Source: Candidatus Komeilibacteria bacterium (GTDB lineage: Bacteria > Patescibacteriota > Patescibacteriia > UBA1558). From it: a stretch of DNA of 64,000 bases. The translations under genes were made by a program, and so were the position numbers. The stretch spans positions 8,013 through 72,012 of the forward strand of contig JBLYPX010000001.1 in NCBI GenBank assembly GCA_048538235.1. Reading direction: 5' to 3'. Below the pieces are notes generated by a model. That model worked only from the letters and a program-made list of their open reading frames with translations, was not told where the DNA came from and made no database searches. Shown one piece after another: positions 1 through 64,000 of this stretch. The number at the start of each line of letters is the position of its first letter. Position 1 is the first letter of the stretch.

Positions 1-987
1 ATGGTCTCTAAGGATTCGCCCTTACGAAACTTTTTCAATACATCATTACTTGAGGTTTCGACACCAATCAGGATTCTTTCGAATCCTGCTCGCTTCATAA
101 GAAGAGCGATTTCTATATCAAGGTCGTTTGAGCGACAAAACCCCATAAGATGTAGATCGTTCAATCCGCGGTTTATAATCTCGTTACAGATATCAGAAAC
201 GTGTTGCCTCCCACGCTTTCCTGGCCCAAATAGATTAGGATCGTTGAATTTAAAGGTTCTGATATTGTATTCTCGCACGATAAATTCAATCTCATCTACT
301 ACATCGGTTGGATTTCTGCCACGCCAGCTCGATCCCGAAGAGACTGTTTCAAACGCTTGATTGCTGCAGAAAGTACATACGCCATAGCAACCCCTACTAG
401 CAAGTATGGTTGCGTAACCCGCTTTATCAAAGCAGGTTGGGAGCAGACTACGGTCTGGCCAGGGTAGTTGATTTAGATCTGCTTTAGTCGCAGGTGGGTT
501 GATAAGGATTCTGCCATCTTTTCTGTAGGCGATGCCGGGAATGTTTCTCCATTCTCTGCCATTGGAAATGGCTTTGACAAGAGCAGAAAAAGTTAGTTCT
601 CCGTCACCTAACACAATTGAATCTATCTCGGGGACCTTTTCAAGTATGTGCTTGGCGCTTAAAGTTGCGGTAAAGCCACCACAACATATGTGAGACTTGA
701 TACCTCTCTTGCGAACTTCTGCTACTAGAAGGTTGGTTGATGGAAGGGCTCTTTGTAGAACAGATATGCCAATTATGTTTGTGGGTGTAGCGTTAATCTT
801 GTCCACGGTTTCTTCCAGGGTTAGTGCCAAAATATCAGCATCTAATATCTCAGATGTTTGACCATTTTTGTTGAGAGCTGCTTTAAGATACATTAATCCC
901 ATAGGCTCTTTAGGGTTGTAATCAGGCATTCTACCTGATTGGTATACTGGCGGTAAAACCAATAGGGCGTCAAGTATAGATGACATA
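1..987 (-). CDS. B12-binding domain radical SAM protein (C-terminus beyond window edge)
   Basis: Minus-strand frame reads MSSILDALLVLPPVYQ...ASRGCYGVCTFCSNQ (CxxxCxxC radical SAM motif) after an N-terminal B12-binding-like segment. It has no stop inside the window, so it is absent from the ORF track; the plus ORF 1..360 is its antisense. Confidence 0.55.
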
Positions 988-1195
988 ATTACTCCAATCT
1001 CTATTTCTAGTTAAATGTCTGTCTTGGTTTTATAGTTTATTAGGTTGTCAATGAATTGTTAATAAATTAAATTATCATATATTAGGCACTTCGTCAATGC
1101 AGTTCTAATACTCTCTACTAAGGGACCCCACAAAGCCATCTACTTTTGTAGGCGGTTTTTTGTTATAATTAATTTATTATTATTAAAATAAAAAT

Positions 1196-1408
1196 ATGAG
1201 TTTACAAAATGTACTGTATTTATTAAATATAGTTTTAGCAGTTGGTACAATTTATGCTTGGTACCAATTTTATAAAGTAGTGGCAAATAAGTGCGACACT
1301 TGCTCAATTGACTTACATCAGAATCCATTTAAGTCTAAATGTTTTATGGGAGCTTTATTTTTTAGCTTATCCTTCCTATTAGCTATTTGGGCATTGTTGG
1401 TTGTGTAA
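1196..1408 (+). CDS. small membrane protein, hypothetical
   Basis: 70 aa with two hydrophobic segments; followed by hairpin plus T-run terminator at ~1425..1455 (aaaccattc-tgtata-gaatggttt). Confidence 0.4.
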   Translation: MSLQNVLYLLNIVLAVGTIYAWYQFYKVVANKCDTCSIDLHQNPFKSKCFMGALFFSLSFLLAIWALLVV

Positions 1409-1473
1409 TAAGAAATATATAAATAAAAAAACCATTCTGTATAGAATGGTTTTTTGTATTAACTGGGTAAATA

Positions 1474-2088
1474 TTATTTAGTATAAATTTTGTTTTTTAT
1501 GCTTAACAAGGATAAAGCTCCTAAGAAAGTAGCTGTGCCTATAATTATAAACACCAAGTTAAAGCCAAACTGTTCAGCTAAAATACCACCTATTGCAGCT
1601 GTAGCCGCCATACCTATACCCAGTAGCACATCATAAAGGCTCCATTCAAAGGCTGCTTTTTCTTTATCGATATGTTTAGTAAAGATAGAATACCAGCCAG
1701 GAAAAGCTAGGGCATTAGCAAGGCCCATAAATATTTGTAATATGTATAGTTCCCAAACAGATCCGATAAATATGAAAGCAAAAAAGACTGCAGAGGCTAA
1801 GATTGTACCACTGATTGCAGTATATAGATCATCTTTTTCTGATTTAGATCTATCAATATAGGCGCCAACAGGAATTTCAAATATTGATTTACTAATTAGA
1901 TAGATAGCTGAAGCTAGTCCAACGGTCTCTATAGAGCTTTGATTAATCCTATCCGTGATAAATAGGGCAAAGATAGGTGCTAAGAATTGATAGGACGACC
2001 AAATTAAGAAGTCTGAAAAAATTAACATTTTGATAACAAAATTTACTTTATAATTTTTTACAGATCTAATAATACCTTTATAATACAT
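1474..2088 (-). CDS. MFS-type transporter-like membrane protein (half-size, ~6 TM)
   Basis: 204 aa, multiple TM helices with MFS-like loop motifs (GxxxDRxxxK-like, GLANALAFPGW). It is only half the length of a canonical 12-TM MFS transporter. Confidence 0.45.
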   Translation of the reverse strand: MYYKGIIRSVKNYKVNFVIKMLIFSDFLIWSSYQFLAPIFALFITDRINQSSIETVGLASAIYLISKSIFEIPVGAYIDRSKSEKDDLYTAISGTILASAVFFAFIFIGSVWELYILQIFMGLANALAFPGWYSIFTKHIDKEKAAFEWSLYDVLLGIGMAATAAIGGILAEQFGFNLVFIIIGTATFLGALSLLSIKNKIYTK

Positions 2089-2194
2089 TGTTGTTTTGTA
2101 ATGTTATTAATTATGTATATTATATCATTTTGGCATAATTCCTCATATATTTGTTTTTTGGTATAATAGTTATGTAATTATTTAGTTTAAAATT

Positions 2195-2368
2195 ATGTCA
2201 GATTCAAAAAAACAAAACGGATTAGCCGCTGGTGGCGGCGTTCTAGTAGGTTTGGGAGTTGGTTTCTTTTTACTTAATACCAGCCCTCTTTATTTCCTAG
2301 GCTCTATTTTAGTAGGACTTGGACTAGGACTCATGATAGAATCATTTATTGCAAAAATTGGAAAATAA
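2195..2368 (+). CDS. small glycine-zipper membrane protein (57 aa)
   Basis: MSDSKKQNGLAAGGGVLVGLGVGFF...; preceded by extended -10 promoter (tggTATAAT at 2160..2168). Below the ORF-track size cutoff. Confidence 0.35.
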   Translation: MSDSKKQNGLAAGGGVLVGLGVGFFLLNTSPLYFLGSILVGLGLGLMIESFIAKIGK

Positions 2369-2369
2369 T

Positions 2370-2579
2370 ATGAACAAAGTAGAAAAACTATTTAAACTAA
2401 GTTGGAAGAGGTTGGTTTTAATAATTATTGCCTGGATTGTAGCTGTTGTTCTACACAATCTATTAAGTGCAGCCATAGGAACAGAAGAAGCCTTTTTCTT
2501 CATAATAGCTATTTTTGTACTACCTATTTATTTAATAATAGCTGCTGTCTATTCTTTGGTTGCTTTTATTAAAAAATAG
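2370..2579 (+). CDS. small membrane protein, hypothetical
   Basis: Hydrophobic 69 aa from the ATG immediately after the upstream stop; the ORF-track start 2349 overlaps the previous ORF. Confidence 0.3.
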   Translation: MNKVEKLFKLSWKRLVLIIIAWIVAVVLHNLLSAAIGTEEAFFFIIAIFVLPIYLIIAAVYSLVAFIKK

Positions 2580-2612
2580 CTACTTATTTACAAAAGATTA
2601 GATATTAGTATA

Positions 2613-3002
2613 ATGTTTTTATCTATGGAAAATAGTAAACACAATATAATAGTATATTTATTACTAACAGGACTTATTGTCTCTTCTGTTTTAGGTTGTG
2701 TTTTCTTTGCGCAGAACATGATGATGACAGATCATCACGGGGATAGTATTGCTAAGTGTTGCGAGGGAGGTATTTTAGCAGATATAGCTAGTCATAGACC
2801 AGCCTCAATTTTAGTAAATATTAGTCTCAGTATATTTTTATTTGCTTTAGCTATTACTTCAATAATTAAACAGAATATATTCACTGATGAAGGTTTGTAT
2901 AAAACATATATAAGAGTGAAAGAAAGAAGTGGGGGTTTTAATTATTTTAATAATTACATTTTACTATTTAGTAAAGGTATTCTACATACAAAAGTTTATT
3001 AA
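2613..3002 (+). CDS. membrane protein with MMMTDHHGD / CCEGG motif (possible metal ligand residues)
   Basis: 129 aa, 2 TM segments, Met/His/Cys cluster; lies immediately upstream of the copper-handling cluster. Confidence 0.3.
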   Translation: MFLSMENSKHNIIVYLLLTGLIVSSVLGCVFFAQNMMMTDHHGDSIAKCCEGGILADIASHRPASILVNISLSIFLFALAITSIIKQNIFTDEGLYKTYIRVKERSGGFNYFNNYILLFSKGILHTKVY

Positions 3003-3077
3003 TTCCGTATAGATCCTACGTATAATATTTAATATTCAGTAGGATTTTTTAATTATTAAAAAATTAAAATTAACTAT

Positions 3078-3830
3078 ATGGAAGAAAAAAAGAAAAAAAT
3101 ACCTCGTTCTAAGATATCTTTTGGTTTAGGAATTCTTAGTGGTGTGGGTATTATGTTCATGATTGGATTTTTTGTCTTACTAGCTATGTTCCTTAGTGGG
3201 AATAATAGTCTGGGCACTGGTAATAAGGTTGCAGGAAATAATATACCGAGTGTTAATAGTGGTCAGGCGCCCACAAAAGACATTACAGTAAGTCCGGTCA
3301 GTAAAGAAGATTGGATGAGAGGAGATAAAAAGGCACCAATTAGTATTATTGAATTCTCAGACACTGAATGTCCTTTCTGTAAGAGATTTCATACAACTAT
3401 GCAACAAATAGTTGAAGAATATGACGGAGAGGTAAATTGGATTTATCGTCATTTTCCTTTGACGTCATTGCATTCAAAAGCAGCACGTGAGGCAGAAGCA
3501 ACAGAATGTGCTGGAGAATTAGCCGGTAATGATGGTTTTTGGAAATACATAGATAGATTATTTGCTGTAACACCGTCTAATAATGGGCTTAGTGATAGTG
3601 AGCTATACAATATTGCAGATTATGTTGGTTTAAACAGTTCTGACTTTAGAACTTGTTTAGAATCTGGCAAGTATGCAAGTAAAGTTAGAGATCATGCGAA
3701 TCAAGCGCAAGCAGCTGGTGGATCAGGTACGCCCTACAGCATAATAATAGCTGGAGATAAACAAGCGCCATTGTCTGGAGCCTTGCCAATAGAACAGCTC
3801 AGAACAATAATAGATTCTTTACTACAATAA
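3078..3830 (+). CDS. DsbA-family thiol:disulfide oxidoreductase (thioredoxin fold, CPFC active site), membrane anchored
   Basis: N-terminal TM segment, SDTECPFCKRFH active-site motif, DsbA-like length. Confidence 0.7.
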   Translation: MEEKKKKIPRSKISFGLGILSGVGIMFMIGFFVLLAMFLSGNNSLGTGNKVAGNNIPSVNSGQAPTKDITVSPVSKEDWMRGDKKAPISIIEFSDTECPFCKRFHTTMQQIVEEYDGEVNWIYRHFPLTSLHSKAAREAEATECAGELAGNDGFWKYIDRLFAVTPSNNGLSDSELYNIADYVGLNSSDFRTCLESGKYASKVRDHANQAQAAGGSGTPYSIIIAGDKQAPLSGALPIEQLRTIIDSLLQ

Positions 3831-3831
3831 T

Positions 3832-4290
3832 ATGGGAATAAATAAATATTATTGGCTAGCTTTAATACCTGTAGTTGCTTTTGTTATTGGTTTCACTATT
3901 TTGCCAGACGAAATTAGTACTAACGGTAAAAAGGTAACAGTGTATAAATCTCCTACATGCGGTTGTTGTGTTAACTACATTTCGATTCTTAAACAAGCTG
4001 GTTATGAGGTTGAGACAGTTAAGACAGAAAATATGGCAGCTATCAAAGATAAGTATGGAATTAGTGAAGATATGGAAAGTTGTCATACTTCTGTATTTGA
4101 AGATTATGTAGTAGAAGGACACGTGCCTTTGTCTGTAGTAGATAAATTACTAACAGAAAAACCAGATATTAGAGGTATAGCCTTGCCAGACATGCCAGCT
4201 GGATCTCCTGGTATGGCTGGATTTAAAAGAGAACCATTTAAAATATATGCTTTGTCAGATAATGACACTAGTATATACATTGAAGAATAA
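3832..4290 (+). CDS. DUF411 family periplasmic metal-binding protein (CopG-like in some nomenclatures)
   Basis: Signal/TM segment then TCGCC motif and conserved Met/His residues typical of DUF411 proteins found in copper-resistance loci. Confidence 0.55.
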   Translation: MGINKYYWLALIPVVAFVIGFTILPDEISTNGKKVTVYKSPTCGCCVNYISILKQAGYEVETVKTENMAAIKDKYGISEDMESCHTSVFEDYVVEGHVPLSVVDKLLTEKPDIRGIALPDMPAGSPGMAGFKREPFKIYALSDNDTSIYIEE

Positions 4291-4304
4291 TTAAATAATA
4301 AAAT

Positions 4305-4835
4305 ATGGAAAAAGATAAAGATAGTATAAAATTGTTAAACATTGTTGGAATTGTATTAATTGTAACAATATTGTTTAGCGGACCATTATTTGTTCTTGGT
4401 TTAAGCATGTTCCATTTCTCACCAAGTTATCATATGGGTATGATGCACGGTGGTTATAGTGATGAGCATGACCATCATTCAATGATGTCTATGGAAGATA
4501 GTCGTTTAGCATACATTGAACACGGAGATGCTATTTCTGACGAACTAAGAGATGAAGGTAATTATGAGTGTTGTTTATTAAATCCTTGTACTTACTGTAT
4601 TGAAAAGACACCTGGTCATGGCGAAGGAGCAAGTTGCCACTGTTTAGATGACATAATGAATGGAGAACATCCTTGTGGTGAGTGTATGGGCGAGATATTA
4701 GAAGGTCATGGTAATAAACATGCGGCTATGTATTTTGCCTCGGCTATAGCAGATGAATTAGGGGTTGAATATTTAGACATGCTTAAGGAGATTATTGCTA
4801 AGAAATATAACATTTCTGTAGACGAACAATTCTAA
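4305..4835 (+). CDS. His/Met/Cys-rich putative metal (copper)-binding protein, membrane anchored
   Basis: TM anchor then [47 protein letters not shown] motifs. Confidence 0.45.
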
Positions 4836-4900
4836 AATTCTTTGGACTTTACGGGGTTTTGTTGTACCATAGAGGTATAATCTATTTTAGTTTTAATCAT

Positions 4901-7066
4901 ATGGATAAGAGAATAAGCTTAAGTATAAAAGGGATGAGCTGTGCTAGTTGTGTGAATCACATTGAGACAGATTTGAATAAACTAGCAGGTGTTAAAAGTG
5001 TTAGTGTAAATCTTGTGTTAGAGCAAGCAGTGGTAGTTTTTAATGACGCTAAACTTTCTCAAGAAGATATCATTAATACAGTGGCTCAGTCTGGTTACCA
5101 AGCGGAAGAAATAAAAGACAGTCATTCATCTGGTCACTACGATCATTCAATGCATGTAGCTGGTGAGGCAGACAAGACAGTGTCAAAAAGGTTAAAGAGA
5201 GTAATTGGGGCAGGGGTTTTAACCCTTGCTATACTTGCTCTATCTTTTGTGTTTCAAATTGTGAACGGCCACTTATTGATGTTTGTTTTATCTGTTGGAG
5301 TTATATATTTTGGTTGGGAGTTTTTTAAGGTTGGTATTCCATCATTATTACGAGGCCGTCCAGACATGGACACTTTAGTTTCTTTGGGAGTAACAGCTTC
5401 ATTTCTTTATTCAACATATTCAATATTCTTTACAGATTTAAAGCAAGAGTATTTTATGGATGTTGGTATTATTATTACCTTTATTTTACTAGGTAGGTAT
5501 TTAGAAGCTAGGGCTAAAGGAAAAGCATCAGAGGCTATTAAAAAGCTATTACAATTAGCCGCTAAAGTTGCTCATAAAATAATTGGTTCTAATAAAACAC
5601 AAGACGTGGATATTGATCAAATAAAAGTAGGAGATAAGTTATTAGTAAAGCCGGGTGAGAAAATTCCAGTTGATGGTGTTGTTATTGAGGGTAACGCAGT
5701 AGTTGATGAGTCAATGATTACGGGTGAAAGCATCCCTGTAGACAAAGCAATTGGGGATGAGGTAACAGGCGCTACTTTAAATGGCAACACAGCATTCTCA
5801 ATGGAAGTGAGTAAGGTAGGAGATAATACTGTTTTGTCACGAATTATTAAAATGGTACAAGAGGCACAGGTTTCTAAAGCGCCAATACAAAAATTAGTAG
5901 ATAAGGTTTCTAGTTATTTTGTTTGGGGAGTTATATTAATTGCTTTAATAACCTTTATTATTTGGTTTTCAATAATTGGTGAACTTTCTGGACCTTTAAT
6001 ATATATGGTTACAGTTTTAATTATAGCTTGTCCTTGTGCTTTGGGTCTGGCCACACCAATATCTATTGTTGTTGGCTCTGGTCAAGGAGCCGAGAGTGGG
6101 ATACTTGTAAAAAACTCAGCAGCTTTAGAGAAAATACATAAAATAACAACCGTGGTGTTAGATAAAACAGGTACGCTAACAAAAGGACGTCCAGAAGTAG
6201 TGGATATTTTTGGAGACGAAGATGTGTTAGAGATTGCTTATGCTATTGAATTAAATTCTGAGCATCCTTTAGCCCACGCTGTAATTCAAAAAGGTGAACA
6301 AGAAAAGACTAAAGAAGAAGAGGTGAGTGATTTTAAAGCTATTTCTGGTAGAGGAATAAAAGCAAGGGTTAGAGGTGTGAATTATCTACTTGGTAATAGT
6401 GTTTTATTGGAAGATAACAATATTATTATATCCAAAGAAGATAAAGATAAGGTTGAAAGTGTGGAGTCAAAAGGCAATACAGTATTATTGTTGGCAGATG
6501 ATAAAAAATATAAAGGGTATATATCTGTGGCAGATACTGTAAAAGAAAGTTCACAATCAGCAATTAAACAGTTAAAGAAAAAAGGCATTCAAACTATTAT
6601 GTTAACTGGAGACAACGAAGCAACTGCAAAAGCAATTGCTAAGAGCGTTGGTATAGATAAGGTTTTTGCAAAGTTATTACCAGAAGATAAGGTTAATAAA
6701 ATAAAAGAACTACAAAGCAAAGGTCAGTTTGTAGCTATGATTGGTGATGGTATAAATGATGCTCCAGCTTTAGCCCAAGCAGATGTTGGTATTGCTTTAG
6801 GAACAGGTACTGATGTAGCGGTTGAAGCAGGCGAAGTAGTGCTAGTTAAAGGTGATCTAATGAAGGCAGTTCAGGCTATTAAATTATCTGAAGCTACATT
6901 AAAGAATATAAAACAAAACCTATTTTGGGCTTTTATATACAATACAATTGGTATACCCATAGCTGCTCTTGGTCTTTTAAACCCAGCAATTAGTGCTGGA
7001 GCTATGGCATTTAGTAGTGTATCTGTTGTATTGAACGCATTAAGATTAAAACTCTTAAAGCTTTAG
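4901..7066 (+). CDS. copA: copper-translocating P-type ATPase
   Basis: N-terminal HMA domain [15 protein letters not shown] transmembrane motif ([10 protein letters not shown]), DKTGTLT phosphorylation site, GDGINDAP hinge. Start chosen at MDKRISL just before the HMA domain. Confidence 0.9.
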
Positions 7067-7127
7067 GGGATTGATTATATTTCAATAATAGGTTAATATA
7101 CAGGAAAATTCATAACCAAGATATATT

Positions 7128-7292
7128 ATGGCAAAAAGAGCAACTGGTGTTGGGAAGATGAAAAGATCTACTTCTCATAAAACCGCAAAAAGACTTGAAA
7201 TAAAGAAAGCTATGCTTGAAGAGAAAGGTAAAAAGACAAAGCATAAAAAACAAAGAAGAAAAGTCGCAAAGAAAAACAATACTAAGGTATAA
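7128..7292 (+). CDS. small highly basic protein (54 aa), hypothetical
   Basis: MAKRATGVGKMKRSTSHKTAKRLEIKKAMLEEKGKKTKHKKQRRKVAKKNNTKV; immediately followed by rho-independent terminator (aagaggacgat-ggtt-atcgtcctctt + T-run) at 7293..7326. No clear SD. Confidence 0.3.
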   Translation: MAKRATGVGKMKRSTSHKTAKRLEIKKAMLEEKGKKTKHKKQRRKVAKKNNTKV

Positions 7293-7326
7293 GAAAAGAG
7301 GACGATGGTTATCGTCCTCTTTTGTT
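7293..7326 (+). terminator. rho-independent terminator hairpin
   Basis: Perfect 11 bp stem aagaggacgat/atcgtcctctt with 4 nt loop followed by TTTTGTTTGTT. Confidence 0.6.
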
Positions 7327-7332
7327 TGTTGC

Positions 7333-8430
7333 TTAAGCTGCAAGTTTGTTTTTGATCAGGGTAAGATATTCTTGCGCTTTATCCCAACCATGGGCGTGAA
7401 TACCGGTTGAACCCTTGGTTGTTTTTTCTTTCTCGAAAAGGGATTCCAAGTCGAGTTTGTTCTGGGGGTCAACTTCTTCCCAATTAATATTGATTACGCG
7501 TTTACGCCAACCAATAGTGAATGTACCGTATTCAGTCTGAACTTTATACCAGGGTGCACAGTATTCACATCGACAGTATTGATTTGGTATTGAATCAATT
7601 TGAAGGCTTGTGAACCCGGCAGCTGTGAATATATCAGTGAATTTTTCACCATATTCAAGTTCCAGCCGCTTTTCGTTACATTCATGATGATACAGGGTCC
7701 AGATATCAAAGTAGCACTCATCTCCTTCTTTGACTACATAGTCGTTTGAGATACCGTCACTTCTTCTAAGCCAGCCACTTTCATTCACTACAATATCTTT
7801 TTCCCAGTCTTGTTCCGGGTTGGGATATTTTGGTGAATTGTCGATGTAGGCATCGCTGCGGATGACCAGATCGCCACCAATGCGATAAACAGCATCTTTG
7901 ATCTCTGAAAAGTGAGCTTGGACCTCTGCCAGTGTTTTACCGACATAGTTTGTCATTGAAATTACTGTACTGTCTCGATACATAATAACATCAAAACAGC
8001 TTTCAATTGTCCACCCTGTGCCACAGTGTGGGCAGACAAGATCTTCTGGTGGAATATCACTACTACCTTGCCACCCCGTCATAGACGAGCGGCTCTTTGG
8101 CCAGTGCTCAGCACAATACTCAGCAAATTCCTTCCTGGTAAGGACATCTGGAATATTAGGCATGATAGTTTTGAGATCTAAGTCGCCCTTCATGAAGTTT
8201 CCGCAAGTGTCTAAATTCCACTTACCAAGAACGATAAATTCATTCAGTCGTTCTTTGCGCTGGTAGTAAGCTTCATGGCGGGCTTGCTCAAGAATGTTTA
8301 GCTTATTAAGGCTTGTGACGTGCTGAGCGATACCTTCCTTGGTGTCATACCAAGGTCTTCCTTCACTGTCATAATCAGGACTTTCGCCCATTGAGAATGT
8401 GTGGCTGGATTGTTGTACTATTACTCCCAT
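7333..8430 (-). CDS. hypothetical protein with two CxxC pairs (CPHCGTGW, CRCEYCAPW); visibly higher GC than neighbours
   Basis: 365 aa continuous ORF; codon usage noticeably richer in G/C than flanking genes; no recognisable family. Confidence 0.5.
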   Translation of the reverse strand: MGVIVQQSSHTFSMGESPDYDSEGRPWYDTKEGIAQHVTSLNKLNILEQARHEAYYQRKERLNEFIVLGKWNLDTCGNFMKGDLDLKTIMPNIPDVLTRKEFAEYCAEHWPKSRSSMTGWQGSSDIPPEDLVCPHCGTGWTIESCFDVIMYRDSTVISMTNYVGKTLAEVQAHFSEIKDAVYRIGGDLVIRSDAYIDNSPKYPNPEQDWEKDIVVNESGWLRRSDGISNDYVVKEGDECYFDIWTLYHHECNEKRLELEYGEKFTDIFTAAGFTSLQIDSIPNQYCRCEYCAPWYKVQTEYGTFTIGWRKRVININWEEVDPQNKLDLESLFEKEKTTKGSTGIHAHGWDKAQEYLTLIKNKLAA

Positions 8431-8496
8431 AACTCCTCCTTATTTAATATATTCTGTTGTTAATTTGCAGCTTGTTATTTAATCATGTATTACCCT

Positions 8497-8524
8497 TGAA
8501 GTCAAGCTCAGTTACTGCTAAAAT
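8497..8524 (+). promoter_or_regulatory. sigma70-like promoter (TTGAAG -17- TAAAAT) for SET-domain gene
   Basis: -35 TTGAAG 8496..8501, 17 nt spacer, -10 TAAAAT 8519..8524, ATG at 8535. Confidence 0.4.
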
Positions 8525-8534
8525 ATATACGCTT

Positions 8535-8906
8535 ATGATTATTCCAACAAACAAAATATATATTGGTAAATCTTCTGTTGGTGGCAGGGGTGTTTTTGCG
8601 GCTGTAGATATTAAAAAAGATGAGCTAATTGAAACAGCTCCATATATTGTCATTGGAGATAATGACGCTAGTGGTGAATTATTACATTATGAATTTGGTC
8701 ATGAAGAAGGAAAGAATCTGTTTTGTTTGGGTTATGGCAGTATGTATAATCATTCTAAGAAAGCAAATATTGAGTACAGGTATTCAAGTAATAAATTAAA
8801 AGACTGTTTAGATTTTGTAGCTCTAAGAGATATTAAAAAAGATGAGGAGTTGTTTATTAGCTATGGAGATGAATGGTGGAATACTAGGAGCAAGAAAGAA
8901 TTATAG
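8535..8906 (+). CDS. SET domain protein (putative protein lysine methyltransferase)
   Basis: GRGVFAAVDIKKDE, YNHSKKANIEY (NHSxxxN-like) and ELFISYGDEWW (ELxxxYG) motifs characteristic of SET domains; ~123 aa. Confidence 0.6.
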   Translation: MIIPTNKIYIGKSSVGGRGVFAAVDIKKDELIETAPYIVIGDNDASGELLHYEFGHEEGKNLFCLGYGSMYNHSKKANIEYRYSSNKLKDCLDFVALRDIKKDEELFISYGDEWWNTRSKKEL

Positions 8907-8946
8907 AGCTTGACTAATAAATACATTTTGCTACAATACGCACACT

Positions 8947-9267
8947 ATGGAAGAAACAATTACAAAAGAAGATCAATTATTTGCTACAGATTATGTAGAA
9001 AGTAAAGAGATGGCAGAAACTACTAAGGAAAAATTAGTAGAATTTTTAAGCTTAGAAAATTTAACAGATTGGAATAATTTACCACAAGAGAGTAAATCCA
9101 AGTTTTATGATTTTATTAGAGAGGCATATGCCCAAGGTAATATTCATGTGGCCTGGGAAGAGTTTAATGAGGTGGTTAGTAAGAGTGGTAGTTTAACAGA
9201 AGAGATTATTAAGGAGTATTATGGTAAGTATCAAAAGGGCATGGAATTGTTGCTTTTATCTATTTAG
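8947..9267 (+). CDS. hypothetical acidic protein
   Basis: 106 aa ORF, no recognisable motif. Confidence 0.35.
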   Translation: MEETITKEDQLFATDYVESKEMAETTKEKLVEFLSLENLTDWNNLPQESKSKFYDFIREAYAQGNIHVAWEEFNEVVSKSGSLTEEIIKEYYGKYQKGMELLLLSI

Positions 9268-9352
9268 TTAATATAATAGTATATGTTTATATAATCGCCA
9301 GTTTGGCGGTTTTTTGATACAATTAATATATTAATAATTATATATTTTTACT

Positions 9353-9814
9353 ATGTTAAAACACATTATTTCTATTGCCATATGTTTGGGAGCTGGTTTT
9401 GTGGGCTCATTCTTTAATAGTCCTGCTATAGATGGTTGGTATGCGGGTATTGATAAACCATTTTTTAATCCACCAAATTGGATATTTGCACCAGTCTGGA
9501 CAATACTATTCATATTAATGGGTATAGCCGCTGCAATTATTTGGAATAAAGGATTAGAAAGCGATGCGGTTAAAATCGCTTTGATGGTTTTTATCTTTCA
9601 TTTGGTTTTAAATATATTATGGTCAATGTTTTTCTTTGGCATGCAAAATCCTGGTCTAGCATTTATTGAAATTGTTGTTTTGTGGTTAATGATTATATTA
9701 GTTATGTATTTGTTTTACCAACTTGATCATAGGGCTGCATATTTACTCATACCATATATTTTATGGGTATCATTTGCGGCTGTATTAAATTATAGTATTT
9801 GGCAGTTAAATTAA
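9353..9814 (+). CDS. tspO: TspO/MBR family (tryptophan-rich sensory protein)
   Basis: 5 TM, conserved FNPPNWIFAPVWTILF and LLIPYILWVSFAAVLNYSIW motifs. Confidence 0.8.
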   Translation: MLKHIISIAICLGAGFVGSFFNSPAIDGWYAGIDKPFFNPPNWIFAPVWTILFILMGIAAAIIWNKGLESDAVKIALMVFIFHLVLNILWSMFFFGMQNPGLAFIEIVVLWLMIILVMYLFYQLDHRAAYLLIPYILWVSFAAVLNYSIWQLN

Positions 9815-10137
9815 ATATTATGAAATTAAAAAAATTATCTAATTCAAAAATTGGTCTATTACAAGCCCTGGGTGTGACAGCCTATTGCTTGTTAGTTTCT
9901 CAAGTATTTAGACTAATGGAAACTCTTCAACCAGATGTGCCGGATTGGGTAGCAGCCACTACCATGTTATTATTGCTGGTTATTTCTGCTTCGGTGGTTG
10001 GTTCTTTGGTGTTTGGCTATGCTGCCTATTCTTTATTAAGAAAAGATGTTAAGGAGGCGCTGCATGTTTTGGGTTATACATTATTGTATGGCATTGGCAT
10101 ATTTATGATTATTTTATTCTTTGTTAGCTTAAGTTAA
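9799..10137 (+). CDS. membrane protein, hypothetical
   Basis: 112 aa, 3 hydrophobic segments; start uncertain (overlaps tspO end). Confidence 0.35.
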   Translation: MAVKLNIMKLKKLSNSKIGLLQALGVTAYCLLVSQVFRLMETLQPDVPDWVAATTMLLLLVISASVVGSLVFGYAAYSLLRKDVKEALHVLGYTLLYGIGIFMIILFFVSLS

Positions 10138-10895
10138 TGTTATTAGATTTATTATTTTTTTCACTTTTAATACAGGCAGTTTTATTTGTGGCGGCTTTTA
10201 TTAAGCAGACAGACAAACTTACAGATTTCTCGTATGGTTTAACTTTTGTAATTTTAGCTATTACAGGATTATTCCAAAGCTCTAAATTAGTTGGACACTA
10301 CATTTTAACAGCTATGATTGTTTTGTGGGCCTTACGGCTAGCAGTCTATCTTGTAATTAGGATAAGGAAAATTAAAAAGGATAAGAGATTTGATGGTATC
10401 AGAGAGAAATTTTTATCATTTGCTGGCTTTTGGTTGTTGCAGGGTATTACGATTTGGGTGGTTTTAATTTCATCAATATTTTATTATCAAGAAGCAGTAG
10501 AGTTTAATAGCTTATCTATTATAGGTATGGCTATATATTTATTTGGACTATATTTTGAATCATTGGCAGATATGCAGAAATATAGACACATTAATAATCC
10601 AAATAATAAAGATAGGTGGATACAAACTGGGTTATGGAAATATTCTAGACATCCAAATTATTTTGGTGAAATTTGTGTTTGGTTGGGCGTATATCTATTT
10701 GTTTTTCCAACCTTGCATTTCCCTTTAAGTCTTATAGCACTTTTAAGCCCATTATATATAACCATATTACTTCTATTTGTTAGTGGAATACCAAAGTTAG
10801 AAAAATATGCAGATAATAGATGGGGAAACGATCAAGAGTATTTAAAGTATAAGGAATCAACTAGTATATTAATTCCTTGGTTTAATAAAAAGTAA
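10137..10895 (+). CDS. DUF1295 / steroid 5-alpha-reductase-like family membrane protein
   Basis: Multi-TM with YSRHPNYFGE motif typical of DUF1295 / ICMT-like methyltransferase-reductase superfamily. Confidence 0.5.
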   Translation: MLLDLLFFSLLIQAVLFVAAFIKQTDKLTDFSYGLTFVILAITGLFQSSKLVGHYILTAMIVLWALRLAVYLVIRIRKIKKDKRFDGIREKFLSFAGFWLLQGITIWVVLISSIFYYQEAVEFNSLSIIGMAIYLFGLYFESLADMQKYRHINNPNNKDRWIQTGLWKYSRHPNYFGEICVWLGVYLFVFPTLHFPLSLIALLSPLYITILLLFVSGIPKLEKYADNRWGNDQEYLKYKESTSILIPWFNKK

Positions 10896-11224
10896 TGAGA
10901 ATTTGGGATATTAGTCCAAAGAATTTATGTAGGCAACATCTTTTAGGTGAGCATAGAGAGCTTCATGCTATTTGGACTGTATTAATAGAAAACAAAAAAG
11001 GGTATAGCAAACACCCCGAAACATTAAGGTGGAAAGGTAAATTAAAAGCACTGTATCTAAGACATGAAAAGTTAGTTAAAGAAATGAAAAGGAGAGGATA
11101 TAATCATTTATCTCCACTAGATAAACGTTATGCTAGAGGAAAGAACATACAGAATGTATATATAGATAAACCTAGTAAACAAAAAGAACTGTTAAATAAT
11201 AAAGATTGCGATTGTAAATTATGA
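10895..11224 (+). CDS. pyrimidine dimer DNA glycosylase / AP lyase (T4 endonuclease V-like, Pyr_excise family)
   Basis: N-terminus MRIWDISPKNLCRQHLLGEHRELHAIW aligns with T4 DenV [28 protein letters not shown]; downstream YLRHEKLVKEMKRRGYN vs FLRKRQIELIAECLKRGFN. Confidence 0.55.
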   Translation: MRIWDISPKNLCRQHLLGEHRELHAIWTVLIENKKGYSKHPETLRWKGKLKALYLRHEKLVKEMKRRGYNHLSPLDKRYARGKNIQNVYIDKPSKQKELLNNKDCDCKL

Positions 11225-11985
11225 AAATTATATCTTGGAATGTTAATGGAATAAGAGCTATTCAGAAAAAAGGTTTTTTAGATTGGTTTAAAAAACAAAA
11301 GGCAGGCATTATTTGTATTCAAGAAACTAAAGCCCAGATTGATCAATTAGACGACAGTCTAGTAAACATTCCTGGTTATGTTTCTTTTTTTAATTCAGCA
11401 GAAAGAAAAGGATATAGTGGTGTGGCTATTTGGACCAAAGAAAAACCTTTAAAGGTTGTAATGAAAATGGGTAGTAAAGATTTAGATAATGAAGGTAGGT
11501 TATTACAATTAGATTTTAAGAAGTTCACTTTACTTAATGTATACTTTCCCAACGGTGGTCAAGGCGATCACAGGCTTCAGTATAAAATGGAGTTTTATGA
11601 TAAGTTTTTAAAACATATTAATAAATTAAAAAAACAAGGTAAAAAGATTGTCTTTTGTGGAGATGTAAATACAGCTCATCAGGAAATAGATTTAGCACGG
11701 CCTAAAGAGAATGAAAATAATACAGGTTTTTTACCAGAAGAAAGAGCTTGGCTGGATAAAGTTATTGCTAATGATTATTTAGATACTTTCAGAATATTTA
11801 ACAGTAAAGGTAATAATTATACTTGGTGGGATTACAAAACAAGAGCTCGTGAAAGAAATGTTGGTTGGCGTATAGATTATTTCTTTATTAGTAAAAATTT
11901 AAAAAGTAAAATAACTAAAGCTAGTATACATAATAAAGTAATTGGCTCAGATCATTGTCCAATTAGTATAGAATTAAATATATAA
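11221..11985 (+). CDS. xth: exodeoxyribonuclease III (AP endonuclease)
   Basis: MKIISWNVNGIRA, IICIQETK, GSDHCPISIELN conserved ExoIII motifs; 4 nt start/stop overlap with upstream gene. Confidence 0.85.
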   Translation: MKIISWNVNGIRAIQKKGFLDWFKKQKAGIICIQETKAQIDQLDDSLVNIPGYVSFFNSAERKGYSGVAIWTKEKPLKVVMKMGSKDLDNEGRLLQLDFKKFTLLNVYFPNGGQGDHRLQYKMEFYDKFLKHINKLKKQGKKIVFCGDVNTAHQEIDLARPKENENNTGFLPEERAWLDKVIANDYLDTFRIFNSKGNNYTWWDYKTRARERNVGWRIDYFFISKNLKSKITKASIHNKVIGSDHCPISIELNI

Positions 11986-11989
11986 TCAT

Positions 11990-12259
11990 ATGGTAAAAAA
12001 ACATTTTACAACTGAAGAAGCTAAACAAATTGGAGAAGAGTTAGGTTTAATATGGGATAAGTTTGATGTAGAACAATTTCGAATGGGAATGGATGTAGAA
12101 TTAGAGCATGGCGAGAAAGATCCAGAAACAGATGTAACTCACGATAATCCTTTAACTGTTGGAAAGATAGCCCTAGCTCATCTTAATGAATTTCCAGATT
12201 ATTACACTCGTTTAGATAAAATGGAAGAAGAGGCAGAAGAATTTTGGGAGAATAAATAA
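11990..12259 (+). CDS. hypothetical protein (conserved-looking, acidic)
   Basis: 89 aa ORF. Confidence 0.4.
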   Translation: MVKKHFTTEEAKQIGEELGLIWDKFDVEQFRMGMDVELEHGEKDPETDVTHDNPLTVGKIALAHLNEFPDYYTRLDKMEEEAEEFWENK

Positions 12260-12260
12260 T

Positions 12261-12407
12261 ATGCCAAAGTATAAATATGAAGGAAAGTTTAAATGTGGTA
12301 ATTGTAGTAAAACATTTACTAAAAAAGGTACATGTAGACCAAAAGCATGTCCTAGTTGCAATGCAGATAAACTTGGGTTAAAATTAATAAGCAAAAAAGA
12401 ACTTTAA
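12261..12407 (+). CDS. zinc-ribbon small protein (48 aa, CxxC...CxxC)
   Basis: MPKYKYEGKFKCGNCSKTFTKKGTCRPKACPSCNADKLGLKLISKKEL; tightly packed after upstream stop. Confidence 0.35.
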   Translation: MPKYKYEGKFKCGNCSKTFTKKGTCRPKACPSCNADKLGLKLISKKEL

Positions 12408-12424
12408 TTATTAATTAAAAATAT

Positions 12425-12682
12425 ATGCCATATGATGTACCGGTAGAAAAACTACCACAAGATGTTCATGATCGTAATAAAGCAATTAATTCTTTAAGAG
12501 AAGAGTTAGAAGCTATAGACTTCTATGATCAACGCATGCATGTTGTTCAAGATGAAGAGCTAAAAAAGATTTTAGCCCACAATAGAGATGAAGAAAAAGA
12601 ACACGCTGCTATGTTGATTGAATGGTTAAGAAAGAATGACGAGGTTTTTGACAAAGAGTTTACAGAACACGATAAAGTCTAA
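12425..12682 (+). CDS. small ferritin-like (EncFtn-like ExxH motif) protein, tentative
   Basis: 85 aa helical acidic protein with EELEAIDFYDQRMH and EEKEHAAML motifs; hairpin terminator cccctta-ttttt-taagggg at 12690..12712. Confidence 0.3.
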   Translation: MPYDVPVEKLPQDVHDRNKAINSLREELEAIDFYDQRMHVVQDEELKKILAHNRDEEKEHAAMLIEWLRKNDEVFDKEFTEHDKV

Positions 12683-12730
12683 TTTTAATCCCCTTATTTT
12701 TTAAGGGGATTTTATTATTAATATAAAATT

Positions 12731-14035
12731 ATGGGAATTGTTTTTAAATTTATAAAATGGATAGCTATTATTGTAATATTAGTTGTCGGTATAATGTTTG
12801 TCTTTAAATTATGTCCACCGCCAGGTCCTTGGATGTCACCACCATGGTGTGTAGATAATAGCTTTGAAGCAATTGAGTATGAAACAACTCACGAGCCCGG
12901 TCATTTATCTCAAGTAAAGGCTGTTAATATGTCAGATACCTGGGGTAGAAATTACAATTTTAATATGATTGAGAATACTCGTAATAATATAGACAGCTCA
13001 TTTGCTAGAGTAGCTGGTTTGGGAGCAGAAGAGGTGTATGTTAATGATTTCCATATGGCTAAATATGAAGAGGATGATAATTTTACGAGCTTAGATTATG
13101 AGATAGTTGATGAAATATTTTTGAATGATTTACGTGATGAGGCTATGACTGAAGATGATATTGATGATTTAGTAAAAGCTGCTCACGATAATGGTATGAA
13201 ACTTGGTATTAAACATAATATGGCTTTTGTAGATATTGGTAAGTATATTGGTCTTTCAGATATAGCTGGTAGCGTTCAAGAAGATTATGCAAATTTTAAT
13301 TCTGGTCATACAGCAGAGTGGATTAATGACTTCTTTGACAAATGGACGGTCAGGTTAGTAAAAAAAGCACAGATGTATGATAAATACGGAGTAGATATTA
13401 TAAGTATTACACCAACTTGGATGGGACCAACCTTTGTGGGTCAAGAAGATTTAGCAAATACCAGATGGAGAGAGTTAATTACAGAACTTAGAAATAATTT
13501 TAGTGGTGAAATACAAACACTTGTTAGTTATTATGGTTTTGTTGATGGAGTTGATGGTCAAGAAGATTGGTCTAAGTATGATTATTACCAATTAGCAGAT
13601 ATTGTTGAGCTAGATGTTTATGAACTACCAACTAAGTATGGCTTAATAGATAATCCTAGTATTGATCAAATGGAAAAAGTCTGGGATAAATTTTTTGCAG
13701 ATACTACTAAAAGATCAAAAGCTGAAGGATTTAAATTAACTGTTATGGCTTCAATATTTTCTGTACCAAATGCTTTGAATAATGGTATTGTAGAGTTTTA
13801 TGACATTATCGGTGATGCTTTAGATGGAATTGTGAAGGATTGGGATTATCAGGCAGATGCTTTTCAAGCATTATTTAAATCTTTAGAAAATAATGAAGAT
13901 ATAGATAGAATTATTATTGGTGGTTATTGGTGGGATGATGCTATGGATCCATTAGTTAAGCCCAGAATTTCTTTATCTCAAAGTATTCGTAATAAACCAG
14001 CCCAAGCAGTGGTTGAAAAATGGTTTAAAAATTAA
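12731..14035 (+). CDS. membrane-anchored hypothetical protein (possible TIM-barrel glycosyl-hydrolase-like fold)
   Basis: N-terminal TM then 400 aa acidic domain; terminator caccctcac-tttt-gagggtg at ~14052..14078. Confidence 0.35.
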   Translation: MGIVFKFIKWIAIIVILVVGIMFVFKLCPPPGPWMSPPWCVDNSFEAIEYETTHEPGHLSQVKAVNMSDTWGRNYNFNMIENTRNNIDSSFARVAGLGAEEVYVNDFHMAKYEEDDNFTSLDYEIVDEIFLNDLRDEAMTEDDIDDLVKAAHDNGMKLGIKHNMAFVDIGKYIGLSDIAGSVQEDYANFNSGHTAEWINDFFDKWTVRLVKKAQMYDKYGVDIISITPTWMGPTFVGQEDLANTRWRELITELRNNFSGEIQTLVSYYGFVDGVDGQEDWSKYDYYQLADIVELDVYELPTKYGLIDNPSIDQMEKVWDKFFADTTKRSKAEGFKLTVMASIFSVPNALNNGIVEFYDIIGDALDGIVKDWDYQADAFQALFKSLENNEDIDRIIIGGYWWDDAMDPLVKPRISLSQSIRNKPAQAVVEKWFKN

Positions 14036-14133
14036 AACATTAATATTAAACACCCTCACTTTTGAGGGTGTTTTTTAATTGTTTAAATTGAAATAAATTG
14101 GTATAAATATACGTATAATAGTGTAGACACATT

Positions 14134-14697
14134 ATGCATGATATAGATTGTACAAAGCTATCTGGCAAAGATATAGCTGAGCGGGTTGTTGCGAGTCCGG
14201 ACTTTTTTTATTGCATAGTTAGGAGCTATGAAGGTCAATTAAAAGCATATATTGCTAGAATTACTAACGTAGACAATGAAGAAGTAGAAGATATTTTACA
14301 GGAGGCTTTTATTAAAGTTTATGAGAATATTAATAGTTATGATTCAGATTTTAAGTTCTCCTCTTGGCTTTACCGTATAGTACGTAATGAAACAATTAGT
14401 CATTGGCGTAAGAATAAAAAAAGACTTGAGGATGTTCAATTAGATATTACAGAGGATTTTATTTCTAACCTAAGAGCAGATACAGATTTAAATACAGAAT
14501 TGGATGAAAAGTTTGTAAAAGAAGATATTCAAAAAGCTTTGAATAAATTACCGTTTAAGTATAAAGAAGTATTGGTTTTAAGATATATAGAGGATAGAGA
14601 TTATAAAGATATTGGAGATATTATTAAGAAACCAGTTAATACAGTAGGCACTCTAATTTCTAGAGCTAAAAAAGAATTAAAAAATATTTTAGAATAA
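14134..14697 (+). CDS. ECF-type RNA polymerase sigma factor (sigma-70 family)
   Basis: Region 2 (EDILQEAFIKVYENI, FSSWLYRIVRNETISHWRK) and region 4 HTH (VLVLRYIEDRDYKDIGDIIKKPVNTVGTLISRAKKEL). Confidence 0.8.
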   Translation: MHDIDCTKLSGKDIAERVVASPDFFYCIVRSYEGQLKAYIARITNVDNEEVEDILQEAFIKVYENINSYDSDFKFSSWLYRIVRNETISHWRKNKKRLEDVQLDITEDFISNLRADTDLNTELDEKFVKEDIQKALNKLPFKYKEVLVLRYIEDRDYKDIGDIIKKPVNTVGTLISRAKKELKNILE

Positions 14698-14698
14698 T

Positions 14699-15478
14699 AT
14701 GACAATAACAGATGATATAAAAGAAAAAATAAAAGAAAAACACATTAAGCCAAGAGCTAAATGGAAGTTTTTAGTTGCTAATTATGGTTGGTGGCTATTA
14801 TTTGGATTATTATTCTTAATAACCAGTATTGGTTTTGGAGTTGTTTTGTATTTACTTATAGGCTCTGACTGGGAGATAGTTAGATTGGTTTCCTCTGGTT
14901 TTTGGGGAAGACTTGTATTAGTAATGCCAAGATTATGGTTGGGTTTATTAGCAATAACAACCATACTAGCCGTTTGGGAGTTTAGAAAAACTAGAAAAGG
15001 TTATCGTTATGACATTGCTATTATTTTAGCAGCAGTTGTATTAGGTAGCATGTTGTTTGGTACTTTAGTCTATTCTTCTGGCTTGGGTGAAAGATTGGAT
15101 ACGATTCTTACAGATAATATGCCTTTATATAGAGGTAGGTTACATCAACAAATGGATTTATGGGATCGGGCTGACCAGGGTTTCTTAATTGGCCGCGTTA
15201 TAGATTTTGATAACAATCATATAATATTAAACGCTCCTCATGGCATAGAATATAGTATAGATATTAGTAGAATGGAAAATATAGAGGATCTAGATTTAGA
15301 AATAGATTCTGTTTTAAAGGTAGCTGGAGAATTAATGGAAGATGTATTCTTTGCAAATAATATAGTAGAGCTAGAAATGGAAAGGTTTGTTGATGACCAC
15401 AGACCACCGCTACGCCCATTTATGTCACCAAGGGGGATGCAGGGTGAAAGATTTTCACCGCTACCTGCGTATAAATAA
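14699..15478 (+). CDS. membrane protein, putative anti-sigma factor (by position)
   Basis: Starts 2 nt after sigma factor stop; 4 TM helices then soluble domain. Confidence 0.4.
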   Translation: MTITDDIKEKIKEKHIKPRAKWKFLVANYGWWLLFGLLFLITSIGFGVVLYLLIGSDWEIVRLVSSGFWGRLVLVMPRLWLGLLAITTILAVWEFRKTRKGYRYDIAIILAAVVLGSMLFGTLVYSSGLGERLDTILTDNMPLYRGRLHQQMDLWDRADQGFLIGRVIDFDNNHIILNAPHGIEYSIDISRMENIEDLDLEIDSVLKVAGELMEDVFFANNIVELEMERFVDDHRPPLRPFMSPRGMQGERFSPLPAYK

Positions 15479-15515
15479 GTGTAGCTACTGATTATTAATT
15501 ATTAACAAACATAAT

Positions 15516-15920
15516 ATGAACAAATACATTATTTTCTCAGTAATTGGTTTGGCAATTATATTATCCGCTGGTACAGCCCTTGCATACCAAGGAGATATGG
15601 CTCCAAAAATGAATAAGGAAGATATGCAGCAGCATCGTGAAGAAATGCAAGCTATCTTCGATAATAATGAATATGGTGCATGGCAAACTGAAATGACCAC
15701 TAGAGCCGATGAAATGCAAGCGCATGTTAATGAAATGAGAGCTAGTATAAATGAAGACACATTTAACAAGATGTCTGAAATGCATGAATTAATGCAAGCT
15801 GGTGATTATGAAGCCGCTCAAGCACTTAGAGAAGAATTAGGTATTGGGGGGTTTGGAAAGGGATTTGGTAGACACGGAGGCATGAGAGAAGGTAGATTCC
15901 AACCTCAGTCTGCTGAATAA
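15516..15920 (+). CDS. secreted Met/Glu/Gln-rich repeat protein (EMQA repeats)
   Basis: Signal peptide, repeated (D/E)EMQA(I/H) units; bidirectional terminator gggaacac-agtt-gtgttccc at ~15948..15975. Confidence 0.45.
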   Translation: MNKYIIFSVIGLAIILSAGTALAYQGDMAPKMNKEDMQQHREEMQAIFDNNEYGAWQTEMTTRADEMQAHVNEMRASINEDTFNKMSEMHELMQAGDYEAAQALREELGIGGFGKGFGRHGGMREGRFQPQSAE

Positions 15921-15989
15921 AATTTATATAGGATATAGGTAAAGAAAAAAGGGAACACAGTTGTGTTCCCTTTTTGGGTTGTTTAGGAA

Positions 15990-17891
15990 TTATTCCTTTT
16001 TTTGCGAACGGAGAAATTTTTTCAGAGCTTCTGGATCGACGTTTTTCAATTCGTCACTTTCCAGTAGCTTGCTCCTCTGTTCTTGTTCGTCGATTCTATT
16101 TAGTTCTTTACTCACTATTTTTTGGTTTTCCATATAGCGAGCTTGAACTGGACTTTCGTCGTTAATAACAATGGAAGGTATGTCGAAGGTTTCGCAGGTG
16201 ATCACCTTTTCACCGGTAGAGATGTATGTTAGTACAACCTCATCACCAGGTTCCATGAATAGAACCTTGGGTGTTGAATAGGAGTAAACAGCCTGAAAGA
16301 TTTTGGCTTCCCCGGTAATTGTAAATGGAAAAGCTTGTTGTTCTCCATCAAGTATCGGTGTGCCAACTCGGGCTATTTTTCCTGCGAGGGTCATGGTAGT
16401 CAGTTCACCACCAGCTGGTGCGAAGTTTCCGTTTTTTGACTTGGCCATTGCAGCACGGTAATTGTTCAGTGCTTTTTCAAGTGTTTTCCCCATCGCACTG
16501 ATATCTTTATTGCGTAATGACACAAGCGAAACACCCTTAAACTGTCCCTGGTACGTAATTGGAATAACATAGGTTATTTGCCCGTAGATATTGTATGGCA
16601 CAAGCTCTGTTGGTTCATAACCATCAAAGTTACTCCACATGGATTTAGCAGTTGCGTAGGCGATTCTTTCGGTGACACCGCTGGCTTTGAAGAATTTTGT
16701 CTTACCAGTTTTGGCGTCTGAAAGAGTAAAGCCGGTCAAAGCCTGATCGCCTTCATTAAAGCTCGTAAAACCAGAGAACCACTGACAGTTTTCACCACTG
16801 TAAGTCATATACCAACCATTAGTTGGTTTTTGTGACTTATCATTGTGAAATACTGTGTAAGACCAGGTTGCGTTGGCATACTCACCCCACTTGGAGATTT
16901 GATGATCAAGCACGTCAACTGGTATACCACGGTCGATCCAGCTTGGAATTTCATCAACCTTATATAGGTTAATATCTCCAGTTTGCAGGTTTAGATCAAC
17001 AACTCCGGTCAGGGCCCAACCAGTATAGCCGGTTGTTCTTTCAAGAGTAGAAACAGTGTAATGAGGGTCCCAATTGTCGTCTGGTTCAAATGTCCAGTCG
17101 TCGAGAAGCACATTCATGTAACCATTTTTTCTCAAATACCGTTCAGCGTTGTTTTCAAAGTAAGCACTATTGAGATATTTGATGTGAATTGCACTTCCTT
17201 CCTTGTTCACCTGTACAGCCTGGGCATCGCTAAAGGGATTTTCTGCTGATACACGCAAATAGCCGGGGACCTGTCGATCTTGTTTCCATTTAAAATATGT
17301 TTGAAATTCAACAGGAAACACCCACCACAGTTGTCCGTCGACATATTGCTTAGTACCATCACCAATACTGTAGCGTGAGCCAGCGACGATATCTCCAGAT
17401 ACCTTGAAACGACTCAGGGCGGCATTTGCCTTCACCTTTGCCATATCTTCAGATACCAGACAGATGTGTGTTGGGTCAGCCGGTTCCAGAACAGACTCGA
17501 GGTCTGTTACGATATCAACCTCGCCTATCAACTCAGATTTTTGAGCTGAATTGAACATGTCGCTGGTGTTAATTAAACCGGCAAAAAATATAGCATAGGC
17601 TATATAAATTATAGCCAGAAAAAACCCTGGCCATGTAATTTCTTCGAAATCGCCGCTCAACCAACCTCCTAAGAATCCTCCAATAATGATGGAAAAAAGG
17701 AAAGGGGTTGGGCCATAGATGCCAATTGAAAACTTCCAATAGAGGAAAGTTAGCACAAAGCCATAAATGAGACCGCCAAAGAATCCTTTGGTGATTGCCT
17801 CTTTTGTATCAGATCCACTAAGACCTGCAATTAAACTGGTTAGAAACACCGAGCCGAATGCTACAAGCATTCCGATTAGCATGTAAGACAT
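15990..17891 (-). CDS. large membrane protein with ~4 N-terminal TM helices and ~480 aa extracytoplasmic domain, unknown function; higher GC
   Basis: 633 aa uninterrupted ORF; G/C-richer codon usage than neighbours. Confidence 0.5.
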   Translation of the reverse strand: MSYMLIGMLVAFGSVFLTSLIAGLSGSDTKEAITKGFFGGLIYGFVLTFLYWKFSIGIYGPTPFLFSIIIGGFLGGWLSGDFEEITWPGFFLAIIYIAYAIFFAGLINTSDMFNSAQKSELIGEVDIVTDLESVLEPADPTHICLVSEDMAKVKANAALSRFKVSGDIVAGSRYSIGDGTKQYVDGQLWWVFPVEFQTYFKWKQDRQVPGYLRVSAENPFSDAQAVQVNKEGSAIHIKYLNSAYFENNAERYLRKNGYMNVLLDDWTFEPDDNWDPHYTVSTLERTTGYTGWALTGVVDLNLQTGDINLYKVDEIPSWIDRGIPVDVLDHQISKWGEYANATWSYTVFHNDKSQKPTNGWYMTYSGENCQWFSGFTSFNEGDQALTGFTLSDAKTGKTKFFKASGVTERIAYATAKSMWSNFDGYEPTELVPYNIYGQITYVIPITYQGQFKGVSLVSLRNKDISAMGKTLEKALNNYRAAMAKSKNGNFAPAGGELTTMTLAGKIARVGTPILDGEQQAFPFTITGEAKIFQAVYSYSTPKVLFMEPGDEVVLTYISTGEKVITCETFDIPSIVINDESPVQARYMENQKIVSKELNRIDEQEQRSKLLESDELKNVDPEALKKFLRSQKKE

Positions 17892-18059
17892 ACTATCCCT
17901 CCTTATTTGGGGTTATTAGGTTTTTAAGCTGCTCATTCACACATGAGAATGAATAGAAAAATTTAGCAGATATTATAGTTATTGTCAAGAGTTTTGTAGT
18001 GTTAAAGCAAAACAAAAAACCCCAGATAAACTGGGGTTTTATAATTCTATGTATAATTC

Positions 18060-18317
18060 TTACATTTCAGCTTTAGGAGCTTCTTCAGTACTTTCATCAG
18101 CCATTGGCTCTGGAGCAGCTGGTGCTGGCATTTCTGGGGCTACAGGAGCAGCTACAGCTGGTTTTTCCTTACCAACCATGCTTAGTACAAATAGTACTAC
18201 ACCTACTACTAATATTAGCCAATTTAGCCAAAAACCTTGTCCTGCTAAAATCCAGATTAATCCTACTAAAAATAGGACAATTCCTAGGATCATAAGGGTC
18301 ATTTTCTTGCTTTTCAT
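18060..18317 (-). CDS. small membrane protein with Ala/Pro-rich acidic tail
   Basis: 2 TM then APVAPEMPAPAAPEP tail; hairpin aaaaccccag-ataaa-ctggggtttt at 18019..18044 lies downstream on the minus strand. Confidence 0.4.
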   Translation of the reverse strand: MKSKKMTLMILGIVLFLVGLIWILAGQGFWLNWLILVVGVVLFVLSMVGKEKPAVAAPVAPEMPAPAAPEPMADESTEEAPKAEM

Positions 18318-18460
18318 AATGATTTACCTTTCAATTAGGTTATTATTTATTTAAATCTCCTTCATTATAGCAGATGAATAGGGGATGTGATACAGTTGAC
18401 CTGTGCATAATATCTCAGTATAATGATAATAGTTCTCATTATTAATGATAATTATTCTCA

Positions 18461-18874
18461 ATGAGTAGTAATAATATACACTTACCTAAGGGCAAAAGAT
18501 TAACAAAGTCTAAACAGATAATATTAGACTATTTTTCTAATAACCAGGAACATATTACAGCTGATGAGCTATACAAGAAGCTTATAGCTCAATTACCTGG
18601 TATTGGTCTAGCTACTGTTTATAGGAATTTGAATGATTTAGCTTCTTTAGGTATATTAAAACAACTGTCATATCCTAATATGCCTGTATATTATGAATAT
18701 GCGGGAGAGGCTCATTCTCATTTTTATTGCGATTATTGTCATAAGATATATGATATTGAGGCACCGGGTAAAAAGATTGAAGCAAATAGAGCGTGGCAAG
18801 GTCATTATATTAAAGATGTGAATATTGAATTAAAAGGTATTTGTAAAAATTGTATGGTCGACTATTTTGGATAG
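18461..18874 (+). CDS. Fur family transcriptional regulator (Fur/Zur/PerR)
   Basis: Winged-helix region ADELYKKL...GLATVYRNLNDLASLGIL, metal sites HSHFYCDYCHKIYD and CKNC. Confidence 0.8.
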   Translation: MSSNNIHLPKGKRLTKSKQIILDYFSNNQEHITADELYKKLIAQLPGIGLATVYRNLNDLASLGILKQLSYPNMPVYYEYAGEAHSHFYCDYCHKIYDIEAPGKKIEANRAWQGHYIKDVNIELKGICKNCMVDYFG

Positions 18875-18932
18875 TATATGAATGCTACTAAGTAAATTAG
18901 TAATATTCATATAATCATTATTCAAATAACAT

Positions 18933-20120
18933 ATGAAAGAAATATATTTAGATCATGCTGCTACAACCTATGTATTGCCAGAAGTTGTAAAAGAGATGTC
19001 GAGTTTTTGGGAAGACAGTTTTGGTAATCCTTCAGCTTTGTATTTTAAAGGAATGGATGCTGCTCAAAGTTTAGCACAAGCTAGAGGCAGAGTCGGTAAA
19101 ATATTAAATTGTAGTTCACAAGAAATTGTCTTTACTGGTTCTGGTACAGAGAGCGATAATCTTGCTTTACAAGGAGTTGCTAAAGCACACAACATTGGTG
19201 AGATTATTATTTCTCCAATTGAACATGATGCAATTATTAACGCTGCTAAATATTTAGAAACACTTGGTTGGAAAATAATTTATACACCAGTAGATAAAGA
19301 TGGACTTGTTGACCCTGAAGAGTTAAAGAAATTAGTAACAGATAAAACAGTTTTAGTAAGTATTATGTATGCGAATAATGAAATAGGTACGGTTGAGCCA
19401 ATTAAAGAATTAGTAAAGGTTGTTAAAGAAAAAAATCCTAATACATTATTTCACACTGATGCTTGTCAGGCTGGACCATATTTAAATTTAGATGTGGAAG
19501 GATTAGGAGTAGATTTATTAACATTAAATGGTAGTAAAGTTTATGGTCCAAAAGGCACAGGAATTTTATACATTAAAAAAGGAACAAGCATTAAACCATT
19601 AATCTATGGTGGTGGACAAGAATTCAATATTCGTTCCGGTACAGAGAATATTCCTGGAATTATGGGACTGGTTAAAGCTTTAGAAATTGCAGATAAGAAT
19701 AGAAAAGAAGAGGTTAAACGTTTAACAGAGCTTAGAGATAAATTAATAAAAGGTATTCAAGGAAAAATTGCCAGAGTTAATTTAAATGGTCATGCAACTA
19801 AAAGATTGCCAAATAATATTAATTTAACATTCGAAGATATTGAAGGGGAGGCTATACTACTTCATTTAAATGAAAAAGGAATAATGGCTAGCACTGGTTC
19901 AGCTTGTGCTTCACATAGTTTAGATGTTTCCCACGTTTTAAAGGCAATTGGCCTACCTTATGAATTGATTCATGGCAGTATTAGATTTACATTAGGAAGA
20001 AGAAATACAGATGAAGATATAGATTATGTTATTGAAGTATTGCCAGAAATAATTACTAAGTTAAGGTCTATGTCACCGGTAAAATTAGATGAGGGTAAAC
20101 ATCCTCAAGTAAAACAATAA
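18933..20120 (+). CDS. iscS: cysteine desulfurase (NifS/IscS class V aminotransferase)
   Basis: DHAATT, SIEHDAII, TLNGSKVYGPKG (PLP lysine), SGSACASHS active-site cysteine loop. Confidence 0.9.
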   Translation: MKEIYLDHAATTYVLPEVVKEMSSFWEDSFGNPSALYFKGMDAAQSLAQARGRVGKILNCSSQEIVFTGSGTESDNLALQGVAKAHNIGEIIISPIEHDAIINAAKYLETLGWKIIYTPVDKDGLVDPEELKKLVTDKTVLVSIMYANNEIGTVEPIKELVKVVKEKNPNTLFHTDACQAGPYLNLDVEGLGVDLLTLNGSKVYGPKGTGILYIKKGTSIKPLIYGGGQEFNIRSGTENIPGIMGLVKALEIADKNRKEEVKRLTELRDKLIKGIQGKIARVNLNGHATKRLPNNINLTFEDIEGEAILLHLNEKGIMASTGSACASHSLDVSHVLKAIGLPYELIHGSIRFTLGRRNTDEDIDYVIEVLPEIITKLRSMSPVKLDEGKHPQVKQ

Positions 20121-20138
20121 TTATTAAGTACTTTATAT

Positions 20139-20792
20139 ATGTCAAAACAAATTAAGACAGACATTCGTGATCAAAAGGGTCGCGGTTGGATATATTCAGA
20201 TATTGTAAAAGAACATTTCTTTTCACCAAAGAATTTATTCATGCCAGGTGAAGAAGAAAATTATGAAGCAGATGGTGTTGGTTATGTTGGTTCACCTGCC
20301 TGTGGGGATATGATGAAAATGTGGATCAAAGTAGATAAAGATACAGAAAGAATAAAAGAGTGTAAGTGGCAAACCTTTGGTTGTGCATCAGCTATAGCTT
20401 CAACATCAATGCTTTCTGTAATGGCTTCAGAGAATGAAGGCTTAACATTAGATGAAGCTATGAAATTAAGACCACAAGATATTTTAGAAAGATTAGGGGG
20501 TCTTCCAAATAGAAAGATTCATTGTTCTGTTTTGGGAGATAAGGCTTTAAGAGCAGCGGTCAATGATTATTTTAAGAATACTAATCAACATGATAGGATT
20601 ATTATCGAAGGAGCTAAGGTCGTAGATAAGGTTTTAAAGGTTACAGATAAAGATATTGAAGAGGCTGTTTTAGAAGGAGCAGATACTTTAGAAAAAGTTC
20701 AGGCTAAAACAAAAGTTGGTACTGGTGATCCAAGTTGTTTACCAGATGTTGAACAATTAATACAATTTTATAAAGATAAATATTACGGTTAA
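20139..20792 (+). CDS. iscU: Fe-S cluster scaffold protein NifU/IscU-like with C-terminal extension
   Basis: GSPACGDMMKMWIKV...WQTFGCASAIASTSML conserved scaffold cysteines. Confidence 0.85.
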   Translation: MSKQIKTDIRDQKGRGWIYSDIVKEHFFSPKNLFMPGEEENYEADGVGYVGSPACGDMMKMWIKVDKDTERIKECKWQTFGCASAIASTSMLSVMASENEGLTLDEAMKLRPQDILERLGGLPNRKIHCSVLGDKALRAAVNDYFKNTNQHDRIIIEGAKVVDKVLKVTDKDIEEAVLEGADTLEKVQAKTKVGTGDPSCLPDVEQLIQFYKDKYYG

Positions 20793-20809
20793 TATTAAAT
20801 AGTAAATAT

Positions 20810-22306
20810 ATGGAACTAATAACTTATGCAAAAAAAGTAGGACCAGCAAAAGCAGATGTGTTTTTCTATCCGGTCTTACAAAATGATCAAGAGATTTTAA
20901 AATTAATTAAGAGTTTTGGGTATGCAGACGAAGAAGTAATTTTAGCCAGGCTTAAACGTGAAAACTTTCATGGTAAAAAAGGTCAGTTCTTTTTAATTCA
21001 TAGTGAAGATGTAGCTATGGTTATTTTAGGGACTGGTCAAAAAAAGAAAATGCTTGCTGAAGATTGGCGAGAGGCTGCAGGAAAGCTCGTGCAATATTTA
21101 TCTAAGTATGAAGCAAATAATATTGGGATTGTTTTAAGCTCTTGGCTTAAAGGTAATAATGATGTGTATAGATTAGGAGTTTCTTTGGCAGAAGGTATAA
21201 TGTTGGCTAGTTATAGATTCGATAAATATCTTAATGACGATGAAGATGATATTAAAATAGATATAGATAAATTTATTGTGTATTTAACAGCTGCTCAGAG
21301 GGTAAAGTTTAAAAAAGGTTGGGAACAAGGTTTAATGATGGCTATGGGCACTATTAAAGCTAGAGATTTAGTTAATGAACCAGCCGGACTTATGACACCC
21401 GCCTTTTTAGCTAAGGAAGCCTTAAAGATTGCTAAAGACAATAAACAGGTGAGTGTAAAGATTTTAGAAAAGGCAGATGTTAAAAAATTAAAGATGGGTG
21501 CTTTTATGGGAGTTGATCAAGGTTCTGAAGAGCCTTTGAAATTTATACACCTAGTATATAAACCAAAAGGTAAAGCTAAAGATAAGGTCGCTATTGTTGG
21601 TAAAGGTATTACTTTTGATAGTGGTGGGCTTAATATTAAAGTTGGTGATGGCATGACGCAGATGAAAGTAGATATGGCTGGAGCTGCTTCAGTCTTAGGC
21701 ATATTTTCAGCTATTAATGATTTATCTCCAAAAGTAGAAGTACATGGAATTATTGCAGCTTGTGAAAACATGCCATCTGGTAAAGCATATAAGCCGGGGG
21801 ATGTTTTAACTAATATGCAGGGTAAAACTATTGAAATTGGTAATACAGATGCAGAAGGTAGAGTAACATTGGCAGATTCATTAGCTTATGCACAAAAACA
21901 AGGTATTAAAACTATAGTAGATATGGCAACCTTAACCGGTGCTTGTATGATAGCATTGGGTACAGATTATACAGCTCTTTATGCTAATAACGATAAGTTT
22001 GCTAAAGAGTTATCTAAGTGTGCAGATATTACTGGTGAAAAAGTATGGCACATGCCACTGGTTTCAGAGTATAAGAAGTTAAATGAAAGTAAAATAGCTA
22101 ATGTAAGGAATGTTGCTAATACTAGATATGGTGGTTCTATTACGGCTGCTCTATTTTTGCAGGAGTTTATTGAAGAGGGTGTTACTTGGTCTCACTGGGA
22201 TATAGCTGGGCCTGCGTTTGCTGAAAAACCATTTAATAGTTATACACCAGTTGGTGGTGTTGGACATGGTGTAAGAACTTTACTTACTTGGCTTTTAGAC
22301 TATTAA
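20810..22306 (+). CDS. pepA: leucyl aminopeptidase (M17 family)
   Basis: VGKGITFDSGGLNIK, NTDAEGRVTLADSLAYA signature. Confidence 0.85.
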   Translation: MELITYAKKVGPAKADVFFYPVLQNDQEILKLIKSFGYADEEVILARLKRENFHGKKGQFFLIHSEDVAMVILGTGQKKKMLAEDWREAAGKLVQYLSKYEANNIGIVLSSWLKGNNDVYRLGVSLAEGIMLASYRFDKYLNDDEDDIKIDIDKFIVYLTAAQRVKFKKGWEQGLMMAMGTIKARDLVNEPAGLMTPAFLAKEALKIAKDNKQVSVKILEKADVKKLKMGAFMGVDQGSEEPLKFIHLVYKPKGKAKDKVAIVGKGITFDSGGLNIKVGDGMTQMKVDMAGAASVLGIFSAINDLSPKVEVHGIIAACENMPSGKAYKPGDVLTNMQGKTIEIGNTDAEGRVTLADSLAYAQKQGIKTIVDMATLTGACMIALGTDYTALYANNDKFAKELSKCADITGEKVWHMPLVSEYKKLNESKIANVRNVANTRYGGSITAALFLQEFIEEGVTWSHWDIAGPAFAEKPFNSYTPVGGVGHGVRTLLTWLLDY

Positions 22307-22366
22307 TCTAATATACAAAAAGATAGCTACAAATAGCTATTTTTTTGTTGTTTAACTAATAAATTA

Positions 22367-22395
22367 TTGACAAACTATGCAATATATGCTAAAAT
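22367..22395 (+). promoter_or_regulatory. consensus sigma70 promoter upstream of DGR target gene (TTGACA-17-TAAAAT)
   Basis: TTGACA 22367..22372, 17 nt spacer, TAAAAT 22390..22395; ~150 nt leader follows containing a 13 bp perfect inverted repeat. Confidence 0.55.
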
Positions 22396-22552
22396 AGATT
22401 ATTAATATAGTTCCTTGAAAGGCTATGAATTTAAGATATGAAGTGAGTATTGTGAGTATCTATTACTAGGTTCTTACTATACTCGCTTCATATGGTGTGA
22501 AGTAAGTCGTTATCCAAAGCGATTTTGGATGTTTAATTACAGGAGGTGTGCC

Positions 22553-23317
22553 ATGACTAAAGTGGTGAGCCGTACTTTATCAGTCCATAAGGAGCACGAA
22601 GTGCTTCTTAAACTAGAGACCGCTGGTCTCAACGATGAACTTGCTCAGGCAATCATTGATTCAAAGAGTAATCAACTTGCTACGAAAGTAGTTGAGCTGA
22701 TCAGTCGCAACGGCTACGAACCAAGTGTCATTGAAGAAAGAGCCCGTATGATCATGGGCAAGAACTTCTTTGGTGTTGCAGAAGCAATCAAGCATTTTAA
22801 AGTTAAACCCCTTAAAAAGCATACCAACGCTCTTGCCAAAGTACCTTTTACAGAAGAAATACTTGAAAAGTGTAAGGATACGCATATCCTTATCGCAGTA
22901 TTTCCTTTATCTCTTCTTGAGATAAGAAAGGCTGCTAAAGATCTTTTCTACTCCTCTGAAGGTGGCTGGTTTGAGAGCCAGGCTTTTGCTCAGGAAAGTT
23001 CAGAACCCCAATGGTGTCTCATTCAAAAAACTCCAGTTAAAGATTCAACATTCAAAAACTGGAAAGAACAACAGGCTCTTCTGCTAAAGAACGACGAAAC
23101 ACCCCCAGCCCATATAATGGTCTATACCATTATTGGACATTACCTGAATACAAAGGAACGAATCTTTGAAAACATCTGGGTTCGTACCTCATCCGTGGAT
23201 TCGGATGGCTACCGTGTGGTCGTCGGTGCTTTCGATTCGGGCGGTCTCAACGTCGACTACGACTGGGATGACAACCGTAATTCTTACCTCGGTGTCTCCT
23301 CCGCTCGGAAGTCCTGA
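22553..23317 (+). CDS. DGR target (variable) protein; C-terminal 40 aa encoded by the variable repeat, C-type-lectin-like NNNW...DDNRN motif
   Basis: AGGAGG RBS 7 nt before ATG 22553; higher GC than genome; C-terminal 120 bp is a mutated copy of the downstream TR. ORF-track start 22529 is upstream of the RBS. Confidence 0.8.
   Translation: MTKVVSRTLSVHKEHEVLLKLETAGLNDELAQAIIDSKSNQLATKVVELISRNGYEPSVIEERARMIMGKNFFGVAEAIKHFKVKPLKKHTNALAKVPFTEEILEKCKDTHILIAVFPLSLLEIRKAAKDLFYSSEGGWFESQAFAQESSEPQWCLIQKTPVKDSTFKNWKEQQALLLKNDETPPAHIMVYTIIGHYLNTKERIFENIWVRTSSVDSDGYRVVVGAFDSGGLNVDYDWDDNRNSYLGVSSARKS
23194..23313 (+). repeat. DGR variable repeat (VR)
   Basis: 120 bp, 110/120 identical to TR; all 10 mismatches are at TR adenines. 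Confidence 0.9.
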
Positions 23318-23336
23318 ATCTTGAGTTCTTGCTTAT

Positions 23337-23365
23337 CTATCCAATCCGCCTAGCGGATTGGATAG
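23337..23365. promoter_or_regulatory. hairpin immediately downstream of VR (12 bp perfect stem ctatccaatccg/cggattggatag, 5 nt loop)
   Basis: Seen directly in sequence, 24 nt after VR end; positionally analogous to the stem-loop/cruciform required for DGR homing in Bordetella phage BPP-1. Confidence 0.6.
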
Positions 23366-23757
23366 AATGACTTGTGCCTTTTGAATCCTTGAGTCCTCGT
23401 AAAAATTTTTGCGGGGACTCTTTTATTTTATATATACAGCTGTTATACTATTATTATCTTGCTAATGTAGATTCGGCTATTGCTTGATCTCGCGAGATGT
23501 CTCTTTTTACCCATATTGTATGGGGTTTGTTTACCAAAGTTTTAACTGCGGTAAGAGACTTTACCAGAATATCGTTGTTTAAGGATAACGATAGCGTGTG
23601 AATAAGAATAGAGATTAAACTTCTTATTTGTCTTTAGTGGAGATGTTCTATTATTAGGACTGCTCCCAAGTAAAATTCAGGAAGGAGAGAATATAGATCT
23701 GCATTGCAGGTGGTAAATCTCAACTTTTGGTGATGTGGATGAAGGCAAGTAATATTG

Positions 23758-23877
23758 CGTGGATTCGGATGACAACCGTGTGAACGTCGGTGATTTCGAT
23801 TCGGACGGTCTCAACGTCAACAACAACTGGGATGACAACCGTAATTCTAACCTCGGTGTCTCCTCCGCTCGGAAGTC
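23758..23877 (+). repeat. DGR template repeat (TR)
   Basis: Non-coding copy of VR, AAC-rich (encodes ...NVNNNWDDNRNSN... in VR frame); identical GC-rich 3' segment ggtgtctcctccgctcggaagtc (IMH-like) shared with VR. Confidence 0.9.
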
Positions 23878-23894
23878 TTTTCTCTATACTATTA

Positions 23895-23923
23895 AAAATA
23901 CTCTCCAATTAGGAGAGTATTTT
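23895..23923. terminator. hairpin between TR and avd 3' end (12 bp perfect stem aaaatactctcc/ggagagtatttt)
   Basis: Perfect stem with loop aatta; U-rich on both sides, so could terminate both the TR transcript (+) and avd (-). Confidence 0.5.
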
Positions 23924-23925
23924 AG

Positions 23926-24276
23926 TTAGTAGCTTTTGGTAGATTTTATCCATCCGCCAAGCATTCTACCTATTTCATCAACTAGCGTTTCAAGGGATAT
24001 GTATTTTTTAGAATCAATTGTTTTAGTATCTTTTAAAAGTCTTAAGAATATTCGTAAGAAGTTTAATTTAAGACTGGTTTTTTCTAGAATGGGAAGTTTC
24101 TCTGATTTTATTGCTTGGCTTGCCCACAGGATATTTTCAACAATATCTAGGATTATATTTTCACACCGTTGCCATGTGGTAAATCTATCTTGTTTAGGAA
24201 CACTGTTACGAAAACTGTGGAACAATTTGTATAGTTCATATGACTTTTTAAAAATAGGGATGTCAAAATCATTCAT
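23926..24276 (-). CDS. avd: DGR accessory variability determinant (Avd-like four-helix-bundle protein)
   Basis: 116 aa; C-terminal ETLVDEIGRMLGGWIKS matches Bordetella phage Avd LIAEVGRILGSWIAR; N-terminal YELYKLFHSF...PKQDRFTT typical of the S23-IVS/four-helix-bundle family. Opposite-strand ORF 23936..24283 is low complexity. Confidence 0.7.
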   Translation of the reverse strand: MNDFDIPIFKKSYELYKLFHSFRNSVPKQDRFTTWQRCENIILDIVENILWASQAIKSEKLPILEKTSLKLNFLRIFLRLLKDTKTIDSKKYISLETLVDEIGRMLGGWIKSTKSY

Positions 24277-24279
24277 GTT

Positions 24280-25329
24280 ATGAAAATTTATACTAATCTT
24301 TTTAAAAGAATAATATCCCTGGAAAATCTTTTTTTAGCGTGGGATAAATTTAAAGCCGATAAACAAACTAAGTCAGATGTACAAGAGTTTGCATTCTGTT
24401 TGGAAAAGAATATTTTTCAATTGCATAAAGATTTGAAGAGTGGGAATTATACACATGGCTCTTATACTTCTTTTTATATTCATGATCCAAAGTTACGTCA
24501 TATTCATAAGGCTGAAGTTAGGGATAGGGTTTTTCATCATGCTGTTTTTCAAATACTTAACCCTCTTTTTGAACCTACTTTTATTGCCACTTCTTTTTCG
24601 TGCCGAGTAAATAAAGGTACACATAAGGGAGTAGAGTGCGTGGAGAAGATGCTTAGAGTAGTAAGTAAGAATTATACTAAACCGTGTTTTGTCTTGAAAT
24701 GTGATGTTAAAAAGTTTTTTGACTCGGTTGATCATGATATTTTATTAAATATTTTAGGTAGAACAGTGAAAGATGATGTTGTTATGCGTCTTATGAAAGA
24801 AATTGTTGAAAGTTTTTCTAGTGGACGATCTACATTGTTTAGGTGGTGTGGAATTCCAATTGGTAATTTAACTTCGCAGTTGTTTGCTAATGTTTATATG
24901 AATGAATTTGATCATTTTGTGAAACATGAGCTAAAGGTTAAGTATTATGCTCGCTATACTGATGATTTTGTCATCATTCATAATGACATTAAGTATTTAA
25001 AAGGGTTAATTAGTAAGATAAATATTTTTTTACATGATAATTTAAGACTTGCCTTGCATCCGGGTAAGGTTTCCATAAATAAAGCTAGTCGTGGGGTAGA
25101 TTTTTTGGGATATATAATATTTCCTTATCATAAAATGGTACGCACCAAGACTAAAAATAGAGTTTTTAGAAAGTTAAGGCAAAAAATTAGAGTGTATAAA
25201 GTGGGAGAGTTACCCGAAGAGTCTCTTGAGCAAACACTTAATTCTTATTTGGGAGTTTTTTCTCACGCCAATGCTTTCGGGCTGGGTGAAAAATTGAAAA
25301 ACCAGTATTGGTTTTGGATAAATGAATAA
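24280..25329 (+). CDS. DGR reverse transcriptase
   Basis: RT motifs: FDSVDHDILL, GIPIGNLTSQLFANVYMNEFD (DGR-specific SQ in motif 4), YARYTDDFVI (YxDD), LGYIIFP; 349 aa typical size. Confidence 0.9.
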   Translation: MKIYTNLFKRIISLENLFLAWDKFKADKQTKSDVQEFAFCLEKNIFQLHKDLKSGNYTHGSYTSFYIHDPKLRHIHKAEVRDRVFHHAVFQILNPLFEPTFIATSFSCRVNKGTHKGVECVEKMLRVVSKNYTKPCFVLKCDVKKFFDSVDHDILLNILGRTVKDDVVMRLMKEIVESFSSGRSTLFRWCGIPIGNLTSQLFANVYMNEFDHFVKHELKVKYYARYTDDFVIIHNDIKYLKGLISKINIFLHDNLRLALHPGKVSINKASRGVDFLGYIIFPYHKMVRTKTKNRVFRKLRQKIRVYKVGELPEESLEQTLNSYLGVFSHANAFGLGEKLKNQYWFWINE

Positions 25330-25463
25330 TTTTTTTAAAAAACATTTTTATATTCAATGTTATACATAAATAATTAAAATGTCAATCCCTTTTTGATTTT
25401 ATACAGTCTAAAATTAATTATTTTAATAAAAACCCCTCTACCATGAAGAGGGGTTTTGTTGTT

Positions 25464-26024
25464 TTAGGAAGTTTTGAAGTAAATGTCTGTGAGTTGGCGG
25501 CCAAGTTGTTCGTCGTCCAGACCATAGCCGTGTAACCATTCATCACCATCGTATATGAAGCAGACTCTGTCATAAGCGCCCAGTCCTTTTTTTGAATGAT
25601 TGCGAGCCACAATTGCTACAATGATTACACGGTGTGCACCAGCAGCTAATAATTTCTTTTTAAGAAATTGAGTAGTGTCTCCGGTGTCAATAATGTCTTC
25701 AACCAAAACTATGTCTCGGTTTTTTACATCAGATCTCCACATGCTGGTAATTTTTGGAGCTACTTTTTTTTCAACACCTGGATAACTTGTCACACCGACT
25801 GCATCAATATGTACATCGATGTACAGTTTCCGATGAAGGTCTACTAGAAGATATTTTCCTCCAGTTTGAACCTCCATTAATATTGGGGGTTTTTTTGCTG
25901 TACTAAATTCACAACCTATCCAAGTAGCTAATTCTTCTATGCCACTGTTAATTTGTTCGTGGCTTAACCACTTTTTATAGATGCGGCCATTTACCTTGAT
26001 CCGACCATTACCTAATTCTTCCAT
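25464..26024 (-). CDS. hpt: hypoxanthine(-guanine) phosphoribosyltransferase
   Basis: PRPP-binding motif IVLVEDIIDTGDT; terminator aaaacccctct-accatga-agaggggtttt at ~25428..25458. Confidence 0.75.
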   Translation of the reverse strand: MEELGNGRIKVNGRIYKKWLSHEQINSGIEELATWIGCEFSTAKKPPILMEVQTGGKYLLVDLHRKLYIDVHIDAVGVTSYPGVEKKVAPKITSMWRSDVKNRDIVLVEDIIDTGDTTQFLKKKLLAAGAHRVIIVAIVARNHSKKGLGAYDRVCFIYDGDEWLHGYGLDDEQLGRQLTDIYFKTS

Positions 26025-26152
26025 TTTATTTCCTCCTAGTTATTTATGAACAATTAAGATAAGATAGTACATTAATGAACTATTTTAGTCAATTTTTATA
26101 ATAAATATATGACTTTGAAATATATCTAAAAAGGGTATATCATATATACACC

Positions 26153-26806
26153 ATGCTTAAGTACAAAGAGCTTACAATTGAGAAGTTTAACCACGATACT
26201 GTCTTAGTACAGAATGGTTTAATTATGTATTTTGATCCATTTCAGATAGATATGATAAATATGCCTCGGGCAGATATTATCTTTATTTCCCACCATCACG
26301 CAGATCATTGTAGCCCTGATGATATTGAGAAAATCATTAAAAATGACACATTAATAGTAGCAACAGATAATTGTAGGCTATTACTAGATAAATTTAGGCA
26401 GGAAAAACAATATATTAAGGATGGTGAAGAATTAGAGTATAAAAATGTTAAAATTTCTGCTATTCCAGCGTATAATATAGATAAGTTTAGGTCGCCAGGT
26501 CAGCTATTTCATAGTAAAGAAGATGGTGGGTTGGGATATATAGTTAATACACATGATGTTAACTTGTATTTTGCCGGAGATACTGATAATATACCAGAGC
26601 TTAAAGGGTTAAAAAATATAGATATTGCCTTTCTTCCAATTTCAGGTACTTATGTTATGACGGCAGAGGAAGCTTTAGAAGCAATTGGCCAATTTAAGCC
26701 AAAAATTGTCGTGCCAATTCACTATGGCAGTATAGTGGGTGATAGAAAACAGGCAGTCGAGTTACAAGAGCAAGCAACAAATACAAAAATTAAAATATTG
26801 GATTAA
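26153..26806 (+). CDS. MBL-fold metallo-hydrolase
   Basis: ISHHHADH zinc-binding motif and overall beta-lactamase-fold spacing. Confidence 0.7.
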   Translation: MLKYKELTIEKFNHDTVLVQNGLIMYFDPFQIDMINMPRADIIFISHHHADHCSPDDIEKIIKNDTLIVATDNCRLLLDKFRQEKQYIKDGEELEYKNVKISAIPAYNIDKFRSPGQLFHSKEDGGLGYIVNTHDVNLYFAGDTDNIPELKGLKNIDIAFLPISGTYVMTAEEALEAIGQFKPKIVVPIHYGSIVGDRKQAVELQEQATNTKIKILD

Positions 26807-26855
26807 TTGTCCACATTTGCAAACCACAACATGTAGTAGTATAATTCTTATTGAG

Positions 26856-26871
26856 GGCACTATATATTGTG
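26856..26871. promoter_or_regulatory. NrdR-box-like palindrome upstream of nrdJ (gcaCTATATATTGTGt)
   Basis: 15/16 match to the published NrdR-box consensus acaCwAtATaTwGtgt; a degenerate second copy ~33 bp upstream (26826..26835 core CAACATGTAG) is weak. Confidence 0.3.
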
Positions 26872-26999
26872 TTAGAGTCCAAAACAAAATTTCTTTAAAA
26901 CTCCAGAAAAATGTTTATGGCTCTATTTTTTTTCACTATAAAAATCTCTTAGATTAGCAAAAAAATTATATATATTAATAAAATAAAATATACAAATAT

Positions 27000-29930
27000 A
27001 TGAGTGAAGATAAAAAAATTGACATTGAGACAATTAGCTTGTCAGAAGAGAATACCAATACTAAGGCAGCTGTAGAAAATGCAGCAAATGCAGCTAATTC
27101 TTCCCGCGCTCAAAACTTAACAGGTCTACAAGGCCTAAGAGTTGACCAAAAGTTTTCCACTCCTGGTGTACACCCATACGAAGAAATAGATTGGGAATTA
27201 AGGGAGGCTACCATCACCAATGAAAAGGGTGATGTTGTTTTTTCTCAAAAAGATGTTGAGGTCCCAGCTGCTTGGTCACAGAGCGCTACCAATATTGTAG
27301 TCCAGAAGTATTTCAGAGGAAGAGTAGGAACCTTAGAAAGAGAACGTAGTGTAAAACAGATGGTATCTAGAGTCGCTGAAACAATTACCCAATGGGGTAG
27401 AGAAGGCGGCTATTTTTATTCAGACGAAGATGCAGAGAAATATGAATCAGAGTTAACATATTTATTGGTTAATCAATACGCTGCTTTTAATAGTCCGGTT
27501 TGGTTTAATGTTGGAATTGAAAAACACCCTCAATGTTCAGCTTGTTTTATTAACTCTGTTAAAGATGATATGAAGTCAATTTTAAATTTGGCTGTTACAG
27601 AAGGAATGTTATTTAAATATGGTTCAGGTACTGGTACTAACTTTTCAAGCCTTCGTTCATCTAAAGAGTATTTAGGTAATAGTGATGGTAAATCATCTGG
27701 ACCTGTTTCTTTTATGCGTGGTTTTGATTCATTCGCTGGTGTTATTAAATCTGGTGGTAAAACTAGAAGAGCAGCTAAGATGGTTATTATGAATATTGAT
27801 CATCCAGATATTGTAGAGTTTATTAATTCTAAATCTCATGAAGAACAAAAAGCTTGGGCTTTAATTGATGCAGGTTATGATGGTTCATTTAATGGTGAAG
27901 CTTATGGTTCTGTATTTTTCCAAAATGCTAATAATAGTATTCGTGTTACAGACGATTTTATGAGGGCTGTAGATAATGATGGAGATTGGTATACAAAGTA
28001 TGTAACAACTGGAGATATTGCAGATTCATACAAAGCAAAAGCTTTAATGGAAATGATTTGTGAAGCTGCTTGGATCTGTGGTGATCCTGGTATGCAATAT
28101 GATACTACTATTAATAAATGGCATACATGTAAAAAATCCGGCAGAATTAATGCTTCTAATCCATGTTCTGAATATATGTTCTTAGATGATTCTGCTTGTA
28201 ATCTAGCTTCACTTAACTTAACAAAGTTTGCAGATAAACAAGGTAATTTTGATGTAGAGGCATTTAAGCATGCAGTTGAAATAATAATTACAGCTCAGGA
28301 GATTGTAGTAGATAACTCTTCTTATCCAACAGAACCTATTACACAGAATTCTTTTGACTACAGACCACTGGGTATGGGTTATGCAAACCTTGGTGCCCTT
28401 CTTATGTTAAAAGGCCTTGCCTATGATTCAGAAGAGGGTCGTAATTTTGCAGCTGCTGTTACTTCTTTAATGACTGGTGCAGCCTACAAAAGATCAGCAG
28501 AGATTGCTTCAAACCTAGGACCATTTAAATATTACCAAGCTAATGAAGAAAGCTTTCTAGAAGTAATGAATATGCATAGAGCAGCTGCTTACAAGATTAG
28601 ACAAGAAGGTAATACAGATGAATTGTGGCAGGCTTCTAAAGAAATCTGGGATGAGAATATAGCTATTGGTAAAAAGTATGGATATAAGAATGCTCAGGTT
28701 ACAGTGCTTGCTCCAACTGGCACAATTGCTTTCTTAATGGATTGTGATACTACTGGTATTGAACCAGATATAGCACTTGTTAAATACAAATGGCTTGTTG
28801 GTGGTGGAATGATGAAATTAGTTAATCAAAGTGTAGAATTAGCACTATCTAATTTAGGTTACAATAAGGGAGATGTTGAAGAGATTATTAAGTATATAGA
28901 TGAGCACGATACTATTGAAGGTTGTCCAACCTTTAATGAAGAAGATCTTAAAGTATTTGACTGTGCTTTTAAACCAAAAAATGGTAGTCGTTCTATTCAT
29001 TATATGGGCCACATTAAAATGATGGCAGCTGTGCAACCATTCTTATCTGGCGCTATTTCTAAGACAGTTAATTTACCAAAGGATGCTACTGAAGAAGATA
29101 TTTGGGAAGCATATATGACTTCATGGAGATTAGGCTTGAAAGCTGTAGCTGTATACAGAGACGGTTCAAAGAGAACTCAGCCATTAACAACTGGTAATGA
29201 AGATGAGGGTGGTAAAAAGAAAGAAAAAGGTGAAAAGAAAGAAATTGAGTACAAGCCTATGCGTAAGAGAATGCCAGATGAAAGAGAGGCTATTACTCAT
29301 TCATATAGAATTGGTAATCACAAAGGATATATAACAGTTGGTCTGTATGAGAATGGTATGCCAGGTGAAATATTTATTGCAGCTGCTAAAGAGGGTAGTG
29401 TCATATCTGGACTACTCGATTCATTTGCCCTATCTATTTCTCTAGCATTACAATATGGTGTGCCTTTGAAGTTTTTAGCAAATAAGTTTACTCATTCAAG
29501 ATTTGAACCATCAGGTTATACAAATAATCCAGATATTAGAATTGCTAAATCTATTGTAGACTATATCTTTAGATGGTTAGCTCTTAAATTCTTATCACGT
29601 GAAGATCAGGCTGAACTTGGTGTAAACGGTTTTCACCATGATGATGATGCTACAGATGATAAAAAAGATACTAAGACAGAAATCAGCGAAACTACTAAAA
29701 AGACAACCAGGACATTAGAAGTAGATATTGATGGAGATAGTAATCCAGATGCTCTATACATGGAAGAAACAGAAGAATCTATTAAATCTTTAACATTGGG
29801 AGATGACGCTAGTATTACTTTTGAAATGCAAGAAGATTCACCACCATGTGGTACTTGTGGTTCAATCATGGTTAGAAATGGTTCTTGCTACAAATGTCTA
29901 AACTGTGGATCCACTAGTGGTTGTTCATAA
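27000..29930 (+). CDS. nrdJ: adenosylcobalamin-dependent ribonucleotide reductase (class II) with C-terminal Zn ribbon
   Basis: NPCSEYMFLDDSACNLASLNL active-site region, FNSPVWFNVG, C-terminal CGTCGS...CYKCLNCG zinc finger; 976 aa. Confidence 0.9.
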   Translation: MSEDKKIDIETISLSEENTNTKAAVENAANAANSSRAQNLTGLQGLRVDQKFSTPGVHPYEEIDWELREATITNEKGDVVFSQKDVEVPAAWSQSATNIVVQKYFRGRVGTLERERSVKQMVSRVAETITQWGREGGYFYSDEDAEKYESELTYLLVNQYAAFNSPVWFNVGIEKHPQCSACFINSVKDDMKSILNLAVTEGMLFKYGSGTGTNFSSLRSSKEYLGNSDGKSSGPVSFMRGFDSFAGVIKSGGKTRRAAKMVIMNIDHPDIVEFINSKSHEEQKAWALIDAGYDGSFNGEAYGSVFFQNANNSIRVTDDFMRAVDNDGDWYTKYVTTGDIADSYKAKALMEMICEAAWICGDPGMQYDTTINKWHTCKKSGRINASNPCSEYMFLDDSACNLASLNLTKFADKQGNFDVEAFKHAVEIIITAQEIVVDNSSYPTEPITQNSFDYRPLGMGYANLGALLMLKGLAYDSEEGRNFAAAVTSLMTGAAYKRSAEIASNLGPFKYYQANEESFLEVMNMHRAAAYKIRQEGNTDELWQASKEIWDENIAIGKKYGYKNAQVTVLAPTGTIAFLMDCDTTGIEPDIALVKYKWLVGGGMMKLVNQSVELALSNLGYNKGDVEEIIKYIDEHDTIEGCPTFNEEDLKVFDCAFKPKNGSRSIHYMGHIKMMAAVQPFLSGAISKTVNLPKDATEEDIWEAYMTSWRLGLKAVAVYRDGSKRTQPLTTGNEDEGGKKKEKGEKKEIEYKPMRKRMPDEREAITHSYRIGNHKGYITVGLYENGMPGEIFIAAAKEGSVISGLLDSFALSISLALQYGVPLKFLANKFTHSRFEPSGYTNNPDIRIAKSIVDYIFRWLALKFLSREDQAELGVNGFHHDDDATDDKKDTKTEISETTKKTTRTLEVDIDGDSNPDALYMEETEESIKSLTLGDDASITFEMQEDSPPCGTCGSIMVRNGSCYKCLNCGSTSGCS

Positions 29931-30028
29931 AGAAATTACCCCCTAAACAGGGGATGAAATAAAATAAATATTAAAAGGGCAACATTGTGCAGTTGCCCTT
30001 TTGATTTACTCATAGTATATTTAAAGTA

Positions 30029-30568
30029 ATGAAACAAAAGTTAGGACAAATACAAATATATACAGGCAATGGCAAGGGAAAGACTACAGCTTCGCTAGGA
30101 CTCTGCATGAGAGCTAGAGGGCGTAATTTAAAGGTTGCTATTGTCTTTTTTGATAAAGGTGGCCTAGATTATGGGGAGAGAGGTGTATTAAAGAAAATAG
30201 GGGTAGATTTTTGGGTTTCAGGCTGTATTAGGTTTAATCCTAAACTCAAGAAATTTAGATTTGGTGTAACACCTGAGGATATTAAGTCAGCTAATGAGGG
30301 TCTGGTTATAGCTAGAGAAGTATTAAGTAATGGTAAGTATGATTTAGTAGTTTTAGATGAGATTAATTCTACGACTAATTTAAAGATGCTAGATGTTAAA
30401 GATGTGCTAGCCGTTATTAAAGATAAACACCCAAATACAGAATTAATAATGACTGGTAGGAACGCTCCATTACAATTTAAAAAAATAGCTAATCTCATAA
30501 CAGAGATGACTCTAAAGAAACATTACTTTTATGAGGGAGTTGAAGCTAGAGAAGGAATTGAATATTAA
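30029..30568 (+). CDS. cobO: cob(I)alamin/cob(I)yrinic acid a,c-diamide adenosyltransferase (CobA/CobO/BtuR family)
   Basis: P-loop YTGNGKGKTTASLG, LVVLDEIN; ~180 aa typical size. Confidence 0.75.
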   Translation: MKQKLGQIQIYTGNGKGKTTASLGLCMRARGRNLKVAIVFFDKGGLDYGERGVLKKIGVDFWVSGCIRFNPKLKKFRFGVTPEDIKSANEGLVIAREVLSNGKYDLVVLDEINSTTNLKMLDVKDVLAVIKDKHPNTELIMTGRNAPLQFKKIANLITEMTLKKHYFYEGVEAREGIEY

Positions 30569-30585
30569 TTATTAAATATACTATT

Positions 30586-30891
30586 ATGAACATTATGATA
30601 AAAGCGACAAATATGAATTTGTCACCAGAAATGAAAAATTTTATTAAAGAGAAAATAGCTGCTGTAGAAAAGTTTTATCCAAATATATTAGAAGCAAGAG
30701 TAGAAGTAGAATTTGATGAACATAAAAGACAAGGACATAATTATAGATGTGAGGTTAATATACCAATACCTGGTAAATTAATACGGGTGGAAAAGACAAC
30801 ACCAGATTTTGAAAAGTCAGTAAATAAGGTTAAAGATCATTTAAAGGTAGTCTTGTCTAAAGAAAAGAATAAAGAAATACAGAAGAGATAG
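30586..30891 (+). CDS. hpf: ribosome hibernation promoting factor / RaiA (YfiA) family
   Basis: ~100 aa, beta-alpha-beta-beta-beta-alpha pattern with KNFIKEKIAAVEKF...ARVEVEF...YRCEVNIPIPG. Confidence 0.7.
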   Translation: MNIMIKATNMNLSPEMKNFIKEKIAAVEKFYPNILEARVEVEFDEHKRQGHNYRCEVNIPIPGKLIRVEKTTPDFEKSVNKVKDHLKVVLSKEKNKEIQKR

Positions 30892-30967
30892 ATTTGACTT
30901 TTATTTGTCTCTGTATTAAGTTGCTATAAGTACAAACAATACAAAAAGGAAGTAATAGGAGGATAGA

Positions 30968-31651
30968 ATGAACTTTGAAAGTATAAACGCTAAACATCCT
31001 TGGGGTGTGAATATTGGTGTTGATGTTGATGAAACAATGTTTCCCAACTTACCAATTTTCATAGAGTGGCACAATGTTCACTATGGCAGCGAGGCAGTGC
31101 TAAACGATTTTGCAAGCTATGGTGGTTGGAATGACGTTTTTAATGTTAGTGTGGCCACTATTGTAGAACGGTATATGGATTTCATGTTCGGATATTACCG
31201 AGGTTTAAATCCAGATCCATTTCCTGGCGTTGAAGATGCCTTAGGTCTATTAAAGGTAGACGGTGCTAGAATTAATGCCGTAAGCTCAAGACAGTCTGAA
31301 CTTGCAGTCATAACCCAACATCAAATACTGAGCAAGTTTGCTGATCAAAGATTGGTAATGGGTTATTCATTCGGCAACAAATACAGTAGAGATAAAAAAA
31401 ATCTCTCATTCAAAGAGAAGTGGGAGAGTTGCGAGTTGATGCGAGTTCGGTTAATGATTGAAGATAGGGTAAGTGATGCAGAATCTTTAGCTGAGCATGG
31501 TATAAGAGTTATACTGTTCAATAATGGTTTAGCTTACCCCTGGAGCGTTTCGGATCATGAACATGATTTAATACATGTAGTGAGTGATTGGAAGGAGGTG
31601 TATCCACTGGCTAATAAATTAGTTCACGAGGCGTATCAAGAAGTTTTGTAA
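30968..31651 (+). CDS. HAD-superfamily hydrolase-like protein (DVDET motif), higher GC
   Basis: IGVDVDETMF (DxDxT) near N-terminus, AGGAGG RBS; bidirectional terminator aagccgtca-atcgattgtttcgag-tgacggctttttt at ~31658..31693. Confidence 0.4.
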   Translation: MNFESINAKHPWGVNIGVDVDETMFPNLPIFIEWHNVHYGSEAVLNDFASYGGWNDVFNVSVATIVERYMDFMFGYYRGLNPDPFPGVEDALGLLKVDGARINAVSSRQSELAVITQHQILSKFADQRLVMGYSFGNKYSRDKKNLSFKEKWESCELMRVRLMIEDRVSDAESLAEHGIRVILFNNGLAYPWSVSDHEHDLIHVVSDWKEVYPLANKLVHEAYQEVL

Positions 31652-31696
31652 AATGTTAAAGCCGTCAATCGATTGTTTCGAGTGACGGCTTTTTTG

Positions 31697-31897
31697 TTAC
31701 ACTTGATGTTTTAAAGTAAGCTCTTGATGAGCTTTGCGTATGCACTCACTAACCGTTTTAGCTGGTAAGCCTTTTTCCTTCTCAAAGACTTCTGTCAAAA
31801 GTTCTACGGTTTCGTCCTCTGTTTTGCCAACTGAGAAATATCCGTATATAAGTCCTTCAAAGACTTTTGCTAAATCTTTTTTTTCTACATCGTTCAA
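31697..31897 (-). CDS. hypothetical small protein
   Basis: 66 aa ORF sharing the bidirectional terminator. Confidence 0.35.
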   Translation of the reverse strand: MNDVEKKDLAKVFEGLIYGYFSVGKTEDETVELLTEVFEKEKGLPAKTVSECIRKAHQELTLKHQV

Positions 31898-32070
31898 TGC
31901 TGTTCCTCCACTTTGTCCTGCGTTTATTTTTTTATGCCATAGATTTACGCGGCAATATTAATATTAGTACTAATATGCGGTATAGTCAATATGTAGATAG
32001 AGTATATATTGACAATTTTAGCTAGATGTGGTATATTACTATATTAAATAATGATAATTAGCTTAATTTT

Positions 32071-33486
32071 ATGAAAAATAGCTTAAAAATACTAATATTT
32101 ACTATTATTTCCCTAGCAAGTTTAGGTGTTTTTTCAGTGGTACACGCTCAACAGGTAGATGTTACAAATATTGAGGTTTTTGACATTGAAGATCAAAGAG
32201 CTCGTATTAAATGGTCTACTTATGATGTGCCTACTAAAGGTATTGTATATTATGGTACAGATTACCAGAATTTAGATAAATTCATGGGCTATGGTACATA
32301 TAGCTATAGTCATGAATCTGTATTAACTGGTCTACAAGCAGACTTAGTATATTATTACAAAATTGTGGTAATAGAAAATACAGGTGAATCCTTTGAAACA
32401 TATATTGGTAGTTTTTCAACTGAAGATATGGTAGATACAAAATTACCAGAAGTATTAGAGGTAGAAATTATACAAGCTACTAATGACCAAGCAGCTATAT
32501 ATTGGCGTGTTGATGAAGAAACAAAAGCAGTAGTACGCTATGGTGTAGATAGAGAAGATTTAGATAAATACAAAAGAGTATCTAGATGGTCAACTGAGTA
32601 TGCATTAACTCTAACTAGATTATTACCAAACAGAAACTATTATTTACAAATAGAGTTTGAAGATAAGTCTGGTAATACTAGAAAGTCTAGTATTGAGACA
32701 TTTAATACTAGATCTAATATTACTAAATCTACAAATTTAGAAATAAGTAATATTCAACCATTTGGCTATCATGAACATTTAGTTTTTGCTGATCAAGTAT
32801 TAGTAAAATTCCAAACTAATATGATTGCTAATAGTAGGGTATACTATGGCACTGAACCAAATAGATTGAATAAGAGTATTAGAACTGAGGTTTTACCAAA
32901 AGTTAAAGAACATAGAGTAGTAATTGCTGGTCTTGAACCAGAAACAACATATTATTACAAGATTAAAGTTTACGATAGTTTCTATAACAAGAGAGACGAG
33001 TCACAGGTATATAGTTTTACAACAGCCAGTTTAAATTATACAGTAGCTACTCCAACTAACAGTCCAACAGATACTGATGGTGATGGCTTGTATGACAGTT
33101 ATGAATTAGAAATAGGTACAGATCCACTAGATAATGATTCAGATAATGATGGTTATTTAGATGGTACAGAAGTTTCTCATGGATATAATCCATTGGGAAG
33201 TGGTAGATCAAACAGTGGTGTGTTTGCATATAATAAAATTAGAGTGTCTCACGAAACAGAAGCTAGTAAAGCTCAATATTTAAGATCTGAGTTAGAGAAA
33301 AAATTAGGCAGTTTAAATATTGCAGTTAATCATTGGTATAAGTTATTAAATGCATACATTTACGGAGATTATCCAGTGCAGGCTATTTCTCAGGCTATAA
33401 AATTTGGTGGTAAAACAGTTCACCCTACAATTACTTGGCAACAGTGGCAAAATAGCTCAGATTACCAGGAATACATAAATAAATAA
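32071..33486 (+). CDS. secreted protein with tandem fibronectin-III-like modules and thrombospondin type-3-like Asp-rich Ca-binding repeats
   Basis: Signal peptide; three repeats of the ...RIKWSTY/AIYWRV/ARYxGxxxxNL...YYYK pattern; DTDGDGLYDSYELEIGTDPLDNDSDNDGYLDG. Confidence 0.5.
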   Translation: MKNSLKILIFTIISLASLGVFSVVHAQQVDVTNIEVFDIEDQRARIKWSTYDVPTKGIVYYGTDYQNLDKFMGYGTYSYSHESVLTGLQADLVYYYKIVVIENTGESFETYIGSFSTEDMVDTKLPEVLEVEIIQATNDQAAIYWRVDEETKAVVRYGVDREDLDKYKRVSRWSTEYALTLTRLLPNRNYYLQIEFEDKSGNTRKSSIETFNTRSNITKSTNLEISNIQPFGYHEHLVFADQVLVKFQTNMIANSRVYYGTEPNRLNKSIRTEVLPKVKEHRVVIAGLEPETTYYYKIKVYDSFYNKRDESQVYSFTTASLNYTVATPTNSPTDTDGDGLYDSYELEIGTDPLDNDSDNDGYLDGTEVSHGYNPLGSGRSNSGVFAYNKIRVSHETEASKAQYLRSELEKKLGSLNIAVNHWYKLLNAYIYGDYPVQAISQAIKFGGKTVHPTITWQQWQNSSDYQEYINK

Positions 33487-33542
33487 GATTATATAAAAAA
33501 GAGACCATTTACAATAATGGTTTCTTTTTTTATTATTAAGCT

Positions 33543-34256
33543 ATGAAGAAATTTATATATATATTATTAGCGATTATTCTCATTTTTTTGTTTGTAAATA
33601 GAGTCAAGGTAAAAGATGTATATTTAGAGAACGCTCGTGAAGAGTTACCAATAGCTGTTAATATTGGAGATGTTAATATACAGATGATAGATGATATACC
33701 TTTAGAATATAATTTAGATGTTCCCTTTATTTCTCAAGCACCATATGCTAATTGGGATTTGCCTTATCAGGAAGCATGTGAAGAGGCAGCTATTATTATG
33801 GTTCATTATTATTTAGAAAATAAAGAGATAAACATTGAGTTAGCAGATAAGGAAATATTAGACTTAGTTTTATGGCAGGAAAATAATTTGGGAGATTATA
33901 AAGATACAACCGTAGATGAAACAGTAAATATAGTTAAAGATTATTGGGGTTATGATTTTGAAGTCATTCCTAATCCTAGTGTTGAGGTTATAAAAAAATA
34001 TATTGCTAATGGACACCCAGTTGTAGCTCCATTTTATGGCAAGGTCTTGAGTAATCCATATTATTCTGGAGATGGACCATTGTATCATATGATGGTTATT
34101 AAGGGGTATACACAAGATAAGTTTATTACAAATGATCCCGGTACGAAAAGAGGAGAAGATTATATGTATGATTATGATATTCTTATGTCTGCTATGCACG
34201 ATTGGAATAATGGAGATGTGGAGAATGGCTTGCCAATAGCCTTTATTATAAAATAA
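33543..34256 (+). CDS. putative C39-like (Peptidase_C39_2 / BtrH-like) cysteine peptidase, membrane anchored
   Basis: FISQAPYANWDLPYQEACEEAA (Q...C catalytic-region pattern) and downstream His (YHMMVIKGY). Confidence 0.45.
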   Translation: MKKFIYILLAIILIFLFVNRVKVKDVYLENAREELPIAVNIGDVNIQMIDDIPLEYNLDVPFISQAPYANWDLPYQEACEEAAIIMVHYYLENKEINIELADKEILDLVLWQENNLGDYKDTTVDETVNIVKDYWGYDFEVIPNPSVEVIKKYIANGHPVVAPFYGKVLSNPYYSGDGPLYHMMVIKGYTQDKFITNDPGTKRGEDYMYDYDILMSAMHDWNNGDVENGLPIAFIIK

Positions 34257-34280
34257 TTTTAAATGAAAAAGGTCGCCAGG

Positions 34281-36533
34281 TTAATCTAGGCGACCTTTTT
34301 GTTTTGATTTCATTTCATAGTATTGTATTATCTTTCGAACAGCCTTTTCTTCTGCTCGTGATGTGTAGTAGATGCTTTCTTCACCAGAATCTTTATAGAT
34401 AAGGATATGGACTGTGCCGTGTTTACGACGACCAGTTCTACCCAATCTTTGAATATGGCGCCTGACATCACTAATTGGTTCATAAAAAATTAGCTCATCT
34501 ACAGCTGGGAAATCCAAACCCTCTTCTCCAATTGATGTGCAAATTAAGATTTGAATTTCTTTATTTTTATACTTTTTGAGAACTTCGCTTTGTTCCTTTT
34601 GTTTCATACCTGGGTCGCCATAATTGTTTGACGTCCCTGTTAGTCTGTCACAGGATATATTTGGATATTTGTGTTTAATATATTTCATGACTTTCCTTAA
34701 GGTGTCTCGGTATTTAACAAATATTAGCATTTGCTTCTTCTCAAGGGTATCTATTCTTTCAGCTATAGCTTTTAATTTAGGATCGTACCACGCTTCTTCC
34801 CAATTTATCTCTCCACCAATATCTATGTACTGTTCTAAGTGAGAGGGATAATTTCTTTCTTTCCACAAGTTGTAATGGACAAGCCAGGCCATAATTTGTC
34901 TGACATTTTTACTATCCATAAACAATTGGCAAGAAGGTTTTGGGTCAGATTGGTAATTATAGTGTTCGTAGGTTAGATAGTTAACTAAATCTGTGATGCC
35001 AGCGTTTAAACAGTCTATAGCTGTTTGAATACGCATAGCAAGACTCCAGAGGGTTAACTTCTCGACGATTATATCGATTGATTTTTGTTCTATAGTTCTC
35101 CTTTCTAATTCAGCCTTTAGGTTATCGCCTAATGCTTTGAAAGATTGTTTTAGGATTGCTGTGCATTGCCCATGTTCATTTTTGTACACATAGTCAGTCA
35201 TATCGTCTTTGAGAATTGAGCCTAGATTCTCTATTGTTGTAGTCAGTTCTGCATTTAACTTTGTTCTGATAGATGGTGATATGATTTCTGACATTATTTG
35301 TCTGATGATGTGATGATTAACAAAGTGTGTACCAGAAGGGGTCTTTTTCATATGCCAGTTAGCAAATTGTTTTTGCATAAAGTATATGAATTCAGGCATT
35401 CCTTTTTGTAGCCTATCTATGGCATTACCTATTTTCATAGACATTGCCCAATCAATTAAGGCGAACCGTAGGTTGTCTCCATTATTATTTTGATTTAACA
35501 AATGTTTCAAACGATTCATTAGTTTGTTGAAGGCTGTTATACGAACGCCAACAACTTTACCAGATTCGTTTCTGTAAGCATAGTTGAGTAATGATTCACC
35601 CGAGGCATCAGACAGTCTTTTAAAACTTCTCGTCAATATATCTACAAGTTGAGTTTTATATCTCTGCTGTTGTTCGGTGGTATTCTTGTCTATGAATACA
35701 GGTTTGATAAATCTAATAAAGACATACGGTTTAACATCTGGGCTATCATAACTTCTAGCCAAAACCTGGGTGTCTTTTACATTCAGCTTTTTTTGTAACT
35801 CTTCTAGTTTAGCAATGTCAGCATCTGGGCTGGCCGTAAAAGCAGCTATGAGAATATTAGGATTATTCATTTGGTAGTATTCTGCTAATTTTGCATATGA
35901 ATAATCTCCAGTTAGATGATGGGTTTCGTCTATTAGTATTAAACTAATGTCCATTGGACTGCCAACACCAGTATTTTTATTTATCTCCTCTTCTATGGTT
36001 TGTGGCGTAGCAATCACTACATTGCTTTTCTGCCATATTTCTGGTCTTTGTTTTGCGTTAATTTTACCAGTTAGAAACTCAGTTCTTAATTTAGGTAAAA
36101 CCCTGTTAAATGTTTCTTGGTGTTGTTCACAAAGCGGTTTGGTTGGTGCTAGGAATAATATTTTACCAAAGGGGTTTAGTTTTAAAACCTCGATGGTTAA
36201 CAATATTCCTGCATATGTTTTACCAAGACCAGTTGGTAAAATTATGATTGAATTGTCTTTAAGCGCTTGTTGAACAATTTGAATTGTATATGGCCTAGCC
36301 TCAAAAGATTGAGGTTCGAGCATATCACTGGTTAGATGAACGGCTGGCGATCTAAGCATACGATGCTCAGATGTCATACCATAGCCCATTTCTTCGGCCA
36401 TGGCTTTCATTACGGCTGAACTTTTCAACACTTTTAACTCATATTCCCTATCAAACTCATCGAGCAGGGGAATAGTGTCAAAGGCAGAAAAGAGGTTAAG
36501 CTGTTTAGCTTCACCTTTCTCTTTATTTTCCAT
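34281..36533 (-). CDS. DEAH-box helicase of the ERCC4-related / Hef-Mph1-FANCM-like type
   Basis: Motif I ILPTGLGKTYAG, motif II LILIDETHHLTG, ~300 aa insertion, then helicase-C with QILICTSIGEEGLDFP and QRLGRTGRRKHG. Confidence 0.55.
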   Translation of the reverse strand: MENKEKGEAKQLNLFSAFDTIPLLDEFDREYELKVLKSSAVMKAMAEEMGYGMTSEHRMLRSPAVHLTSDMLEPQSFEARPYTIQIVQQALKDNSIIILPTGLGKTYAGILLTIEVLKLNPFGKILFLAPTKPLCEQHQETFNRVLPKLRTEFLTGKINAKQRPEIWQKSNVVIATPQTIEEEINKNTGVGSPMDISLILIDETHHLTGDYSYAKLAEYYQMNNPNILIAAFTASPDADIAKLEELQKKLNVKDTQVLARSYDSPDVKPYVFIRFIKPVFIDKNTTEQQQRYKTQLVDILTRSFKRLSDASGESLLNYAYRNESGKVVGVRITAFNKLMNRLKHLLNQNNNGDNLRFALIDWAMSMKIGNAIDRLQKGMPEFIYFMQKQFANWHMKKTPSGTHFVNHHIIRQIMSEIISPSIRTKLNAELTTTIENLGSILKDDMTDYVYKNEHGQCTAILKQSFKALGDNLKAELERRTIEQKSIDIIVEKLTLWSLAMRIQTAIDCLNAGITDLVNYLTYEHYNYQSDPKPSCQLFMDSKNVRQIMAWLVHYNLWKERNYPSHLEQYIDIGGEINWEEAWYDPKLKAIAERIDTLEKKQMLIFVKYRDTLRKVMKYIKHKYPNISCDRLTGTSNNYGDPGMKQKEQSEVLKKYKNKEIQILICTSIGEEGLDFPAVDELIFYEPISDVRRHIQRLGRTGRRKHGTVHILIYKDSGEESIYYTSRAEEKAVRKIIQYYEMKSKQKGRLD

Positions 36534-36684
36534 ATTTCCCTCTCTTTATTGAATTGTTAAGGTCCTAATTTTATGGTAGCAAAGTTTAACTATTTTTGCA
36601 CTTGACTATAATGAGTTTTATGTTGAAATCTGTTAATAAAAAAATCCCTAGGAAATAGGGATTTTTTAAGTATATAATTGTATA

Positions 36685-36960
36685 TTATTTAAGAAATTCT
36701 TTTAGGTTTTTACCAGCTTTGAACTTTGGTACAGTCACTGTAGGTATTTGAATTTTTTCCTTAGGGTTACGTGGGTTAACGCCCATTCTAGCATTACGAA
36801 CACGTGAGGAAAAAGTACCAAAACCAGTTAAGGTTACTTCATCGCTAGCTTTTAATGCTTCCATGGTAGTTTGCTCAAAAGTATCCAAAACCTTTTCTAC
36901 TTCTTTTTTATGAATATCTGTCTTATTAGATATTATTTCTATTAATTTAGCTTTATTCAT
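36685..36960 (-). CDS. hup: HU family DNA-binding protein
   Basis: MNKAKLIEIIS...GFGTFSSRVRNARMGVNPRNPKEKIQIP conserved HU arm. Confidence 0.85.
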   Translation of the reverse strand: MNKAKLIEIISNKTDIHKKEVEKVLDTFEQTTMEALKASDEVTLTGFGTFSSRVRNARMGVNPRNPKEKIQIPTVTVPKFKAGKNLKEFLK

Positions 36961-36995
36961 AATTTTGTTTTATGCACTAATAGTATAGCAGATTT

Positions 36996-37829
36996 TTAAT
37001 TTATCTCAACCATTTCGCGTAATAATTCAATCTTAATAGTCTTTTTTGTCTTAGTATCTATTTCTAAATAGATAGCATTAATTTCTGCTTTACCTGTTTC
37101 TGGTGCTTTAAAAACAATCTTAGATTTGTTTAAGAATCTATCTATAATAGTATCTTTTTCTATTCCTAGGACAGATTCATAAGCGCCAACCATACCAACA
37201 TCTGTTATATACCCAGTACCCTTTGGCAGTATTTGAGCATCGGCTGTTGGAATGTGTGTATGTGTTCCCCAAACAGCAGATACTTTTCCATCTAAGTACC
37301 AACCAAGAGCCCTGGCTTCACTTGTGTACTCAGCGTGAAAATCTACCAGGCTAATATCTACCTTTTTATATTCTTCTAGTTTTAGTAATTCATCTACGGC
37401 TGTAAAAGGGGATTGGACTTTATTTTCTGGCGTATCGTCTACACCGACCAGCACCATTCCATCTTCTGCCAACAGATTAGCAGTGAATATTTTTATTCCA
37501 TCTATGGTAAATAGTCCATAACCTTGACCCGCTGGTGTGCGTGGATCATTGTGTGGAGTTATTAAATTATATTCAGCTTTTTGAGCTAAATAATTAGCAT
37601 CTTCTTTTCTCCAAACATGATTACCAGAGGTCATGATATTAATTCCACTATCTACTAATTCTTTTAATGTTTTGTCTGTAACTCCTTTGCCATGAGCTAG
37701 GTTTTCAACATTAGCAATTAATACATTTGGTGAGTATTTTTTTTGCCATACAGGAATAATATGAGCAACAGCACTGCGCCCAATTTTTCCCATAATATCT
37801 CCAAAGAAGATTATTTTTACTTTACTCAT
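36996..37829 (-). CDS. ymdB: YmdB-like metallophosphoesterase (2',3'-cyclic nucleotide phosphodiesterase family)
   Basis: VKIIFFGDIMGKIGR, GNHVW, HAEYTSEA, WGTHTHIPTAD motifs; downstream of rny as in Firmicutes. Confidence 0.8.
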   Translation of the reverse strand: MSKVKIIFFGDIMGKIGRSAVAHIIPVWQKKYSPNVLIANVENLAHGKGVTDKTLKELVDSGINIMTSGNHVWRKEDANYLAQKAEYNLITPHNDPRTPAGQGYGLFTIDGIKIFTANLLAEDGMVLVGVDDTPENKVQSPFTAVDELLKLEEYKKVDISLVDFHAEYTSEARALGWYLDGKVSAVWGTHTHIPTADAQILPKGTGYITDVGMVGAYESVLGIEKDTIIDRFLNKSKIVFKAPETGKAEINAIYLEIDTKTKKTIKIELLREMVEIN

Positions 37830-37843
37830 AGCTTTAGAGTTAA

Positions 37844-39370
37844 TTATCTTGCGTATTCAGTGATTCTAGTTTCACGAATAACATTAACTTTAATTTCACC
37901 AGGATATTTTAATTCTTGTTCAATCTTATCTGCAATATCTCTAGCTAGTTTTAGAGCTTGGTAATCATCTACCTTTTCAGGTGTGACAAATACTCTAACT
38001 TCACGACCAGCTTGAATAGCATAACATTTATCTACGCCTTCAAAACCAGTAGCTACAGATTCTAATTCGCCCAATCTTTGAATATAGTTTTCATAACTAT
38101 CTTTTCTAGCACCAGGTCTTGCTCCAGAAATTGCATCAGCTACTTTACAAATAACACCCTCTAAAGTCTTAGGAGCGTCTTCGTGGTGAGCAATACAAAG
38201 GTAAGCTACTTCTTCTGGTAAGCCAAATTTCTTTAAAATGTCATAACCAATTTCAGGGTGACCACCTTGTACTTCTTGGTCAACTGCTTTACCAATGTCG
38301 TGAAGAATAGCACCTTTTTTACAAATATTAACATCAGCGCCTAATTCTTCAGCAAGTAGAGTAGATAATTTAGCTACTTCAATAGCATGCATTAACTGGT
38401 TTTGACCATAACTAGTACGATACTTAAGTCTTCCTAAAAGCATAACTAGTTTTGGATCAAGTCCTGTAATACCAAGATCATATAATGCATCTTCACCAGC
38501 TTTTTTAATATCTACTACTAAATCTTTTTTAGCTTCTTCTACAACATTTTCAATTCTACCTGGATGGATACGACCATCTGAAATTAATTTATCTAAAGTT
38601 CTTTTAGCTAAATGTCTACGAATAGGATTAAAGCCAGATACTAAAATAGCTTCTGGTGTGTCATCTACAATGATTTCAACACCTGTTAATTTTTCAATAG
38701 CTCTAATATTTCTACCCTCTCTACCAATAATTCTACCCTTCATTTCATCTGAAGGTAGGGTAACTACAGTAGTAGTTGTTTCCATGGCATGAGAGTGTGA
38801 AACACGTTGAATAGCAGTACTAAGGATTTCCTTAGTTCTGTTTTCTATTTCTTCAGTTGATTCATTTTGTAGCTTTCTAATTCTACCAAGTAAATCATCT
38901 TTCATTTTCTCTTCAGTATTCTTGAAAAGAATCTCTTTTGCTTCATCAATAGATAACTCAGCTATTTTTTCAAGTTTAGCTAATTGATCTTCTTTGATCT
39001 GGGTAATTTCTTTCTTTAATGCCTCAACCTGCTTAGCTTTGTTGTATAGTTTTTGTTGTCTACTTTCTAAGTCTAATAGTTTTTGGTCAAATAGACCCTC
39101 TCTTTTTTCTAGTCTCTTTTGTAAATGGTTAACTTCCTTTCTTCTTTCATTAGCTTCTTGTTTACCATCCTCAATAATTTTAATAGCTTTCTCATTAGCT
39201 TCAAGTAAAACTTGTTTTTGTTTGGTTTTTGCTTCAGTTATGATGTCATCTGCTCTCTTTTCAGCTGAATCAATTGATCTTAGACCAATAAATTTACGTA
39301 AGATGAAACCAACTATTGTACTAGCAACCGCTACTACTATTAAAGCAATAATCCAGAATACGCTGTTCAT
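37844..39370 (-). CDS. rny: ribonuclease Y
   Basis: N-terminal TM, coiled coil, KH domain (GRIIGREGRNIRAIE), HD domain (HAIEVAKL...ILHDIGK). Confidence 0.9.
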   Translation of the reverse strand: MNSVFWIIALIVVAVASTIVGFILRKFIGLRSIDSAEKRADDIITEAKTKQKQVLLEANEKAIKIIEDGKQEANERRKEVNHLQKRLEKREGLFDQKLLDLESRQQKLYNKAKQVEALKKEITQIKEDQLAKLEKIAELSIDEAKEILFKNTEEKMKDDLLGRIRKLQNESTEEIENRTKEILSTAIQRVSHSHAMETTTTVVTLPSDEMKGRIIGREGRNIRAIEKLTGVEIIVDDTPEAILVSGFNPIRRHLAKRTLDKLISDGRIHPGRIENVVEEAKKDLVVDIKKAGEDALYDLGITGLDPKLVMLLGRLKYRTSYGQNQLMHAIEVAKLSTLLAEELGADVNICKKGAILHDIGKAVDQEVQGGHPEIGYDILKKFGLPEEVAYLCIAHHEDAPKTLEGVICKVADAISGARPGARKDSYENYIQRLGELESVATGFEGVDKCYAIQAGREVRVFVTPEKVDDYQALKLARDIADKIEQELKYPGEIKVNVIRETRITEYAR

Positions 39371-39663
39371 ATTAAAAATTCCTTCTAATAGATAGAAAGA
39401 TAAGATAATAGATTGTACGAGAAAATTAGCTAAGTAATGTTAGCTTGTGAATATTCTTTCTTAGAATAGTTCTATATGAGTTAGTAATAGCTCTATTTGT
39501 TGTCATATTGAATGAATTTCTTTGAATTTCTCGTGTCTAATCTTTCTTATCCCTATCTGTAATTATCTTAAATTAGTAAATTCATACTAACATAGAGTTT
39601 AAAAATAATCAAGGATAATAAAAAACCGCTTATTTTCTGTTTAAACGGTTTTTTAATATATAT

Positions 39664-40239
39664 TTATTTTATAATTTTATCTGCTAGACCGTATTTTATA
39701 GCTTCTTCAGCTGTTAAATAATAGTCTCTATCTGTATCTTTTTCAATTTTATTTGTTGTTTGACCAGTGTGTTTAACTAAGATGCTATTGATTCTATCCT
39801 TTATTCTTAATATGTGTTCAGCTCTTATCTTAATATCTACTGCCTGTCCCTCAGCACCACCCATTACTTGATGAAGCATAACCTCTGCATTTGGTAAGAT
39901 AAATCTTTTATCTTTAGCACCAGAAGCAAGTAAGACAGCAGCCATTGAACTAGCTGTTCCTACACAAATAGTAGAGACGTTTGCTTTCACATATTGCATA
40001 GTGTCGTAGATTGCCATACCAGCTGTAACTGATCCTCCCGGGGAGTTAATGTATAGCTTAATATCTTTTTTACTATCCTCGCTATCTAAAAAAAGCATTT
40101 GAGCGATAATAGCATTAGCTACATCATCTGTTACGGCTGTACCTAAGAATATTATTCTTTCTTTTAAAAGACGTGAATAGATATCGTAAGCACGTTCACC
40201 ATAATTTGTTTTTTCTATTACTGTTGGTATCAAATGCAT
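39664..40239 (-). CDS. clpP: ATP-dependent Clp protease proteolytic subunit
   Basis: [34 protein letters not shown] (Ser), MLHQVMGG (His). Confidence 0.9.
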
Positions 40240-40256
40240 AATATTAGTATTAAAAA

Positions 40257-41219
40257 TTAAATTATTTTAACTTCATTGTCATTATATGCCAATTTTCCTT
40301 TGATGACAAAACCAGCTGCTTTTTTGTGACCACCACCACCAAGCTTCTGTGCTAGGGCGCCAACATTCACATCATCCCTGGTTGTTCTAAGACTACCTTT
40401 TATATATCCACCAGGAACTTCAACTAGTACTAGAGTAAAGCGGGCATCATTTAAACTACTTAGGAAATTAGCTAATCCATTTAAACCACCCTCATCTAAT
40501 TTATGGTTTATGAAATCCTGTTCAGTAATATATGTAGTAGCAGAGCCAACTTCTTTATTTAGAATCAATCTTTCCATAGCAACACCCCAAAGATTTAATA
40601 GATCTTTAGTTTTATTCCTGGTATTGTATTGGGATATCTTATATATATTAGCTCCAAACTTCATTAGTTCACTAGCTATCTTTAAAGTATTGTCTGAAGT
40701 AGCGGGGTTAGTAAGCATGCCAGTATCCGTCATAATGCCATTAAGTAGGGAAGTGGCTACAGTTTTGTTCATTGGCATCTGCCAATGTCTTAATAGTTCA
40801 TACACTATTTCACAAGTAGAGCTACTTTCATGGTTTACATAATTAATATCTCCATAGTTTGGATTAGAACTATGGTGATCAATATTTATTAATGTAAAAT
40901 TATATTCTAATGATTCAATAATTTTATCTACACCAGCATAGGGTAGACTACCAGAATCTAGCACTATAATTAAATCGTGCGGCACGTTTGTAATAACCTC
41001 AGGATCTGTTTGTAATTCATTAATATGTGGTAGCCAGTCAAAACTATCTGGGGCGCTAGTTACACAAAAAAGAGTATATTTTTTTTGCCAATGAGTTAAT
41101 GCATTAGCAAGTCCTGTTCCAGCACCTAAAGTATCTCCGTCAGGGTTTTTATGACAAATAACAGCTATGTTATTAGCTGCTTGAATTTGCTCTTTAATTT
41201 TGCTACTAATAGATTTCAT
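40257..41219 (-). CDS. nrnA: DHH-family phosphoesterase (NrnA-like oligoribonuclease / pAp phosphatase)
   Basis: [31 protein letters not shown] motifs, DHHA1-like C-terminal GGGGH. Confidence 0.75.
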
Positions 41220-41286
41220 AAGTTAGTTATAATAGCTCACTTATCTATATCTGTCAATACAAAAAACACCCCTATGTTTTGGGGTG

Positions 41287-41616
41287 TTAATTTTTAGCTA
41301 ACTCTCTATCTATTTTTCTGCTTTCTAATTCAGTGCTATCTATTTTAAATTTTATCTTAGGCGCTTTCCTTATTTGTAATGTTTTATTTAATTTATGCTG
41401 TATGTCTCTTAATTGAGAAGTGAGTTTCTTTAAAACAGTTCCTTGTTTATTAATAGGTAATATACTTAGTGTTACAAAGGCCCAACTTAAATCTGGAGTT
41501 ACTTCTACTCTTGTAATAGTAGCCATTGTATCTCTAGGCCATTCAACGTCTTGTATGAATATTAGGTTTAGGTTTTGTTGAACTAAAGCGTTCAATTTGT
41601 TTGTTCTCTCTGACAT
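41287..41616 (-). CDS. rbfA: ribosome-binding factor A
   Basis: ATITRVEVTPDLSWAFVTLSILP conserved RbfA core; directly downstream of infB. Confidence 0.8.
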   Translation of the reverse strand: MSERTNKLNALVQQNLNLIFIQDVEWPRDTMATITRVEVTPDLSWAFVTLSILPINKQGTVLKKLTSQLRDIQHKLNKTLQIRKAPKIKFKIDSTELESRKIDRELAKN

Positions 41617-43601
41617 TATTTTGTTTCTTCTTGGAAGAATTCTAAAGTATCGTCTACTTGTATAATACCCCTACCCTCATATTTAATACCACATTCTTGT
41701 CCAGACATAGCTTCTTTTACTATTTCTTTATTACATTGCAATTCTGTAATAGTTCCGTAATCTACAATTTCATCATTACGTATAATTTTAACTAAAGAAT
41801 TATTTAATATTTTACCCTTAGTAACCTTACCACCGATTACCATAGAATTTTTAGTAGTTTTAAATATTGCTAATACTTTCATTTCACCCAATTGAACACG
41901 TAATTGTTCTTGGATTTTTATCTTATCTAGTGCAGCTGTAACATCATCTATTAGATTATATATAATTTCATAAGATTTGATTTCCAGATTATTATCCATA
42001 GCTTGTAATTCAGCAGACTTAGCAGCTTTAACATGAAAGCCTGCTAGGAAAGCCTTTGCATTAATAGCCGCCATAACATCTACGTCTGTAATATTTCCAA
42101 GACCAGCTTTAATAATTTTTACTTTAGCTTTATCTGTACTTAGCTTTTCTAATGCTTCAATAATAGCTTCTTGTGAACCAACCACATCTGTTTTTAATAT
42201 TATTGGTAGGGTTGGTATTTTTTCTTCTTCATCATCATTACTACTTTGAACAGCTGCTGAAGATATTTTACTCATTGGCCTATTATGCTTCTGTTCTTTA
42301 TGTTTCTTCTTAAGTAATTTAAGATCATTTTCAACCTCTAATACATCACCAACCTCAGGTGCTTCTTTAAGCCCAAGAATTTTAACTGGCTTAGAAGGGC
42401 CTGCGTTTTCTAGATTATTATTGAACTCATCCTTAATAGCTTTTATTTTACCAATAACATGTCCAACTATAATATTATCTCCTACATTTAGAGTACCAGT
42501 TTGTACAAGTAGGGTAGCGACTGGGCCTTCATTTTTATCTTTGTGGGCCTCAATAATAGTACCAGCTGCCTGACCAGTTGGGTCAGATTTTAATTCTTCC
42601 ATATCTGCAATTAATAGCACCATTTCAAGTAGAGTATCTAAATTAGTTTTTTGTTTAGCAGAAATTGGTACACAAATTGTTTTTCCACCCCAATCTTCTG
42701 GTAATAGGTTTATTTCAGATAGCTGTGTTTTAATCCTATCTTGATCAGCATCTTCCTTGTCTACTTTATTTATAGCTATAATAAAAGGAATATTTTCATT
42801 CTGACAAAGAGTAATAGATTCAATAGTTTGAGGTTGTAAGCCATCATCTGCAGCTACAATAACAATAGCAATATCTGCAATCTTACTACCACGAGAACGC
42901 ATTGCTTTAAAAGCTTCGTGACCAGGTGTGTCTAAGAAAGTTATTAATCTATCATTTAATCGTGCTTGGTAAGCACCAATATGTTGAGTAATACCACCAG
43001 ACTCCGTGTCAATAACATTAGTCTCTCTTAAAGCATCGAGTAGTTTTGTTTTACCATGATCAACGTGTCCCATAACAACAACTACCGGAGGTCTGTCAGC
43101 CTTACCACCCTTTTCTTTAATAATATCTTTTATCTTCTTATCTTGTTTTTCTACTTTAGTTTGATCTTGTTCTTCATCGGACAAATGTTCAACTTTAAAT
43201 CCTAAATCTTCACCAATAATAGTAGCGGTATCAAAGTCAATCGCTTGATTAAGATTGCCCATAATACCATTCTTCATTAATTCAACCATTAATCTATTAA
43301 CAGGAATATTCATTTTCTCAGCAAATTCTCTAACAATAATAGTATTAGGTATTTTTACAGATTTTTCTAATTCTTTTTTATCCTTATCTTTATCTCCTAA
43401 TTTAACTTCAGTAATTTTCTCAGCATCAATTTGCATCTGTTGCTTTCTTTTAAGATCTGCCCACGCATGAATAATTTTATCTACCAATTTGTCGTCAACT
43501 TTAATAGCTCTTTTACCAATGTCAAAACCAAGTTCTGGTAATTTATCCAAGAGCTCTTTAGTTGGCACTTTTAATCTTCTTGCTAGTTCTGTAACATTCA
43601 T
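41616..43601 (-). CDS. infB: translation initiation factor IF-2
   Basis: GHVDHGKTKLLD, DTPGHEAF, NKVDK G-domain motifs; 661 aa. Confidence 0.9.
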   Translation of the reverse strand: MNVTELARRLKVPTKELLDKLPELGFDIGKRAIKVDDKLVDKIIHAWADLKRKQQMQIDAEKITEVKLGDKDKDKKELEKSVKIPNTIIVREFAEKMNIPVNRLMVELMKNGIMGNLNQAIDFDTATIIGEDLGFKVEHLSDEEQDQTKVEKQDKKIKDIIKEKGGKADRPPVVVVMGHVDHGKTKLLDALRETNVIDTESGGITQHIGAYQARLNDRLITFLDTPGHEAFKAMRSRGSKIADIAIVIVAADDGLQPQTIESITLCQNENIPFIIAINKVDKEDADQDRIKTQLSEINLLPEDWGGKTICVPISAKQKTNLDTLLEMVLLIADMEELKSDPTGQAAGTIIEAHKDKNEGPVATLLVQTGTLNVGDNIIVGHVIGKIKAIKDEFNNNLENAGPSKPVKILGLKEAPEVGDVLEVENDLKLLKKKHKEQKHNRPMSKISSAAVQSSNDDEEEKIPTLPIILKTDVVGSQEAIIEALEKLSTDKAKVKIIKAGLGNITDVDVMAAINAKAFLAGFHVKAAKSAELQAMDNNLEIKSYEIIYNLIDDVTAALDKIKIQEQLRVQLGEMKVLAIFKTTKNSMVIGGKVTKGKILNNSLVKIIRNDEIVDYGTITELQCNKEIVKEAMSGQECGIKYEGRGIIQVDDTLEFFQEETK

Positions 43602-43702
43602 AATTTTTACTTAAAACTGATATAAACAGTACTTTATTTTAGCCTCTTTGTCAATAATATTAAACGTTGGTATAATAATCTTGTAATTATTATATATTAT
43701 AT

Positions 43703-44743
43703 ATGTCAATGAATTCATTGTTACAAGCAGCGGTTAAAAATAATGCATCAGATTTACATTTAATTGCTGGTCTTAAACCATATATTAGAATAGATGGTCA
43801 CTTACAGCCATTGGATAAAGAATCTGTTATTTCTGCAGCTAAGTCTAAAGAGCTGGCTTTTTCCATTATGGACACAGAACAGAAGAAAAGGTTTGAAGAA
43901 CAGAAAGATTTAGATTTTTCTTATGAAACAGAAGATGGTTCAAGATTTCGTATCAATGTACATTATGAGAAGGGGAATGTTGGATTAGTGGCTAGGGTTA
44001 TTAATGCAGATGTGCCTTCTTTAGAAGATCTATTAATGCCACCAATTGTCAGTGAATTAATTCGTGAACCCCAAGGTTTAATATTATTAACTGGTCCAAC
44101 TGGTTCTGGTAAGTCAACGTCCCTTGCTGCTATGGTAGGAGCTATTAATAGAGAGAGGGCAGTACATATCGTAACTTTAGAAGATCCAGTTGAATATTTG
44201 CATAAGCCAGATAAGAGTATAATTATTCAAAGAGAATATGGTCAGGACTTTTTAGATTTCAGCAGTGGCCTAAGACATGTTTTAAGGCAAGATCCAAATG
44301 TTATTATGGTTGGAGAGATGAGAGACTTAGAAACAATCGGCCTAGCTTTAACATTAGCTGAGACTGGCCACTTAGTATTAGCTACACTTCATACACAAGA
44401 TGCTGCTCAAACAATTGATCGTATTGTAGATGTATTTCCGCCACATCAACAGAATCAGATTAGGTTACAATTATCTTTTGTTTTGAAGGGAGTTATTTCA
44501 CAACATTTAGTTGATGCAGCTGCTGGTGGCAGGATTGCAGTTAGAGAAATAATGGTAAGTACTCCAGCTATTGCTAATATTATTAGAGAGAATAAAGTTG
44601 CTCAGATTAAAACAGCTATTCAAACTTCTTCAGATAAAGGAATGTTTACAATTGAACAAGATTTGAAGAGATTGGTTGAAGATGGAACAATTACAAAAGA
44701 TATAGCAGAGATATACGCTAAGTATATTTCATTTGATGATTAA
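43703..44743 (+). CDS. pilT: type IV pilus retraction ATPase PilT
   Basis: ASDLHL, Walker A LLTGPTGSGKSTSL, Asp box, His box TLHT; 346 aa. Confidence 0.85.
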   Translation: MSMNSLLQAAVKNNASDLHLIAGLKPYIRIDGHLQPLDKESVISAAKSKELAFSIMDTEQKKRFEEQKDLDFSYETEDGSRFRINVHYEKGNVGLVARVINADVPSLEDLLMPPIVSELIREPQGLILLTGPTGSGKSTSLAAMVGAINRERAVHIVTLEDPVEYLHKPDKSIIIQREYGQDFLDFSSGLRHVLRQDPNVIMVGEMRDLETIGLALTLAETGHLVLATLHTQDAAQTIDRIVDVFPPHQQNQIRLQLSFVLKGVISQHLVDAAAGGRIAVREIMVSTPAIANIIRENKVAQIKTAIQTSSDKGMFTIEQDLKRLVEDGTITKDIAEIYAKYISFDD

Positions 44744-44891
44744 TAATTAAAACCCCATGCTTGATGATCCGGTAAAGATTGCCGCTTTTTTGGTAACCTT
44801 TGCAATAGTATTTTATGCGGTAGCATTTTCAGTAAACGGGCTGCCTACGCTGTAAATAAAACAAAAAAACTACTCTTGATAAGAGCAGTTT

Positions 44892-46166
44892 TTATTTATT
44901 CTCAACTAGTTTATATAGTTTATCTGACTTCCTAACTTTTTCTTTTATTGGTATGGAGATTATATATCCAGGCTTTGCTTTTTTAACCTTCTTATCATCT
45001 AATCGTATTTCTTTAACCTCTGTTTCTATTACACCTGTTGTTGGTCCAATTATATATACTTTATCTTTAACTGCGACTGTATCTGCTTCAACTTTAAATT
45101 CAGCAACTTTTAGATTATCAAAATACTTTTGTCCCTTAGCTACATATACTTTTTTGTATTTAGCTTTAGAACCATAAGCATCACTCCATTTACCCAGTCT
45201 GCGTCCTAAATAATAACCATCCCAAAAACCTCTATTAAACACAGTAGATAATTTTTCTTTCCATTTTTTAGCTTTAGCCTTGGTATATTTACCAGCTAAG
45301 TAAGCATTTACCGCTTCTTTGTAACAAGTTGTTACTGTTTTGACATATTCAGGAGGACGAGCCCTGCCTTCAATCTTTAATATATTTACACCAGCATCTA
45401 AGATTTGATCTAAGAATTCAATCGTACATAAATCTTGAGGTGACATTATATATTCATTATCTATTTCTAACTTATCTCCTGTTTCTAAATCTTTTAATTC
45501 ATAGCCCCTCCTACAAACTTGTAAACAAGCACCACGGTTTGCTGAATGATTATATGTATGTAAACTCATATAGCACTTACCAGATATGGCCATACAAAGA
45601 GCACCGTGTATAAATATTTCAATTTTAATTAATTCACCAGAAGGACCAGTAATTTTTTCTTTTTTAATCTGATCAGTAATATCTTTTACTTGTTTAAGAT
45701 TAAGTTCTCTAGCTAAAACAATAACATCTACAAATTGAGCATAGAATTTAACAGCTTCAATATTGGAAATATTTAGTTGAGTAGAAGCGTTTACTTGAAC
45801 ACCAACAGAATGAGCATAGTTCATTACAGATTGGTCTGAAGCAATAATAGCCGTTACTTTATTTTTCTTAGCAGCATCCACCAGTTTTTTCATACTATCC
45901 ATTTCATGGTCATAGATAACTGTGTTAACCGCTAAATAAGTATCTACTTTAGCCTTATTACAAATTTTAACAATCTCTGCTAAATCATCTACTGTAAAAT
46001 TAGCAGTAGATCTAGAACGCATATTAAGATTACCAATGCCAAAATATACAGCATCAGCGCCTGTTTGAATTGCTGCTTGCAAAGTTTCGTATGACCCAAC
46101 TGGGGCTAGTACTTTAATATCCTTTTTCATATTATCCAGATTAGCATCTAATTTATAAAAAAACAA
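44892..46166 (-). CDS. peptidase U32 family protein
   Basis: N-terminal LAPVGSYETLQAAIQTGADAVYFG and ExxxAR motif characteristic of U32 family. Confidence 0.8.
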   Translation of the reverse strand: MFFYKLDANLDNMKKDIKVLAPVGSYETLQAAIQTGADAVYFGIGNLNMRSRSTANFTVDDLAEIVKICNKAKVDTYLAVNTVIYDHEMDSMKKLVDAAKKNKVTAIIASDQSVMNYAHSVGVQVNASTQLNISNIEAVKFYAQFVDVIVLARELNLKQVKDITDQIKKEKITGPSGELIKIEIFIHGALCMAISGKCYMSLHTYNHSANRGACLQVCRRGYELKDLETGDKLEIDNEYIMSPQDLCTIEFLDQILDAGVNILKIEGRARPPEYVKTVTTCYKEAVNAYLAGKYTKAKAKKWKEKLSTVFNRGFWDGYYLGRRLGKWSDAYGSKAKYKKVYVAKGQKYFDNLKVAEFKVEADTVAVKDKVYIIGPTTGVIETEVKEIRLDDKKVKKAKPGYIISIPIKEKVRKSDKLYKLVENK

Positions 46167-46188
46167 CCAAGTAAATGGTTGAAATTAG

Positions 46189-46264
46189 TGGTACCCCCAG
46201 TAGGACTCGAACCTACGACCGTTTGCTTAAGAGGCAACTGCTCTACCAACTGAGCTATGAGGGC
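46189..46264 (-). tRNA. tRNA-Lys (anticodon CTT), CCA encoded
   Basis: Reverse complement folds as cloverleaf: acceptor GCCCTCA/TGGGGGT (two G-U), D arm GCTC-AGTTGGTA-GAGC, anticodon loop CTCTTAA, T arm GTAGG-TTCGAGT-CCTAC, 3' ACCA. Confidence 0.85.
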
Positions 46265-46307
46265 ACGTAACGCAAATATTCTATATAATTTACGAGAAAA
46301 AATCAAG

Positions 46308-46384
46308 TGGTACTCCCGGTAGGATTCGAACCTACAACCTTCTGGTCCGAAGCCAGACGCTCTATCCAGTTGAGCTACAGGAGC
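46308..46384 (-). tRNA. tRNA-Arg (anticodon TCG), CCA encoded
   Basis: Reverse complement: acceptor GCTCCTG/CGGGAGT (one G-U), D arm GCTC-AACTGGATA-GAGC, anticodon stem TCTGG/CCAGA with loop CTTCGGA, T arm GTAGG-TTCGAAT-CCTAC, ACCA. Confidence 0.85.
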
Positions 46385-46510
46385 TAAAGTTCATGCTAAA
46401 TACTAGTATATTTTAGTGATTAAGTCAAGGTTGTTTGCAAAGATTTTATTATTGTTATAAGGTGTTATGAAGATTTGTACATAATTAAAAAATAGCAAAA
46501 GGAGGAGATA

Positions 46511-46969
46511 ATGCGTGATCCAGAGTTACATTTGGGCGTACCAGATTGGCACCACCATCATTCTCACAAGGTGACCGTAGATGAGGACCGCAAGGATTAC
46601 CTACGACTTCGCGGCAGTGCGGTTGTTGTGGAAATATTCTTAAATCCACAAACGATATCTGCTGCATACAAGTGGCTTGTGAAATGGAAGGTGGTTCAAG
46701 TTCATCAAATACAGGAAGTAACTGGTCAAAGGTGCTTTTCAGATGATGATCTGAAATCTGCCTTTGGTCTGTCTACAACCTCAGGTGAACACGGAGAGTG
46801 GATGATTAGCAGATTTGGTGCAACCGTTGCTGAACAGGCCAAATATATCCGCTGGCGGGATTATCTAAATATTCCTGGTCCGGGTATCGGTCATGACGGT
46901 GACCCAAATGTATCTATTTTACTGTCTGATGAGATCAAATGGGCAGTACGTAACTTGCTAGAAATATAA
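46511..46969 (+). CDS. hypothetical protein, markedly higher GC, strong RBS (AAAGGAGGAG)
   Basis: 152 aa; HHHH stretch near N-terminus; terminator agctagagt-gtaaaa-actctagctttttg at ~46978..47010. Confidence 0.45.
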   Translation: MRDPELHLGVPDWHHHHSHKVTVDEDRKDYLRLRGSAVVVEIFLNPQTISAAYKWLVKWKVVQVHQIQEVTGQRCFSDDDLKSAFGLSTTSGEHGEWMISRFGATVAEQAKYIRWRDYLNIPGPGIGHDGDPNVSILLSDEIKWAVRNLLEI

Positions 46970-47054
46970 AGGAGAATCAGAGCTAGAGTGTAAAAACTCT
47001 AGCTTTTTGTTATTATTTGTTTTTTATTACAATAAATGATATTTTAGTATTACT

Positions 47055-48089
47055 ATGACAAATGAAGAGGACAAACAAAGAATGGTTAGCGGTGTATCTC
47101 AGAATGGAGATAATATTTTAGATTTAACCTTAAGACCAAAGACTTTAGAGGAGTTTGTTGGTCAGAATAAGATTAAAGATAGTCTTAATGTGTTTATGGA
47201 AGCAGCAGCTCAGCGTAAAGAACCAATTGAGCATGTTTTGCTATATGGACCTCCTGGGCTTGGTAAAACAACCCTGGCACATATAATTGCTAAAAAGTTA
47301 AATACCAACATTAGAGTTACATCTGGTCCAGCCATTGAAAAGGCTGGCGACTTAGCAGCTATACTTACAAATTTAGAAGAAGGGGATATATTATTCATTG
47401 ATGAGATTCATCGTTTGAATAAATTGATTGAAGAGGTTTTGTATCCAGCTATGGAAGACTATGCTTTGGATATTATTATTGGTAAAGGCCCTTCTGCTAG
47501 AACCTTAAGATTAGATTTGCCAAAGTTTACAATTTTAGGAGCTACTACTAGATACAATCTATTATCTTCTCCTTTAAGAGATAGGTTTGGTATGACTTAC
47601 AGACTAAACTATTATGAGCCAGGAGATATTGCACAGATTGTAAATAGATCTGCTAAGATTCTAGACATAGCAATAGACGATGAATCATCTAAAGCTATTT
47701 CTCATCGTTCTCGTTTAACACCAAGAATTGCAAACAGATTATTAAAAAGAGTTAGAGATTATGCTCAGGTAAAAGGTGATGGTCAAATAGATAAAAAGAC
47801 AACAGATAGTGCACTAGATATGATGGAAATAGATACAGTTGGTTTAGATTCAATAGATAGAAGAATATTAGAGATAATAATAGACAAATTTAAAGGGGGT
47901 CCAGTTGGACTTAATTCAATAGCAGCAGCAACAGGTGAAGAGATGGGCACTATTGAAGAAATATATGAACCATTTTTAATGCAATTAGGACTTATTGTTC
48001 GTACGCCTCGTGGTAGAGTGGTTACAGAAGAGGGGTATAAACATTTAAATAGAGAAGTACCAGAAGGTCATCAAAAGAAACTAGTTTAA
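47055..48089 (+). CDS. ruvB: Holliday junction branch migration helicase RuvB
   Basis: Walker [15 protein letters not shown], Walker [11 protein letters not shown], sensor and winged-helix regions. Confidence 0.9.
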
Positions 48090-48100
48090 GGAGGGAATTT

Positions 48101-48262
48101 TGATCGTTGTAAAAAGAAATATTGCACTTAAGCCAAAAAGACTTGGCAAAAAGTTATCCCGAGATAAACACTCTTGGGGAAACGGAGAAGGAATAGTAGA
48201 TATTCCTAGTAAGAAAAAGCTATATAAACCTTTATATAAGGAATTAAAAAAACACCTATGAA
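48101..48262 (+). CDS. small basic protein (53 aa), TTG start, hypothetical
   Basis: AAGGAGGG SD 5..12 nt upstream of TTG; LIVVKRNIALKPKRLGKKLSRDKHSWGNGEGIVDIPSKKKLYKPLYKELKKHL; followed by hairpin acaccta...taggtgt. Confidence 0.25.
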
Positions 48263-48286
48263 AAGAACAATTTGTAGGTGTTTTCT

Positions 48287-49249
48287 TTATCCTCTAATAA
48301 GTATAAAGGCTACGTATATAATGTATATGATAAGTAATGAAACCCCTTGCCATCTTTCTAATTCATATTTCTTACCAATAATTAAGAAGGCAAACAGAAC
48401 AACAGATAAGCCTATTAAATAAATAATATCTACGCTAATAAGAAGTGGTGAGGCCATTGGTTGAATAACGGCTGTAATACCTAAAACCAATAAGATGTTA
48501 AATATATTAGAACCAACAATATTACCAACCGCCATGTCTAAGTTTTTACGGTAAGCAGCCGCCATAGTGGTGGCTAGCTCTGGCAAAGATGTACCAACAG
48601 CAATAATGGTGGCAGATATTACAAACTCACTTAAACCAAATACTTGTGCAATGGCTACAGCACCAGCTACTACCCATTTGCCACCAAAGTATAATCCAAC
48701 TAAACCAGAAATGATTAGAATAAATATGGTTCTGTAATTTCTTTTTACAACAAGCTCCTTATCTAGTTCCAACTTTCTGTGTTTTCTAGAAATGTTAAAA
48801 TTATATATTAAAAACAGAACAAAGAATATTAGCATTATTATACCATCTACCCTAGATATAAAAGATTCAGCTTGAGCATTAAAGAATTTGTCACTAATAA
48901 CAACCAGTAATATTAAAGCAGATAATATACTATATGGTATTTCACGAGCCTGAGTAGATTTTCTAACTGCAATAGGGTAAATAATAGCAGCTAACCCTAA
49001 AACTAAAGCAATATTAGATATATTAGAACCAATTACAGTACCAATACCAATATCTGTATCACCAGAAGCTGCAGATATAATATTTACAATAAGCTCAGGT
49101 AGGGAAGTGCCAAAAGAAATAATTGTTAAACCAATAACAATATTTGGTACGTGCCACTTCTTTGCCAATGAAGTAGCGCCGTCTACTAAGTGATCTGCGC
49201 CTTTTACTAGTACTATTAAACCTATTACAAATAATATATATGTCAGCAT
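48287..49249 (-). CDS. Ca2+/cation antiporter (CaCA family, YrbG-like Na+/Ca2+ exchanger)
   Basis: Two alpha-repeat signatures GTSLPEL (GTSLPELIVNI and GTSLPELATTM), 10 TM. Confidence 0.8.
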   Translation of the reverse strand: MLTYILFVIGLIVLVKGADHLVDGATSLAKKWHVPNIVIGLTIISFGTSLPELIVNIISAASGDTDIGIGTVIGSNISNIALVLGLAAIIYPIAVRKSTQAREIPYSILSALILLVVISDKFFNAQAESFISRVDGIIMLIFFVLFLIYNFNISRKHRKLELDKELVVKRNYRTIFILIISGLVGLYFGGKWVVAGAVAIAQVFGLSEFVISATIIAVGTSLPELATTMAAAYRKNLDMAVGNIVGSNIFNILLVLGITAVIQPMASPLLISVDIIYLIGLSVVLFAFLIIGKKYELERWQGVSLLIIYIIYVAFILIRG

Positions 49250-49250
49250 A

Positions 49251-49466
49251 TTAAAAATAATTAGATAATCCCATTAAGCCATGAATGATAGCCATTATCA
49301 TAGTAATAGTTGCTAAATGTCTATGCCATTTCATTGGTAGCCATTTTATTTTATACCTGGTCAGAATAGAAACAGAGGCTGTTAAGAATAATAACAATAT
49401 GGTTACTATGCCAGTATAGAATATTAATGGTTTTCCTAAAATAATAAAGTAAGCAAGTTTTAACAT
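49251..49466 (-). CDS. small membrane protein, hypothetical
   Basis: 71 aa, 2 TM, His-containing tail. Confidence 0.35.
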   Translation of the reverse strand: MLKLAYFIILGKPLIFYTGIVTILLLFLTASVSILTRYKIKWLPMKWHRHLATITMIMAIIHGLMGLSNYF

Positions 49467-49467
49467 A

Positions 49468-49839
49468 CTATTGTTGTAGCTCTCCTATATAGAAGTTTGG
49501 TAAATATGATTGAGCTTGAGGGGAATGAGGTGTGCCAGATCCCATTGGTCTGGTGAAATATAGTTCGGTTGAATCAATCCCACAACCTTCTAAAATAGCT
49601 TCTCCACCACCATGACCATCTATCATCTTTGTAACATCATATACCTTATTATCTATTAATAGCCAGCAACTATCTTTAGAATTATGTTGAGCTATCTCAT
49701 CAATAGTATACATAGTTGTTTCAGTTGTTTCGGCTGTGGTATTATCTACTTCTTGGCTATTTTGCTCAACTGTTTGCGTGCTGCAGCCAGTTAATATTAA
49801 TAAAATAGGAATTATTAATAAAGACTTTCTTATTGACAT
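49468..49839 (-). CDS. cytochrome b5-like heme-binding domain lipoprotein
   Basis: Lipobox LTGCST, then IDEIAQHNSKDSCWLLIDNKVYDVTKMIDGHGGGEAI resembling the cyt-b5 HPGG heme-binding core. Confidence 0.55.
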   Translation of the reverse strand: MSIRKSLLIIPILLILTGCSTQTVEQNSQEVDNTTAETTETTMYTIDEIAQHNSKDSCWLLIDNKVYDVTKMIDGHGGGEAILEGCGIDSTELYFTRPMGSGTPHSPQAQSYLPNFYIGELQQ

Positions 49840-49900
49840 GAATTGTTATTTAATGGTTAATTGTATTTATTATAATACATAAATGATGTAAACTAAAGTC

Positions 49901-50452
49901 ATGAAAAAAATGCTATTACATACTTGTTGTGCGCCTTGCGCTATATATGTTGTTCAAGAGTTGTCTAAACAATATGACTTAACTTTGTATTATTATAATA
50001 CAAATATTCATCCAGCAGATGAGTATCAGAAAAGATTAAATGAAATTATTAAATGGTCTACAAAGAAAAATATTAAATTAGTAGAAGCTAAATATAATGT
50101 AGAGGATTGGTTTGCAGCTGTTAAAGGTTTAGAACAAGAGCCTGAAGGGGCTTTAAGATGTTTTGTTTGTTATGAAATGAGAATGAGAGAAACAGCCCTT
50201 TATGCTAAAGATAATAATTTTGATCTATTTGGTACAACCATGAGTATTAGTCCTCACAAAAAAGCAGACAAGCTTAATGAAATTGGTAATAAATTAAAAG
50301 AAGAATTAGGAATAGATTATTTAGAAGCAGATTGGAAAAAGAATGAAGGTTTTAAAATAGCTTGCAAGTTAAGTAAAGAAGAGAATTTTTACAGACAAGA
50401 TTATTGTGGTTGTACATTTTCTAAAAAGAACAAAACAGATGCAATTAGATAA
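49901..50452 (+). CDS. queH: epoxyqueuosine reductase QueH (DUF208)
   Basis: LLHTCCAPCA and CxxC...C pattern of QueH. Confidence 0.8.
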   Translation: MKKMLLHTCCAPCAIYVVQELSKQYDLTLYYYNTNIHPADEYQKRLNEIIKWSTKKNIKLVEAKYNVEDWFAAVKGLEQEPEGALRCFVCYEMRMRETALYAKDNNFDLFGTTMSISPHKKADKLNEIGNKLKEELGIDYLEADWKKNEGFKIACKLSKEENFYRQDYCGCTFSKKNKTDAIR

Positions 50453-51464
50453 ATTTGACTACAATTTACCACCAGAGCTTATTGCTCAAACGCCAGCAGA
50501 TAAACGTGATCATTCACGTTTGTTAGTTTACAATAATGGTAATATTGAGCACAAGCATTTTTATGACATTGTAGATTATTTAAAGCCAGGCGATGTTTTA
50601 GTTTTAAACAATAGTAAGGTATTTCCAGCAAGGCTTATTGGTAATAAAAAAACAGGTGGTAGAGTAGAGGTGTTTTTATTAAATAATAAGGCAGAAGATA
50701 CTTGGGAGTGTTTAATTGGTCACACTAAGCCAGACTTAGGTTTAATAATATATTTTAAAGATAATTTAGAAGCAGAGATTATAGAAGAGTTAGATAATAC
50801 CTGGATTGTTAAATTTAATAAGTCTGGTAAAGATTTAGAAAAGAGTATTGAAACTGTTGGTAATACACCTTTGCCACCATATATTAAAACAGAAGATAGT
50901 GAAGATATTAAAAAAAGATATCAGACAGTGTATGCAGATAAGACAGGTTCAGTAGCAGCTCCAACAGCTGGCTTTCATTTCACAGAAGATCTATTAGAAA
51001 AGATTAAACAACTGGGAGTAGAAATACAATATGTTACATTACATGTTGGTCTGGGTACATTTGCCCCCGTTAAAACAGAAGACATTACTAAACATAAAAT
51101 GCATTCAGAATATTATGAAGTAGATAGTTCTGTTTGGGATAATATACAAAAAGCTAAAAAAGAAAACAGAAGAATTATATCTGTTGGCACAACCGCTACT
51201 AGAGTATTGGAATCTGTTGCCAAAACAAATAAATTATCTGATTGGACAGATATATTTATATATCCAGGTTATAAATACAAAGTAGTAGATTCTTTAATGA
51301 CAAATTTTCATCTACCTAAGTCTACATTATTAATGTTAGTATCCGCTCTGCTTGAGAATAAAGATATTACAGATGGAGTAGAGGAGTTAAAAAGAATATA
51401 TAATGAAGCTATTGAACAAAGTTATCATTTCTATAGCTTTGGTGATGCTATGATCATAATTTAA
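50439..51464 (+). CDS. queA: S-adenosylmethionine:tRNA ribosyltransferase-isomerase
   Basis: FDYNLPPELIAQTPA, VLNNSKVFPARL, AAPTAGFHFT, VGTTATR conserved QueA blocks; 14 nt overlap with queH. Confidence 0.85.
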   Translation: MQLDKFDYNLPPELIAQTPADKRDHSRLLVYNNGNIEHKHFYDIVDYLKPGDVLVLNNSKVFPARLIGNKKTGGRVEVFLLNNKAEDTWECLIGHTKPDLGLIIYFKDNLEAEIIEELDNTWIVKFNKSGKDLEKSIETVGNTPLPPYIKTEDSEDIKKRYQTVYADKTGSVAAPTAGFHFTEDLLEKIKQLGVEIQYVTLHVGLGTFAPVKTEDITKHKMHSEYYEVDSSVWDNIQKAKKENRRIISVGTTATRVLESVAKTNKLSDWTDIFIYPGYKYKVVDSLMTNFHLPKSTLLMLVSALLENKDITDGVEELKRIYNEAIEQSYHFYSFGDAMIII

Positions 51465-51692
51465 TCGATATAAACAAAAACACACCATGCCTGATGTGTG
51501 TTTTTGTTTTTCTTTTTGTTTTTCGTTCCACTTACGTGGAAGTAATTATGGCCCTCATAAATTTACAAAAAGAAGCTAGTCCCTTTTTATACAAATGACT
51601 ACTTAAATTTAATTGGGTAAGTCCCATAGACTTTAGTCATTTGTAGTAAATATATAAACGAACAATTAAATAAATTTACTAATCCATTAGGA

Positions 51693-52049
51693 TTAGGAAT
51701 CTGCCATAGCTAATACTTCATTATCTGAACCTTCTTCAGATTCTTCTATAACAGGTTCAATATCTAAATCTCCTTGTTTTAGTATGCCAGTTTCAATACT
51801 AGCTAGTTCTGTATAATAATATGGATCTACAATAGTATCTCTATAGGTTGCGGCCGAAACAGATTCAATAGAATTAGTTAAGCTTGTTTCTAATAAGCTT
51901 AGCAATTTAGCAGACATCAGTATTATTACAACCGCAAAAATGATATTAAAAAACACGCTCATACTTGAGTGTGTACTTTTTGGTATGTGTCTTTTTTTAG
52001 TTGCGCCATTAGCGCCACAATATCTAGCTGTGTTGCTTACGATTTTCAT
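51693..52049 (-). CDS. hypothetical membrane protein (basic N-terminus, one TM, acidic C-terminus)
   Basis: ORF-track start 52103 falls inside the predicted -10 box, so the start was moved to the next Met (MKIVSNT...). Confidence 0.35.
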   Translation of the reverse strand: MKIVSNTARYCGANGATKKRHIPKSTHSSMSVFFNIIFAVVIILMSAKLLSLLETSLTNSIESVSAATYRDTIVDPYYYTELASIETGILKQGDLDIEPVIEESEEGSDNEVLAMADS

Positions 52050-52103
52050 TTTCTTTTTGTTTTTTGTTTTTGGAAGGCCTATTTTTGTACCTTCTATAAC
52101 CAT

Positions 52104-52132
52104 TGTAGCACATTTTTAGGCAAAAGTCAACC
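52104..52132 (-). promoter_or_regulatory. sigma70-like promoter on minus strand (TTGACT-17-TACAAT)
   Basis: Reverse complement of 52104..52132 reads TTGACTtttgcctaaaaatgtgcTACAAT; a hairpin (cccccatcta...taggtggggg, 52128..52160) sits immediately upstream. Confidence 0.45.
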
Positions 52133-52234
52133 CCCACCTAAAGATTTAGATGGGGGCTTTATTTATTTATTGACTATCCCACAACAGGTGGGACTCCAGA
52201 GGATTAGTCTGGAACGAGATTGGATCACCTCCTC

Positions 52235-52387
52235 TCAGCTTATGAAGATTGCTCCACAATAGACTTGAGCTTGTTTCCATGAAATGAACATTACAATTGC
52301 CCTCCTTTCTCGTTTGTATGCGCGTTTTAAGTCAAAATGACGTTTTCTTACTAATTGATGATTGTTGTTTGGATTCCCTAAGCGCAT
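52235..52387 (-). CDS. small basic ORF (50 aa) with strong SD, hypothetical
   Basis: Minus-strand AAGGAGGG-tta-ATG; MRLGNPNNNHQLVRKRHFDLKRAYKRERRAIVMFISWKQAQVYCGAIFIS; internal in-frame ATG also has its own SD. Confidence 0.2.
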   Translation of the reverse strand: MRLGNPNNNHQLVRKRHFDLKRAYKRERRAIVMFISWKQAQVYCGAIFIS

Positions 52388-52453
52388 TAACCCTCCTTAT
52401 TTTACTAGTTCTATATACATTATATTCTTTATATTAGTATATTTAAAGTGGAT

Positions 52454-52487
52454 AAAAAAAGACCCCCTTTTAGAAAGCAAGGGGGTC
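52454..52487 (-). terminator. rho-independent terminator (gacccccttgctttctaaagggggtc + T7) on minus strand
   Basis: 9 bp G/C-rich stem, followed on the minus strand by TTTTTTT; lies ~160 nt downstream of the ychF stop. Confidence 0.6.
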
Positions 52488-52639
52488 CGGGCAAAGCTCA
52501 GGTAAGCGGTTGTCAGTCCTTTGAGGAGGATCAACTAGGAGGAAGATCTACTACGAAGAGAAGTCTGACGGTTGTCTCACCTGAGGGGAATTTAATGTAC
52601 TATATTAGTAAACTATATTATTGCTAAAAATTTGTCAAA

Positions 52640-53701
52640 TTATGTGCTAAATCTGAAATAACAAGTGTCGCCATCTTGCATTATATATTCCTTACCCTCA
52701 AGTCTCATAACGCCAGCTTCTTTAGCTCCTTGCTCGCCATTATATTTAATAAAATCTTCCCAGTTTATAACCTCAACTCTAATGAATCCTTTTTCAAAAT
52801 CACCATGAATAGCCCCAGCTGCTTGAGGAGCTTTTGTGCCACGTTTAATTGTCCAGGCTCTAGATTCTTTAGGTCCAGATGTTAGGAAAGTAATAAGATC
52901 TAATAGTTTGTAGCTAGCAATTATTAATTTATCTAAACCAGTTTGTTTAACACCAGCTGCTTCAAGATATTCTCTAACTTCATCTTCTGACATAGTAGCA
53001 AGGTCTGCTTCTAACTTAGCACAAATGTTAATACTTGTATCTGTTTCAGGAACATTGCCTATTTCTTTCTCATCAATATTATTTACATAAAGAAGTGGTT
53101 TGCGTGTTAGTAGGTTTAAATCTTTTATTAACTTCTTTTCATCCTCATCTAATTTTATGGTTCTGGCTGGTTTTCCTTCAGATAAAACAGCTTCAATATT
53201 TTTAAGAACTTGAATTGTTTGTAAAAGACTAGCTTCTCTATTTCCTTTAGCTTCTGATTCAAGTTTTTTTAATCTTTTAGTCACTGTTTCTAAATCTGCT
53301 AAGGCAAGTTCAGTGTCTATTGTTTCTTTATCTGATTCGGGTTCTACTTTACCATTAACATGAGTAATGTTTGAATCTTCAAAGTGTCTAACTACTTCAA
53401 TAATAGCATCCACCTCTCTAATATGTGATAGAAATTTATTACCCAAACCTTCACCCTTACTAGCGCCCGCAACAATTCCAGCAATATCTACAAATTCAAT
53501 TGTAGTTGGTAATACTTTTTCAGATTTAGATACTTCAGCTAACTTTGTTAATCTTTCATCTGGCACTTCAACAACACCAACATTTGGATCAATAGTACAA
53601 AAGGGGTAGTTTTCTGCAGCTACCTGTTTTTTAGTTAAAGCTTGAAATAGTGTAGATTTACCAACATTAGGTAATCCTACAATGCCGATTTGTAATGACA
53701 T
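52640..53701 (-). CDS. ychF: ribosome-binding ATPase YchF (Obg family)
   Basis: GIVGLPNVGKSTLF, NVGVVEVPDERL, C-terminal TGS domain (GDFEKGFIRVEV). Confidence 0.9.
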   Translation of the reverse strand: MSLQIGIVGLPNVGKSTLFQALTKKQVAAENYPFCTIDPNVGVVEVPDERLTKLAEVSKSEKVLPTTIEFVDIAGIVAGASKGEGLGNKFLSHIREVDAIIEVVRHFEDSNITHVNGKVEPESDKETIDTELALADLETVTKRLKKLESEAKGNREASLLQTIQVLKNIEAVLSEGKPARTIKLDEDEKKLIKDLNLLTRKPLLYVNNIDEKEIGNVPETDTSINICAKLEADLATMSEDEVREYLEAAGVKQTGLDKLIIASYKLLDLITFLTSGPKESRAWTIKRGTKAPQAAGAIHGDFEKGFIRVEVINWEDFIKYNGEQGAKEAGVMRLEGKEYIMQDGDTCYFRFST

Positions 53702-53803
53702 TAATATTATTTAAATAATAAACAGAGATAGTTTAGTATAGTTTTGGGGTATTGTCTACCCCTATTTGATAATACCAAATATTTAAACTATAATAACAGC
53801 ACT

Positions 53804-54205
53804 ATGTTTGGTAAATTTTTAGCAATATTCATAATAGTACCACTATTAGAACTAGCCTTACTTATTGAGGTTGGTAAGTATTTAGGTGTTTGGAATACAA
53901 TTGCTTTGGTATTAGTAACAGCCGTAGCAGGTGCCATGATGATGCAATTAGAAGGTATTAGAGTTTGGAATGATTTACAACAAGATTTAATGAATATGCG
54001 GATGCCAACAGATAATATTATTAATGGAGTATTGATTTTAATTGGCGGTATAGTTCTATTAACACCTGGTATTATTACAGATATTATTGGCATTACATTA
54101 TTAATACCCTTTACTAGAGTATTGTATAGGAATTGGTTAAAGAAAAAGTTTGAGAACAAAACTCGAACGCAGGCTAATATAATTGAAATAAAAGAAATTA
54201 AATAG
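53804..54205 (+). CDS. fxsA: FxsA family membrane protein
   Basis: IVPLLELALLIEVGKYLGVWNTIALVLVTAVAG...LLTPGIITDIIGITLLIP characteristic FxsA pattern. Confidence 0.65.
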   Translation: MFGKFLAIFIIVPLLELALLIEVGKYLGVWNTIALVLVTAVAGAMMMQLEGIRVWNDLQQDLMNMRMPTDNIINGVLILIGGIVLLTPGIITDIIGITLLIPFTRVLYRNWLKKKFENKTRTQANIIEIKEIK

Positions 54206-54213
54206 TTGTTGCT

Positions 54214-55083
54214 ATGATTGAAGAAAAAGAAGTCAATAATCAGGGGGTTAAGATATATTATAAGGTTAAGGCTGGTAAACCTATACTACTATTTCTTCAT
54301 GGCACGGGTTGTAATATGACGATATTTGATAAGTATAAGGAGCATTACAATAAGTTGGGTTATGGTTGGATATCTATAGACTTAAGGGGCTATGGCATGT
54401 CATCAGAAGTGTTTGATAAACAGTCTTACGTTTTGAATAAATTTGTAGAGGATATAGAATTAATAATTCAGACGGAAAAAGTTAGAAATTTTTCAATAAT
54501 TGCTTATTCTATGGGGGGTATGATTGCCCATGTTTTGGCTGGTAAATACCCCGATATGGTTGAGTCATTAGTTTTAATTTCAGGATCGTATAATTTTAGG
54601 AAAACATTTGAGGTTGATATTTATAGAAAGATATTCTTGCGATTTATTCGACCCATCTATCTTAAGTTATTTAATTTTGTTATTTATATAACTTTACTAT
54701 TTAGAAATAATTCTTCAGTAAGTTATCCAATTTTTAGTGATGAGAAATGGCTGAGTATTAAGGATGTGCGAATGGATTTTTATTTGAGAATGATACTTGG
54801 GCCATCTAGAGTAAAGGCTAATAATATATGTAGCAGAGAGGTGCTAAAATGGGATACCAGTCAACACATACGATTAATAACGGCGCCGACTTTATTAATT
54901 CAAGGAAATAATGATATGCTGTTGCCAATTCAAACTGTTTATGAGCTACACACAATGATTAAATCAAGTTTAGAGCCGGTTGTTGTAGAGGGGGGTGAGC
55001 ATGGAGTCGTATTTAAAAAAGTGGATACTATTTTGAATGAAATGGATAAATTTTTTAATAAGATATATTTGACTAATAATTAG
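54214..55083 (+). CDS. alpha/beta-hydrolase fold protein
   Basis: HGTG oxyanion region, nucleophile elbow AYSMGG, C-terminal His (GGEHGV). Confidence 0.65.
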   Translation: MIEEKEVNNQGVKIYYKVKAGKPILLFLHGTGCNMTIFDKYKEHYNKLGYGWISIDLRGYGMSSEVFDKQSYVLNKFVEDIELIIQTEKVRNFSIIAYSMGGMIAHVLAGKYPDMVESLVLISGSYNFRKTFEVDIYRKIFLRFIRPIYLKLFNFVIYITLLFRNNSSVSYPIFSDEKWLSIKDVRMDFYLRMILGPSRVKANNICSREVLKWDTSQHIRLITAPTLLIQGNNDMLLPIQTVYELHTMIKSSLEPVVVEGGEHGVVFKKVDTILNEMDKFFNKIYLTNN

Positions 55084-55115
55084 ATTTTTAATTTATAAAT
55101 TCTATATAAAATATT

Positions 55116-55700
55116 ATGATTAATAAAAAGTTTTTAAAGAAAATTGAAACAGACCTTAAATCTTTTCAAAAGGAAAGGGGATTTATTATTAATAAATCAA
55201 GAGAAGTGTTGCAAGCTTCCAAAGAGACAATATTTGCACTACATCGTAATGATGATAAAAAGGCTACAGCTAGCATTGCTAAAGCTGAAACAGTGTTGAA
55301 AGAATTATCTAAAAATTATGATAAAGGTAATCGTTTAAGATTTGAAGGTTCATACAAAGCAGCAGTTGAAGAATATGTTGAGGCTAAACTGTTTGGTCAA
55401 ATGATGGCGGGTAAGAAAATTGATGCAATTAAGTTTGGTAATATTGGCCCGGAGGAATATATTGGTGGTCTGGCAGATGTTACTGGTGAACTAGTTAGGC
55501 AGGCTGTAATACAAAGCACTAAGGGTAATTACAAGAATATTAAATTGTATAGAGATTTTACTGAAGAGACAGTTGGTTTTATGATGAATCTATACATGAC
55601 TGGCCATAGCCGTCAGAAGTTTGATGAAGTAAAAAGAAATTTAAAAAGATTAGAGGGTATTTTGTACGACATTAGTATTCGTGAGTTAGATAAAAAATAA
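55116..55700 (+). CDS. translin family protein
   Basis: AAVEEYVEAKLF and PEEYIGGLADVTGELVRQA closely match the archaeal/eukaryotic translin core (…EYVEA… / PE(D/E)YLxGLADLTGELRR). Confidence 0.55.
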   Translation: MINKKFLKKIETDLKSFQKERGFIINKSREVLQASKETIFALHRNDDKKATASIAKAETVLKELSKNYDKGNRLRFEGSYKAAVEEYVEAKLFGQMMAGKKIDAIKFGNIGPEEYIGGLADVTGELVRQAVIQSTKGNYKNIKLYRDFTEETVGFMMNLYMTGHSRQKFDEVKRNLKRLEGILYDISIRELDKK

Positions 55701-55703
55701 TAC

Positions 55704-57758
55704 ATGGGAAAAGTATATAAGATAAAAAAAACTGATGATAAAAAAACAGTAGTAGATTATCAGTCAGAATTGAATGAAGAACAATACAAGGTAGTCTCTG
55801 AAGCAGAGGGACCTTGTTTAGTCTTGGCTGGTGCTGGTTCTGGTAAAACTAGAACCATTGTATATAGAGTAGCATATCTTTTAGAGCACGGAGTTTTGCC
55901 TCAGAATATATTGCTATTAACATTTACTAATAAAGCATCTAAAGAAATGCTTTCTAGAGTAGAGCAGTTATTAAAAATACAGCCAGCTGGTTTATGGGGC
56001 GGAACATTTCACCACATTGCTAATAGAGTATTAAGAAAATACTCAAAGAAGATTGGGTATAATAATAACTTTAATATTTTAGATGCATCAGACTCTAAAG
56101 ATTTATTAAAAGCTTGTGTTAAAGATTTGGGCCTTGATCCAAAACAAAGACGCATTCCATCAGCTAATGTTATTAAAGATATAATTAGTTATCATATTAA
56201 TTCTCAACAGAGTCTAAAAGAAGTTATTAGTATAAGGCAACCACAGTGGTTGGATTGGACAGACAGAATTGAGGATATACATAAGCTATATATTAAAAGA
56301 AAACAAAGGAATGATTTAATGGATTTTGATGATCTATTATTTTTCTTTTTACAGTTATTAGAAAAGAATCCAGATGTTAAAAAAACATTAGCTACTCAGT
56401 TTAAATATATATTAGTAGATGAGTATCAGGATACAAATTATTTGCAAGCTAGTATTGTTAAATTACTTGCTAGTGTACACAATAATATATTAGTAGTGGG
56501 AGATGATGCTCAAAGTATTTATGCCTTTAGAGCAGCAGATATTGGTAATATATTAAACTTTCCAAGATTGTTTCCGTCAGCTAAAACATTTAAATTAGAA
56601 ATTAATTATAGATCAACTCCAGATATATTGGATGTAGCTAATGACATTATTAGTAATAATGTTAAACAGTTTCCTAAAGATTTAAGAAGTGTCTTAGATA
56701 GGCACGTAAAACCTCAATTAGTACCTTGTACATCACCAAAGCAAGAGGCAGAGTTTATCGCTTCTATGGTGCTGCAGGCACAGGGTGAGGGTTTGAATCT
56801 TAATAAGATAGCTGTTTTATTTAGGGCTACTCATCATACCCAGGTTTTAGAAATGGAACTTAATAAAAGAGATATACCATATGATTACAGAGGTGGTTTA
56901 AGATTTTTTGAAAGAGCCCATATTAAAGATGTGGTTGCCTTCTTAAAGATAATAAACAATATTAATGATGAGATTAGTTGGTTAAGAGTTCTTAATATGC
57001 AAATTGGTATTGGTTCTATTACAGCAGATAATATTGTAAACAGAATAAGAGAAGCGGGTGTAAAAGATTTAAAGGAAGTATTAGATTTAAACATTGGTAA
57101 TAGCTTGGGAGTTAAAGCTAAAATAGGTTGGGATAATTTAGCAAAGATTTTACAAGCAATAGTAGATACAAAAGTAGAAAAGACTTCAGACATTATTCAG
57201 GCTGTTCTAAAGTCAGATTATAGAGACTATTTAATTTCACAGTATACAGATGCTAATCAAAGATTAGATGACCTTGAACAACTTTCTGTTTACGCAGATT
57301 CATATGATAGTTTAAATAAATTTGTAGATGAGGTTACTTTGCAAGAAGGTTTTGGTGTGAAACAAGAACAAGGAAGTGCAGATGAGGAAGATAAATTAAT
57401 ATTAACAACTGTTCATCAAGCAAAAGGTCTTGAGTGGGAATCTGTATTCATTATGAATATGGTAGAGTCTGGTTTTCCCAATCAAAGAGCTTTAACTGAA
57501 ACTGGTGGTTTGGAAGAGGAGAGAAGACTATTTTATGTAGCAGCAACTCGTGCTCAGAAACAACTATACTTAACTTATCCCTTGGTTGGTGGTTTTGATG
57601 GGTATTTAAACCAAATGTCACAACTTATACTAGAGCTTGACCAGAAAAAGCTGGAAAGAGGCAGAATTGACGATAATTATGATGGGGACGATTTAGTTAT
57701 ACAAGTAGATGAAGAAGGTAATAGGGGTAGTATTTTACCCAGTATTGATGAATTGTAG
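55704..57758 (+). CDS. pcrA: ATP-dependent DNA helicase, UvrD/PcrA/Rep family
   Basis: Walker A LVLAGAGSGKTRT, FTNKA, DEYQDTN, VGDDAQSIYAFRAA, QNYRS-like, VHQAKGLEW, YVAATRA motifs. Confidence 0.85.
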   Translation: MGKVYKIKKTDDKKTVVDYQSELNEEQYKVVSEAEGPCLVLAGAGSGKTRTIVYRVAYLLEHGVLPQNILLLTFTNKASKEMLSRVEQLLKIQPAGLWGGTFHHIANRVLRKYSKKIGYNNNFNILDASDSKDLLKACVKDLGLDPKQRRIPSANVIKDIISYHINSQQSLKEVISIRQPQWLDWTDRIEDIHKLYIKRKQRNDLMDFDDLLFFFLQLLEKNPDVKKTLATQFKYILVDEYQDTNYLQASIVKLLASVHNNILVVGDDAQSIYAFRAADIGNILNFPRLFPSAKTFKLEINYRSTPDILDVANDIISNNVKQFPKDLRSVLDRHVKPQLVPCTSPKQEAEFIASMVLQAQGEGLNLNKIAVLFRATHHTQVLEMELNKRDIPYDYRGGLRFFERAHIKDVVAFLKIINNINDEISWLRVLNMQIGIGSITADNIVNRIREAGVKDLKEVLDLNIGNSLGVKAKIGWDNLAKILQAIVDTKVEKTSDIIQAVLKSDYRDYLISQYTDANQRLDDLEQLSVYADSYDSLNKFVDEVTLQEGFGVKQEQGSADEEDKLILTTVHQAKGLEWESVFIMNMVESGFPNQRALTETGGLEEERRLFYVAATRAQKQLYLTYPLVGGFDGYLNQMSQLILELDQKKLERGRIDDNYDGDDLVIQVDEEGNRGSILPSIDEL

Positions 57759-57830
57759 GTATTTTATGAAATCGTAAAAATATGCTAAAATACTACTACG
57801 AAGGCCAGAAAGATTATTAATAAACAGACA

Positions 57831-58646
57831 ATGAATAATGAAAAAGGTTTTATTTCCACACTAATATTAATAGTTTCTTTTGTATTAGTCGTTGGAGTAG
57901 TTGGAGGGGCAATTTATCTAGACTCAACCAGTAGTTGGGATAAAATAGGGTTAAAAATGGAAGATGATACAGAAATGGTAGATAATGCAGAACCAGCTGT
58001 AGATGAGAATCAAGCGGGTCAAGAAATAGCTTTTGTTACCTATCAGAGTCCTGATCAGCTTTATGAAATACAGATACCAGATTTTTGGACTGGTGAAGAA
58101 AGGGCTGGTGCCGCTATTTTCTATAGCTATAATCCAGCAGATGGACAACCTGAACAAAGAGCTAAAATTGAAATAGGCAGAGTTCAGAACACAGACATGC
58201 TACCTACAGCAGATTGGCTAGAGGCTAATGAAATAGATGCTACCACTGCCCAGCAAGCTGTTTTTGGAAATATTCAAGGTGCTATGGTCTTAGAAGATAA
58301 TACAGAAACAAATCCTGGAGATATTAAGTCAGTTATATACATGCCAGTAAACGATATTGTTTTGGTAGTTACGGCTGAGAGCTTTGGTGGAACAAGAGAT
58401 GTGGCAGTACAATTTTTTAACGCTATTTTAAATAGTTGGAAATGGAATGGAGAAGTTACTTCACCAGAGCCAGCTGTAGATGAAGAGATGGCTGCAGATG
58501 AGAATGCTGATGATATGGCCATGGAAGAGGGTATGGGAGAAGAAACTGTAAATGAAGAGACTGGGGAAGTCATGCCAGAAGGAGATGTAGAACAGGCTCC
58601 AGATGAAACTACTCCTGAAGTACCAGCCGAAGAAATACTTGAGTAA
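57831..58646 (+). CDS. secreted/anchored acidic protein, hypothetical
   Basis: N-terminal signal-anchor, highly acidic C-terminal tail. Confidence 0.4.
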   Translation: MNNEKGFISTLILIVSFVLVVGVVGGAIYLDSTSSWDKIGLKMEDDTEMVDNAEPAVDENQAGQEIAFVTYQSPDQLYEIQIPDFWTGEERAGAAIFYSYNPADGQPEQRAKIEIGRVQNTDMLPTADWLEANEIDATTAQQAVFGNIQGAMVLEDNTETNPGDIKSVIYMPVNDIVLVVTAESFGGTRDVAVQFFNAILNSWKWNGEVTSPEPAVDEEMAADENADDMAMEEGMGEETVNEETGEVMPEGDVEQAPDETTPEVPAEEILE

Positions 58647-58714
58647 ATATTTAATTTGTATTTTGTCCCGCCTTAGTCTTTTAGATTTAAGCGGGACATT
58701 TTTTTACTAGAATT

Positions 58715-59491
58715 ATGGCAGATAAATTAGTTTTAGATTTAGAGACGAAAAAATCATTCGATGAAGTTGGTGGTCAACAGAATGCCCACTTATTAGAGAT
58801 ATCTGTTGTAGGTGTTTATTCTTATGATAGAGATGAATACAGGACATTTAAAGAATCTGACTTTGCTGAATTGGAAGATTGGTTAAAAAAAGCTGGTCTT
58901 GTTATTGGCTTTAATAGTAAGAGTTTTGACTTTGCGGTTTTACAACCATATTTTAGATGGAAGTTAGATAGAGTGCCACATTTAGATATACTAGAGGAAA
59001 TTGTTCACGCTAGAGGTCATCGTTTAAAATTGGAATCGGTTGCAACCACAACCTTAGGTGAAGGAAAGTCAGGTTCAGGACTTGATGCTATTTGGTATTA
59101 CAGAAACCAAGAATGGGAGAAGCTTATTAAATATTGTTTAGATGATGTTAGGGTAACAAAAGATGTCTATGAATACGGATTAAGACATGGGCATATTTGG
59201 TTTACAGACAGGGGTCAAAAAACAGCTATTCCTGTTAGATGGGCAGAAGATCAAAAGATTAAAGATATTCTTGAAGAAGCATTAAAATTTGGTCACAAAT
59301 TAACTATAGATTATCTAGGCAAAGGAGAGGAGAAAAGAACCACCAAAGAAATAGATGTTAAAGAGATGGTGGGAGATAAATTAAAAGCTTTTGATCACCA
59401 ATCTGGTCTTAATAAGGAATTTAGTATAGATAGAATATTTAATGTTGATGTAATGGGAACTGCGGATTCCTTTCAAGAGAAATTAATATAG
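58715..59491 (+). CDS. DEDDy-type 3'-5' exonuclease domain protein
   Basis: LVLDLET (Exo I), GFNSKSFDFAVL (Exo II), YCLDDV (Exo III, YxxxD); bidirectional terminator acacccac-gagtag-tgggtgt at ~59502..59530. Confidence 0.45.
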   Translation: MADKLVLDLETKKSFDEVGGQQNAHLLEISVVGVYSYDRDEYRTFKESDFAELEDWLKKAGLVIGFNSKSFDFAVLQPYFRWKLDRVPHLDILEEIVHARGHRLKLESVATTTLGEGKSGSGLDAIWYYRNQEWEKLIKYCLDDVRVTKDVYEYGLRHGHIWFTDRGQKTAIPVRWAEDQKIKDILEEALKFGHKLTIDYLGKGEEKRTTKEIDVKEMVGDKLKAFDHQSGLNKEFSIDRIFNVDVMGTADSFQEKLI

Positions 59492-59535
59492 TATATTAAA
59501 AAACACCCACGAGTAGTGGGTGTTTTTATTTATAA

Positions 59536-60360
59536 TTATTTTGCAAGTTTTACAGAATTTTTAAGAAGCATAGCAATAGTCATTGGGCCAACTCCACCAG
59601 GCACTGGTGTTATGTGAGAACATTTGTCACAGACGCTTTCAAAATCTACATCACCAACAGTGGTGTTTTTTGTTAACCTATTAGTACCAACATCTATTAT
59701 TATTGCATCTTGCTTAATATTATCTTCAGTTATTAATAGTGGTTGACCAACAGCTGTTATTAAAACATCAGCATTTTTTATTTTTTTAGACCATTCAGAA
59801 TCACTAAGGTGAGTGTGTTCAACTTTTAAATTCTGGTTAATAAAATATTTCTCTAATGGTTCAGCAAATTCATCGCTATTGGCTAAAATACAAATTTGTT
59901 TGTCTGTTAAATCTGTTTCGGTGCTAGTAAGTAGAATATTAATACCTTCATTAAGGCCCGGTAAGAAGTTTGTTTCACCCTCAATGTATTTCTTTATATT
60001 ATCTGGATGAAAACCATCAACATCTTTTTTAGGATCAATTGAAGCTATTATTTTCTTTGTATCTAATTCTTTAGGCAATGGTAGTTGTACTAGAATAGCA
60101 TTAATATCTTCATCTTTATTTAGGAATTCAATAGCCTCTATTACTTCTTCAGTGGTAACATTATCTGGAAATTTATATAGATGAAAACCAATACCTACTT
60201 TATCGCAAGCTTTCTTCTTTAATTTAACATAGAGTTGTGAAGCTGCGTCATTACCAATTAGAATAACAGCCAAATTAACTTTAAGCCTATTACTCTTAAT
60301 ATCTTCCGCTACTTGTTCAGTAATTTCCTCAGCTATTTTTTTACCGTCAATTATTTCCAT
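59536..60360 (-). CDS. folD: bifunctional methylenetetrahydrofolate dehydrogenase / methenyl-THF cyclohydrolase
   Basis: QLYVKLKKKACDKVG, DVDGFHP, PVPGGVGPMTIAML motifs. Confidence 0.9.
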   Translation of the reverse strand: MEIIDGKKIAEEITEQVAEDIKSNRLKVNLAVILIGNDAASQLYVKLKKKACDKVGIGFHLYKFPDNVTTEEVIEAIEFLNKDEDINAILVQLPLPKELDTKKIIASIDPKKDVDGFHPDNIKKYIEGETNFLPGLNEGINILLTSTETDLTDKQICILANSDEFAEPLEKYFINQNLKVEHTHLSDSEWSKKIKNADVLITAVGQPLLITEDNIKQDAIIIDVGTNRLTKNTTVGDVDFESVCDKCSHITPVPGGVGPMTIAMLLKNSVKLAK

Positions 60361-61640
60361 TATATTTCTAGATTAGGATAAAGAGGGAATTGTTCTGTAA
60401 TCTCTTTAACCTTTGTTCTAACTTCCTCTTTAATTTTATCATCATTAATATTCTTTAAAACAGAGACTATCATTTGTCCAACTTGTTCCATTTCATTTTC
60501 TTTAAGACCTCGACTAGTTAAAGCAGCAGTACCTAAACGAATACCAGATGGATCGGTTGGCTTTCTCTTGTCAAAAGGAACCATATTCTTATTAGTGTAT
60601 ATACCAACATTATCTAAAGCTGTTTCTACTTCTTTACCAGATACATTTAAATTGCTTAAATCTAGTAATAGCAGATGATTGTCTGTTCCGCCAGAAACCA
60701 TAGTAATATCATTTTCTTTAAAAACTTTTTCTAAAGCTTTAGCATTTTTAACGACTTGCTTTTGGTATTCAATAAATTCTGGTTGCAAAGCTTCTTGGAA
60801 AGAAACTGCTTTGGCTGCAATCATATGGTCAAGTGGACCACCTTGCATACCAGGAAATACAGCTGAGTCAATTTTTTGAGCAAGGTTCTTTTTATCTTCT
60901 GGGTGTAATCTATCTTCTTGTTTGCAAAGAATCATAGCCCCTCTTGGACCTCTTAATGTTTTATGTGTAGTGGTTGTTACAATGTCTGCATAAGGAATTG
61001 GATCTGGATGAATTTTGGCAGCCACCAGTCCAGCAATGTGAGCCATGTCTACCATAAGGTAAGCACCAACTTCATCTGCAATTTCTCTAAACGCTTTAAA
61101 ATCTATAGCTCTTGGATAAGCAGAAGCACCAGCTAAGATTAGCTTTGGTTTCTTATCTATGGCAATTTTTCTAACCTCATCCATATTTATTAAATGAGTT
61201 TGAGGATCTACGCCATAATGGACTACATTGTAGAATTTACCAGAGAAGCTAACAGGGTGTCCGTGTGTTAAATGACCACCAGCACTAAGATCCATAGCTA
61301 GAATAGTGTCTCCAAGCTCTAATATGGCAAAATATGCCTCCATATTAGCTTGACTGCCAGCATGGGGTTGAACATTGGCATGTTCAGCATTAAATAGCTG
61401 CTTAGCCCTATCTCTTGCTAGGTCCTCACACTGATCAATATATTCATTACCACCATAATATCTTTTATGTGGATAGCCTTCAGAGTATTTATTTGTCAAT
61501 GGCGTTCCCATTGTTTCAAGTACAGCCTCAGATACAAAGTTCTCAGAAGCAATCATTTCTAAACCATCTCTCTGTCTTTTTAGTTCGTTCTTTATTGATT
61601 CGTATATTTGAGAATCTGTATTGTTTAAATTTTTCAACAT
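60360..61640 (-). CDS. glyA: serine hydroxymethyltransferase
   Basis: [28 protein letters not shown] (PLP lysine) motifs. Confidence 0.9.
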
Positions 61641-61780
61641 ATGATTATTTATTAGTAAATAAAAAACCTTAACATAGCATAAGTCTACTATAAAGTAGAC
61701 AGATTGTTAAGGTCTCCAACCTATTTTTTATTTATGTTCTAGAGAAATATATATCATATATACTTTTTACTATAATTTCA

Positions 61781-63376
61781 CTACTTAGTCAATTTCTTAG
61801 TCATATATGTACCTTCTAGTTTATACCCTAGCTTTTTATAATATTCTCTGACGCCAATTCCAGAAATAACAGCTACTTTATTAAGTTTGTGTTTCTTGGT
61901 TATCTCCTCAGCCTTTAACATTAGTTTTTTACCCAGTCCCATATGTTGAGCCTTACCGATTTCTTCATCACTATTCTCTCCATAAACTGGTGTCATTTGT
62001 CCATAAACATGAAGTTCTCTAACCAACGATGAGTTTTCTAATTCAGGAAATATGTTTTTACTATTATCATTTATTCTTAATCTTAAGAAGCCATAAATTG
62101 TTTTTTTATCACTTGATTCATAACTCAAGAAATACTCAGTACCATCAGAGGCTGGATATTGTCTAACAATTAGTTTTGCCTTACCAACTTTTTTAATTTT
62201 AGATCTGGCTTCTCTGCAACGTAAACAATTACATTCAAGTCCGCGCTTTCTCATTTCCATTTGTAGTAGTTGTCTAAGATTGGTAATTTCATTACCGGCT
62301 TCAATACTTTCTTTAGGTATATCTCTTATTAATCTATTGATTCTAATCCAAGGAGGAGTAATAGTCTTAACTTTAATTAATAATTCTTTTAATTGTTTAT
62401 CTGAATATGGTTTGTATTTACCAGATTGGAACCATCTGTACAAAGGAGCATATTCATTAACAACACAAGGATATATTTTAATTTGATCAGGGGCTAAGTC
62501 TGGAGATGAATAAATATATTCAAACATTTTTAAGTCTTTAGCTGGTGTTGAACCTGGTAAATCTGGCATATAGTGATGGTCTACTTTTAGACCAACCTGT
62601 TTCAACTGTTTTGTTGCTTTAATAGATTCTTCAATAGTATGGCCACGATTAATATATTTTAGTATTTTATTATCTGTATGCTGAACTCCTAACTGCACCC
62701 TAGTACAACCAAGCTCTCTCATTCTTTTAATCTCTTTTTTATCTATTAAATCTGGTCTAGTTTCTAATGTTAAACCAATTATTTTATATTTTGTGTTCTC
62801 ATTTATCTTTTGTTCTTTAGCTAGTCCCTTGTAGGCTCTATTTTTTTTACCAAAAGTATTACAAGCTTGGAATAATCTACCAATGAACCAAGTTTGGTAT
62901 GCTTTTGGATAGGCAGACCAAGAGCCGCCCAACACTAATATCTCAATTTTATCTACCGCGTGTCCATTAGCCTCCAGAGCTGTTATTCTTTGTGTTACTT
63001 GATTAAATGGATTAAAAGCATTACGCACAGCTCTTTGTGCAGCTGGTTCATTAGATAAATAGCTTTTAGGCATATTAGGTTCAGCTGGACAATATACACA
63101 TCCTCCAGGACAAGGGAAAGGTTTTGTTAAAACAGTTATAACACTAACGCCAGATAATGTACGAACTGGTCCTTTGATTAAGAACTGTTCTAAGTTAATA
63201 TTTTTCTTTATTTTCTTTGTTTTTAACAATTGACGATAGGTTGAAAGTAAAGTAGCATTAGAGGGAGGAGTAAGGTTTAAAGAATTACAGACTTTTCTTT
63301 TCACATTCAAAAAATCTGCTTGGTTTGCAGGTTTTTCCTTAAGGAGTTTAATTATTACTTTTTGTAAATCTGACAT
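61781..63376 (-). CDS. Elp3-family radical SAM / GNAT acetyltransferase (tRNA wobble-uridine modification enzyme homolog)
   Basis: Radical SAM cluster motif CPGGCVYCP (Cx4Cx2C as in Elp3), TIM-barrel region, C-terminal GNAT motif (QHMGLGKKLMLKAEEI). Confidence 0.75.
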   Translation of the reverse strand: MSDLQKVIIKLLKEKPANQADFLNVKRKVCNSLNLTPPSNATLLSTYRQLLKTKKIKKNINLEQFLIKGPVRTLSGVSVITVLTKPFPCPGGCVYCPAEPNMPKSYLSNEPAAQRAVRNAFNPFNQVTQRITALEANGHAVDKIEILVLGGSWSAYPKAYQTWFIGRLFQACNTFGKKNRAYKGLAKEQKINENTKYKIIGLTLETRPDLIDKKEIKRMRELGCTRVQLGVQHTDNKILKYINRGHTIEESIKATKQLKQVGLKVDHHYMPDLPGSTPAKDLKMFEYIYSSPDLAPDQIKIYPCVVNEYAPLYRWFQSGKYKPYSDKQLKELLIKVKTITPPWIRINRLIRDIPKESIEAGNEITNLRQLLQMEMRKRGLECNCLRCREARSKIKKVGKAKLIVRQYPASDGTEYFLSYESSDKKTIYGFLRLRINDNSKNIFPELENSSLVRELHVYGQMTPVYGENSDEEIGKAQHMGLGKKLMLKAEEITKKHKLNKVAVISGIGVREYYKKLGYKLEGTYMTKKLTK

Positions 63377-63377
63377 T

Positions 63378-64000
63378 ATGCGAAAAGATTTAAAAGAAAA
63401 TTTATTAAAAAAAGTTAGTGATGAATATGATTATTTAGCTGACCAATTTTCACTTACTAGACAACGTCAATGGGGTGATACAGAATTCTTAGCCTCGTAT
63501 GTAAAAGAGGGAGATAGTATTGTAGACTGGGGTTGTGGTAATGGAAGATTATATGGTCTGTTTGTAAATAGCAATATTTCCTATCTAGGTATAGACAATT
63601 GTAGGGGATTGATTGAAAAAGCGCAAGAGAAGTACCCAGATATTAATTGGCAAGTAGGTTCAGATATTCCATACAATTCTTATGATAAAATATTCGCAAT
63701 TGCTTCTTGGCATCATTTACCAGGTGAAGAATTAAGGTTACAGAAATTGAAAGAATTTAATGAAAGGTTAAAAGATGGTGGTTATCTATTATTAACAACT
63801 TGGAACTTAAGGCAAAAGAAATATTTCTGGCTATGGTTTAGAAATAATATACGTAACATATTTAGTGGCTATGATTGGAATGATGTTTTAGTACCATGGA
63901 AGTCAAGAGAAAAAGTTATTTACAGGTATTACCATAGTATTTCTAAAAGACGGTTGATAAAATTTGTTAAGGAAGCTGGGTTTGAAATTGAAAAATGTTA
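63378..64000 (+). CDS. class I SAM-dependent methyltransferase (3' end beyond window)
   Basis: Motif I VDWGCGNGRL, motif post-I GIDNC, motif II FAIASWHH; ORF runs to window edge. Confidence 0.55.
   Translation, partial: MRKDLKENLLKKVSDEYDYLADQFSLTRQRQWGDTEFLASYVKEGDSIVDWGCGNGRLYGLFVNSNISYLGIDNCRGLIEKAQEKYPDINWQVGSDIPYNSYDKIFAIASWHHLPGEELRLQKLKEFNERLKDGGYLLLTTWNLRQKKYFWLWFRNNIRNIFSGYDWNDVLVPWKSREKVIYRYYHSISKRRLIKFVKEAGFEIEKC

What the first reader, a model, noticed from the sequence alone, without database searches (positions are those of the whole stretch)
23337..23365. Perfect 12 bp hairpin 24 nt downstream of the VR
ctatccaatccg-cctag-cggattggatag forms a perfect 12 bp stem with a 5 nt loop, placed just after the IMH-like VR end. 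In the BPP-1 DGR a stem-loop/cruciform downstream of the VR is needed for efficient target-primed homing. The position and quality here suggest the same function. A second, imperfect hairpin (gagtcctcg...cggggactc + T-run, ~23385..23425) follows and is probably the gene terminator.
Basis: partly seen in the sequence, partly recalled or inferred. Interest (0 to 1): 0.6.

Follow-up and report, generated by a model that had tools for sequence, protein, structure and literature searches.

The report
Long hairpin after a DGR variable repeat
A perfect 14-base-pair hairpin lies just after the hypervariable end of a gene that a diversity-generating retroelement rewrites in a Patescibacteria genome; it is most likely an unusually long version of the known target-site stem-loop that helps mutated DNA copies enter the gene.

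Summary
The hairpin is real and better than reported: a perfect 14-bp stem with a 3-nt loop at 23336-23366 (DNA dG -14.7 kcal/mol). About 0.006 such hairpins are expected by chance in 64 kb.

It lies 22 nt after the VR of an intact DGR. VR and TR differ at 10 positions, all TR adenines. The cassette has an inverted avd and a 349-aa RT, in a Candidatus Komeilibacteria MAG. The hairpin has no T-tract, so it is not the terminator. The next hairpin (23391-23420 plus T-run) is the terminator and is conserved across the family.

About 100 homologous loci share a post-stop module: five CTTGA repeats framing a covarying 5-6 bp stem-loop. The same module follows an unrelated target gene served by the same RT clade. 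In the window, the 14-bp hairpin replaces the left arm of that small stem-loop. Its core, TCCGC-CTA-GCGGA, matches a recurrent GC-rich hairpin class found in 10 of 104 loci.

The closest syntenic relative lacks both the DGR cassette and the right arm.

Verdict: a DGR target-site stem-loop, a new variant of a known kind. It fails the BPP-1 consensus (7-10 bp stem, GRNA loop). Function is inferred, not shown, and "target-primed" is outdated. Interest is moderate.

The parts
22529..23317 (+). DGR target gene (262 aa; family A, about 255 aa, no Pfam hit), with the VR at its 3' end
   Evidence: ORF list. No Pfam family. More than 750 Patescibacteria homologs whose variable positions lie at the C-terminus.
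23194..23313 (+). Variable repeat (VR), 120 nt
   Evidence: Direct repeat of the TR. There are 10 mismatches, all at TR adenines, and 92 of 92 non-A positions are identical.
23286..23313 (+). IMH-like GC-rich 3' end of the VR, identical to the TR 3' end (IMH = IMH*)
   Evidence: No mismatch after VR position 92. The 23-mer GGTGTCTCCTCCGCTCGGAAGTC occurs only at 23291-23313 and 23855-23877.
23320..23331 (+). CTTGA repeats 1 and 2 of the family-wide post-stop module (CTTGA 23320-23324; CTTG 23328-23331)
   Evidence: Same offsets (+2, +10 after the stop) as in about 50 unique homologous loci.
23336..23366 (.). THE FINDING: a perfect 14-bp inverted repeat with a 3-nt spacer. Arms are 23336-23349 and 23353-23366; the loop CTA is 23350-23352; the core is TCCGC-CTA-GCGGA.
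   Evidence: It sits where the left arm of the family's small covarying hairpin normally lies. Its core matches the recurrent YCCGC(C)-N3-4-(G)GCGGR post-VR hairpins.
23371..23392 (+). Remnant of the canonical module: loop CTTGT (23371-23375), orphaned right arm GCCT (23376-23379), repeat 4 TTTGA (23380-23384), repeat 5 CTTGA (23388-23392)
   Evidence: Reading the window against the canonical layout TGA-ac-CTTGA-att-CTTGA-GGG-CTTGT-CCCT-CTTGA-ttc-CTTGAGCC. L005 has the same CTTGT-GCCT-TTTGA string.
23391..23430 (+). Intrinsic terminator of the target gene (13-pair stem 23391-23420 plus T-run)
   Evidence: Terminator scan. Folds. A hairpin starting CTTGAGCC with a T-run is conserved at this place in the family.
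23758..23877 (+). Template repeat (TR)
23895..23923 (.). 12-bp perfect hairpin 17 nt after the TR (AAAATACTCTCC-AATTA-GGAGAGTATTTT), lying between the TR and the 3' end of avd
   Evidence: (I16). An 11-17 bp hairpin occupies this place in every family DGR examined.
23926..24276 (-). avd (accessory variability determinant), on the opposite strand
   Evidence: PF22296 bAvd, E = 6.6e-17. The same inverted orientation occurs across the clade.
24280..25329 (+). DGR reverse transcriptase (349 aa)
   Evidence: PF00078, E = 2.6e-23. More than 7600 homologs, nearly all 349 aa.

Best explanation
The inverted repeat at 23336-23366 is the cis-acting target-site stem-loop of a chromosomal Patescibacteria DGR.

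Proposed mechanism:
1. The RT-Avd complex copies the TR RNA into adenine-mutagenised cDNA. This step is shown for BPP-1 and inferred here.
2. The cDNA must then pair with the sense strand of the VR.
3. In this clade the 3' ends of VR and TR are identical. The only features that mark the VR as recipient therefore lie downstream: the CTTGA repeats and a stem-loop.
4. When the DNA is transiently single-stranded or negatively supercoiled, the repeat folds as a hairpin or cruciform. This holds the adjacent VR end open and raises the efficiency of cDNA integration (the model of PMC3240598 and PMC12875486).

The window carries a lineage-specific version. A GC-cored TCCGC-CTA-GCGGA hairpin extended to 14 bp has replaced the left arm of the family's usual 5-6 bp stem-loop. 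It is about 2-3 times more stable as DNA.

Shown: the anatomy, the position, that it is not a terminator, family-wide structural conservation, and linkage of the module to the DGR clade. Inferred: that this copy acts in homing, and whether it acts as DNA or RNA.
For: (1) The DGR is intact and was recently active. There are 10 of 10 mismatches at TR adenines and 92 of 92 non-A positions identical. avd and the RT are intact.

(2) The hairpin starts 22-23 nt after the VR end, inside the 4-34 bp range of PMC3240598.

(3) It has no T-tract. A separate canonical terminator follows.

(4) Among 94 unique homologous loci, 68% have a perfect >=5-bp non-terminator hairpin within 50 nt of the stop. Shuffled controls give about 16%.

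(5) The canonical hairpin covaries. Pair 20-28 is GC 22 / AU 18 / GU 5 and pair 21-27 is GC 19 / AU 15 / GU 7. No shuffle of 500 reaches the observed value, slid controls are lower, and an alternative register is unsupported.

(6) The window's hairpin occupies exactly that slot within the conserved CTTGA frame.

(7) The CTTGA module also follows an unrelated target family (BLASTP E = 4.4) served by the same RT clade. Hairpins there show a compensatory change: TTCGC-GTA-GCGAA against TCCGC-GAA-GCGGA.

(8) A GC-rich class YCCGC(C)-N3-4-(G)GCGGR recurs in 10 of 104 unique loci, always with the C-rich arm first. The window's core fits it.

(9) The module co-occurs with a cassette in the same locus: OR 6.1, Fisher p = 0.006.

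(10) The syntenic relatives L051/L052 lack TR-avd-RT, and they also lack the right arm and repeats 3-5.

(11) IMH = IMH* here, so discrimination must lie downstream (the same point is made in general in PMC5758913).

(12) The + strand has positive GC skew and carries most genes. The target is therefore probably co-directional with replication, the orientation favoured for DGR editing in PMC12875486.
Against: - No functional test was possible.
- This exact hairpin is known from one genome only. Its perfection is equally explained by a recent inverted duplication, so there is no compensatory evidence for this copy.
- It departs from the experimentally defined BPP-1 optimum. The stem is 14 bp rather than 8-10; in BPP-1, longer insertions gradually reduced activity. 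The loop is CTA rather than the size- and sequence-critical GRNA.
- It destroys the family's canonical small hairpin rather than adding to it.
- Nine loci keep the module with no cassette within 4 kb. The module could therefore serve the gene or mRNA rather than the DGR.
- The association tests are not phylogeny-corrected.
- The TR is also followed by a strong hairpin in this clade. A hairpin as such cannot be the mark that separates recipient from donor.
- The G.T against A.C bias (18 vs 9) is too weak to decide between a DNA cruciform and a sense-strand or RNA fold.
Confidence: 0.6

Rival explanations
1. Neutral, recent mutational palindrome. An inverted duplication (template switch) or a small palindromic insertion landed in the 3' UTR. 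It disrupted the canonical small hairpin and has no role, or a mildly harmful one, in homing.
For: - The left arm is ancestral: L051/L052 carry TTATTACCCAAATCCACCTA against TTATCTATCCAATCCGCCTA. The right arm exists only in the window lineage.
- A 14/14 perfect match is what a recent duplication gives by construction.
- It is the extreme outlier of the family: 14 bp against at most 7 bp in canonical-context loci.
- It removes the left arm of the conserved stem-loop.
Against: - It lands precisely in the slot where the family keeps a stem-loop.
- Its core matches a hairpin class that recurs after VRs in two unrelated target families.
- VR and TR are still perfectly matched at all non-A sites. 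Homing has therefore operated recently on a target of this lineage.
- The palindrome is single-copy in the window, so there is no sign of a mobile repeat.
- Independent expansions occur at the same site in other loci: L014, L064, L108.
Confidence: 0.2
2. An RNA-level 3'-UTR element of the target mRNA. This could be a stabilising stem-loop, a processing or protein-binding site, or a helper of the downstream terminator that keeps target transcription from reading into the TR. It would act independently of cDNA integration.
For: - It lies between the stop codon and the terminator and is transcribed with the gene.
- The RNA fold is very stable.
- In the family, G.U-type pairs on the sense strand outnumber A.C by 18 to 9.
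- CUUGAG is self-complementary only with G.U pairs, which hints at a sense-strand or RNA fold (reading).
- Nine loci keep the module without a cassette within 4 kb.
Against: - The same module follows an unrelated gene only in the context of the same DGR clade.
- The module co-occurs with cassettes and is decayed in the cassette-less syntenic relative.
- There is no Rfam family match.
- A canonical terminator already provides a 3' protective stem.
- Sense-strand wobble tolerance fits single-stranded sense DNA on the lagging-strand template equally well (PMC12875486).
Confidence: 0.15
3. It is the transcription terminator of the target gene, or a palindromic operator for a dimeric DNA-binding protein.
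For: It is a strong stem-loop directly after a stop codon. A perfect dyad symmetry could bind a dimer.
Against: - No T-tract follows; the tail is ATGACTTGTG.
- The terminator scan does not call it, but it does call the next hairpin, which has TTTTATTTTA.
- All 11 other long hairpins in the window have A/T-run flanks, and this one does not.
- It lies at a gene's 3' end, 390 nt from the next feature. That is not an operator position.
Confidence: 0.05

Closest known systems
BPP-1-type DGR target hairpin/cruciform (Guo et al. 2011, PMC3240598; re-tested in E. coli in PMC12875486)
   Same: - An inverted repeat a few to a few tens of nt after the 3' end (IMH) of a DGR VR.
- Upstream of, and distinct from, any terminator.
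- In related elements the stem sequence varies while pairing is kept.
- Its expected role is to raise the efficiency of retrohoming, not to set the site.
   Different: - The stem is 14 bp and 50% GC, against 7-10 bp and GC-rich.
- The loop is the 3-nt CTA, against the 4-nt GRNA that is critical in size and sequence.
- It is embedded in a CTTGA-repeat module not described for BPP-1.
- The TR in this clade also has a downstream hairpin.
- IMH and IMH* are identical.
- MyDGR's hairpin rule (PMC6602519) would not call it.
Nanoarchaeota (DUSEL4) DGR hairpins with trinucleotide loops (Paul et al. 2015, PMC4372165)
   Same: These are DGRs of ultrasmall, uncultivated lineages whose post-VR hairpins have 3-nt loops. 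Family-B relatives here have GAA or GTA triloops, which fits the GRA-like pattern.
   Different: The window's loop is CTA, not GRA. The archaeal hairpins lie inside the target ORF, whereas this one is in the 3' UTR. The stem here is much longer.
Intrinsic terminators, the targets recognised by group IIC introns (discussed in PMC3240598)
   Same: A stem-loop at a gene's 3' end, used as a landmark by a retroelement.
   Different: The hairpin has no U-tract. A separate true terminator follows 25 nt later.

Membership tests
DGR target-site hairpin/cruciform (BPP-1 type, Guo 2011) | Lies downstream of a bona fide VR: a TR/VR pair with adenine-specific mismatches, with an RT and accessory gene nearby | tested here: met
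   10 of 10 mismatches at TR adenines and 92 of 92 non-A sites identical. bAvd and RVT_1 lie adjacent.
DGR target-site hairpin/cruciform (BPP-1 type, Guo 2011) | Starts 4-34 bp after the 3' end of the VR | tested here: met
   The VR ends at 23313 and the stem starts at 23336, a 22-nt gap. The range is from PMC3240598.
DGR target-site hairpin/cruciform (BPP-1 type, Guo 2011) | GC-rich stem of 7-10 bp | tested here: not met
   The stem is 14 bp with 7 of 14 G:C pairs. Only the loop-proximal core CCGC/GCGG is GC-rich.
DGR target-site hairpin/cruciform (BPP-1 type, Guo 2011) | 4-nt loop of consensus GRNA on the sense strand | tested here: not met
   The loop is CTA (3 nt), or CCTAG if the closing C:G pair is opened.
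DGR target-site hairpin/cruciform (BPP-1 type, Guo 2011) | Pairing conserved while stem sequence varies among related DGRs | tested here: met
   This holds for the family element at the same slot: covariation in 49 sequences, with 0 of 500 shuffles reaching the observed value. There is also a compensatory T:A to C:G change between L133 and L137. It does not hold for this exact 14-bp copy, which is unique.
DGR target-site hairpin/cruciform (BPP-1 type, Guo 2011) | Inverted repeat present after the VR but not after the TR, so that it marks the recipient | tested here: not met
   The TR is followed 17 nt later by its own 12-bp hairpin. The same is true in all 15 family DGRs examined.
DGR target-site hairpin/cruciform (BPP-1 type, Guo 2011) | Needed for efficient retrohoming; forms a hairpin or cruciform in supercoiled DNA | not testable with these tools
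   Only the predicted stability is available: -14.7 kcal/mol on either strand.
Patescibacteria post-VR GC-cored hairpin class YCCGC(C)-N3-4-(G)GCGGR (defined here) | Non-terminator hairpin within about 65 nt of the stop of a target of the 349-aa RT clade; C-rich arm first on the sense strand; CCGC/GCGG core; 3-4 nt loop | tested here: met
   The window core is TCCGC-CTA-GCGGA. Nine other unique loci from two unrelated target families carry this class.
Rho-independent terminator | GC-rich stem immediately followed by a T/U tract | tested here: not met
   The tail is ATGACTTGTG and the scan does not call it. The neighbouring hairpin at 23391-23420 does meet this feature.
Dispersed palindromic repeat (REP/MITE-like) | Multiple copies in the genome | tested here: inconclusive
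   There is no other copy within 2 mismatches in the 64-kb window beyond chance. The rest of the 860-kb contig was not available.
Known RNA families (Rfam 15) | Covariance-model match | tested here: not met
   Only sub-threshold chance hits to a miRNA model (18-19 bits against a gathering score of 90).

The most novel reading that the evidence does not exclude
The large Patescibacteria DGR clade has a 349-aa RT, an inverted avd, and IMH identical to IMH*. In this reading it marks its recipients with a composite 3' signal not described for BPP-1-type elements. The signal is five CTTGA repeats at 8-9 nt spacing, framing or preceding a stem-loop whose stem can range from 5 to 14 bp. The window's copy would be a natural 'stem-swap' experiment: a TCCGC-cored 14-bp hairpin substituting for the canonical GAGGG-CTTGT-CCCTC hairpin. 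If so, the CTTGA array, not the hairpin alone, is the clade's donor/recipient discriminator. It could then be transplanted to retarget these compact DGRs.
Probability: 0.3. Interest if true: 0.6.

Novelty: new variant of a known kind. Interest (0 to 1): 0.38.

Why it matters
How DGR cDNA finds and enters its target is still the least understood step of mutagenic retrohoming. Essentially all experiments come from one phage element, BPP-1.

Only about a third of surveyed DGRs show a BPP-1-like GC-rich inverted repeat (PMC5758913). Rule-based tools look only for 7-10 bp stems with GRNA loops.

This locus and its roughly 100 relatives show something different in a very abundant CPR DGR clade. VR and TR ends are identical. 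A conserved downstream module (CTTGA repeats plus a covarying stem-loop) goes with the DGR across unrelated target genes. Stem length is naturally plastic, from 5 to 14 bp.

This gives concrete, testable cis-elements for reconstituting or retargeting CPR DGRs. It also suggests that hairpin annotation rules are too narrow. By itself, though, a hairpin after a VR is an expected feature, not a surprise.

Tried and rejected
- Terminator reading of the hairpin: rejected, because there is no T-tract and a separate terminator follows.
- Dispersed repeat: there are no extra copies in the window.
- Known RNA family: nothing in Rfam at gathering or permissive thresholds.
- Alternative longer register for the family hairpin, pairing the flanking CTTGAG repeats through G.T wobbles: 73% of cells are paired, but there is no covariation and it is no better than shuffles. 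Rejected in favour of the 5-bp inner helix.
- Strand bias of wobble pairs as a DNA-versus-RNA discriminator: 18 G.T against 9 A.C, which is too weak.
- Derivation of the VR hairpin from the TR-downstream hairpin by an over-long cDNA. CTATCCAAT against CTCTCCAAT do resemble each other in the MAFFT alignment. However, the intervening 20 nt are unrelated, so I dropped this as unsupported.
- Covariation between VR-hairpin and TR-hairpin stems within loci: inspection shows a shared GAGRG/CYCTC flavour but no locus-by-locus matching. Not pursued.
- Search for closer relatives that carry the same hairpin. Only L051/L052 (74% aa) exist in the genome and metagenome collections scanned. The closest RT relatives (L132, L133) have other targets. 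No compensatory test of the 14-bp stem itself was therefore possible.
- One look-up (P0330) returned no DNA.

Full report
**1. Observation**

The reported sequence is at 23337-23365 exactly as written. Two further pairs form: the loop-closing C:G, and T23336:A23366. The element is therefore a perfect 14-bp stem with a 3-nt loop (CTA) spanning 23336-23366.

- Folded alone as DNA it gives -14.7 kcal/mol on either strand. Shuffles give -2.3 +/- 1.5, so z is about -8.
- With the window's composition (33.6% GC), about 0.006 perfect >=14-bp hairpins are expected in 64 kb, and about 5e-6 in a given 60-nt stretch.
- It is the longest of the 12 perfect >=10-bp hairpins in the window. The other 11 all have the AAAA...TTTT flanks of bidirectional terminators, and this one does not.
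- The arm sequence occurs nowhere else in the window beyond chance.
- Rfam has no match.

**2. Context**

The hairpin sits in a complete diversity-generating retroelement.

- The 262-aa ORF 22529-23317 ends in a 120-nt VR (23194-23313). The VR is repeated as a TR at 23758-23877.
- The two differ at 10 positions, all adenines in the TR (10 of 28 TR adenines). All 92 non-adenine positions are identical.
- After the TR come a 12-bp hairpin (23895-23923), an Avd gene on the opposite strand (23926-24276, PF22296), and a 349-aa RT (24280-25329, PF00078).
- The neighbours are housekeeping genes: NifS, NifU, PepA, HPRT and an MBL-fold protein.
- The target protein is 100% identical to a Candidatus Komeilibacteria MAG protein on an 860-kb contig. 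This is therefore a chromosomal DGR of a Patescibacteria (CPR) bacterium.
- The last 28 nt of VR and TR are identical. IMH equals IMH*, so anything that distinguishes recipient from donor must lie downstream of 23313.
- The stop codon is at 23315-23317 and the hairpin stem begins 22 nt after the VR.
- No T-tract follows the hairpin. A second hairpin (23391-23420, 13 pairs) followed by TTTTATTTTA is called as a terminator.

**3. Related loci**

The target belongs to a family of about 255-aa proteins with more than 750 homologs at about 60% identity, all from Patescibacteria. I fetched 50 loci from species-representative genomes and 80 from metagenomes.

In those with enough flank, the usual layout matches the window. 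The order is target(+), terminator, TR(+) about 360-560 nt downstream, a strong 11-17 bp hairpin, avd(-), RT(+). TR-to-VR changes are adenine-only.

The DNA after the stop codon is strikingly conserved for non-coding sequence between proteins only about 60% identical:

TGA-ac-CTTGA-att-CTTGA-GGG-CTTGT-CCCT-CTTGA-ttc-CTTGAGCC...

This is five CTTGA repeats at 8-9 nt spacing. The last repeat opens the terminator stem. Repeats 2-4 frame a small stem-loop, GAGGG-CTTGT-CCCTC.

That stem-loop covaries:
- In 49 distinct sequences aligned without gaps, the two loop-proximal pairs are GC 22 / AU 18 / GU 5 and GC 19 / AU 15 / GU 7.
- No shuffle of 500 reaches the observed covariation.
- All slid-partner controls are lower (the smaller set is).
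- A competing longer register is not supported.

Across 94 unique loci, 68% have a perfect >=5-bp non-terminator hairpin starting within 50 nt of the stop. Shuffles give about 16%.

**4. Where the window's hairpin fits**

Read against the canonical frame, the window is:

TGA-at-CTTGA-gtt-CTTG-[c-tta-TCTATCCAATCCGC-CTA-GCGGATTGGATAGA-atga]-CTTGT-GCCT-TTTGA-atc-CTTGAGTCC

Repeats 1, 2, 4 and 5 are kept, along with the canonical loop and the right arm. The 4-nt left arm is replaced by 39 nt that contain the 14-bp hairpin. The long hairpin thus takes the place of the small one.

It is the family's extreme. The next longest perfect stems in canonical-context loci are 7 bp. Family hairpins are worth only -4 to -7 kcal/mol as DNA.

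Its core is not idiosyncratic:
- Ten of 104 unique loci carry non-terminator GC-cored hairpins of the form YCCGC(C)-N3-4-(G)GCGGR. The C-rich arm always comes first on the sense strand.
- Examples are ATCCGCC-GCA-GGCGGAT, TCCGCC-AACT-GGCGGA, TCCCGC-CTTG-GCGGGA and CCGCC-GAA-GGCGG.
- The window's TCCGC-CTA-GCGGA fits this class.
- Other loci show independent expansions at the same slot: L014, L064 and L108.

**5. Does the module belong to the gene or to the DGR?**

Anchoring on the RT (more than 7600 homologs) gave L133. Its target has no detectable similarity to the window's target (BLASTP E = 4.4). It is nevertheless followed by CTTGA repeats at the same offsets and then by a GC hairpin with a triloop.

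That second target family has about 1500 homologs. Its members show TTCGC-GTA-GCGAA (L133), TCCGC-GAA-GCGGA (L137) and CCGCC-GAA-GGCGG (L139, L140). L133 and L137 differ by a compensatory T:A to C:G change within otherwise identical flanks.

Within family A:
- Second, tandem targets of the same TR also carry the module.
- Among loci with at least 3 kb of flank, module and cassette co-occur: counts 25 / 9 / 5 / 11, odds ratio 6.1, Fisher p = 0.006. This is not phylogeny-corrected.

The only close relatives of the window's gene are L051 and L052 (74% aa, the same sequence). They are fully syntenic (Fur, NifS, NifU, PepA, target, HPRT, MBL, RNR), but the TR-avd-RT cassette is missing between the target and HPRT. 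The 29 nt spanning the stop codon (the last 12 nt of the VR through repeat 2, GCTCGGAAGTCCTGAATCTTGAGTTCTTG) are identical to the window. The left arm is present but diverged (5 of 14 positions). The right arm and repeats 3-5 are absent.

This fits decay after loss of the DGR. It fits equally well a right arm newly created in the window's lineage.

**6. Mechanism**

Experiments on BPP-1 show the following:
- A stem-loop just after IMH is needed for efficient, but not for all, retrohoming.
- Stem structure matters more than stem sequence.
- The loop's size and GRNA sequence matter.
- The element forms a cruciform in supercoiled DNA (PMC3240598).

Later work showed that cDNA synthesis is primed by the template RNA rather than by the target (PMC5703328, PMC6182149). 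In E. coli, deletion of the stem-loop strongly reduces editing but does not abolish it. Targets co-directional with replication are favoured. The authors propose that the stem-loop prolongs the open state of the sense strand, so that cDNA can anneal on the lagging-strand template (PMC12875486).

In the window, the + strand has positive GC skew and carries most genes. The target is therefore probably co-directional with replication. This is an inference, and skew is confounded by coding-strand composition.

My best explanation (confidence 0.6) is that 23336-23366 is this clade's target-site stem-loop in an unusually long form. It would act together with the CTTGA repeats to mark the VR end as recipient and to favour cDNA pairing.

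What is shown: the anatomy, the position, that it is not a terminator, family-level structural conservation, and linkage of the module to the DGR clade. What is inferred: that this copy is functional, and whether the active form is a cruciform, a sense-strand DNA hairpin or RNA. The wobble-pair bias (18 G.T against 9 A.C) is too weak to decide.

**7. Rivals**

(a) A neutral, recent inverted duplication (0.2). Perfection is uninformative for a unique copy, the right arm is lineage-specific, and it destroys the canonical hairpin. Against this, it occupies the conserved slot, carries the clade's recurrent core, and lies next to a VR that is perfectly matched to its TR at non-A sites.

(b) An RNA-level 3'-UTR element (0.15). 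It is transcribed, there is some sense-strand wobble bias, and some module-bearing loci have no nearby cassette. Against this, the module tracks the DGR across unrelated genes.

(c) A terminator or operator (0.05). It has no T-tract and is in the wrong position.

**8. Comparison with the known**

The element works like the BPP-1 hairpin/cruciform in position and probable role. It fails two defining sequence features, the 7-10 bp GC-rich stem and the GRNA tetraloop. It also fails the 'not after TR' criterion, because this clade's TR has its own strong downstream hairpin.

Trinucleotide loops have precedent in Nanoarchaeota DGRs (GRA; PMC4372165). The family-B relatives here have GAA or GTA loops. 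A survey found high-confidence GC-rich inverted repeats after only 34% of DGRs (PMC5758913). MyDGR searches only for the BPP-1 pattern (PMC6602519), so it would miss this element.

I found no description of the CTTGA-repeat module in the papers I could search. That is absence in a limited library, not proof of novelty.

**9. Verdict**

The right kind of element was identified and the terminator was assigned correctly. The mechanism wording is outdated, this exact hairpin is not conserved, and it departs from the consensus. It is a new variant of a known kind. Interest is 0.38: a specialist would expect a stem-loop here. The added value is the clade-wide CTTGA module and the natural 5-to-14-bp stem plasticity, both of which are directly testable.

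Noticed in passing
window 23318-23392; loci L001-L131 (first ~45 nt after the target stop); L133:3072-3130; L137:1193-1250: Five CTTGA repeats at 8-9 nt spacing follow the stop codon of DGR targets. They are conserved across about 50 unique loci whose proteins are only about 60% identical. They also follow an unrelated target family served by the same RT clade. CUUGAG is self-complementary only through G.U pairs. This may be the clade's donor/recipient discriminator.
   Followed up: partly
window 23895-23923 (and 15-25 nt after the TR in L001, L003, L004, L008, L015, L016, L017, L021, L022, L029, L033, L036, L037, L038, L039): Every TR in this clade is followed by a strong 11-17 bp hairpin whose stem sequence varies between loci. 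It lies between the TR and the 3' end of the inverted avd. It may be a bidirectional terminator, part of the DGR RNA that recruits RT-Avd, or both. In BPP-1 the TR is said not to be followed by an inverted repeat.
   Followed up: partly
window 23926-24276 (-) and 24280-25329 (+): avd is on the opposite strand to the TR and RT. Its start codon is only 3 nt from the RT start codon, so the two are divergent with overlapping promoter space. The arrangement is conserved across the clade. It implies either that the RT mRNA and TR RNA are separate transcripts, or that a TR-RT transcript is antisense to avd.
   Followed up: no
window 23286-23313 vs 23850-23877: The GC-rich 3' ends of VR and TR are identical (IMH = IMH*), and the same holds in the family DGRs examined. 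The BPP-1 logic of IMH/IMH* mismatches setting directionality cannot apply here.
   Followed up: partly
L051:4874-5016 and L052 (syntenic with window 23318-25460): The closest relative has the same gene order (Fur, NifS, NifU, PepA, target, HPRT, MBL, RNR) but no TR-avd-RT between the target terminator and the HPRT terminator. The ~2-kb cassette was therefore either lost there or inserted in the window's lineage. Its target keeps a VR-like 3' end.
   Followed up: partly
window 22529-23317; L133:2280-3071: Two abundant Patescibacteria DGR target families have no Pfam match at all: family A (~255 aa, >750 homologs) and family B (~300 aa, ~1500 homologs). Their folds and functions were not examined. 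Their variable C-termini (...LGVSSARKF and ...GSVSAFVPQS) may be CLec-like.
   Followed up: no
L005 (472-2147 vs 2164-3839): A 1676-bp perfect direct duplication includes the target gene. It is probably an assembly artefact or a very recent tandem duplication.
   Followed up: no
L008, L009/L091, L056/L072/L074, L096, L108, L121 (around the target stop codon): In several family members a GC-rich hairpin spans or immediately abuts the stop codon. Examples are CCCGCA-TAA-...-TGCGGG and TCCCGC-GTA-GCGGGA, the latter overlapping the TAG stop. Stem-loops in this clade can therefore overlap the end of the coding sequence, as reported for Nanoarchaeota DGRs.
   Followed up: no

What the first reader, a model, noticed from the sequence alone, without database searches (positions are those of the whole stretch)
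23758..24283. Unusual DGR architecture: antisense avd between TR and RT, and divergent avd/RT start codons 3 bp apart
The TR is on the plus strand and is followed by a strong hairpin (23895..23923), consistent with a short stand-alone TR RNA. avd is encoded on the minus strand, so a plus-strand TR transcript would read antisense into it. The avd start (complement of 24274..24276) and RT start (24280) leave no intergenic promoter space. Each promoter must therefore lie inside the other gene, or the RT is co-transcribed from the TR promoter through antisense avd. This arrangement differs from the canonical avd-TR-rt co-directional cassette.
Basis: partly seen in the sequence, partly recalled or inferred. 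Interest (0 to 1): 0.6.

Follow-up and report, generated by a model that had tools for sequence, protein, structure and literature searches.

The report
Standard CPR-type DGR cassette layout
The backwards-facing avd gene between the template repeat and the reverse transcriptase is real, but it is the normal, already published layout of diversity-generating retroelements in Candidate Phyla Radiation bacteria, so it is ordinary for this lineage.

Summary
A complete DGR is present: target gene with VR, TR on the plus strand, a strong hairpin after TR, a true Avd gene on the minus strand, and an RT whose ATG lies 3 bp from the avd ATG. The claim that this is unusual is not supported. Wu et al. 2018 (NAR 46:11) catalogued it as architecture B3, "TR-(avd)-RT", found in 90% of their CPR DGR set. 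The window's RT is identical to a Candidatus Komeilibacteria MAG protein. In 140 of 141 related loci, avd sits head-to-head with RT. In the closest relatives the start codons are 0-14 bp apart. This genome rarely uses Shine-Dalgarno sites and has another unrelated gene pair with starts 1 bp apart, so the missing promoter space is not a paradox.

Beyond the finding: TR is preceded by a conserved, covariation-supported structured leader of about 300 nt (23457..23757) with its own -10 box. The post-TR hairpin is conserved in position but not in sequence. Most likely one ~470-nt non-coding RNA (leader, TR, hairpin) is transcribed separately, while avd and RT are separate, probably near-leaderless, divergent transcripts. 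I found no description of the leader in Rfam 15 or the searchable literature. That is the only possibly new element.

The parts
22529..23317 (+). DGR target gene (262 aa, no Pfam or NCBIfam match); the variable repeat is in its last 41 codons
   Evidence: ORF list; family scans empty; VR at the 3' end
23194..23313 (+). Variable repeat (VR)
   Evidence: 120-bp match to TR with 10 mismatches, all at TR adenines
23336..23366 (+). 14-bp hairpin just downstream of VR, at the position of the inverted repeat that follows IMH in characterised DGRs
   Evidence: Fold of 23318..23380: -25.6 kcal/mol, z = -6.0; role by analogy with the Bordetella and Legionella DGRs
23391..23420 (+). Intrinsic-terminator-like hairpin plus T run; probable end of the target-gene transcript
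   Evidence: Terminator scan: 13 pairs, tail TTTTATTTTA
23444..23449 (+). -10-like hexamer TATACT, 7 nt upstream of the conserved start of the leader; probable promoter of the TR RNA (inferred)
   Evidence: A TATAAT-like hexamer aligns at the same place in 24 related loci, 8-11 nt before the conserved block TCTTGCTAATG / ATAGGCTAATG
23457..23757 (+). Conserved structured non-coding leader directly 5' of TR. Eight helices: H1 23460-62/23492-94; H2 23470-77/23482-89; H3 23560-64/23598-602; H4 23570-79/23584-93; H5 23624-35/23741-52; H6 23639-48/23657-66; H7 23680-90/23718-28; H8 23697-700/23708-11
   Evidence: nhmmer finds it in 69 of 161 loci. RNAalifold gives 57 pairs, 48 with compensatory changes. 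93.7% of cells are paired against 37-50% when partners are slid; covariation score 0.748 against 0.10-0.18; 0 of 500 shuffles reach it. A covariance model of the 3' domain hits the window once, at 23619..23758, and 114 of 161 sources in all. Helix coordinates. No Rfam match
23758..23877 (+). Template repeat (TR)
   Evidence: adenine-specific differences from VR
23895..23923 (+). Stem-loop 18 nt after TR and 2 nt before the avd stop codon, flanked by an A run and a T run. Candidate Avd-binding stem-loop and/or bidirectional terminator for the convergent TR RNA and avd mRNA
   Evidence: z = -5.5 on the plus strand and -5.2 on the minus strand. Hairpins with stem >=10 occur after TR in 52% of 103 loci against 4% of control windows. 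A T run follows the stem in 53 of 90 loci, while an A run precedes it in 16 of 90. The BPP-1 Avd-binding stem-loop lies at the same relative position
23926..24276 (-). avd (116 aa), accessory variability determinant, convergent with TR and divergent from RT
   Evidence: NF033474 81.5 bits (cut-off 80); PF22296 62.4 bits (cut-off 40)
24277..24279 (.). 3-bp gap between the divergent avd and RT start codons (CAT gtt ATG)
   Evidence: gaps of 0-14 bp in the 12 closest relatives
24280..25329 (+). DGR reverse transcriptase (349 aa), containing IPIGNLTSQ, which fits my recalled DGR signature (I/L)GxxxSQ
   Evidence: RVT_1 2.6e-23; 100% identical to a Ca. Komeilibacteria MAG protein; 7690 homologues with E<=1e-10; translation
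25429..25457 (+). Terminator-like hairpin after RT, also detected on the minus strand (25451..25433)

Best explanation
This is an ordinary chromosomal DGR of the CPR/Patescibacteria type, architecture B3: target(VR) - TR - (avd, reverse strand) - RT.

Shown:
- All four components are present and intact.
- The layout is the clade norm.
- TR is preceded by a conserved structured RNA leader and followed by a conserved-position hairpin.

Inferred mechanism, with four transcription units:
1. The target gene, ending at the terminator 23391..23420.
2. A non-coding DGR RNA of about 470 nt. It would start near 23457 from a -10 box at 23444..23449. It contains the leader, TR, and the 3' stem-loop 23895..23923, where it most likely ends.
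3. avd, transcribed towards that same stem-loop.
4. RT, transcribed away from avd.

avd and RT are probably made as leaderless or near-leaderless mRNAs, each with its -10 element inside the first codons of the other gene. This organism seldom uses Shine-Dalgarno sites. RT-Avd then binds the RNA, copies TR into adenine-mutagenised cDNA and replaces VR, as in characterised DGRs. The 12-bp helix H5 abuts the 5' edge of TR. It may act as the cDNA stop that an upstream:downstream duplex provides in phage BPP-1.
For: - Components.
- Published class: B3 = TR-(avd)-RT, 90% of the CPR set (Wu et al. 2018, PMC5758913).
- Host: RT 100% identical to a Ca. Komeilibacteria MAG protein; all named homologues listed are from Patescibacteria.
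- Layout in relatives: 140 of 141 loci with at least 500 nt upstream have avd head-to-head with RT. In 103 loci TR lies on the RT strand and abuts the avd 3' end.
- Start-codon gaps of 0-14 bp in the closest relatives.
- Only 8 of 50 long ORFs in the window have an SD-like motif. A radical-SAM/GNAT gene and a methyltransferase gene have divergent starts 1 bp apart at 63376/63378.
- Synonymous-site entropy drops to 0.70-0.76 of expectation in RT codons 2-13 and avd codons 1-8, against about 0.92 elsewhere. This is consistent with embedded signals.
- Leader: conserved -10 box and RNA start; covariation; model hits always end at the TR start.
- Hairpin: enriched after TR and followed by a T run on the TR strand. 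In 59 of 90 loci it lies inside the avd ORF, so there it cannot be the avd terminator.
- The proposed 474-nt RNA folds with z = -5.0.
Against: - There are no transcript data. Promoter positions are inferred from conservation only.
- The sigma-70 consensus scan finds no more sites than chance in this AT-rich region (11 found, 11.6 expected). It did not flag the 23895 hairpin as a terminator.
- Reduced synonymous variation at gene 5' ends is a general phenomenon and does not prove embedded promoters.
- In BPP-1 about 140 nt downstream of TR are essential. If that holds here, the RNA must continue into antisense avd.
- The spacing from the hairpin to the conserved GGW codons of avd is rather constant (median 23 nt, IQR 20-26), which could hint at that.
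Confidence: 0.7

Rival explanations
1. BPP-1-like RNA layout. The functional DGR RNA continues past the hairpin for about 100 nt into antisense avd. That stretch would supply the priming site, the stop duplex and the RT-binding elements, so the 3' third of avd would be dual-coded.
For: - In BPP-1, 140 nt downstream of TR are essential, and the first element after TR is an Avd-binding stem-loop.
- The distance from the hairpin to the GGW codons is fairly constant (median 23 nt).
- By eye, the sequence upstream of TR (GGTG..GGATG) is partly complementary to the antisense GGW codons.
Against: - A column-pair scan found no conserved or covarying helix between the region upstream of TR and antisense avd.
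- The cognate versus non-cognate duplex test was null (p = 0.48).
- Synonymous-site entropy in avd codons 98-111 is near background (0.89-0.93). Only the last ~8 codons, which overlap the hairpin in many loci, drop to 0.84.
- A T run follows the hairpin in 53 of 90 loci.
- A 300-nt conserved leader exists on the other side of TR that could carry these functions.
Confidence: 0.2
2. Co-transcription. RT has no promoter of its own and is translated from a long plus-strand transcript that starts at the TR promoter and reads through antisense avd.
For: TR and RT are on the same strand with only 402 nt between them. No convincing sigma-70 site precedes RT. In BPP-1, avd, TR and brt lie on one strand, which would allow a single transcription unit.
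Against: - A strong hairpin, usually with a T run, separates TR from avd and RT.
- The RNA model places the leader, and so the TR cassette, on the strand opposite to RT in L026, L029, L036 and L106. RT expression there cannot depend on the TR promoter.
- Wu et al. note the same for other DGRs.
- In more distant relatives a -10-like hexamer sits about 7 nt before the RT start.
- Head-on collision with avd transcription would oppose both genes.
Confidence: 0.1
3. The minus-strand ORF is not a gene (chance ORF or decayed avd), and the element works without Avd or is inactive.
For: None beyond the unusual orientation.
Against: - Full-length matches above curated cut-offs to two Avd models.
- An intact ORF is conserved in 140 relatives.
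- The plus-strand overlapping ORF has no match.
- The 10 adenine-specific VR/TR differences are consistent with past activity.
Confidence: 0.01

Closest known systems
CPR/Patescibacteria DGRs, cassette architecture B3 'TR-(avd)-RT' (Wu et al. 2018, NAR 46:11); the Patescibacteria-restricted DGR clade 2 of Roux et al. 2021
   Same: Same component order and orientations, a single adjacent target gene, and a CPR host. 140 of 141 relatives fetched here share the layout.
   Different: Nothing in the architecture differs. The papers I could read do not describe the 0-14 bp spacing of the divergent starts, the structured leader 5' of TR, or the hairpin 3' of TR.
Bordetella phage BPP-1 DGR (mtd-avd-TR-brt) and its DGR RNA (Handa et al. 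2018; bioRxiv 10.1101/2023.10.23.563531)
   Same: RT plus Avd; adenine-specific TR-to-VR differences; a hairpin downstream of VR; a stem-loop of about 11 bp immediately after TR; a duplex at the 5' edge of TR (here helix H5).
   Different: avd is inverted and lies where the 140-nt spacer (Sp) lies in BPP-1. The long conserved structured RNA is 5' of TR rather than 3'. The partner strand of the duplex next to TR comes from upstream rather than downstream. Three or four transcription units replace a same-strand cassette.
Rfam RT-10 and the other RT-1..RT-19 motifs (Weinberg et al. 2017), structured RNAs next to bacterial RT genes
   Same: A structured RNA associated with an RT gene. RT-10 lies in the BPP-1 TR-brt spacer.
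   Different: No Rfam 15 family matches 22300..25600 even at E <= 1. The leader here is 5' of TR and separated from RT by avd.

Membership tests
Diversity-generating retroelement (DGR) | TR/VR repeat pair whose differences fall at adenines of TR | tested here: met
   120 bp, 10 of 10 mismatches at TR adenines
Diversity-generating retroelement (DGR) | Reverse transcriptase of the DGR type next to TR, with the motif (I/L)GxxxSQ | tested here: met
   RVT_1 2.6e-23. The sequence IPIGNLTSQ is in the translation. That this motif is a DGR signature is from my own knowledge. No DGR-specific RT profile was available in the libraries
Diversity-generating retroelement (DGR) | VR at the 3' end of a protein-coding target gene | tested here: met
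   VR 23194..23313 lies in ORF 22529..23317
Diversity-generating retroelement (DGR) | Accessory protein Avd | tested here: met
   NF033474 81.5 bits (cut-off 80); PF22296 62.4 bits (cut-off 40)
Diversity-generating retroelement (DGR) | Ongoing mutagenic retrohoming (cDNA made, VR varies in the population) | not testable with these tools
   Needs metagenomic read variation at VR or an experiment
Architecture B3, TR-(avd)-RT (Wu et al. 2018) | Order TR, avd, RT with avd alone on the reverse strand | tested here: met
   Coordinates and strands; definition
Architecture B3, TR-(avd)-RT (Wu et al. 2018) | CPR host lineage (typical, not strictly defining) | tested here: met
   RT identical to a Ca. 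Komeilibacteria MAG protein; related loci are almost all Patescibacteria MAGs
BPP-1-type DGR RNA organisation | Stem-loop immediately downstream of TR (Avd-binding element) | tested here: met
   Structure and position only: 23895..23923; conserved position in relatives. Binding not testable
BPP-1-type DGR RNA organisation | About 140 nt of non-coding spacer between TR and RT carrying the primer, stop duplex and RT-binding stem-loop | tested here: not met
   The interval is occupied by antisense avd. Synonymous sites there are not constrained beyond the hairpin
BPP-1-type DGR RNA organisation | Duplex between the sequence upstream of TR and the sequence downstream of TR | tested here: inconclusive
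   No conserved or covarying upstream:downstream helix and a null duplex test. A covarying 12-bp helix next to TR is instead formed within the leader

The most novel reading that the evidence does not exclude
CPR B3-type DGRs may use a 'permuted' DGR RNA. With avd inverted into the place of the 3' spacer, the RNA elements that recruit RT-Avd and bound cDNA synthesis would sit in a covariation-supported 5' leader of about 260-310 nt. Only a terminal stem-loop, acting as Avd grapple and/or terminator, would remain 3' of TR.

Features of the leader: eight helices, including two hairpins whose apical sequence in most relatives reads UACG (a UNCG-type tetraloop), and a 12-bp helix abutting the 5' edge of TR.

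The leader is in neither Rfam 15 nor the literature I could search. It would be an undescribed RNA component of what Roux et al. describe as a Patescibacteria-restricted DGR clade.
Probability: 0.35. Interest if true: 0.6.

Novelty: already known. Interest (0 to 1): 0.25.

Why it matters
As posed, the finding matters little. It re-discovers the standard cassette layout of CPR DGRs, and the tight head-to-head gene packing reflects the compact genome, in which few genes carry Shine-Dalgarno-like sites.

The useful by-product is a concrete, testable picture of the template RNA in this clade: a conserved promoter, a structured 5' leader, TR, and a 3' stem-loop. If the leader proves to be the RT-Avd recognition module, the RNA architecture worked out for phage BPP-1 would not be universal. 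It would also give exact RNA boundaries for reconstituting a CPR DGR.

Tried and rejected
- RNAduplex of cognate versus non-cognate upstream and downstream segments was uninformative (p = 0.48). The motifs are conserved in all loci and the algorithm allows large loops.
- My early reading of AATAAAAT at 23669..23676 as the -10 of the TR RNA was rejected. The alignment of the whole intergenic region shows it is an internal conserved single-stranded motif of a longer RNA.
- Pairing by eye of GGTG..GGATG with antisense GGW codons was not borne out by the column-pair scan.
- The Rfam scan at E <= 1 gave no hit.
- The sigma-70 scan gave chance-level results.
- Paul et al. 2017 (Nat Microbiol), the main CPR DGR paper, is not held. 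I therefore cannot exclude that it mentions the leader.
- The supplementary tables of Wu et al. are not held.
- The plus-strand ORF 23936..24283 was rejected as a gene.
- The hairpin criterion of stem >=7 was too lax (36% of control windows) and was replaced by thresholds of >=9 to >=12.

Full report
**What is there.** The region holds a complete diversity-generating retroelement.
- The 262-aa ORF 22529..23317 ends in a 120-bp variable repeat (VR, 23194..23313). It matches a template repeat (TR, 23758..23877) on the same strand.
- All 10 differences lie at TR adenines. No other copy exists in the window.
- The minus-strand ORF 23926..24276 is a genuine Avd. It scores 81.5 bits on NCBIfam NF033474 (cut-off 80) and 62.4 bits on Pfam bAvd (cut-off 40).
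- The overlapping plus-strand ORF matches nothing.
- The RT ORF 24280..25329 matches RVT_1 and contains IPIGNLTSQ, which fits the (I/L)GxxxSQ signature of DGR RTs (my own knowledge).

**Gene starts and hairpin.** The RT start is secure. The top 120 homologues listed are almost all 349 aa and cover 99-100% of the query, and M1, Y4 and I11 are invariant. The avd N-terminus is conserved among close relatives. The two ATGs are separated by 3 bp. The hairpin 23895..23923 is strong on both strands, with z about -5.5 and -5.2.

**Is the layout unusual? No.**
- Wu et al. 2018 (PMC5758913) classify DGR cassettes and define B3 as "TR-(avd)-RT", with parentheses marking the reverse strand. [quoted passage not shown] They also note that components on different strands imply at least two transcription units.
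- The window's RT is 100% identical to a protein of a Candidatus Komeilibacteria MAG on an 860-kb contig. 7690 homologues score E <= 1e-10, and all the named ones listed are from Patescibacteria.
- I fetched 160 related loci, 80 from GTDB species genomes and 80 from metagenomes. Of the 141 loci (the 160 plus the window) with at least 500 nt upstream of RT, 140 have avd on the opposite strand, head-to-head with RT.
- In 103 loci a TR with adenine-biased mismatches lies on the RT strand and abuts the avd 3' end.
- In the 12 closest relatives the gap between the divergent start codons is 0, 0, 0, 3, 4, 4, 8, 8, 14, 14, 14 or 21 bp, and it is 3 bp in the window. The 3-bp spacing is therefore typical of the clade.

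**The 'no promoter space' puzzle.**
- Only 8 of 50 long ORFs in the window carry an SD-like motif, and by eye many have a -10-like hexamer a few nt before the ATG. This suggests that leaderless or near-leaderless mRNAs are common here.
- An unrelated pair, a radical-SAM/GNAT gene and a methyltransferase gene, has divergent starts 1 bp apart at 63376/63378.
- Synonymous-site entropy falls to 0.70-0.76 of expectation in RT codons 2-13 and avd codons 1-8, against about 0.92 elsewhere. This fits signals embedded in each gene's first codons, although 5'-end codon bias is a general effect.
- In the close relatives, the antisense of RT codons 3-5 reads TATAAA-like at a fixed distance from the junction (by inspection). 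This is inference, not proof.

**The TR transcript.** Aligning the whole interval from VR to TR showed that conservation does not stop near TR.
- A TATAAT-like hexamer (window TATACT, 23444..23449) lies 8-11 nt before a conserved block (TCTTGCTAATG, window 23457). It is followed by about 260 nt (about 300 in the window) of conserved sequence running up to TR.
- nhmmer finds this leader in 69 of 161 loci.
- RNAalifold predicts 57 pairs in 8 helices, 48 of them with compensatory changes.
- On that alignment 93.7% of cells pair, against 37-50% when partners are slid by 1-3 columns. The covariation score is 0.748 against 0.10-0.18, and 0 of 500 shuffles reach it.
- A covariance model of the 3' domain (139 positions) hits the window once, at 23619..23758 (130 bits). 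It hits 114 of 161 sources in all, each time ending at the TR start. On 76 of those hits, 95.7% of cells pair against 41-51% when slid (this alignment is fitted to the model).
- Helix H5 (23624-35 with 23741-52, 12 bp) ends 5 nt before TR.
- Two hairpins (H2, H4) have the apical sequence UACG in most relatives (by inspection).
- No Rfam 15 family matches the region. I found no description of the leader in the searchable literature. Paul et al. 2017 could not be read.

**The hairpin after TR.**
- Hairpins with stem >=10 occur within 75 nt after TR in 52% of 103 loci against 4% of control windows. For stem >=12 the figures are 27% against 0.9%.
- The hairpin sequences differ between loci.
- A TTTT run follows the stem in 53 of 90 loci, whereas an AAAA run precedes it in only 16 of 90. 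In 59 of 90 loci the hairpin lies inside the last codons of avd. In those loci it acts on the TR strand and cannot be the avd terminator.
- In the window's subclade the hairpin sits in the 48-nt TR-avd spacer, flanked by an A run and a T run. That is the shape of a bidirectional terminator for two convergent transcripts.
- In phage BPP-1 the first element after TR is an 11-bp stem-loop that grips the Avd pentamer. [quoted passage not shown] The two roles are not exclusive.

**Does the RNA need antisense avd?** BPP-1 needs 140 nt 3' of TR. Here that stretch is antisense avd.
- Against a requirement: no conserved or covarying helix links the region upstream of TR with antisense avd. Synonymous sites in avd codons 98-111 are near background, at 0.89-0.93. 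A T run usually follows the hairpin.
- For a requirement: the distance from the hairpin to the GGW codons of avd is fairly constant, with median 23 nt and IQR 20-26.
- I rate this rival at about 0.2.

**Is RT co-transcribed from the TR promoter?** This is disfavoured by the hairpin. It is also disfavoured by the loci where the RNA model places the leader on the opposite strand to RT: L026, L029, L036 and L106.

**Most likely mechanism.** An independent non-coding RNA of about 470 nt (23457..~23925; fold z = -5.0) carries the leader, TR and the terminal stem-loop. avd converges on it. RT diverges from avd. Both proteins are made from short-leader mRNAs. RT-Avd then binds the RNA and performs adenine-mutagenic cDNA synthesis and retrohoming into VR. 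The components, the layout and the RNA structure are shown. The transcript ends, the promoters and the functional role of the leader are inferred.

**Verdict.** The interpretation as an unusual architecture is not supported, because the layout is already known as B3, the CPR norm. The structured 5' leader is the only possibly new element and is reported as the novel case.

Noticed in passing
window 23457..23757 (and L001-L160, immediately 5' of each TR): A conserved structured non-coding leader of about 260-310 nt lies directly upstream of TR. It has its own conserved -10 box, eight covariation-supported helices and a 12-bp helix abutting TR. It has no Rfam match and I found no description of it in the searchable literature. 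In the window it carries an extra insertion of about 50 nt (about 23503..23555).
   Followed up: yes
related loci, e.g. L042 around 2960-2985, L057, L065, L067, L071; absent from the window: A homopolymeric G run of 7-13 nt lies in the avd-RT divergent gap in 64 of 140 relatives. Elsewhere in the same loci there are only 8 G or C runs of >=7 in 711 kb. It is often followed directly by a -10-like hexamer and, about 7 nt later, the RT start codon. Its position and variable length suggest slipped-strand phase variation of RT and/or avd expression. L054 has a (GT)n tract instead.
   Followed up: partly
window 63374..63380: A radical-SAM/GNAT (ELP3-like) gene on the minus strand and a methyltransferase gene on the plus strand have divergent start codons 1 bp apart (gaCATtATGcg). 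Tight head-to-head packing is therefore a genome-wide habit and not specific to the DGR.
   Followed up: yes
whole window: Only 8 of 50 ORFs of >=150 aa have an SD-like motif upstream. GC content is 33.6%. By eye, many starts are preceded within about 10 nt by a TATAAT-like hexamer, which suggests widespread leaderless or non-SD translation initiation.
   Followed up: partly
L036 1731..1868 (-), L029 309..409 (-), L026 237..367 (-), L106 287..399 (-): These are rare relatives in which the leader, and so the TR cassette, is on the strand opposite to RT. In L029 the order on that strand is avd-leader-TR (BPP-1-like order, divergent from RT). In L036, avd is also flipped relative to RT and lies about 1.1 kb upstream of it.
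   Followed up: partly
more distant loci, e.g. L041, L055, L065, L066, L069, L078 (avd 3' ends): Avd carries a C-terminal tail (...KQNSP..GEK) whose codons are the antisense of the post-TR hairpin and its T run. The hairpin is therefore embedded in the avd ORF. The stop codon position varies more than the hairpin position does.
   Followed up: partly
window 23336..23366 and 23391..23420: Two successive hairpins follow the target gene. The first is a 14-bp stem right after VR, at the position of the IMH-associated inverted repeat. The second is a separate terminator-like hairpin with a T run.
   Followed up: partly
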